IMG/VR virus record: IMGVR_UViG_3300044878_000092
Location: 1-24,363 of that record
Length of the DNA stretch: 24,363 bases
Origin: a virus
Taxonomy: Duplodnaviria > Caudoviricetes
Direction: 5' to 3' (one strand)
In this document: positions 1-24,363 of the stretch, piece after piece
How the letters are laid out: the number at the start of each line of letters is the position of its first letter
Numbering within the stretch: the stretch's first letter is position 1
The notes under the pieces: model-generated
What the model was told of the DNA's origin: nothing
Databases searched by the model: none
The model's input: the letters and a program-made list of their open reading frames with translations, nothing else
Position numbers and translations under genes: made by a program

Positions 1-2
1 CC

Positions 3-1745
3 AAAGTTGCCGAAGAGAGCGCGACCCGGCAAGTAAACGCAATGCAGCGGATCATCGACAAGTCGATCAATCTGACCGCAGGGCGGAATCTGTTGTTGGT
101 CGATCAGCCCCAGCAAAGCCTTAGCGGTTATGGGCTGTTGACCAACGGCGGCACCGCGCCGGCCGCACCGGTTACCCCGCGCAAAACGCCTCAGCAACTG
201 GCTGAAGAGCAGATGGCGCAAATTGTTGCCGGCACCACGCCAAACAAGCCAACCAAAACCCCCAAGGGGCCAAGCGAAAAAGGCGAGCTGAACGCTGCAT
301 TGAGCGCCTTCGATGCTCTTTACAAAAAGGCGGACCCGGCGGCTCAGGCTGTTCGAGACCTGACCGAGGCCCAGGAGAAGCTGCAGCTCGCGCTTTCGAA
401 GGGGAAGATTACGCAGGAGCAGTACGGTGTCGCGCTGGGCCAGGCATCAAGGGATTACGCCGCGGTCATCGCCAAGACAGGTGAGCTTTCCCAGGCCGAG
501 CAATATCGGGCACAGATCCTCAAGCAGCTGCAGAACCAGCAAGATGCGGCCAATGCAGCGGCGGCAGCGGTGGGCATGGGATCCGAACGAGCAGGGCGCG
601 AGCAAGAGCGCCTGAAGCTGGAGAAGGACACCAACGACCGGCTTCTACAGCTTCGCACTGAGCTGGCCAACGCTCAGGGCGAGAAGCAACGCAAAGCCCT
701 GCAAGACCAGATCGACATCACAAGCGAACTGTACCCGCAGCAAGTCGCCATCATGAAAAATGGCTGGGCGCAGGTCGATGCGGCGCAAGCCAACTGGATG
801 AATGGCATCACGGCCGGCTGGGATAACTACCAGGCCAAGGTGCAGGACGTTGCCGGGCAGACTCAAGCCATCATGACCGACTCGCTGGATACGATCACGT
901 CCGGCTACGGTAGCGCATTCTCAAAAATGGCCCTGGATGGCCAGACCTTCGGCGAGGTTACGCGAGGCGTGTTCGATAGCTTGGCGCGATCCGTCCTCGA
1001 TGGCCTGGGGCAGATGGCGGCTCAATGGCTGGTCAATCAGGGCATTCAGCTCGCGTTTGGGCAGACCGAGACGGCGCTGCATGTCGCCAAGATGGCGAGG
1101 ATCGGGACAGAGACGGCTGCCGAGACGGCTAGCGTTGCAACCGTGACGACGGCAAAGGTCGCGGCTGACGGTATATCCACGGCCTCGTCTTTGGCAGCAA
1201 CGGCTACCACTACCACGGCGCAAGTCGCGGCGGCCGGTACAACCCTCGCGTCTTGGCTGCCTGCAGCCCTGGTCGCGTCGATCGGCACCTTCGGCGCTGC
1301 AGCAGTCGTCGGCGGTGGCGCTCTTTTGGCGGCCTTCGCCCTGATCAAAGGCTTCTCCGGCGGCGGCTATACCGGTTCTGGCGGCGTCAATGAGCCGGCC
1401 GGCATCGTCCACAAGGGCGAGGTCGTATGGAGCCAGGCAGACATCAAGCGTTTCGGTGGTGTTGAGTCGGTCGAGGCCATGCGCCGGGGTGAGGCTATGC
1501 CGGCGGGCGTCAGTTCGTCAGGCAGCAGCACTTCAAAGTCTTCCGCTAGCACGACCAGCTCCGCGCCAAGCGAAAGGCCTCTGATCGTCAATCTTCATGA
1601 GGATGCAAGCCGGGCAGGACAGGTCAATCGCCGCCAGCTCACCGAGCAGGATGTGGTCGACATCTACGTGGCCAACATCCGCGGCGAGAAAGAAATGCAC
1701 CAAGTAAACCAAGAGAAGTACGGCTTGCAGTCACAAGGTGTCTAA
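3..1745 (+). CDS. Phage tail tape measure protein, C-terminal part (5' end lies upstream of the window)
   Basis: The frame is open from position 3 (AAA GTT GCC...) through the ORF 42..1745. Ala/Gln-rich coiled-coil with lambda-type C-terminal tape-measure signature (W..G...GW.NY...VQDVAGQT), a hydrophobic Ala/Gly stretch and the GFSGGGYTGSGGVNEPAGIVHKGEVV motif. Tail tip genes follow. Confidence 0.9.
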   Translation, partial: KVAEESATRQVNAMQRIIDKSINLTAGRNLLLVDQPQQSLSGYGLLTNGGTAPAAPVTPRKTPQQLAEEQMAQIVAGTTPNKPTKTPKGPSEKGELNAALSAFDALYKKADPAAQAVRDLTEAQEKLQLALSKGKITQEQYGVALGQASRDYAAVIAKTGELSQAEQYRAQILKQLQNQQDAANAAAAAVGMGSERAGREQERLKLEKDTNDRLLQLRTELANAQGEKQRKALQDQIDITSELYPQQVAIMKNGWAQVDAAQANWMNGITAGWDNYQAKVQDVAGQTQAIMTDSLDTITSGYGSAFSKMALDGQTFGEVTRGVFDSLARSVLDGLGQMAAQWLVNQGIQLAFGQTETALHVAKMARIGTETAAETASVATVTTAKVAADGISTASSLAATATTTTAQVAAAGTTLASWLPAALVASIGTFGAAAVVGGGALLAAFALIKGFSGGGYTGSGGVNEPAGIVHKGEVVWSQADIKRFGGVESVEAMRRGEAMPAGVSSSGSSTSKSSASTTSSAPSERPLIVNLHEDASRAGQVNRRQLTEQDVVDIYVANIRGEKEMHQVNQEKYGLQSQGV

Positions 1746-1789
1746 TGCGTTAACATAGGGTCTCTTCAGAGGGACTGAATGGAGCCCCA

Positions 1790-2275
1790 ATGAGCAACCC
1801 TATCAACATCGCCTACGCCTCGGTCGGCAACGACCTGTTCGTCGATACGATCGAGGCGACCTGTTCCGCGTGGGCGGCACCGATCCTCATCTGCTCCGGC
1901 TATGAGGATCGCGTCTGCGGCACGGAGGACGGGCGCACGCTCGTCTTTTTGAAGATGGCGGTGGAAGAGGCCCTGCCCGTGCGGGACAACAGCGGCTACC
2001 AGAACCTGAACATTGCTTTGGATAACACCGACGGCAAGGTGCAGGCGGCCATCGAACAGGCGCGTGCAGCATCGGCGCGCATCATTCTGACGAAGCGTCG
2101 CTACCTTGAAAGCAACCTGACCTACCCGGCAGAGCGCTATCGGCTGTCGGTGCTTAACCGGCAGTACGCCAACGACGTGGCCACGCTGACGTGCGGCATG
2201 TTCGACCTGCTGGGAACGGCTTTCCCGCGCAACAACCTGACTTCGGACAAAGCACCGGGGCTGATCTTCATATGA
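1790..2275 (+). CDS. DUF1833-family minor tail protein
   Basis: 161 aa; GGAG RBS upstream; sits between tape measure and NlpC/P60 genes; C-terminal FDLLGTAFPR...APGL typical of DUF1833. Confidence 0.75.
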   Translation: MSNPINIAYASVGNDLFVDTIEATCSAWAAPILICSGYEDRVCGTEDGRTLVFLKMAVEEALPVRDNSGYQNLNIALDNTDGKVQAAIEQARAASARIILTKRRYLESNLTYPAERYRLSVLNRQYANDVATLTCGMFDLLGTAFPRNNLTSDKAPGLIFI

Positions 2276-2655
2276 AGACCATCGCGGATTACCTGTCGGC
2301 ACCTTATCGGGACGGCGCGCGCGGGCCGCTGGCGTTCGACTGCTACGGCCTGGTCAACGCGGTGCGGCACGAAGTGTTCGGCCTGCCGCTACTGCCAGCG
2401 CTGGGCGGTGTCGGCCGGGCCAAGCTGCGCGAGAACACCAAGGCCTACCGCGAGGTCAGCGCCGGTCTGGAAGAGTGCCAACCAGAGCCTGGCGCCATTG
2501 CCTCGGCACTGATTGGCGAGTTCCTGGATCACGTCGGCGTGGTTGTGTACCTGGACGGCCAGCTGAAGGTGCTCGACACCAATCCCGGAGGCCCCCGCAT
2601 TCGCACTATTCGCGACTTCGAGCAGCGTTATCAACGAGTGGTGTACTACCGATGA
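2272..2655 (+). CDS. NlpC/P60-like tail tip assembly protein (lambda gpK-like position)
   Basis: ATGA overlap with the previous stop gives start 2272 (MKTIADYL). Contains PYRDGARGPLAFDCYGLV (catalytic Cys) and HVGVV (His). Confidence 0.8.
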   Translation: MKTIADYLSAPYRDGARGPLAFDCYGLVNAVRHEVFGLPLLPALGGVGRAKLRENTKAYREVSAGLEECQPEPGAIASALIGEFLDHVGVVVYLDGQLKVLDTNPGGPRIRTIRDFEQRYQRVVYYR

Positions 2656-5600
2656 CTGTTGAATTCTTCCCGAACAAAATGGCCGGCTGCCAACCGCTGG
2701 CCACCTACACCACGCACGAACGCATGACGATCGAGGCCTGGCTCAAGGGCATGACGGAACACTACCAGCGTGCCCCAGTGCAGCCGGTCAGCGTCGAGCT
2801 CAATGGCGAATTGATCTGCCCGACGCTCTGGCACAAGGTCAAGTTCAAGCCGGCCGATCACGTCCAAATCTGGAACGAGCCGAAAGGCTCCGACCCGTTC
2901 ACCATCACCGCCCTGCTGATTGTTGGCGCATTTGCCGCGAGCAAGATGCTCATGCCCAAGATGCCCGGCATGCCAGCCAATACCGGTGTCGCCCAAGGCA
3001 GCCCGCTCGACGAAGCCAGCGCCAAGGGCAACAAGGTCAAGCTCGGCGAACTGATTCGCAACGTCGCCGGGCATCAGAAGGTGTTCCCGTCGTACCTGGC
3101 TGAGCCGCGCACCTGGTTTGCCGCACCACGCGAAAAATGGGTGGAGATGCTGCTGTACGTCTCCGAAGGTGCGGTGGCACTTAGCAAGCTCAAGGTGGGC
3201 GAAACCCCGCTGATCTCTCTTGGTTCCGATGCTCAGGTGATGATCTACGCGCCCGGCGCCGACGTGTCAGCCGATACCGCCTCGATGCTGTGGTTTAACG
3301 CCAAGGAAGTCGGCGCGAGCTCGAGCGGCACGTCAGGGCTTGAATTGACCGTGTCGACCAACCTCACCCCGTCCGCCACGGCCTCGGCCTATCAGTTCAA
3401 CGGCGACACGATCGCCATTCCGTCCGGCGCCGGAAGTTTCCCGGCAGACTGGGAAACCGGTCTGGTGATTCGTGCTCTGGCGCCCTACACCTACACCGTG
3501 GTCGATGGCGGCGCAGGCCGCGACATCGTGCAAGGTCCGCTGGAAATGCTCAGTCCTACCCCCGGCATGCTGATTGAAGTAGCCGGAGCGAACGCTGGCA
3601 ACTACGTCGTCAACTCGTACACACCGTATGCTCCAGCGGTGCCGCCGACCTCTGGCACCGCCTCGACGATCCTCGGCTCAAGCATCCCGGCGCGCTATGA
3701 CTTCGACGTGACCCCGCTGTCGGTCACCGTGACGCTGGGCGGCACGCCGTATGCGGTCAACCTGACGACGGCGACCACCGATCTTGCTGGACTGGTATCG
3801 GCTTTCAACACGGCCAAGGGTTCGGCGCCATTCCTGGCCAGCGCCTCGTCCGGCAAGTTGCTGATCACGCAGTTCGGCACCTTCGGCGGCGAAACCATGG
3901 TGGCCACCGGCGGCGCCGATATCCTCGGTTCCAGCCCGGTCAACACCACCGGCACAGCGGCAAGCGCCGGCATGCCCGAAGTCCCGGCACAGATGACCCT
4001 GGACTACGACGGCGGCGCACCGGTTGTTGGTTTGGCCCTCGGCTCTGGCTTGGCCACCATCGGCCCGCGCGGCCTGCGCTACCGGATCACGGCGTTCAGC
4101 ACCTCGATCATGACCGTTGACCGGCTCACCGCGTCGGGCTCGGTGGATTCCGGATGGATTGGATTCAATCCAATGGAAACCGTAAACGGCTTGGTCACCC
4201 TCGATCCATCCAGTCTCGAGGGCGGCTATCGCGGCCCGTTCGCTTGCTCGCCAGAGAATGAAAAGGTCACGCGCATCGAGTACACCATCGCCTTCGACGG
4301 CCTGATCGGCATGGGCCGGAAAGGTGATGAATACACGATCTACTCGTCGCATCAGTTCGAGTGGCGAGACATGGATGTTGCCGGGGCGTGGACCGTCCGG
4401 ACGCAAAGCGTTACCGGTCACTCGCGGGATGCGCAAGGCTTCACCTTTTGGTTCGATCTGCCCTACCCGATGCGGCCAGAAGGCAGGCTCAAGCGCCTAC
4501 CCAAAGGCGGCGGTTCTAACAGCGCCGAGTGGATCGACAGCCCGAGATGGGAAAGTCTGCGTGGCTTGCGTCAGACGCGGCCGACCAGCTACCCGGGCAT
4601 GACCGTGATGTCCGTCAAAATTCGCGGCGGTGATCGACTGTCTGCGCAATCGGAAAGCCAGATCAACGGCGAAGCAACCCGCGTGCTGCCGGTTCGCTCG
4701 GGCGGGGCTTGGCAGGCGCCGGTGGCCACCCGCGGCATCGTGCCCTGGTGCCTGCATGTCCTGAAGTCGCTGGGCTATGAAGACGGCGACATCGACCTGG
4801 AAGAGTGGGATCGGCTGGACCTGGTATTCAACGCCGCCGGCCAGTATTACGACGAGACCATCGACGACAACAGCACCGCCAAGGATCGGCTCAACGATGC
4901 GCTGGCTTGCGGCTTTGCCGAGCTGACCATCAAGAACGGCCTGGTCAGCCTGGTGCGCGACGAGCCGCGGGCGATATTCGATATCACCTACGGCCCGAAG
5001 ACGCAGACCTACAGCCCGCAAAACATGACCAAGAAGCTCAGCATCGCCGGGCCGCTGACTTCGCTCAACGACATCGACGGCGTGGATGTCGAGTATTTCT
5101 CGAACATCACCTGGGCCTGGGAAACCGTGCCGTGCCGCTGGCCAGGCGATGCCGGCAACAAGGTCGAGAAGGTCAAGCTGCCGGGTGTGGGCGATCGCAA
5201 CCGGGCGTATCAGTTCGGCATGCGCCGTCGCGGACACCAGAAGTTCCGGCAGGACACCTACACCTGGGAAACCGAACTGGCCGGCATGAACTCGGACTAC
5301 CTGAGTTTCTGCGCGGTGGCCAGCGATACCCCGGGTCAATGCCAGAGCGCCGAGCTTGTCAGCGTGCAGGCGGTCAGTGGCGGCTTCGTGCTGGAGTCGT
5401 CGGAGCCGATCGACTGGTCAGCGCCCGAGATTTACAAAGTCGGCATCAGTCGTGCTGATGGCTCTCTCTCAGGTCCCTACCAGGGGACACAAATCGACGA
5501 ATACCACGTCCAGGTCGCCGACCTCGACTTCGTACCCGACACCAGCATGAGCGGAAACATGAAGTTGCCCCAGTTGCTGATCGGGCCTTGGTCGAAGTGG

Positions 5601-5711
5601 GCCTACCCGGTCCTGGCCACGCGCTCCGACCCATCCAACGGCAACGTCGCGATGAAGGGCATGCCCTATGACGCCCGCGTTTACACCTACGACAGCGCCA
5701 CGGCGCCATAA
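2652..5711 (+). CDS. Host-specificity / tail tip hub protein (gpJ/TipJ-like)
   Basis: ATGA overlap sets start 2652 (MTVEFFPNK), about 1019 aa. N-terminal gpI-like segment, then J-like motifs (YPGMTVMSVKIRGGDRLSAQSE, DGVDVEYFSNITWAWETV, YDARVYTYD). Confidence 0.85.
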   Translation: MTVEFFPNKMAGCQPLATYTTHERMTIEAWLKGMTEHYQRAPVQPVSVELNGELICPTLWHKVKFKPADHVQIWNEPKGSDPFTITALLIVGAFAASKMLMPKMPGMPANTGVAQGSPLDEASAKGNKVKLGELIRNVAGHQKVFPSYLAEPRTWFAAPREKWVEMLLYVSEGAVALSKLKVGETPLISLGSDAQVMIYAPGADVSADTASMLWFNAKEVGASSSGTSGLELTVSTNLTPSATASAYQFNGDTIAIPSGAGSFPADWETGLVIRALAPYTYTVVDGGAGRDIVQGPLEMLSPTPGMLIEVAGANAGNYVVNSYTPYAPAVPPTSGTASTILGSSIPARYDFDVTPLSVTVTLGGTPYAVNLTTATTDLAGLVSAFNTAKGSAPFLASASSGKLLITQFGTFGGETMVATGGADILGSSPVNTTGTAASAGMPEVPAQMTLDYDGGAPVVGLALGSGLATIGPRGLRYRITAFSTSIMTVDRLTASGSVDSGWIGFNPMETVNGLVTLDPSSLEGGYRGPFACSPENEKVTRIEYTIAFDGLIGMGRKGDEYTIYSSHQFEWRDMDVAGAWTVRTQSVTGHSRDAQGFTFWFDLPYPMRPEGRLKRLPKGGGSNSAEWIDSPRWESLRGLRQTRPTSYPGMTVMSVKIRGGDRLSAQSESQINGEATRVLPVRSGGAWQAPVATRGIVPWCLHVLKSLGYEDGDIDLEEWDRLDLVFNAAGQYYDETIDDNSTAKDRLNDALACGFAELTIKNGLVSLVRDEPRAIFDITYGPKTQTYSPQNMTKKLSIAGPLTSLNDIDGVDVEYFSNITWAWETVPCRWPGDAGNKVEKVKLPGVGDRNRAYQFGMRRRGHQKFRQDTYTWETELAGMNSDYLSFCAVASDTPGQCQSAELVSVQAVSGGFVLESSEPIDWSAPEIYKVGISRADGSLSGPYQGTQIDEYHVQVADLDFVPDTSMSGNMKLPQLLIGPWSKWAYPVLATRSDPSNGNVAMKGMPYDARVYTYDSATAP

Positions 5712-5720
5712 GGACGGCAA

Positions 5721-6176
5721 ATGATCCCATACCCGGAAGGCCTGCCGTATCCGCTGCGCGACGGCTACGACATGAACACGACGGACCCGGCCGCTCACAC
5801 CCCGCTGGCTAACGGTCAGATCATCTCGCGCCGCAGGTTCAGCAATGTTCCGACATTCCCGTCAGTCACCTGGGAAATGGACGACGGCCAGGCGCAGATT
5901 TTCATGGCCTGGCACCAGTACACCCTGAACGAAGGTGTCGAGTGGTTCGACTGTCCGCTCAAGACGCCGATCGGCATTGATACCTATCAAGCCAGATTCA
6001 AAGAGATGTACAGCGGGCCAACGCTGGTTGGGATTTCCCGCTGGCGCTTCCGGGCCGTCCTGCAACTGCTCAAGCGGCCAATCATCGACAAGGACTGGCT
6101 GATCTATGCCCCGGAATACGTCCTGCACTCCGACATCGTCGACATCGCCGTAAATCGTGACTGGCCAGAAGCATGA
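5721..6176 (+). CDS. Minor tail protein (distal-tail, lambda gpM-like)
   Basis: 151 aa; AAGGA RBS; YPEGLPYPLRDGY and F.AW....LNEGVEWF..PLKTPIG...YQARF pattern of Pseudomonas siphophage minor tail proteins. Confidence 0.7.
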   Translation: MIPYPEGLPYPLRDGYDMNTTDPAAHTPLANGQIISRRRFSNVPTFPSVTWEMDDGQAQIFMAWHQYTLNEGVEWFDCPLKTPIGIDTYQARFKEMYSGPTLVGISRWRFRAVLQLLKRPIIDKDWLIYAPEYVLHSDIVDIAVNRDWPEA

Positions 6177-6234
6177 CCGTGGCCCAACAAAAAACCAATT
6201 CGCCCATCGGGCTACGCATGCCTGGAGCTAACGC

Positions 6235-8931
6235 ATGACAATTTACGCAACCGGCAACCCGGTCGGCTCGACCAACCCGAAAGACCTGAAGGATAACGCG
6301 CAGAATCTGGATTGGTTGATCCTTGGTCCGGCCGCCAGCTATCCAGACCGCCTCGGCGTCAACCGCCTGTCGTGGGCCGGCATCGAGGCGGCGTTTGCGG
6401 CAGCGCAGGCGGCGCGGTCGAGCGAGTACGCTGCAGACAAGTCGTATCGTGACGCGACGTACACTGCCGACAAGGCCTACCGCGACACCACGTTCTCTGC
6501 AGACCAAGCCTACCGGGTCACCCAGTTCAACGCATTTCTAGCGTCTAGCGGTTACGAAACGCCCGTTGATTACGTGGCTGGCATTTCGGTTACGCGCTCG
6601 ACGCAAATCCTGAAGTACTTGGGCGAGCTGTACCGACCTAAGGTCGCGTCTTTGCCTTTTACTACCACCGTGTGGGCAACTGACGCAGCAAAGCTAATTG
6701 CTAACGGTGACAACTCGCTACGCCAAGATATGGCGAACATTGTTGCGGACCCGAGCAAGGGTTCGGCCTTGGTTGGCTACAAGCGCGCAGCGCTGGCTGA
6801 CACGATAAAAACAGTCGGCCAGATGCTTTCCGTGCAAGCCTACAACGTATGGGAGTATGCGAACCTCATCACCGGCAAGCCAACAACCGACCCGGCCACA
6901 TGGGACTGGGCGCCCGCCATCGTGGCTGCCTGGAATGCGACACCGATTGGCGGCTCCCTTGTTATTCCGATGGGGGTGCACATTGGTTCGGCCGTTACCC
7001 TGACAGACAAGGCGGTCAATCTGTTCTGCATGGGTCCGATCACGGTCGCTGATGGTAATTTTACGGCCCTGTACTTCGACGGCACGGCCAACGTGACCGA
7101 GTACCCGGGCACAATCCTGACTGGAATTACGGCATCAGACACGAAGCTGAGTTTCGTCCCGGGGATGGCGCCCGCGCTCAACCCAACGGATTACTACCTG
7201 GTCATCTACTCGCTTGAGGCCAACGTAAACAGGGTCAACGAGACGTACTACATCCCTTACAGCAAGCGGGAAACTCACGGGCTCAGCCACTATGACTGGT
7301 CGCTCCACGATCCAATCCTGTACACCTATGCTGATCTGTCGGGTGTCACCTTGCGGTTCATCAAGAAGGCCGACAGGACCAAGATCGTCGGCCTGACGCT
7401 GCAGGCAGACGCCAGTACAAACCGCTCCGCGCGCGATCTTCTGCGCACCCGCTGCAAGAGCTGCGTGGACTTCGAGGGCCTGCACATCAACAGCGCCCTG
7501 GCCAATCGCGCAGGGTTTGGCTTCGAAATCTACGAGTGTTTTGATTTCGTGCTCAACTCGCCTCGGGTATCTGGCTACAACGTAAGCGGGGTTGACTCGT
7601 ACAAGATCAGAAGCTTCATGTCGGCGCACCTGGTCTTTAACAACTACATCGATGCCACTGACGCTGACCCCGTCTCGCCCAATACCAAAACAGAGCGCGC
7701 CTACGCCTCGATGTACAGCAACATGATCACCTTCAACAATTGCTTCCTGAATGGGATCGATGAGCACTACGGCAGTCGATACGTGATCAACGGCGGCAGT
7801 CTGTCCCATCGAGGTATCGGGTTTGCAGGGCGAGACGTGACGATCAACGGGACGAAGTTTACCGGCCCCGGCGTGCTATTCCAGCCCCGCGATGATTCAC
7901 CATCTTGTCACGGCACGCTGCGCATTAATAATGTTGAGATAGACGCGGTTAGCCAGTTGATCCTGGGTGAAACAGGCATCATCACAGACCCGCTGGGGCG
8001 CACCACGCCGTTCAAAATGTTCGACCGGATACTTGTCGATGGAGTGGTAGTAAAAGGTGGTCTTCAGTCTTGGGAGAACATTATTTCGTTCCGCGGCATC
8101 CGCAACGCAACAACCTTCACTTCATCCAAGACCACATTGATTGATGTGCGCAACTTGAAGGTCTACAGCGAAAGAACCAACGTCAACCACAGCGTAATGC
8201 AGTTCGCGAGCATCTGGGTCGACACGGTTAACGCAGAAAACTGGGAGATCGCTGATAGCGCGGTTGCGTACCGGGGAGACATTCGATACCTGGGGCCAGC
8301 CTACGACGCTCTCAACATCGGCGAGCTGAAACTTTCCAACAGCCGAGCGACTGTTTACGGGATTCGGAACACGGCCAAGTTCACAATGCGCGGCGGTTCT
8401 CTGGCCGGTAGCGGTGAGAGCCTGCTGGTGGAGGGGGGCTTTGGTGCTGTGGCCGTATCGCTGAAAGGGGTTGAGCTGAACAAGCCCTTGGCAGAGTCGG
8501 TTCCAGTGGCCGGAGTAAACCCAACTTGGGATATTGTTGAGTGCACGATAAATGTTGCCCCTAGCAACTTGACCGGTCGAATTGCGCGAGGGCTTCGCAA
8601 TAGCATAGCTCTCGGCGTGACCATTCCCGGAGCGCTGGTGGGCAAGCTGCGGGTGTACGAGGACGCCACCCTATTCGCGCCTACCACGATACTTGCAACC
8701 GGTTCGTGGACGATCCCGGCTATCGCGTCGGGGGCGTCCGCGTCTAACACCTTCACGGTCACAGGCGCAGCGTTCGGCGATCAAATTGACGTTTCGGTGT
8801 TCTCGGGAGCGCTTGTCGTATCGGCGCAGATAACTTCAGCCAACACGGTTACCGTAGTGATCGCCAACAACTCGGGGGCCTCGGTAACGCTCGGGGCTCA
8901 AACTCTGCGGTTCACCGTACGGAAAATCTAA
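6235..8931 (+). CDS. Tailspike / receptor-binding protein, probably with a beta-helical polysaccharide depolymerase body
   Basis: 898 aa; GGAG RBS; conserved N-terminal anchor (MTIYATGNPVGSTNPKDLKDNAQNLD); WDWAPAIVAAW cap preceding a long beta-rich Asn/Ile/Val region; C-terminal IPAIASGASASNTFTVTGAAFGD domain; codon usage more AT-rich than the flanking tail genes. Confidence 0.8.
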   Translation: MTIYATGNPVGSTNPKDLKDNAQNLDWLILGPAASYPDRLGVNRLSWAGIEAAFAAAQAARSSEYAADKSYRDATYTADKAYRDTTFSADQAYRVTQFNAFLASSGYETPVDYVAGISVTRSTQILKYLGELYRPKVASLPFTTTVWATDAAKLIANGDNSLRQDMANIVADPSKGSALVGYKRAALADTIKTVGQMLSVQAYNVWEYANLITGKPTTDPATWDWAPAIVAAWNATPIGGSLVIPMGVHIGSAVTLTDKAVNLFCMGPITVADGNFTALYFDGTANVTEYPGTILTGITASDTKLSFVPGMAPALNPTDYYLVIYSLEANVNRVNETYYIPYSKRETHGLSHYDWSLHDPILYTYADLSGVTLRFIKKADRTKIVGLTLQADASTNRSARDLLRTRCKSCVDFEGLHINSALANRAGFGFEIYECFDFVLNSPRVSGYNVSGVDSYKIRSFMSAHLVFNNYIDATDADPVSPNTKTERAYASMYSNMITFNNCFLNGIDEHYGSRYVINGGSLSHRGIGFAGRDVTINGTKFTGPGVLFQPRDDSPSCHGTLRINNVEIDAVSQLILGETGIITDPLGRTTPFKMFDRILVDGVVVKGGLQSWENIISFRGIRNATTFTSSKTTLIDVRNLKVYSERTNVNHSVMQFASIWVDTVNAENWEIADSAVAYRGDIRYLGPAYDALNIGELKLSNSRATVYGIRNTAKFTMRGGSLAGSGESLLVEGGFGAVAVSLKGVELNKPLAESVPVAGVNPTWDIVECTINVAPSNLTGRIARGLRNSIALGVTIPGALVGKLRVYEDATLFAPTTILATGSWTIPAIASGASASNTFTVTGAAFGDQIDVSVFSGALVVSAQITSANTVTVVIANNSGASVTLGAQTLRFTVRKI
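6433..6531 (+). repeat. Three imperfect 33-bp tandem repeats encoding 11-aa units
   Basis: Units start at 6433, 6466 and 6499 and encode ADKSYRDATYT / ADKAYRDTTFS / ADQAYRVTQFN. Confidence 0.85.
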
Positions 8932-8932
8932 C

Positions 8933-8972
8933 GCCACACCCCCTTCCTGCTGTGCGGGGAGGGGGGGTTGGC
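8933..8972 (+). other. GC-rich stem-loop immediately after the tailspike stop
   Basis: CCCTTCCTGC-TGT-GCGGGGAGGG pairs (with G-U), extendable outward; no clear U-tract, so a processing or stability hairpin or weak terminator. Confidence 0.45.
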
Positions 8973-9007
8973 TCAAAACATTAAGTTAATCGGCAGAGGA
9001 CCTAGAA

Positions 9008-9262
9008 ATGGCACTTCGAAAAGATATTGAGTTCCGCGGCGTGTAAGTGCCGGACACCTACATAAAAATCGCGACCACTACGATAGTAGAGGGTAACGAG
9101 TGGCTGGACTTTAGCGTGCATTACCTGGCCGACGGGGCGAATACACCGTTCAACAGTGTGAACGTGCAGTGTGCTTACTCCCTGCTTGGGGAAAACCCAA
9201 TCAAGCAAGGCTATGAGTACCTAAAGACTCTGCCCGAGTTCGAAGGCTGCACCGACTGCTGA
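9008..9262 (+). pseudogene. Small tailspike-associated protein interrupted by an in-frame TAA at codon 13
   Basis: AGAGGA RBS then ATG 9008: MALRKDIEFRGV*(TAA 9044-9046)VPDTYIKI...GENPIKQGYEYLKTLPEFEGCTDC. The C-terminus resembles the small proteins found after Pseudomonas tailspikes. Confidence 0.7.
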
Positions 9263-9281
9263 CATTTAGCGGCTGACCAAT

Positions 9282-9305
9282 AGCCCGCCATCGAGCGGGC
9301 TTTTT
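9282..9305 (+). terminator. Intrinsic terminator-like hairpin between tail genes and endolysin
   Basis: AGCCCGC-CATCGA-GCGGGCT followed by TTTT. Confidence 0.7.
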
Positions 9306-9324
9306 CATGCCTGGAGAAAAAGGA

Positions 9325-9876
9325 ATGCCAATCACCCAGCAACAGCTTCTGCAGATCCTCCCGAGCGCCGGCAAACAAGCCGGCGTTTTTGCGTCCGCAC
9401 TTACCCTGGCCATGGATCGGTTCCAGATCAACACGCGGCTGCGCATGGCCGCCTTCATTGCCCAGGTCGGTCATGAGTCCGGCCAGTTCCGCTACGTGCG
9501 TGAGCTGGGCGGCGACCAGTACCTGAGCAAGTACGACACCGGCACGCTTGCTGCACGCTTGGGCAACACGCCCGAGGCTGACGGTGATGGTCAACGCTAC
9601 CGTGGCCGTGGATTGATTCAGATAACGGGCCACGACAACTACCTCGCGTGCAGCAAGGCGCTGTTCGGTGACGACCGCCTGCTGCGCACCCCTGAGCTCC
9701 TGGAGCAGGCCGAGTGGGCGTGCAAGTCGGCGGCCTGGTTCTGGAATTCGCGCAATCTGAATGCATTGGCCGATGCCAGCGACTTCAACGGGGTCACCCG
9801 TCGCATCAACGGTGGTCTGAATGGGCTGGCTGAGCGCTTGGAGTTCTACCAGCGCGCCCTGAAGGTTCTTTCGTAG
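9325..9876 (+). CDS. Endolysin, glycoside hydrolase family 19 (chitinase-like lysozyme)
   Basis: GGAG RBS then MPITQQQLLQILP; motifs AAFIAQVGHESG, YRGRGLIQITG, SAAWFW, TRRINGGLNGLAER. Confidence 0.93.
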   Translation: MPITQQQLLQILPSAGKQAGVFASALTLAMDRFQINTRLRMAAFIAQVGHESGQFRYVRELGGDQYLSKYDTGTLAARLGNTPEADGDGQRYRGRGLIQITGHDNYLACSKALFGDDRLLRTPELLEQAEWACKSAAWFWNSRNLNALADASDFNGVTRRINGGLNGLAERLEFYQRALKVLS

Positions 9877-9908
9877 TTGGGGTTTGAGTCGGCAGAACGC
9901 CGTGGATG

Positions 9909-9930
9909 TGGAGCCCGAGGGCTCCATTTT
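9909..9930 (+). terminator. Hairpin terminator between the convergent endolysin and acyltransferase genes
   Basis: TGGAGCC-CGAG-GGCTCCA followed by TTTT. Confidence 0.6.
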
Positions 9931-9935
9931 GACTA

Positions 9936-10970
9936 TCAGGCTGCTTGCTTTCGCTGGATTCGCTGAAGCAGGGAATCCGCAGAGACTGATTTCGGCGGGG
10001 CCAGAAGTGCGCCGAGCCGGTAACGCTTGATGATGACCTGGGCGAGCAATGGCGCGGCGATGCCGATCAGGGTGCCGATGATCAGGTGCGCTGCCGGCGA
10101 CTGAATGCCCATGAGCTTGCTCAGCACCACGCGCACACCGCTGCCGGCAATGACGTGCATCAGGTAAATGGTCATCGAGGTAGCACCGATATGCATCAGC
10201 CCCTTTAGGCTCAAGCGGCTCAGGGTCATCGACAGCGCAATCACGAAGCCGATGGAGACCGTGGCCAGGGCCAGCGAGGCCACGCCTTTATCCTCATACA
10301 GTAGGCCCATGGGGCCGTGGAACAGATACTGGCCCAGCACAAAGAGCGCGCCCAACGTGCCAGTCAGGGCGGCGTAGTGCTTCTCGAACAGGGCTTTGAT
10401 GTCGTCAAAGCAAATCCCGAGGATGAAGAAGAAGGCATTGCCCAGGATAAACGTGCTGAGCATGCTCTTCGGCAGATCGCCTTGGATGATGTACAGGGCG
10501 CCGAAGGCTGCCAGCAGCAAGGCGCTGCGCGACTTATCGAAGAGCGTGAACAAGACCGAGCTGATGACGAACACCAGGAACAGCGCATACAGGAACCAGA
10601 ACTGCGCCCGTGGCTCCCACGCCAGCGACAGAACCTCGCTGAATGTCACGCTGCCATTTGTATACTTGGACAGGATGCTCTCAAGTGAGCCCTGTAGCAG
10701 CGACCATATAATGTACGGATACAATATGGTATCGACCTTGTTAACAATCAGGCCGGTGGCGCCGCGACTTTTAAACGAGTTGTAGAAAAACAGGCCAGAG
10801 AGGAAAAAGAACAGCGGCATGTGGAAGCTGTAGATGATGCTGTCCACCAGCTGAAACAGGTTCTCGTCCATTTGCGCGCCAGCCTTGTGCACGCCTCGCG
10901 CCACGTGCCCGTACACCACCAAGATGATGCCGATCGCCTTCGCGTAATCGACCCATGAATTCCTTTCCAT
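9936..10970 (-). CDS. Acyltransferase family 3 membrane protein (probable O-antigen/surface polysaccharide O-acetyltransferase, lysogenic conversion gene)
   Basis: 344 aa, about 10 hydrophobic segments; R..WVDYAKAIGIILVVYGH, YSFHMPLFFFLSG, WFLYALF and SMTIYLMH are Acyl_transf_3 motifs; GAGGA RBS. Confidence 0.88.
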   Translation of the reverse strand: MERNSWVDYAKAIGIILVVYGHVARGVHKAGAQMDENLFQLVDSIIYSFHMPLFFFLSGLFFYNSFKSRGATGLIVNKVDTILYPYIIWSLLQGSLESILSKYTNGSVTFSEVLSLAWEPRAQFWFLYALFLVFVISSVLFTLFDKSRSALLLAAFGALYIIQGDLPKSMLSTFILGNAFFFILGICFDDIKALFEKHYAALTGTLGALFVLGQYLFHGPMGLLYEDKGVASLALATVSIGFVIALSMTLSRLSLKGLMHIGATSMTIYLMHVIAGSGVRVVLSKLMGIQSPAAHLIIGTLIGIAAPLLAQVIIKRYRLGALLAPPKSVSADSLLQRIQRKQAA

Positions 10971-11010
10971 TTAAAAATCCTCAAGTGCTCTTGAAAGTTC
11001 GGCTGCATTG

Positions 11011-11034
11011 TACGCAGCGCCGCATCGCTGCGTA
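11011..11034. repeat. Perfect 9-bp inverted repeat upstream of the acyltransferase, overlapping a TACAAT -10-like hexamer on the minus strand
   Basis: TACGCAGCG-CCGCAT-CGCTGCGTA. Confidence 0.5.
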
Positions 11035-11049
11035 GGTCAGTTTTCACAT

Positions 11050-11070
11050 CCGGGGGATTTAAACCCCCGG
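11050..11070. other. Candidate attP core (dyad around a 7-bp spacer)
   Basis: CCGGGGG-ATTTAAA-CCCCCGG in the non-coding gap between the moron and the early-left genes; resembles a tRNA/tmRNA T-arm; GCTGAAA direct repeats at 11108 and 11119. Confidence 0.45.
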
Positions 11071-11155
11071 TCGGTCGTTGTATTCCGTGGCTCGTAGCGG
11101 TGTGGTAGCTGAAAAGCTGCTGAAACCGCATTTAGGCGTGACTGATAGTCCCTTT

Positions 11156-11779
11156 CTAGTCACCCGTTTTTTTGTCGTCGGAAATAGCGTTACGGGCCAG
11201 CCGACGAGCTTCGTCCTGTTTTAGTGAATTTCCACCGGGAACCCATGGCACGAATCCTTCTTGTTCAGACCAGCCTTTATAAATATCCTGCGCGGCGCGC
11301 TCAGTAGGGTCTTCCTGATTAGTGCGCAGCGGACTACCTTGCAGGCCTTTGCGCTTCAAGTAGTCCAGTGCTTTTTCTGGAAGGTCGTTGTCTGGAGCGG
11401 CTTTGCGCAGGCGATGGACTAGTTGACGAACAAGGGCCGACAAGTCGTCCACGCAAGGGGTTCCCTTGCGCAGGGCCTCATTCTCGGACTTGAGTTGGTC
11501 AGCCAAATGCCACGGAGTCCAATAACCATCGTCCATTGGCGTCGCCAGTGGCTGCTGCGGACCATTCCAGCGCAACCCATACCGTGGCAATCCCTCACCT
11601 TCAGGAGGTCGAGGCGGAAAGCCTGGATGAATGCCCTTGAGCTGGTCGATCTCCGCGAGCAGGGCCAGGACATCAGAAGCTGCCACTGGAATTGCTGGGA
11701 TAGGATCGAACTCGGCACCGGAATGCTCGGACATCAGTTGCTCGGCCCGAGACTTCATCTTTGCTTTATCGACGGTCAT
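11156..11779 (-). CDS. Ead/Ea22-like mosaic protein
   Basis: N-terminus MTVDKAKMK...DVLALLAEIDQLK is Ead/Ea22-like; ATGA-coupled to the upstream gene. Confidence 0.6.
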   Translation of the reverse strand: MTVDKAKMKSRAEQLMSEHSGAEFDPIPAIPVAASDVLALLAEIDQLKGIHPGFPPRPPEGEGLPRYGLRWNGPQQPLATPMDDGYWTPWHLADQLKSENEALRKGTPCVDDLSALVRQLVHRLRKAAPDNDLPEKALDYLKRKGLQGSPLRTNQEDPTERAAQDIYKGWSEQEGFVPWVPGGNSLKQDEARRLARNAISDDKKTGD

Positions 11780-11934
11780 TGCGCTTCTCCATCAATCGAA
11801 TAGCCGAAATTGCATTTGCTGAAAAAAGCCTCCTCTGCCGACTGAGCGATCTGCTCTGGCGTGCTGTCGTCATCAAGGTCGAATTCGACTGTCTCGCTCC
11901 CACTGGGCCACTCACAGTGAACTTCAATTCTCAT
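11776..11934 (-). CDS. Small acidic hypothetical protein, 52 aa (not in the ORF track)
   Basis: MRIEVHCEWPSGSETVEFDLDDDSTPEQIAQSAEEAFFSKCNFGYSIDGEAQ; ATGA overlaps at both ends. Confidence 0.75.
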   Translation of the reverse strand: MRIEVHCEWPSGSETVEFDLDDDSTPEQIAQSAEEAFFSKCNFGYSIDGEAQ

Positions 11935-12698
11935 TGCGCGCTCTCCTTGTTGGCCGGCTCAATCTTGATGCCCATGGCTATGGCTTGGTTGCGCCGAACT
12001 TCTTCAGGACTTGGTCCCTTGCTCAGCTTAAGGGCAAGCTCTGCCATCTCGGCAGGGATTGGTCCGGCCTTAGATGGCTCGGCTGGATCTGGCAGAGCTT
12101 CGACGATCTGGCGGATATACGTCGGCGCCGTCGTGTTGGTGGACATCGCAAGGCACGGGATGATCTGGCGCAGCAGAGACTCGTAACACGCATTCCGCTG
12201 CTCGGCGGCGGTCAGGCGCTGCTTCAACTTGTTTTGCATGGTCGCCTTGGAAATGGTCATGGAGTTCAACCGTTCGAAAGTTTCGTTGGCTCGGTACGCC
12301 ACATCGTTTTTCTCGCGACTGACCTTGGCCAGTTCTTCCCGCAAAGCATGCTCGCGCTCGCCCGCAGCCGCGTAGGCTTCACGCAGCTGCTCGACCTCGC
12401 CGGCATCGGATCGGGTGAAGAGTGGAACCAAGTTGCCCTTTGGTGATTGCTCCCCGAAGGCGTAGCAGCACTCGTCCCCTCGAAGCGTTGCCAGCACATC
12501 CGGCTTGATCCACGCCGCCGGCTGCGCCTCGACTGTCAGCCGCTCGGCTGCCGACTCAAGCAACTGGCGGGCCAGGCCGCATACGCCGTTCGGCACCAGC
12601 GCGCCTTTGCTATCGAGGGCCAGTAGCGACTTGATGCTGTCGACCAGTTTTGCGTTGTCGCCCTTGAAGCTGTACGGCGTGTTCTCTTCCTTGCTCAT
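11931..12698 (-). CDS. Hypothetical phage protein with coiled-coil (Eaa/Ea22-like accessory type)
   Basis: 255 aa from ATG 12698 with AAGGGG RBS; QPAAW and QRLTAAEQRN segments typical of Pseudomonas phage early accessory proteins. Confidence 0.65.
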   Translation of the reverse strand: MSKEENTPYSFKGDNAKLVDSIKSLLALDSKGALVPNGVCGLARQLLESAAERLTVEAQPAAWIKPDVLATLRGDECCYAFGEQSPKGNLVPLFTRSDAGEVEQLREAYAAAGEREHALREELAKVSREKNDVAYRANETFERLNSMTISKATMQNKLKQRLTAAEQRNACYESLLRQIIPCLAMSTNTTAPTYIRQIVEALPDPAEPSKAGPIPAEMAELALKLSKGPSPEEVRRNQAIAMGIKIEPANKESAQ

Positions 12699-12713
12699 CA
12701 CTCACCCCTTCGT

Positions 12714-12944
12714 TTATTTGTCGCCGGACTGCCCGGCCTCATTTGCCAGCGCCTCAAGCGCGAACTGCACGGTGTACGGTGCTTTGCGGTACGTTTCGTG
12801 GTCGGTGGCCACCAGGTAGTAGCGCAGCGCCCGGTCACTCATGCCGAGGGCGGCGGCTGCCTTTCGCTGGCTGATGCCGGCCTTATCCAGCAACCCGCGC
12901 AGATACGCCGGGTCTGGGTTGTAGGTTGTTGCGTCTGGCTTCAT
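12714..12944 (-). CDS. aca1: Anti-CRISPR-associated HTH repressor Aca1
   Basis: MKPDATTYNPDPAYLRGLLDKAGISQRKAAAALGMSDRALRYYL...YRKAPYTVQFALEALAN closely follows the P. aeruginosa phage JBD30 Aca1 sequence as I recall it (PDPRYLRGLLKKAGISQRRAAELLGLSDRVMRYYL...YRPAPYTVQFALECLAN). Confidence 0.9.
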   Translation of the reverse strand: MKPDATTYNPDPAYLRGLLDKAGISQRKAAAALGMSDRALRYYLVATDHETYRKAPYTVQFALEALANEAGQSGDK

Positions 12945-12968
12945 TGCGACTGACTCGCTGTGATTGGT

Positions 12969-12990
12969 AAAGCCCCGGCTAAGGGGCTCT
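12969..12990 (-). terminator. Hairpin with short U-tract between the candidate acr and aca1
   Basis: Minus strand AGAGCCCC-TTAGCC-GGGGCTTT; possibly a leaky terminator. Confidence 0.45.
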
Positions 12991-13001
12991 ACTGCGGGCG
13001 A

Positions 13002-13181
13002 TCATGGAAGAGAAAGCTTTGCCAGCGACCTGGCTGCTTCGAGGTGGTAGCGAACATCACGGACCTGGCCAGGAACGTAGCCGCCGATAAACCCTTGGCC
13101 ATCGACTTTTGCTGCCAAGTGGCAATTCAATGCGCCCTTCAGCCATTGCATTGCTTCGTTCAGATGGTAGGCCTTGGTCAT
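13002..13181 (-). CDS. Candidate anti-CRISPR / anti-defence protein, 59 aa
   Basis: MTKAYHLNEAMQWLKGALNCHLAAKVDGQGFIGGYVPGQVRDVRYHLEAARSLAKLSLP; GGAG RBS 9 nt upstream; only gene between the promoter and aca1. Function inferred by association only. Confidence 0.7.
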   Translation of the reverse strand: MTKAYHLNEAMQWLKGALNCHLAAKVDGQGFIGGYVPGQVRDVRYHLEAARSLAKLSLP

Positions 13182-13229
13182 ACGATAATGCTCCGCTATT
13201 CGCCGCGCCGGTGTGGCTGGCATGGGCTT

Positions 13230-13258
13230 ACTATAGGAACTATATTCCTATCTTGCAA
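13230..13258 (-). promoter_or_regulatory. Strong sigma70 promoter with an Aca1-type operator in the spacer
   Basis: Minus strand TTGCAA-17 bp-TATAGT; inverted repeat ATAGGAA-CTATA-TTCCTAT at 13233-13251. Confidence 0.85.
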
Positions 13259-13355
13259 GAGCCTGAGCAGGATATTTTTCAGCGCTGCCAAACATCGCCG
13301 CCGCCTTATCCCCCGACGAGTCGCCATCGGTTGGAATCCAGCGCCCGTATACCCG
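13248..13355 (-). pseudogene. Orphaned second copy of the integrase C-terminus
   Basis: Directly after the HNH stop the minus strand reads RVYGRWIPTDGDSSGDKAAAMFGSAEKYPAQALAR*, homologous to the integrase tail RIYGRWMPSADPEAGSKANKLYGAKDD. Confidence 0.8.
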
Positions 13356-13862
13356 CTAAGTCTCTTCGAAGAGACCCATAACAGGCGTATCAATCTTGCA
13401 AAACTCAGGTACGTGCTTTGCGGCAAGCGAGGCGTATGCTACAGCTGCATCCTGGGCGTTGTGGAAGTATCCGCGCTTAAACTCCCTGCCGAGTACGACT
13501 ATTTTCGCAAACCATCGTTTCCGATCCTTGCTCCAGTACACGCCTTTGTGGCCGGATGTATTGTGGTTGCCCGGGCCTTTGTTGTGCATGTTTTGAGATG
13601 GGCTCGCCAGCCTGAGGTTTGATCGCGTGTTGTTTAGGCCGTTCCCGTCAATGTGATCGACCTGCATATTGGCCGGGCAATTCATTAGGACCCTGTGAAG
13701 GTATCCTCTCTTTTGTTTTGCGGCGCCTCGCCCCTTTGGTGTGGTTCTGATGTAGGTATTGGTCCCTTTCCGGTCGACGGCCAATGAATACTTCTCCATC
13801 ACCCAGGCATCGGCCTCATCAAGCAGAAGCACTTCCCCGCCCGTGAATTCTCTCTGAATCAT
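13356..13862 (-). CDS. HNH-AP2 homing endonuclease
   Basis: LHRVLM...VDHIDGNGLNNTRSNLRLAS.SQN..N (HNH) plus SGHKGVYW...RW.AKI......GYF.NAQDAAVAY (AP2). Start probably ATG 13862 (GGAG RBS) or 13874; overlaps the integrase 3' end. Confidence 0.9.
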   Translation of the reverse strand: MIQREFTGGEVLLLDEADAWVMEKYSLAVDRKGTNTYIRTTPKGRGAAKQKRGYLHRVLMNCPANMQVDHIDGNGLNNTRSNLRLASPSQNMHNKGPGNHNTSGHKGVYWSKDRKRWFAKIVVLGREFKRGYFHNAQDAAVAYASLAAKHVPEFCKIDTPVMGLFEET

Positions 13863-15003
13863 CTTTCGCTCCATAAAGTTTGTTTGCCTTGGATCCGGCT
13901 TCAGGGTCAGCCGATGGCATCCATCGACCGTAAATCCTGCTAATCATGAGAAATGATGCGTGCCCCATCTGCTTGGCCACCCACATAGGATGCTCGCCCG
14001 CGCTCAGCATCATTGAGGCGTAGGTGTGCCGGGTCTGGTACGGGTTCCGGTAGCGCACGCCTGCCCGGCGGATGGTCGGCCCCCAGAATGACTTCCTGAT
14101 CTCCTGGTCGCCATTGAATGCCCGGTTGTGCCTCGGGTCGTGGAATACGGCCTTCCCTTCTATATAGGTGTGCTCGCGCTGGGCCTTCAGTGCCTCGAAC
14201 GACATGGGCAGCAGGCGCACGCTACGCACCCCGGCCGCTGTCTTCGGCGTCTCTGCCTCGCTGGCCGCCGCCGTCAGCCCCCGCGACACCCTCACTTCCC
14301 CGCGATGCCAATCAATGTCGCCCCACTCCAGCGCGACCAGCTCCGACGTTCGCAGGCCGGTCCAGAAGGCGAACTGCAACAGGTTCCGATACTGCCCGGT
14401 CGCTGCCGCCAGAATGGCCCGCTGCTCGTCCGGACTGAATGGGTCGATCTCGTCCTCGGTGCGCGGCCTTCCCTTCACTGAATACGTCCAGCCTGCCAAC
14501 GGGTTCGACTCGATCAACTCGTCGTCCACGGCATCGCTCAGGGCTGACCGGAGGCAGCTTTGCACGTTGGCCAGCCGCTTGTTCGTCGCCGACATCTTGG
14601 CCATGGCCGCCTTGACCTCTTTGCGCGTGACCGATGCCAGCGCCAGGCTACCCAGCGCCGGGACCAGAACCCCCGCAACGATCTTGCGGTAACCGTCCAG
14701 CGTCGAAGCCTTCAGGATTCCGGCCTTTCGCTCAAGCCACTCATCCAGGTACTGGCCCAGCGGAACCTGCCCGGACTGGCCGACAGCCGATGCCGCCCGC
14801 TTCGACCGGGGAAACGCCTCAGCATATTCAAACTCGCCCCGGTGAATCGCCAGGTCGATCGAGGCCTTCTGCTGCTGCGCCCGCTTCAGGTTGGCCGGCG
14901 TAGGCTCCAGCGGCAGGCGCTCACGGCACTGCTTGCCGTCGACCATGAACGAGATCTCGATACTGCTTTTCGATGCCGCACGCACCCCGCGCTTCGCAGC
15001 CAT
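13819..15003 (-). CDS. int: Tyrosine integrase with N-terminal Arm-DNA-binding (DUF3596-type) domain
   Basis: SIEISFMVDGKQCRERL...TPANLKRA N-terminus; catalytic motifs TGLRTSE, PKT, PYQTRHTYAS, QMGH, RIYGRW. Confidence 0.93.
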   Translation of the reverse strand: MAAKRGVRAASKSSIEISFMVDGKQCRERLPLEPTPANLKRAQQQKASIDLAIHRGEFEYAEAFPRSKRAASAVGQSGQVPLGQYLDEWLERKAGILKASTLDGYRKIVAGVLVPALGSLALASVTRKEVKAAMAKMSATNKRLANVQSCLRSALSDAVDDELIESNPLAGWTYSVKGRPRTEDEIDPFSPDEQRAILAAATGQYRNLLQFAFWTGLRTSELVALEWGDIDWHRGEVRVSRGLTAAASEAETPKTAAGVRSVRLLPMSFEALKAQREHTYIEGKAVFHDPRHNRAFNGDQEIRKSFWGPTIRRAGVRYRNPYQTRHTYASMMLSAGEHPMWVAKQMGHASFLMISRIYGRWMPSADPEAGSKANKLYGAKDDSERIHGRGSASA

Positions 15004-15069
15004 ACGCCACCCCTGACGAATTCGTTTTCATTGGCCGACAGTTTAGACCTGTGCCGCGCGTGGCGGCTG

Positions 15070-15861
15070 TTAGGCTGTTGCAAACATGTCGATTTGCTGT
15101 GCTGCAGCGTCTCGGTTTTCGATAGCCTCCACTATCCTGCGATGGGCCGTATCGAAGTAGCCAAGCCGGTTTCCGTTCTCGTCTAGGTCGCGCTCGATGC
15201 CAATGAAGCGGCGGCCAAGTTGCATGCAGGCCACGCCTGTCGAGCCGCTGCCCATTGAATTGTCCAGCACCATATGACCCGGCTTGGTGTATGTCCTTAT
15301 CAAAAACTCCATCCATGCAACGGGCTTCTGAGTCGGATGAAAGCTGCCGGACTGTTTGTCGCTCGAGAAGAACTGCACCGATCGCGGGTACCGATCTGTC
15401 GAGTCGTATTCGGACAGAGCCAGGGCTTTGCCGTAGCACTCCGAGTTGACCGTCTTGCGCTTGCTGGTCTTGCGTTCATGCCCACTCGACATCTGCGGGG
15501 TATACACTGGCTGCTGGCGGTAGAAGACCTGGGCGCTTTCATGCGCACGAAGCGGCTGTTTTTTTGCGTTCAGGAAGCCAGTGGCGTTGCCTTTCTCCCA
15601 AATCCACTCATACCGGTAGTGCCTTGGATTGCTGGCCACGCACAGCGAAGAGAAGGGCTGGGCTGCGCATAGAACAATGGCTGCCTCAGGCCTGGCGATC
15701 CGCAGATACTCGCGCCACAGTGGCTCGAAGGGGATTATCACGTCCCAGGCGCACTGGGTTGTTCCGTATGGAAGGTCGGCCAGCACCATGTCGACGCTGG
15801 CGTCTGGCAAATTCTTCATCACCTCCAAGCAGTCGCCGAGATAGAGTTCGTATTCGCTCAT
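15070..15861 (-). CDS. Orphan DNA methyltransferase (N6-adenine/N4-cytosine, beta class)
   Basis: GDCLEVM, DLPYG (motif IV), HPTQKP, VLDNSMGSGSTGVAC (motif I); no cognate restriction gene nearby. Confidence 0.9.
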   Translation of the reverse strand: MSEYELYLGDCLEVMKNLPDASVDMVLADLPYGTTQCAWDVIIPFEPLWREYLRIARPEAAIVLCAAQPFSSLCVASNPRHYRYEWIWEKGNATGFLNAKKQPLRAHESAQVFYRQQPVYTPQMSSGHERKTSKRKTVNSECYGKALALSEYDSTDRYPRSVQFFSSDKQSGSFHPTQKPVAWMEFLIRTYTKPGHMVLDNSMGSGSTGVACMQLGRRFIGIERDLDENGNRLGYFDTAHRRIVEAIENRDAAAQQIDMFATA

Positions 15862-16058
15862 CACTCAATCCCCTTGTAGTTGGTGCTGATCCGATCAGCC
15901 ACGGCTTCCAGCCTCTCGGCCATCGACCACATATCGTTATTGTCCCGGCGCGATACGACCCGGCACCGGTGGACGTTGCGGCCTATCAGGATCTTGGCGG
16001 CCAGCCGGATAAGCCAGGCTTCGACCTTTCGGCGCAGAAGGCCGTCGCGCGGGATCAT
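15861..16058 (-). CDS. Hypothetical phage protein, 65 aa
   Basis: ATGA-coupled start at 16058 (MIPRDGLLRR); stop overlaps the methyltransferase start. Confidence 0.6.
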   Translation of the reverse strand: MIPRDGLLRRKVEAWLIRLAAKILIGRNVHRCRVVSRRDNNDMWSMAERLEAVADRISTNYKGIE

Positions 16059-16240
16059 AGACACCCCGCGCAGTCTTCAAGAAGTCCGTCATAGTCCCGC
16101 TTCAGCCGGTCGCGCTCACTGGTCAGCGCCTCAGCCTTGCGATGGATGTAACGGGCGATTGTCTCGCCTGGGCGCATGTCGGCGGCTGGCGTGCCTCTGA
16201 GCACGGCTTCCCATTCATGAACGGTCAGTTGCTCGGTCAT
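16055..16240 (-). CDS. Hypothetical phage protein, 61 aa
   Basis: MTEQLTVHEW...; GAGG RBS; ATGA overlaps on both sides. Confidence 0.6.
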   Translation of the reverse strand: MTEQLTVHEWEAVLRGTPAADMRPGETIARYIHRKAEALTSERDRLKRDYDGLLEDCAGCL

Positions 16241-16494
16241 GGCGTCACCTCGGCCGGGGCCTTTTCGTAGAAGTGATCTTCCGGCGGCCCGTAGCATGCG
16301 GTCCTCAGGTATTCGCAGACTTTATTGGCGTCTTCTTCGGTCGGAGTTGTTCCAGCGGCGCGGGGAACATTTCCAGCTTTCCCGCCTTGGTATCCAATCC
16401 CGCCGAGAACGTTGTCTTCGCTTGGGATATCGGTCAGATACCATCGCTCACAGGGGTCGCCATTGCTCGCCGACTTGTAGATCACGTAGCTCAT
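16237..16494 (-). CDS. Hypothetical phage protein, 85 aa
   Basis: MSYVIYKSAS...; ATGA overlaps on both sides. Confidence 0.6.
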   Translation of the reverse strand: MSYVIYKSASNGDPCERWYLTDIPSEDNVLGGIGYQGGKAGNVPRAAGTTPTEEDANKVCEYLRTACYGPPEDHFYEKAPAEVTP

Positions 16495-16649
16495 GCCTTC
16501 ACACTCCAAACGCTGCCGTCTACCAGGTCACCGCGGCGAACAAACTTCGCCCCGCCCGTCAGGTGATGCAGGATCGCGAACTCTGCAGAAGTGCGAGCCA
16601 GCGCGTAGGTGCGCCCGGTCGGGCGGTGGGTGTAGGTTGTGGTTTCCAT
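16491..16649 (-). CDS. Hypothetical phage protein, 52 aa (not in the ORF track)
   Basis: METTTYTHRPTGRTYALARTSAEFAILHHLTGGAKFVRRGDLVDGSVWSVKA; GGAG RBS; stop overlaps the next ATG. Confidence 0.65.
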   Translation of the reverse strand: METTTYTHRPTGRTYALARTSAEFAILHHLTGGAKFVRRGDLVDGSVWSVKA

Positions 16650-16673
16650 GCTCAGTTCTCCATCTGAAGGCCG

Positions 16674-17174
16674 CTATTTAAGGTCGAGAAGCATCTGTGT
16701 CTTTTTGTTGGCGTCGATGATCGCTTCGATATGCTGATCTTTGATCTTTTTCCAGCTTGCGAGCGCCTTCCCGTGATGGCTGGCCTTTTCCTTGTCGCTT
16801 TCCATCGCTGATACCGCCTCAGCAAGAGCATCCATAGCGCTACGGCTTTTTCTCTGGAGAAGGTCGGCCATGTAATCGAAAGCCGCGATGTACTTCAGCT
16901 TCCACGACAGTGCACGCTTTCCGGTGAAGCCCATGGCCAGCAACGAGAATCCTTTTTCATCCATCAGGTACTCCCGGTACTCGCGATTCATCTCGTTGAT
17001 GAAATTGCTTTCGGCGAAGTATTCACTCCCCAAATTTGGGGACTGCTCGTTTACGTCGCGGATTAGGCGCTCGATATCACGCATTACGTGGTCGTGACGC
17101 TTGCCGAAGTGCTTCGCGATATCGATAGACCGAACGCGTGCCGATTTGCCGTGTTGCGAGATTTCAACTTCCAT
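16674..17174 (-). CDS. Rha family phage regulatory protein
   Basis: S.DIAKHFGKRHDHVMRDIE, Y.M...GFSLLAMGFTGKRAL.WKLKYI.AF are Phage_pRha motifs. Confidence 0.9.
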   Translation of the reverse strand: MEVEISQHGKSARVRSIDIAKHFGKRHDHVMRDIERLIRDVNEQSPNLGSEYFAESNFINEMNREYREYLMDEKGFSLLAMGFTGKRALSWKLKYIAAFDYMADLLQRKSRSAMDALAEAVSAMESDKEKASHHGKALASWKKIKDQHIEAIIDANKKTQMLLDLK

Positions 17175-17198
17175 AGGTCCGCCCGTCAGTTGTCAGTT

Positions 17199-17242
17199 CG
17201 TGTATTGATTCTAGTCCCCCTGAAGGGACCGCACAATACACG
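17199..17242 (-). promoter_or_regulatory. Promoter for the Rha gene nested in inverted repeats
   Basis: Minus strand TTGTGC(17236-17231)-17 bp-TAGAAT(17213-17208); inner dyad GTCCC/GGGAC in the spacer and outer dyad CGTGTATTG/CAATACACG. Confidence 0.65.
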
Positions 17243-17260
17243 GATCGTCAATTGATCGAT

Positions 17261-17617
17261 TTAATTACCGTGCGGCAGGCGGCTTGGCTCGATTACTTCG
17301 CACTCACCGTCATCACTGTGAGTACGCAAAGCCTCGCGACGGGACTTATTGTCGAATTCTTCGCGCCACGTTTTGGTAACTTCAAAACCGTGGCGCGGTG
17401 GCGTCAGAAACTCGATCAATTCGGCGTCAGTCATGGCGTCCATCTTGAGGATGGCCAGCTGCATGACTTCGCTGATTTCTTCGGTGCCTGATCGCTCCCG
17501 GATGCGGTCCATCGCCTGATGGATGCCGACCCTGACCCGGTGACGCAGCTCTTTCTCGTCGTACTGCTCGCGCTTCTTCGCGGCCTTCGCTGACCGCTCC
17601 TGCGTACTCTTCGCCAT
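17261..17617 (-). CDS. Hypothetical phage protein, 118 aa
   Basis: MAKSTQERSAKAAKKR...ELRHRVR.GI.QAM; AGGGA RBS; type seen in Pseudomonas prophage early regions. Confidence 0.7.
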   Translation of the reverse strand: MAKSTQERSAKAAKKREQYDEKELRHRVRVGIHQAMDRIRERSGTEEISEVMQLAILKMDAMTDAELIEFLTPPRHGFEVTKTWREEFDNKSRREALRTHSDDGECEVIEPSRLPHGN

Positions 17618-17628
17618 ATCCCTATCCC

Positions 17629-17832
17629 TTATCCTGCAAAGCGCGTGCGGTATTGCACGATGTCGCGGACTGTCGAGGCTCCGCACCCGTAGATCTCGGC
17701 AAGAAAGCCGTAGCCCTTGCCGCCGGTTTCGTAGATGGCCCGCATTTCGGCAACCTGTTCGCTGGTCAGATTCGACCGGTGATGCGATGCGCCGGCTCTG
17801 TGCCCGCTGGGCGCCCTGGTTATCCGGCTCAT
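17629..17832 (-). CDS. Small HTH DNA-binding protein, 67 aa
   Basis: GASHHRSNLTSEQVAEMR...LAEIYGCGASTVRDIV resembles the C-terminal HTH of phage HNH proteins; ATGA-coupled. Confidence 0.6.
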   Translation of the reverse strand: MSRITRAPSGHRAGASHHRSNLTSEQVAEMRAIYETGGKGYGFLAEIYGCGASTVRDIVQYRTRFAG

Positions 17833-18050
17833 AATTCGTCGTCCCGGCAGATAGCCTCTGCCCACTTGATCGGAGACGAACAGCGGATAACCTTGTTGAT
17901 GTGCGGTCGGCAGGCGATGCGGACCTTATCGCGCACTGAGTAGGCTGAAGCCTTGATGGCCGCGTCGGTCCCGTGAATCCGGTAGGCGAGCAGCAGGATC
18001 AGGATCGCGTCCATCATCGTTAACTGGTGGCTGGTATTTGGCATGGTCAT
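17829..18050 (-). CDS. Hypothetical phage protein
   Basis: ORF whose stop overlaps the next start; exact start uncertain. Confidence 0.5.
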   Translation of the reverse strand: MTMPNTSHQLTMMDAILILLLAYRIHGTDAAIKASAYSVRDKVRIACRPHINKVIRCSSPIKWAEAICRDDEL

Positions 18051-18120
18051 GAGGGATACCACTGGCAGGTAGTTCGTGTTGTGATTGGCGCGCCCGCAGG
18101 CGCGCCCTGGTTCGGATCAT
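17926..18120 (-). CDS. Possible short Arg-rich protein
   Basis: ATGA-coupled to the upstream stop (MIRTRARLRARQSQHELPASG); its 3' part overlaps the next gene in another frame. Confidence 0.35.
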   Translation of the reverse strand: MIRTRARLRARQSQHELPASGIPHDHAKYQPPVNDDGRDPDPAARLPDSRDRRGHQGFSLLSAR

Positions 18121-18608
18121 TCGCACTGCGACGGTCCCGGGAAGGCGATGCGGTAGGTGTTAACCAACCGGTCCATCTTGTGCCACCCGATGCCGACCTG
18201 CTTTTGGCACTGCTTCTTCGTGAGGCCAGTCTTTGCGAGCGCCTTGATCCGATCGACCAGAACCTTGTCCTCGATCGGGTTTGCCTGCCTGCTGCCAGGG
18301 CTGGTCCCGGCACCATTGCGCAGCTGAATTCCTGAAAGCTTGCAGACCTTCGTTATCCGGTCCTGAGAAATGCCCATGCGCTTGGCCATTTCCGTTTTGG
18401 TCATCGTCGCGCTCAGCGTTCGGATTTGATCGGCCATCTGTCGTAGCTCGATCTCTTCCTGCGTCAGCCGAGGCTCGATGCGCGGGGGTAGCGGTTTGAA
18501 TTCAAAGGTTTGCAGCACGTCGATCTTTCCGCCCGAGCGTAGGAACGCTTCTTGTGCAGCGGCCAGTGTCGATCGGTCCATCACTCGTAGGTCGTTGTAT
18601 TGGTTCAT
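18117..18608 (-). CDS. Hypothetical protein with tandem HTH-like segments
   Basis: 163 aa; AF LRSGGKI N-terminal motif; MTKTEMAKRMGISQDRI and LTKKQCQKQVGIGWHKM HTH-like repeats. Confidence 0.7.
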   Translation of the reverse strand: MNQYNDLRVMDRSTLAAAQEAFLRSGGKIDVLQTFEFKPLPPRIEPRLTQEEIELRQMADQIRTLSATMTKTEMAKRMGISQDRITKVCKLSGIQLRNGAGTSPGSRQANPIEDKVLVDRIKALAKTGLTKKQCQKQVGIGWHKMDRLVNTYRIAFPGPSQCE

Positions 18609-18617
18609 GTTTCACCC

Positions 18618-18646
18618 AAAGAAAAGGGCGCTCAGTGGCGCCCTTT
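18618..18646 (-). terminator. Intrinsic terminator after the exonuclease gene
   Basis: Minus strand AAAGGGCGC-CACTGA-GCGCCCTTT then TCTTT. Confidence 0.7.
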
Positions 18647-18676
18647 GGTCGGTTACTTGGTCGGTTATTTGGTCAG
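18645..18676 (+). repeat. 12-bp tandem repeat (about 2.6 copies) spanning the exonuclease stop
   Basis: TTGGTCGGTTAC TTGGTCGGTTAT TTGGTCAG. Confidence 0.7.
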
Positions 18677-19336
18677 CGCCTTGCGTAGGTACGGATCAAC
18701 GTCTGGCTGGCCGAGCAGCCAGGATTTGTAACTGGCCGGAATGTCTTCGATTTTCGATCCGGCGTGCTTGCCGAACCGGATCACGGTTGGAATGCGCGCC
18801 TCTTCGGAGATCATCCAGAGGTCTTCGAAGCTGAAAACCGCTGAGCCGTTGCGGGCGGCCAGTTCCTCAAGGATCTTGACCAGAAGCCGGCGGCAGTTGT
18901 GCACGTCGTCAAGCGCCGCGTGAGCGTTCTGCAAGAGCCCGCGCGCATACTCCCGATAGTGCAGGTAGATCATCGCCGACTGGCTGTGCGAGTCAGCATC
19001 CGGCCAGAGCGCACGGCTCAGCGCCTGGGTGCAGATCCGCTTAACGTCCGGCTGGCCGATCACGCCCCAGTCATAGTCGACGTTGTGGCCGATGATGTAG
19101 GTGGTGCCTTCAGGTAGCGCGAAGTCGGTGTGCGGCGGGCAGTCGACCAGTTCTTCGTCGTAGATGTGGCTGGTGGCCAGCGCGCCCAGCTCGATCGGCT
19201 TCGACGGCTTGTAGCGCTGCAGGAATTCTTCGGTGACTTCCAGGGTCTGGATGTCGGCGAGTTTGAGATAGGCGCCTTCGACCATTTGCGGGTCTTTCAG
19301 GCCGGTAGTCTCGGAATCGAAAATAATTGCTGTCAT
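18665..19336 (-). CDS. DEDDh 3'-5' exonuclease (exodeoxyribonuclease X-like)
   Basis: IFDSETTG (ExoI), GHNVDYD (ExoII), AHAALDDV (ExoIII), C-terminal FGKHAG..I.DIP.SY..WL. Confidence 0.88.
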   Translation of the reverse strand: MTAIIFDSETTGLKDPQMVEGAYLKLADIQTLEVTEEFLQRYKPSKPIELGALATSHIYDEELVDCPPHTDFALPEGTTYIIGHNVDYDWGVIGQPDVKRICTQALSRALWPDADSHSQSAMIYLHYREYARGLLQNAHAALDDVHNCRRLLVKILEELAARNGSAVFSFEDLWMISEEARIPTVIRFGKHAGSKIEDIPASYKSWLLGQPDVDPYLRKALTK

Positions 19337-19415
19337 GTGTTACCCCTGTATAGCTGCTGGTTTACCGATGCCTGGATGTCGGCATCGGCTTGATTTCAGG
19401 CCGGATCGGTTCGAA

Positions 19416-19871
19416 TCAGAACGGGATATCCGGATCATATTGCGAGTCATCAGGCTGATGCGCCGGTTGCTGAGCCCTTTGCTGCGATTGCTGGCGTGGC
19501 GCCGATTGCTGCTGATCACCGTCTTGAGGTTTTCCGCCGAGAAGCTGCATGGTGCCCTGCATGTCCACGATGATTTCCGTGGTGTAACGCTTGACTCCGT
19601 CTTTTTCCCACTCGCGGGTCTGCAGCTTGCCTTCGATGTACACCTGCGAACCTTTACGCAGGTACTCCCCGGCGATCTCGGCGACCTTGCCGAACAGTGA
19701 CACGCGGTGCCATTCCGTCTTCTCGACCTTCTGCCCGGATTGCTTGTCGGTCCATTGCTCGCTGGTGGCCAAGCTCAGGTTGGTTACTGCGTTGCCGTTG
19801 GGCATGTAACGAACATCCGGGTCTTGCCCGCATGTGCCCACAAGGATGACTTTGTTAACTCCGCGTGCCAT
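19416..19871 (-). CDS. ssb: Single-stranded DNA-binding protein
   Basis: [12 protein letters not shown]...TEWHRV...[17 protein letters not shown]; acidic DPDIPF tail. Confidence 0.97.
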
Positions 19872-19920
19872 GTTTCTCTACCTCGATTGGATGCCCCGGC
19901 GTCTGCCAGGGCTTGAATGG

Positions 19921-20778
19921 TTATGCCGCCTGAGAAAGCTCAGCCTTGCGTTGATCCTTCGCTTCGTTGAGCTGGGCCAGCATCGCCGGATCGGTCTGCG
20001 CTGCCCGATAAGCCACGGAGTACAGCGACTGCAGCTCCTGCATCGTTTCAGCCACCGGGATCTTCGAAATCGCATCCTCGACAACGGATCGGTCGACTTC
20101 CGCCTGCTTCTTGCCATCGTTCAACCAGGCGATAAGCCGGCGGCCTGTGTCCGCGCTGATCACCTCCGGCTGCTCGAAGAGCCTGGTCCGATCCTTGGTG
20201 GCGATCGCCACGTTTCCGTCATGGACCAGGTCCAGAACGACGGTGAACTCGTAGTCGCTGCCCTCTCGCTGCTCCGACTTCATGCCGAGCTTGATGATCT
20301 TTTTCCCTTCGCCCTGCACTGTTTCCGTCTTGCTGCGCATGGTGCAGATGATGTGCAGGGGGCTGGTCAGAATGGTGTCGACCAGCTTGCGGTGGCGCGG
20401 CGTGGTTTCGTTCCAGGCCGACCAGGTGTTGCCCTTGTACTTTTGCTTGGCGATCGAATCGTTGATCTCTAGGCAGCCACCGGCACCGATCCACTCATGC
20501 GAGTAGCTGTCGATGATCAGCACCGAATAACCGCTCGCCTCGGCGGACTTGATCGCCTCGATGTAGCGCTCGGGCGAGTACGGTGCGCTCAGGCTCGTAA
20601 CGTCGAACTCGGCGTCCTCGGCATACAGCGATGCGCTGTCGTGCTCGGTGTCGATTACTGCGATGCGTCCGCCAAGGCCGGTGGCCAAGAGCAGAGCGGA
20701 AAGGGTCTTGCCTGATCCAGAAGGGCCAGAAAGAGCGAGCCGTAGCCTCGCTTGCTTACGTTCGGCTTTCTTGAACAT
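19921..20778 (-). CDS. AAA-family ATPase of the phage recombination module (AAA_24 / Sak4-like)
   Basis: GAGG RBS, start MFKKAERKQ; Walker A GPSGSGKT, Walker B IIDSYSHEW; adjacent to ssb. Confidence 0.82.
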   Translation of the reverse strand: MFKKAERKQARLRLALSGPSGSGKTLSALLLATGLGGRIAVIDTEHDSASLYAEDAEFDVTSLSAPYSPERYIEAIKSAEASGYSVLIIDSYSHEWIGAGGCLEINDSIAKQKYKGNTWSAWNETTPRHRKLVDTILTSPLHIICTMRSKTETVQGEGKKIIKLGMKSEQREGSDYEFTVVLDLVHDGNVAIATKDRTRLFEQPEVISADTGRRLIAWLNDGKKQAEVDRSVVEDAISKIPVAETMQELQSLYSVAYRAAQTDPAMLAQLNEAKDQRKAELSQAA

Positions 20779-20792
20779 GGTGTTTTCCTCGG

Positions 20793-20936
20793 TTAAATCG
20801 GTTGGTTGTCCCACTGACGTTCAATCTTGAGCGCCTCGTCTTCGTACTCTTTGCGTTCATCGCCCTGGAACTGCTCAGGGTCGAACGCGCCTACCGTCAT
20901 CCAGTCGAGCTGGGCGGTCAGTCGTGGTGTGCTCAT
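20793..20936 (-). CDS. Small acidic hypothetical protein, 47 aa (not in the ORF track)
   Basis: MSTPRLTAQLDWMTVGAFDPEQFQGDERKEYEDEALKIERQWDNQPI; GAGG RBS. Confidence 0.65.
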   Translation of the reverse strand: MSTPRLTAQLDWMTVGAFDPEQFQGDERKEYEDEALKIERQWDNQPI

Positions 20937-20943
20937 ACGAGCC

Positions 20944-22005
20944 TCAGAAGCTGATGGAAATGTTCGGCACTTCGCCGCGGTAAATTTTCAGAACGAGAGC
21001 CTTTGCCAGTTCTTCGGTGACGTTCATCGACATGATCGCCAGCTTCGCTTCGCCCATGATTTTCGACTTGTGCGCCTTGTCGGCCTCGCGCTCTTGCTGC
21101 TGGCGGATGATCTCGGCCGCGGCATCGTCTGCCCGCTTCTGCTCATCCAGGCGTGCTTTCTCGACTGCCTGCTCTTGCCGGACTGCTGCCTCTTTGCGCT
21201 CACGCTCGGCGCGCTGGTCGGCTTCTTCCTTTTCGCGCTTTGCCTGCTCGGCCTTGCGTTCAGACTCGGCCGCAGCCAGCTTCAGGTCGTTCTCGCGCTT
21301 GGCTGCTTCGTCCCGCTCACGCTGCGCCTTCTGATCCGCCTCGATGCGCGCCTTCTCGGCCGCCTCATTGGCGATTCGTTGCTCGCGCTCTTTCTGCTCG
21401 CGGGCGTCAGCCTCGGCTCGCAGCCTGACCAGTTCGGCCTGTTCCGCCTCGTACTGCTCTTGGTCGGCCAATGCCTTGCGCAGGATCACCAGAGAGGCAG
21501 CCTTTGCCCGGTGTGCGTCGGCCTCGAACTCTTCCAGCTCCTGGTTGATCTCCAGGCTGTCCAGGTCTTGAACCTTGGCGCCGATCAGTGCAGCGCTCAT
21601 GCCAGCGGTGTCGGTGTTTTCGATGTGCGCGATCACGGCCTTGTGCGCAGCGACCCGGGCAGCCTCTTTTTCCTCCCACTCATTCAGCGGGCGACGGACC
21701 TGATCCTGAAGCGCTTCCAAGGTTTCGCGCACCCGCTTGCGCTCGGCGTCGATCAGCTTCGGGACTTCCTTCAGCTCGGCCACCAGCTTCTTGCCGGCGT
21801 CGTCCAAGGCCACTTTCGACTTCGCGACCTTGTGGGCAATCGAGGCGATGGCCGCGCGACCCTTGGCGGTGCTGGTGTCTGGAACGAATGCCAGAACCTC
21901 GTCGCGGATCTTTTGCAGCCACGGCTCCAGGCCGTTCGGTGCGCTGTACACGGCCAGCGCGGTTTCCTTTGGTGGCACGGTGGCCAGTTCAGTCGTTGCG
22001 TTCAT
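20944..22005 (-). CDS. Long coiled-coil phage protein (often annotated TolA-like)
   Basis: AAGGGG RBS before MNATTELATVPPKETALAVY; PDTSTAKGRAAIASIAHKVAKSK motif; E/A/K/R-rich coiled-coil. The frame stays open upstream to 22281. Confidence 0.75.
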   Translation of the reverse strand: MNATTELATVPPKETALAVYSAPNGLEPWLQKIRDEVLAFVPDTSTAKGRAAIASIAHKVAKSKVALDDAGKKLVAELKEVPKLIDAERKRVRETLEALQDQVRRPLNEWEEKEAARVAAHKAVIAHIENTDTAGMSAALIGAKVQDLDSLEINQELEEFEADAHRAKAASLVILRKALADQEQYEAEQAELVRLRAEADAREQKEREQRIANEAAEKARIEADQKAQRERDEAAKRENDLKLAAAESERKAEQAKREKEEADQRAERERKEAAVRQEQAVEKARLDEQKRADDAAAEIIRQQQEREADKAHKSKIMGEAKLAIMSMNVTEELAKALVLKIYRGEVPNISISF

Positions 22006-22281
22006 GTTCACCCCTTGTACGTCGATGGTCCCGTGCAAGGGACTTTGAGAAATGTTGTCATTCAGGCCGAAGAAGTCGCCGATCTGTTCGACCGCCGCAT
22101 TGATCCGCACCTGGGCGGCCTTGCGTTCGGCCAGTCGGATCGATTCCCGCTCAGCGCTGCGGGCGGCGCTCGCCTCGTAGTCGTGGAAGAAGTCAGCCGA
22201 AGCCTGCTTGGGTCTGCCCCATGCGTCATACCGTCGATCCCATTCCCGGGCCTGGGCGCTGTCTGCGTAGCTTGTTGACAT
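22006..22281 (-). CDS. Upstream small-protein module (MSTSYADSAQAREWDRRY...) fused in frame to the coiled-coil gene
   Basis: Strong GGGAGG RBS before ATG 22281; no stop before 22005. Confidence 0.6.
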
Positions 22282-22310
22282 GGTTGCCTCCCAAGGTTGG
22301 GCGGGTTGAT

Positions 22311-22487
22311 TTATTCGGTTGTAAATTCTTCGCCGCAGGAGTTGCACTTGTATCGGCAAAGGTCTTGGTCGTCTGGCTTGTGGAACACGTTGCACCCGCA
22401 AGCACATCGGAACCCTTTGCCGGCGACACTCAGCAAGAACTGATGCAGCTTCCCATCCGGCATAAGCACGGGCTGGCGATCACTCAT
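22311..22487 (-). CDS. Small Cys-rich zinc-ribbon-like protein, 58 aa (not in the ORF track)
   Basis: MSDRQPVLMPDGKLHQFLLSVAGKGFRCACGCNVFHKPDDQDLCRYKCNSCGEEFTTE; AAGGAG RBS. Confidence 0.72.
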   Translation of the reverse strand: MSDRQPVLMPDGKLHQFLLSVAGKGFRCACGCNVFHKPDDQDLCRYKCNSCGEEFTTE

Positions 22488-22500
22488 TTCAAACTCCTTC

Positions 22501-22632
22501 TCAGGCGATGTACCCGCCCGGCATGGTGGTTACGACGCGCTTGGCCACAAGGTCGTGCATTCGGCCCTTGGCGCAGTCGTGCAGATCAGGCCGTGATTGC
22601 TTGCGTACTGTCTTGCGTGGGTTTGCGTTCAT
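22501..22632 (-). CDS. Small basic hypothetical protein, 43 aa (not in the ORF track)
   Basis: MNANPRKTVRKQSRPDLHDCAKGRMHDLVAKRVVTTMPGGYIA; GAGGA RBS and ATGA overlap. Confidence 0.6.
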   Translation of the reverse strand: MNANPRKTVRKQSRPDLHDCAKGRMHDLVAKRVVTTMPGGYIA

Positions 22633-23018
22633 GGCTCAGTCCTCAGTAACTGGTCACCGATGATGCGCAGGCGGTTGCGGATGCGGGCGCCTTGGGCGTT
22701 GATCTCTTTGCGCTCATCCATCAGGCGGGCTGCTTGGCGGATCGGCGCGTCGTCTTCCGGCTCGTAGTCGGCGTCTCGATTGCCGAGCACGGTGTCGACC
22801 GTGTACAGCCAGCCATGCCAGAGCACGACCATTCCCGGGTTGCCGGCTTCGCGCTCGTCGTCGATGTATTCCTGCCGGATCGACTTGAGGTCGAATTCCT
22901 CGTCAGGATGTGCGGCGTGCAGGTCACGGAATGCCTGGCTGTTATCGCGCAGCGCTTTCCGGTGCCGGGCGTATGCCTTGGCCAGCTCGACGAGCTTTGC
23001 CTCTGCTGTCTGCGTCAT
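22629..23018 (-). CDS. Hypothetical phage protein, 129 aa
   Basis: ATGA overlaps on both sides. Confidence 0.7.
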   Translation of the reverse strand: MTQTAEAKLVELAKAYARHRKALRDNSQAFRDLHAAHPDEEFDLKSIRQEYIDDEREAGNPGMVVLWHGWLYTVDTVLGNRDADYEPEDDAPIRQAARLMDERKEINAQGARIRNRLRIIGDQLLRTEP

Positions 23019-23185
23019 GGTCGTGCTCTCACGGCGATTCGACCGGTCTTGATGGCAGCCACAAGCTGCGGCGGCAGGGCGGTTACTGGAATCTCGCGGG
23101 GCAAGCCGGCTCCGATTACAGCAAGGCTTCGCTCGATCTCATCAAGCTGCTCATCGATCAGTGATTTAACTGGTGCGGTGCTCAT
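23015..23185 (-). CDS. Hypothetical phage protein, 56 aa
   Basis: MSTAPVKSLIDEQLDEIE; GAGGA RBS; ATGA overlaps. Confidence 0.65.
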   Translation of the reverse strand: MSTAPVKSLIDEQLDEIERSLAVIGAGLPREIPVTALPPQLVAAIKTGRIAVRARP

Positions 23186-23424
23186 GCGTGCATCCTCTCG
23201 GTGGCGCTGCAAAGGCGGGAGACGCGAGCGCTTCGGGCCGCCGTGAGACTGCTGATCATCTGGCCTGACTCTTCATGGCCGATGTCCCCGGTAAAAAGCG
23301 CGTAGGAGACCATGCCTGTCAGGTAATTCAGTTCCGACTCGCTGCCAACCAGGTCGCCGGCGGGCATGGCGTGGATCTTTTTCAATCGTTCATCGAAAAC
23401 CGCTCTCGCTGTGGAGTTGAACAT
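23182..23424 (-). CDS. Hypothetical phage protein, 80 aa
   Basis: GAGGG RBS; stop overlaps the next start. Confidence 0.6.
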   Translation of the reverse strand: MFNSTARAVFDERLKKIHAMPAGDLVGSESELNYLTGMVSYALFTGDIGHEESGQMISSLTAARSARVSRLCSATERMHA

Positions 23425-23469
23425 TTAAGTAACCCTCGGTGACGTGGAAGAGACCGCTAATTTCGTGCT

Positions 23470-23664
23470 TTAAAGGCGGCTGTGATGGCGGAAGGTGCGA
23501 GCCGAGCCGCTGCCGTGCATGCGCTGCTGGGATTGGCGATACGTCCTGGTGCCCGGATATACAGCCGAGTCGCCCATCGCCTTGGTGACGAACAGGCCGC
23601 GAAGGCTCAGTGCGTCAATTTCAATTTCGTCGCCCAAGAGGGCTACACCTGTTTCATTTTTCAT
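23470..23664 (-). CDS. First gene of the leftward early operon, hypothetical 64 aa
   Basis: MKNETGVALLG...; AGGGG/AGGA upstream; basic C-terminus. Confidence 0.5.
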   Translation of the reverse strand: MKNETGVALLGDEIEIDALSLRGLFVTKAMGDSAVYPGTRTYRQSQQRMHGSGSARTFRHHSRL

Positions 23665-23696
23665 GTTCCTGTACCCCTGCTTGCGTTGGTTGGTTG

Positions 23697-23738
23697 ATTT
23701 CCCAATGCACCCGGGCAACCAGGTGCATCAGTGAAATG
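23697..23738 (-). other. Stem-loop in the pL leader (possible RNase III site)
   Basis: ATTTC..ATGCACC...GGTGCAT....GAAAT imperfect dyad. Confidence 0.45.
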
Positions 23739-23807
23739 TTCCGTGCTTCCGGCAAACCTTGCGCGCCGATCTCTCGAACGCGGAAGCAGGCCGTGTTGCG
23801 TACTGTT

Positions 23808-23852
23808 CCCAGGATCTCGTCCTGGGTCTGTCTTCAGCGATGTTAAAGAGCG
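23808..23852 (-). promoter_or_regulatory. nutL-like antitermination site: boxA plus downstream hairpin
   Basis: Minus strand CGCTCTTTAACA (23852-23841) is a consensus boxA, followed by CCCAGGA-CGAGA-TCCTGGG. Confidence 0.7.
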
Positions 23853-23904
23853 AGTCGTTATGGTCTCTTGCAAGGGAGCTGCGAGGGACCGCTTCGATGG
23901 GTTA

Positions 23905-23933
23905 AAGGTAACTCTAGGTTGCGAGCCTGTAAA
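23905..23933 (-). promoter_or_regulatory. pL-like promoter with operator (23907-23923)
   Basis: Minus strand TTTACA-17 bp-TACCTT; operator CGCAACCTAGAGTTACC overlaps spacer and -10. Confidence 0.7.
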
Positions 23934-23947
23934 GTACTTTCGATGAA

Positions 23948-23964
23948 ATAATTTTTAGGTTGCG
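23948..23964 (-). promoter_or_regulatory. Second, degenerate operator copy
   Basis: Minus strand CGCAACCTAAAAATTAT shares the CGCAACCTA half with the pL operator. Confidence 0.5.
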
Positions 23965-24000
23965 GGAGACCGCAAAGGGACTAGACTTGACGAAATACCG

Positions 24001-24029
24001 TTGAAGACTCCGCAACCGTTAGTTACCAT
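24001..24029 (+). promoter_or_regulatory. pR-like promoter with operator (24011-24027)
   Basis: TTGAAG-17 bp-TACCAT; operator CGCAACCGTTAGTTACC, identical to the pL operator at 14 of 17 positions. Confidence 0.72.
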
Positions 24030-24057
24030 GGGACATCAACCAGCGTGGGAGTCGTTC

Positions 24058-24261
24058 ATGCAAGGTGTTCCGCTAAAGCAGTTGGTTGCAGAGCTTGGCC
24101 CGGCCAAGGTAGGGAAAATGCTCGGCGTTAGCCACCAGGGAATAACGAAGGCGGTAGAGGCAGGACGGGAAATTCTCGTCACCGTGCTACCGGACGGAAA
24201 GGCAAAAGGGACCGAGCTTAGCGACTTCCCGAAAGCAAAGAAGAAAGCAGCACCAGACTGA
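24058..24261 (+). CDS. cro: Cro-family repressor
   Basis: GGGAG RBS; MQGVPLKQLVAELGPAKVGKMLGVSHQGITKAVEAGREILVTVLPDG...ELSDFP follows the lambda Cro pattern (HTH, GR.I, DG, FP). Confidence 0.85.
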   Translation: MQGVPLKQLVAELGPAKVGKMLGVSHQGITKAVEAGREILVTVLPDGKAKGTELSDFPKAKKKAAPD

Positions 24262-24285
24262 TAAACGTAAAACAAAGGGGCTTAT

Positions 24286-24363
24286 ATGGCATACGTACCA
24301 GAAGAACTGATGCACGAAAGGCAGATCAAGGTCCGACTCGTCGATAGCGAGTACAAAGAGTGG
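24286..24363 (+). CDS. Gene after cro (cII position), 3' end beyond the window; possible ribbon-helix-helix protein
   Basis: AAGGGG RBS; MAYVPEELMHERQIKVRLVDSEYKEW..., IKVRL...EY is RHH-like. Confidence 0.55.
   Translation, partial: MAYVPEELMHERQIKVRLVDSEYKEW

Follow-up and report, generated by a model that had tools for sequence, protein, structure and literature searches.

The cassette described here lies on a linear virus record, IMGVR_UViG_3300044878_000092, the whole 24,363 nt of which were analysed and are called the window in the following. The record is about 47% complete, with tail genes on its plus strand and with recombination, SSB, Rha, methyltransferase and integrase genes on its minus strand, as assigned from Pfam and PHROGs. 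A promoter, an operator, a leader hairpin, a gene for a 59-aa protein, an intergenic hairpin and aca1 are all present, all on the minus strand (Table 1). Every element that the sequence-only reading had listed, from the promoter TTGCAA-17-TATAGT with its spacer dyad through the short leader, the GGAG ribosome-binding site, the 59-aa reading frame and the hairpin to aca1, was found again. At the end of the minus-strand block (9211-10970), we additionally observed an O-acetyltransferase gene (Acyl_transf_3) next to a 238-aa orphan, possibly a surface-modifying pair for lysogenic conversion.

Table 1. Features of the cassette and its integrase-side flank, in descending order of position.
Feature	Position	Strand	Basis or remarks
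Tyrosine integrase gene, anchoring the variable slot	13819..15003	-	Pfam match and sister loci
HNH-AP2 endonuclease gene	13356..13874	-	upstream of the cassette, at the integrase 3' end; outside the cassette
Sigma-70-type promoter	13230..13258	-	-35 TTGCAA 13258-13253, 17-bp spacer, -10 TATAGT 13235-13230
Aca1-type operator dyad	13233..13251	.	overlaps spacer and -10 box; 7-bp arms; core GGAAT-ATA-GTTCC
ATG at predicted transcription start	13221..13223	-	in frame with the cargo gene, allows a 73-aa form
Leader hairpin, 3+3 bp, published Aca1-binding RNA motif	13202..13221	-	18/20 to the JBD30 leader; fold
Ribosome-binding site GGAG	13191..13194	-	9 nt before the start codon
59-aa cargo gene (P0001)	13002..13181	-	basic, predicted two-helix hairpin; family without named function
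Intergenic hairpin, 10 bp	12967..12992	-	z -3.87; no U-tract
aca1, 76-aa HTH repressor	12714..12944	-	structure-sequence match and identity to JBD30 Aca1

In every feature compared, the cassette qualifies as a true regulatory unit of the acr-aca1 type. Alignment of the fetched records places the -35 box, operator, -10 box, leader and start codon in register with the acr promoters of JBD30 and DMS3, and the inverted repeat of the operator overlaps the core promoter, as this operon type requires. The promoter consensus by itself is within chance (2 sites in the window against 0.9 +/- 1.0 in shuffles); a promoter matching at 9 of 12 positions with a dyad of at least 6 bp inside it occurs once in the window and twice in 40 base-shuffled windows. 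The promoter occupies what was once the integrase 3' end. In L001, a complete 53-kb phage whose integrase gene is followed immediately by the same cassette, the stop codon of that gene is located inside the promoter. One operator half-site has a T in the window and a C in L001, so that the dyad is perfect in L001, as it is in one public contig. The G, G and A positions that give specificity in the contacts described in PMC8633003, the source also of the JBD30 half-site, are kept in both half-sites of the window. Since the changed base is only a minor contributor according to that work, repression of the window promoter by Aca1 is likely kept despite the T. A separate observation concerns the HNH-AP2 insertion (13356-13914), which provides the integrase with a new C-terminus and has left its old 3' end, together with the cassette promoter, downstream. 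The endonuclease gene is absent from L001 and skipped by the public contigs, and a 78% identical gene occupies the same place in the sister locus L040.

The repressor itself matches the PDB entry 7vjn with an E-value of 1e-25, matches 7c0g and 7fa3 as well, and is identical to JBD30 Aca1 at 46 of 69 positions. Ten of the eleven DNA-contact residues of the Aca1-IR2 structure are kept (R22, S31, Q32, R33, S42, R44, R47, Y48, Y49 and R59), while V45 is replaced by A, an exchange that cut the affinity of Aca1 about fivefold (PMC8633003). The leader hairpin is about 20 nt long, ends 20 nt before the ATG and matches the 5' UTR pattern of acr-aca1 operons; its resemblance to the JBD30 leader, noted in the sequence-only reading, proved right. 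Within 5 mismatches of the JBD30 leader, the window holds a single further site, at 16784 with 4 mismatches, which was rejected as it lies inside the Rha coding region. What supports the hairpin is its conservation and published Aca1 binding: Aca1 binds a leader hairpin of this 20-nt type with a KD of about 61 nM (PMC13551039), and in an alignment of 13 leaders 98.7% of the cells are paired, with no covariation in the set. Its stability is not above that of shuffles (z -1.18). For the intergenic hairpin (12992-12967) no terminator was found; similar GC hairpins stand upstream of aca1 in three further loci (L008, L015 and L016). In the RNA runs (shares of at most 0.27; contigs from 4 of 19), one contig covers the promoter and the gene start and none spans the gene.

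The 59-aa reading frame is a real, conserved gene under selection. Homologs were collected as 10 clusters with phmmer, 3 further true relatives from the 50% library and, with a profile, 22 clusters at 47-97% identity, nearly all of them 59-61 aa long. The protein is net basic (7 K/R, 4 D/E), as had been noted from the sequence, and so are all 22 aligned homologs, with a pI of 8.9-10.9. Four of ten homolog pairs are saturated; among the six others, dN/dS is 0.07-0.11 in five and 0.26 in the sixth, and the two phage copies, which differ by 7 synonymous and 2 non-synonymous changes, give 0.08 on these small counts. AlphaFold2 predicts a helical hairpin with helices at residues 3-23 and 30-51 (pLDDT 94). 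The earlier description of helical segments around a Gly-rich loop therefore holds for the two helices, which are predicted, but not for the loop, which comprises residues 24-29, with G33-G34 inside helix 2. Two YHL-containing segments had also been singled out, and we rejected a YHL repeat as a family motif, since Y5 occurs in 23% of the 22 homologs and Y45 is not the majority residue. Conserved positions are instead E9, W13, G16, N19, C20, K25, G28, Q29, Y35, R44 and a C-terminal P-x-L-P, together with L47, which is present in 100% of the 22 homologs. GC3 is 0.58 in the 59-aa gene and 0.78 in aca1 and the integrase gene, which fits a recent capture.

The protein family appears new, while the kind of operon is known, as judged from the searches that follow. 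The protein has no match in Pfam or PHROGs, in 50,697 phage records or in plasmid records, and no true homolog among GTDB species representatives; single-sequence and profile searches of PDB gave only E-values of 0.9 or higher. Negatives from NCBIfam were discarded, since the controls AcrIF1, AcrIE3 and JBD30 Aca1 were missed there too. With the predicted hairpin, Foldseek returned no match at E <= 0.001, and the best match of the fold search (VIA Z 7.7) stands among generic helical pairs, with no Acr among the matches listed. An unnamed ESM Atlas cluster at 0.78 is within chance, and longer or fused forms of the protein were not found, which is weak evidence. A literature search with short peptide motifs of the protein yielded no paper, supplements and the candidate table of PMC7913775 lying outside its scope. 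Several further matches were dropped: L002 and L026 as chance matches of 22 and 11 residues, P0016 and P0017 as repeat proteins, and L021-L023 as weak HTH matches.

The 22 clusters provide four independent genomic contexts (L001, L003, L004 and L005/L006). Whether homologs sit beside aca genes was a check that the sequence-only reading had named, unlinked homologs counting there against the function, and the outcome goes partly that way: aca1 adjoins the gene in one of the four contexts, L001, and neither aca1 nor an Aca1 leader is found within the fetched loci of L003, L004 and L005/L006, those of L003 and L005 ending 155-360 bases past the gene. These three contexts are plasmid-like groups of small genes. 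In L003, the gene is the last in a run of small ORFs; the locus contains the dyad of the run's promoter in four copies, and facing the run is an ORF recognised by eye as RHH-like. In L005/L006, it belongs to an operon with a promoter dyad between -35 and -10, three further dyad-type promoters lie nearby, and its neighbours are a PAPS reductase, a DUF6283 gene and a NADAR gene. On the 279-kb contig L004, the gene comes after that of an orphan methyltransferase sharing 75% identity with genes carried by large Pseudomonas plasmids, to which the PAPS reductase of L006 can likewise be matched; no promoter with a dyad was found near the gene on L004. Several further clusters reside on contigs of 70-176 kb. 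PAPS reductases and orphan methyltransferases have been described in anti-defence clusters (PMC13551039; PMC7648647), and phage NADARs counter DarTG1 (PMC11257639). The NADAR of L005/L006, however, also resembles an N-glycosidase of the riboflavin pathway more strongly and an anti-phage NADAR family more weakly, a point against the anti-defence reading. What the contexts share is that a small gene stands in an operon under repressor control within a mobile element; aca1 accompanies it in the minority of cases.

Apart from the gene itself, operator-like dyads lie over promoters of small-gene operons at L005:1825-1860, at L006:1102-1135, 2479-2510 and 3705-3740, and at L003:938-993 and 2755-2811, and their repetition suggests multi-operon regulons on plasmid-like elements. 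L004 additionally contains three tandem 20-nt AT-rich repeats (622-681), iteron-like or operator-like in appearance.

On the phage side, the slot after the integrase was compared over 35 sister loci, defined by IMG/VR integrases at least 82% identical to that of the window (the top 35 of 80, themselves the best 80 of 240); the 45 loci L075-L119, with integrases at 54-73% identity, were left out of the count. The regulator following the integrase is aca1 in 14 of these loci, an RHH-like gene of about 75 aa in 12, another HTH gene in 2, a Rha-like gene in 2 and a second RHH-like gene in 1, while three loci end early and one has no regulator. Counted by their first gene, the cargos represent 12 families in the 14 aca1 cassettes and 9 in the 12 RHH cassettes, i.e. 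21 families over 26 cassettes. Among the 14 aca1 cargos, 8 are net basic and 5 acidic; cargos of the slot include a T5orf172 protein, a hydrophobic one of 61 aa and, further along, methyltransferase-like and Ead/Ea22-like genes. The slot is thus hypervariable, and both cargo and regulator are exchanged there.

The RHH-type cassettes (L040, L043-L046, L049, L053, L058, L061, L063, L064 and L068; e.g. L044:4185-4749) keep the -35/-10 spacing of the aca1 type and have another spacer dyad, another conserved leader and a variable small cargo. In the ESM Atlas, RHH_1 clusters are neighbours of the protein of about 75 aa at 0.93, which is no more than a lead, and we regard its gene as a candidate for a new Aca-type regulator. 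In 30 of the 31 cassettes examined, and in both cassette types, an ATG recurs 6-7 nt past the -10 box, where transcription is expected to start. It occurs in 18 of 19 Aca1-type leaders, JBD30 and DMS3 included, and in all 12 RHH-type leaders; an uninterrupted frame leads from it into the cargo in 10 of the 19 and in none of the 12. A 5'-terminal AUG can aid translation, and this ATG possibly acts in that way; shared ancestry may be an alternative source of its recurrence. Two more observations were made in sister phages. In two of them the slot holds a 102-aa orphan and a 136-aa HTH-like gene (L070/L071:4286-5063), the proteins of which match neither Pfam nor solved structures, including solved Acr and Aca structures. 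The complete sister phage, G001, carries a second, distant aca1-like HTH gene (38%; L025:720-1700, corresponding to about 24,000-25,050 of G001) that is preceded by a promoter dyad and a methyltransferase-like ORF, and an ORF similar to this methyltransferase-like one precedes aca1 in L018/L059.

The 59-aa gene was found in one of the 35 sister loci and in only one other IMG/VR contig, as would be expected of a passenger that recombination had brought from a plasmid into a hot slot and that is of no benefit to the phage, and the window operator, one change off a perfect dyad, points the same way. However, the excess of synonymous changes between the phage copies, small as the counts are, and the intact ribosome-binding site and leader spacing argue against a mere passenger, which we consider very unlikely.

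The exchangeability of the regulator across the sister loci and the very mixed cargos, exemplified by the hydrophobic and T5orf172 proteins, bear on another reading, in which the Aca1 module is a general entry-burst switch that is not specific to counter-defence and the 59-aa protein is a different early effector, excluding phages or plasmids, damping the SOS response or a host process, or helping establishment; PMC13551039 likewise allows for factors against superinfecting phages. Repression after entry would, however, fit counter-defence better than lasting exclusion, and the neighbours on plasmid-like elements are DNA-modifying or modification-removing enzymes, so we rate such an effector as rather unlikely, while taking it seriously.

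Aca1 serves as a marker for anti-CRISPRs, and in an aca1 operon that is intact the 59-aa gene occupies exactly the place of the acr. A further reading is that the protein is a new anti-CRISPR, one that would act on Cas3 or a Cascade subunit, and not as an acidic DNA mimic, in systems of type I-F, I-E or I-C or of the plasmid-borne type IV. The strong net negative charge of acidic DNA mimics, as in an AcrIF2-like control with 3 K/R and 15 D/E, is absent from the 59-aa protein; basic charge is no bar, given that JBD30 AcrIF1 has 10 K/R and 9 D/E. When 27 candidates linked to aca1 or aca4 were tried in P. aeruginosa, 7 were Acrs (PMC7913775), and type IV-A CRISPR can be found on plasmids of environmental Pseudomonas (pQBR preprint 10.64898/2026.03.27.714766). 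In another phage, L037, an AcrIF2 homolog and aca1 stand under the same leader type, which therefore does serve true Acrs and counts against a non-CRISPR role. We also observed a strongly acidic 73-aa orphan (4 K/R, 18 D/E) at L032:1558-1779, which has the same leader and aca1 as its next gene and gave no match in Pfam or PHROGs; judged by its composition and position, it is a more typical Acr candidate.

Against an anti-CRISPR stand the three of four contexts in which the fetched loci hold neither aca1 nor a recognisable acr neighbour, and the searches for named Acrs. The 59-aa protein matched none by Pfam, PHROGs, PDB, the phage and plasmid records or its 22 clusters, libraries with known Acr gaps, and the earlier description of the protein as unrecognised stands for the libraries, PDB and folds searched, to the extent that these libraries cover Acrs. 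No named Acr was recognised among the slot cargos either, scanned with Pfam, with PHROGs for the aca1 cargos only and with PDB for 5 proteins, again with incomplete library coverage. As controls, Pfam recovered two of three Acrs (AcrF1 and AcrF2, not AcrIE3), PHROGs all three, one by name and two as 'unknown', and NCBIfam none; several slot cargos match 'unknown' PHROGs. Because control Acrs were missed or labelled 'unknown', the lack of a named Acr in the sister cargos carries little weight.

The probable host bears on the same question. The closest integrases of cultured phages are those of the Pseudomonas phages MR13 and MR15 at 69%, with P. aeruginosa phages lower at 56-58%, one sister-phage cargo has an identical counterpart in P. 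veronii, and the homologs of the 59-aa protein named at NCBI come from Pseudomonas sp. AB12(2023) and RP23018S, both non-aeruginosa. From these relationships, we infer that the host is probably an environmental, non-aeruginosa Pseudomonas. CRISPR is uncommon in such hosts, a survey having found it in 48 of 275 Pseudomonas genomes, with P. aeruginosa making up 39 of the 48 (PMC10379622), and this host range, together with the lack of any match among the phage records searched, also speaks against an anti-CRISPR. We therefore consider a new Acr unlikely. The CRISPR link of the gene is weak, weaker than earlier proposed; where the sequence-only reading had offered a new Acr family or an inhibitor of another defence system, the second half fits better than the first.

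We propose, tentatively and at somewhat less than an even chance, that the 59-aa protein is an entry-expressed inhibitor of a non-CRISPR host defence. An Aca1 promoter fires on entry into a cell without Aca1, after which Aca1 represses it via the operator. On entry of the phage DNA, cargo and Aca1 would thus be made together in a burst, and Aca1 would then bind the operator and the leader RNA and shut expression off, a timing that suits a protein needed only at entry. The predicted helical hairpin, the gene of which may have been captured from plasmid-like elements, would bind and block a host defence protein, probably not CRISPR-Cas. Direct binding is suggested because the protein has 59 aa and no recognisable catalytic fold, and a basic hairpin of this predicted form, its conserved residues including polar and aromatic ones, would most likely act by binding a protein or nucleic-acid complex. 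A non-CRISPR target is favoured because the neighbours on plasmid-like elements are enzymes of DNA modification or its removal, because the slot holds no recognisable Acr, and because CRISPR is uncommon outside P. aeruginosa (PMC10379622); none of these three reasons is decisive. The anti-defence reading is supported by two of the three off-phage contexts, in which the gene ends a small-gene operon under an operator-overlapped promoter. Against the proposed inhibitor count the generic hairpin without an informative fold match and the L004 context, where the gene lacks a nearby dyad promoter.

In a broader view, the hairpin could found an anti-defence family common to phages and large plasmids, the slot could be a library of at least 21 uncharacterised inhibitors under interchangeable repressors, among them an RHH-type Aca not described so far that has an operator and a leader of its own, and the Aca1 circuit could be redeployed mainly against non-CRISPR immunity; we hold this combined picture to be doubtful. 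It would matter since most aca-linked candidates assayed in PMC7913775 did not inhibit CRISPR. With about 21 small gene families, one to few at once, behind matched promoters at one fixed site, the slot offers a ready panel for asking whether Aca-regulated genes other than Acrs are inhibitors of other defences. As a starting point the 59-aa family is attractive, being conserved, predicted to fold well and present on phages and plasmid-like elements, although the gene alone is one among several hundred such candidates.

Compared with known systems, the cassette is closest to acrIF1-aca1 of JBD30 and acrIE3-aca1 of DMS3, with which it shares promoter geometry, operator position, leader hairpin, gene order and Aca1. 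It differs in its unrelated cargo, in its operator half-sites (GGAAC/GGAAT in the window, GGCAC in JBD30), in the A at position 45 of Aca1 and in the second upstream operator of JBD30, which was not seen in the window. Its location is also different, since it follows the integrase in another phage group, whereas the JBD30/DMS3 type follows the tail-completion gene of Mu-like phages. The surroundings of the homologs, small genes with an orphan methyltransferase, a PAPS reductase or a NADAR gene, resemble the anti-defence clusters of plasmids (PMC7648647); in contrast to those clusters, the 35 ORFs scanned around the homologs yielded no recognisable ArdA, KlcA, Psi or known acr.

Unannotated Aca-regulated genes are common, as is already known. 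Feussner et al. 2026 (PMC13551039) reported 450 genes under predicted Aca1/Aca2 control in RefSeq and IMG/VR, fewer than half with a function, and proposed wider anti-defence roles for them; the 59-aa gene belongs to this class. From the text of that paper, none of the named clusters could be tied to the 59-aa protein, clusters of fewer than 5 proteins not being plotted there and its figures lying outside the comparison. The same work describes the RHH repressor Aca14, and the 12 sister phages likewise have their RHH-like gene in place of aca1; however, their dyad differs from that of Aca14, and their cassettes share a conserved leader, whereas no RNA motif is given for Aca14 in that text. Beyond what PMC13551039 sets out in its text, the sharing of a cargo gene with plasmid-like operons and the exchange of regulators within one slot are seen here.

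What the first reader, a model, noticed from the sequence alone, without database searches (positions are those of the whole stretch)
13248..13960. Homing endonuclease cassette inserted at the integrase catalytic tyrosine, repairing int with a replacement C-terminus
Seen: int ends ...SRIYGRWMPSADPEAGSKANKLYGAKDD... in AT-richer codons and overlaps the HNH-AP2 gene, whose RBS lies within that tail. Exactly after the HNH stop (TAG 13358-13356) a second tail starts: RVYGRWIPTDGDSSGDKAAAMFGSAEK...*. Both copies contain the YGRW catalytic-Tyr motif but differ at the DNA level (AGGATTTACGGTCGATGG versus CGGGTATACGGGCGCTGG). Established: homing endonucleases target conserved catalytic codons and usually avoid harm through introns, inteins or free-standing intronless homing. 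Inference: a splicing-free element that inserts in the active-site codons and carries a recoded substitute 3' end, keeping int functional and immune to recleavage. I do not know this arrangement described for phage integrases.
Basis: partly seen in the sequence, partly recalled or inferred. Interest (0 to 1): 0.8.

Follow-up and report, generated by a model that had tools for sequence, protein, structure and literature searches.

The report
Homing nuclease swaps integrase gene's tail
A DNA-cutting-enzyme gene sits inside the end of a phage's integrase gene, bringing a substitute gene end and leaving the original end stranded behind it; it likely spreads by cutting uninvaded copies of the gene without needing splicing, a trick known from fungi and yeast that I did not find described for phage integrases.

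Summary
Confirmed. A net 583-bp cassette (foreign int 3' end plus an HNH-AP2 gene) sits 3-5 codons before the predicted catalytic Tyr358 of a phage tyrosine integrase. Of 33 close relatives with a readable tail, 32 lack it. In 23 the int runs straight into the 'orphan' tail; the best (L012) is 99% identical over its 108 nt and 97% over 612 nt downstream. One relative (L001) has a second version at the same site: nuclease 74% identical at DNA level but under purifying selection (dN 0.15, dS about 2), a different replacement tail, and an orphan matching its own neighbourhood. Occupied and empty alleles co-occur in sequencing runs. Nine empties carry a recoded patch resembling L001's replacement, a candidate resistant allele. 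No intron or att repeat was found. Most likely a splicing-free homing element (about 0.75); cleavage is untested. The mechanism is known from fungal mitochondrial mORF gene hybrids and yeast WHO elements, so the principle is not new. I found no paper on a phage integrase case. This scan noted the same layout before in other phage and archaeal genes, not in integrases. The element is rare. The orphan's last codons also hold a predicted promoter for an anti-CRISPR-type locus.

The parts
13819..15003 (-). Tyrosine integrase gene (394 aa; Arm-DNA-bind_2 + Phage_integrase), chimeric: native to about codon 350, foreign 3' end after it
   Evidence: Pfam and PHROGs; 91.7-93.8% nt identity to empty alleles up to about 13915
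13819..13952 (-). Replacement 3' end of int carried by the cassette, including the predicted catalytic Tyr358 (codon 13932-13930)
   Evidence: Departs from empty allele L012 at 13954-13951 and from 13941 on; 51% nt identity to the orphan over 63 nt; best match among 137 int tails in hand 67% nt; Tyr invariant in 77 of 77 empty ints
13356..13862 (-). HNH-AP2 endonuclease gene (168 aa from the likely start 13862), overlapping the last 44 nt of int
   Evidence: Pfam HNH_3 E 2.5e-9; DH..N..N motif aligns with I-HmuI 1u3e; family profile hits AP2 structures and 1u3e; model pLDDT 92.8, matches AP2 (Z 6.9) and I-HmuI (Z 5.5)
13360..13375 (-). Short hairpin/palindrome at the cassette's right end, stem kept and loop changed in L001; function unexplained
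   Evidence: (z -1.5 and -2.2, weak)
13248..13355 (-). Orphaned native 3' end of int (35 codons, in frame with the HNH stop)
   Evidence: First 63 nt 100% identical to at least 10 and on average 98.7% to 23 empty RW-type alleles; 99.1% over 108 nt to L012
13230..13258 (-). Predicted sigma-70 promoter (TTGCAA-17-TATAGT) whose -35 lies in the orphan's last codons, with an inverted repeat in the spacer
   Evidence: 9 of 12 consensus matches; 2 found, 1.0 expected in shuffles; same layout in 7 of 35 close relatives, all 7 with the aca-like gene downstream
13002..13181 (-). Small ORF (59 aa, or 73 aa from 13223), candidate anti-CRISPR by position only
   Evidence: No Pfam, PHROG or NCBIfam hit; lies between the promoter and the aca-like gene; slot is variable among relatives
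12714..12944 (-). HTH gene, 69% identical to the gene that follows the two anti-CRISPR genes of phage JBD24 (Aca1; name recalled)

Best explanation
An HNH-AP2 nuclease gene and a foreign copy of the integrase gene's last ~45 codons form one cassette that sits in the int 3' end and has displaced the native end, and it likely spreads as a splicing-free homing element. Inferred steps: the nuclease, probably translated from the int mRNA (its start and ribosome site lie inside the int tail), would nick or cut an empty int allele near the Tyr codon in a co-infecting phage or resident prophage. Repair would use the conserved int core on the left and the orphan tail on the right as homology arms. The recipient would keep a full-length Int with the donor's tail, which is predicted to resist recutting, and its own old tail would become the new orphan. 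The orphan is probably also kept because its last codons carry the -35 of the downstream promoter.
For: Shown: (1) empty alleles join int to the orphan tail (joints in 4 of 4 runs laid). (2) A second occupied allele at the same site within 3 codons (L001; same contig as L081/L249/L310, and L082 is identical over 4516 nt, so one allele). (3) The two nucleases are far more diverged (74% nt, dS about 2) than the int cores they sit in (dS 0.26), with dN 0.146, so the nuclease is under purifying selection. (4) Neither orphan has decayed, and each matches its own neighbourhood: window with L012 (96% over 400 nt), L001 with L025/L007 (91-93% over 139 nt). (5) The two occupied ints are not sisters on the core tree (0% of 200 bootstrap trees). 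(6) The replacement keeps the invariant M-I-x-R-x-Y-G-R, P, G, A, G residues; 6 of 10 shared residues are recoded. (7) Further occupied variants in other studies: X2 holds the window-type HNH/orphan junction (108 nt, 1 difference); an X4 contig joins an L001-type replacement tail to the HNH (496 nt, 32 differences). Established: the same layout with shown cleavage in yeast WHO elements (PMC7282813) and fungal mORFs (PMC3630166).
Against: No cleavage, expression or recombination data. The element is rare: 1 of 33 close relatives, 1 orphan among 43 integrase-type matches in a viral collection scan, so it is not sweeping. Ordinary homologous recombination between co-infecting phages would refresh the orphan just as homing would. 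The RW tail is unusually conserved among empties (pi 0.024), which weakens '100% identical' as a clock. The core tree is poorly resolved (21 of 30 inner branches open) and 2 changes for two tips is what shuffles give too. Phage free-standing nucleases often cut far from their gene (PMC2988022), so the cut site may not be at the Tyr codon. Tyr358 aligns one residue off the position that differs between two solved Int chains.
Confidence: 0.75

Rival explanations
1. Passive mosaic: an int 3' end and a neighbouring free-standing HNH gene came in once from another phage by a homologous left and an illegitimate right crossover, and have since moved only by ordinary recombination; the nuclease cuts elsewhere or nowhere.
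For: These phages are highly mosaic around int. The cassette is rare. An unrelated free-standing HNH lies 415 nt behind int in L004 with no second tail. The orphan may persist only for its promoter.
Against: Purifying selection on the nuclease across dS about 2 while it stays at one site; two different replacement tails on one cassette backbone, both recoded around the Tyr codon; both window-like nuclease alleles with readable context sit in this arrangement.
Confidence: 0.18
2. The insert is a self-splicing intron and the downstream copy is the real last exon.
For: HNH genes are common in phage group I introns (established); the window insert ends in G.
Against: No Rfam match at E up to 5 in 12600-15200. 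Only about 80 nt of the insert lie outside the HNH ORF and none after its stop. The upstream copy already completes the ORF. L001's right junction differs by 6 nt and does not end in G.
Confidence: 0.03
3. The duplication is the scar of site-specific integration or transposition into an att-like site in int.
For: Integrating elements often restore the gene they interrupt (established); a conserved hairpin lies at the right end.
Against: No identical core repeat or terminal inverted repeat at the junctions; the two tails are only 51% identical; the cassette encodes no recombinase or transposase.
Confidence: 0.03
4. Assembly chimera of two co-occurring phages.
For: Occupied and empty alleles co-occur in run X1, which may be the source sample.
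Against: One 664-nt contig without differences covers the whole cassette in X1; independent studies hold the junctions (X2, X4); L001 has the same layout with different letters.
Confidence: 0.01

Closest known systems
Mobile endonuclease ORFs (mORFs) forming gene hybrids in fungal mitochondria: Allomyces macrogynus atp6; Glomus atp6, atp9, cox2, nad3; Ophiostoma rps3 (PMC3630166 and PMC4019555, passages read)
   Same: Foreign C-terminus in frame with the host gene, then the endonuclease ORF, then the displaced native C-terminus, which matches close relatives better than the inserted one does. No splicing needed.
   Different: Those are LAGLIDADG or GIY-YIG enzymes in organelle genes; this is an HNH-AP2 enzyme in a temperate phage, in a recombinase gene, overlapping the host gene's stop in another frame.
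WHO elements at FBA1 in Torulaspora and Lachancea (PMC7282813; abstract and sections 10 and 13 read)
   Same: Unit = resistant 3' end plus nuclease; downstream fragment is the recipient's old 3' end and the second homology arm; two ends of the host gene have discordant histories (here RW/RY tail types: cores 91% identical between types, tails 60%).
   Different: WHO proteins are intein-derived LAGLIDADG-zinc finger fusions, transcribed independently, homing in meiosis, and build clusters. Here a single promoterless-looking HNH-AP2 gene; no cluster found; cleavage not shown.
Free-standing phage homing endonucleases and intronless homing (T4 seg/mob; PMC2988022, PMC13565253, PMC10448857, PMC12724721; passages read)
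   Same: Intron-less nuclease gene overlapping the upstream ORF; immunity by allele differences; HNH-AP2 architecture is a recognised phage HEG class.
   Different: Described as intergenic, with cut sites hundreds to thousands of bases away; the passages I saw describe no insertion inside a coding end with a duplicated, displaced terminus, and no integrase target.

Membership tests
mORF / WHO-type 3'-end-replacing homing element | Host gene intact, with a foreign 3' end in frame | tested here: met
mORF / WHO-type 3'-end-replacing homing element | Displaced native 3' end downstream of the nuclease, matching empty alleles better than the replacement does | tested here: met
   98.7% mean to 23 RW empties versus 51% to own replacement
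mORF / WHO-type 3'-end-replacing homing element | Empty and occupied alleles coexist | tested here: met
   32 empty, 1 occupied of 33 close relatives; both in run X1
mORF / WHO-type 3'-end-replacing homing element | No splicing element | tested here: inconclusive
   No Rfam hit and no room for a ribozyme, but no RNA reads to test directly
mORF / WHO-type 3'-end-replacing homing element | Allele-specific cleavage of the empty allele and biased inheritance | not testable with these tools
   Needs bench work
WHO family proper | Intein-derived LAGLIDADG plus zinc finger protein | tested here: not met
   The protein is HNH-AP2; it works like WHO but is not a member
HNH-AP2 homing endonucleases | I-HmuI-like HNH motif followed by a C-terminal AP2 domain | tested here: met
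   (Z 5.5-6.9 is middling on its own; the sequence profile carries the assignment)
Tyrosine integrases | R...K...RH...H...Y catalytic set with the Tyr in the duplicated tail | tested here: met
   R218, K254, R325, H348, Y358 located; Y invariant in 77 of 77 empties; nucleophile role predicted, one residue uncertain against solved Int
Group I intron | Ribozyme core and conserved splice junctions | tested here: not met

The most novel reading that the evidence does not exclude
A complete splicing-free homing cycle at a phage integrase active site: sensitive RW alleles are invaded; the cassette re-patches its replacement tail as nuclease specificity drifts (window versus L001); and recombination between the two tail copies ejects the nuclease and leaves the recoded, resistant RY allele now scattered over the int tree. 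Because int also sits in prophages, the nuclease would cut the host chromosome at resident prophages, making it a weapon against, or converter of, competing lysogens.
Probability: 0.25. Interest if true: 0.75.

Novelty: new variant of a known kind. Interest (0 to 1): 0.55.

Why it matters
Phage homing endonucleases are usually sorted into intron, intein and intergenic free-standing types. This is a well-controlled phage case of the tail-replacing type known from fungi and yeast, with near-identical empty alleles, two diverged occupied alleles and a candidate resistant allele, so a four-substrate cleavage matrix can test the whole model in one experiment. It would show that selfish nucleases recode the active-site region of integrases, explain a mobile 70-nt allele patch in this int family, and warn that short int C-terminal fragments next to prophage ends are not always att scars.

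Tried and rejected
Breadth searches found no further triads. HNH relatives: 134 loci tested for a duplicated upstream gene end; only the window and the L001 allele involved int. Pattern 'tail - HNH motif - tail' in viral contigs: 17 hits, 1 real, the L001 contig; it covers only spacings of about 530-595 nt. Pattern RVYGRWIP: 51 hits, 42 in intact ints, 1 orphan (L001 contig), 8 unrelated. 401 genomes of one gammaproteobacterial order: 83 had int-tail matches; none of the 30 loci returned held an HNH and 6 isolated tail fragments that I cut out had no nuclease beside them; only 16 candidates per genome were scored, so this is weak. The genome-contig scan with the HNH alignment found no close relative. 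A protein search with the int C-terminus found nothing. No close donor for the window's replacement tail: best 67% nt. Contexts of homologues P0002 (83%) and P0004 (52%) could not be fetched. First fold with 4 sequences was poor (pLDDT 54) and was not used; the Foldseek search did not run. The orphan-versus-empty figures printed had an offset error and were redone. RNA-labelled runs were contigs and probably DNA, so splicing and expression were not tested. Intron, att/transposon and chimera readings rejected as above. Of 24 runs listed I laid 7; the rest are not used. Supplements of the cited papers were not read.

Full report
Setting. The window is a fragment of a temperate tailed phage: tail genes on the + strand, then on the - strand recombination genes, SSB, Rha, a methyltransferase, the integrase and accessory genes. 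The closest annotated records are Pseudomonas phages at about 69% identity over int, so a Pseudomonas host is likely but not shown.

Observation. The nuclease probably starts at 13862, with GGAG 6 nt upstream inside the int tail; its three closest homologues start at that Met. It has an I-HmuI-like HNH motif and a C-terminal AP2 domain; a confident model (pLDDT 92.8) matches AP2 domains (Z 6.9, rmsd 2.6, 68 aligned) and I-HmuI (Z 5.5, rmsd 3.0, 74 aligned). Tyr358 is the predicted nucleophile: ten residues after His348 and invariant in 77 of 77 empty integrases.

Empty alleles. The best 80 of 240 int relatives in viral contigs were fetched; 78 had a readable tail. Among the 35 closest, 33 were readable: 23 end in the window's orphan sequence (RW type), 9 in a recoded variant (RY type), 1 is occupied (L001). 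L012 is nearly the pre-insertion state: 93.8% over int, then 96.9% over 612 nt starting at window 13356, and 99.1% over the orphan itself. The net insert is 583 nt (joint 13356/13942 with 2 letters between). Foreign letters begin at codon 351; the displaced copy begins at codon 356 here and 353 in L001.

Second occupied allele. L001 has the same layout. L081, L249 and L310 are the same contig and L082 is identical over 4516 nt, so these count once. Its nuclease is 74% identical in DNA, with dN 0.146 and dS about 2 (near saturation), against dS 0.26 for the int cores. Its replacement tail is only 55% identical to the window's, although both share the F-L-M-I-S start and the distal part overlapping the HNH start. 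Its orphan differs from RW empties by three silent changes and one residue seen in working alleles, and its distal half and downstream DNA match a different group of empties (L007, L025, L004) than the window's do (L012). An old, selected nuclease between young, locally matching flanks is what repeated movement predicts. Movement by homing and by ordinary recombination cannot be told apart from sequence.

Sequencing runs. In X1, possibly the source sample, a 664-nt contig matches the whole cassette without a difference (depth 282) beside an empty allele (depth 1113). X2, another study, holds the HNH/orphan junction and the replacement/HNH part with one difference each. All 4 runs laid on the window show empty-allele joints. 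On L001, an X4 contig joins the RY-like replacement tail to the nuclease at 93.5% identity; X3 and X12 showed no nuclease. All are contigs, so nothing is said about RNA.

Candidate resistant allele. RW and RY empties are 91% identical in the int core and 60% in the tail patch; RY alleles are 96.5% alike in the patch but scattered on the core tree (7 changes for 8 tips, shuffled mean 7.3; L034 dropped as 5'-truncated), so the patch moves horizontally. L001's replacement carries 12 of 22 RY-diagnostic letters, 5 RW and 5 neither. Four RY empties have an RY head joined to L001's orphan-type distal half (91-96% for the three compared), the structure expected if recombination between the two tail copies removed the nuclease. 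At 82-87% identity in the head they are not recent products of L001, and a similar head is common in the sister group of integrases, so an origin by simple recombination is as possible. This step is speculative.

Why the orphan stays. Besides serving as homology arm (inferred), its last codons hold the -35 of a predicted promoter with an inverted repeat in the spacer, seen in 7 of 35 relatives, each followed by an HTH gene 69% identical to the one after the JBD24 anti-CRISPR genes (the name Aca1 is recalled). In L001 a different promoter-like motif lies just past the orphan's stop, so this reason applies to the window lineage only.

Rivals. Intron: no Rfam match, no room outside the ORF, junctions not conserved. 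Integration or transposition scar: no terminal or core repeats, no recombinase. Chimera: contradicted by L001, X2 and X4. Passive mosaic remains the live rival (0.18).

Breadth. The element is rare; details and limits are under Tried and rejected.

Comparison with what is known. The layout and proposed mechanism match fungal mitochondrial mORF gene hybrids (PMC3630166, passages; PMC4019555 and PMC6279837, passages) and yeast WHO elements (PMC7282813, abstract and sections 10 and 13), where allele-specific cleavage was shown. Phage papers checked by passage search (PMC2988022, PMC10448857, PMC12724721, PMC13565253, PMC7468147; also PMC8393795) describe intergenic free-standing nucleases and I saw no duplicated gene end in them. 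Searches aimed at a phage or integrase case (listings only, open-licence library) returned none; subscription papers and supplements were not covered. Earlier notes of this scan report the same layout in phage helicase, methyltransferase, phoH and tail genes and in archaeal genes, none in an integrase and none with this nuclease; I did not check them. They supplied the term 'mORF gene hybrid' that led to PMC3630166.

Verdict. Real, well controlled, most likely a splicing-free homing element that replaces the int tail (0.75). It works like mORF/WHO elements but is not a WHO family member. New variant of a known kind; interest 0.55.

Noticed in passing
window 13258-12714 (-): Predicted acr-aca-type locus directly behind int: promoter with inverted repeat, a 59-73 aa ORF of no known family (candidate anti-CRISPR), and an Aca1-like HTH gene. 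The slot between promoter and HTH gene varies in length among relatives.
   Followed up: partly
window 13375-13360 and L001 4628-4645: Hairpin at the cassette's right end, stem conserved and loop changed; homologue P0004 ends in the same two residues (E-T) that this stretch encodes.
   Followed up: partly
window 13358-13248; L001 4638-4760: In both occupied alleles the orphan is in frame with the HNH ORF, and the stop sits at a different codon in each (and elsewhere again in P0002), as if an HNH-tail fusion were lost more than once; could be chance.
   Followed up: no
int codons 356-376 in 23 RW empties: This 63-nt stretch is much less variable (pi 0.024) than 63-nt windows in the rest of int (0.044-0.164); a recent sweep or an overlapping DNA function is possible.
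   Followed up: partly
L004 about 4580-4920: An unrelated, apparently frameshifted HNH-AP2 gene (35% identity) lies 415 nt behind int, without a second tail.
   Followed up: partly
L232, L235-L238, L240, L243: A distant HNH gene is flanked by two similar small lysine-rich ORFs (alignment scores 59-97); looks like paralogues on both sides of the nuclease.
   Followed up: no
window 15067-15004: About 60 nt upstream of int are conserved in most close relatives while the genes further upstream vary; candidate promoter or att-arm region.
   Followed up: no
window 9936-10970 (-): Acyltransferase-3 (O-acetyltransferase) gene, a likely host surface-modifying accessory gene.
   Followed up: no
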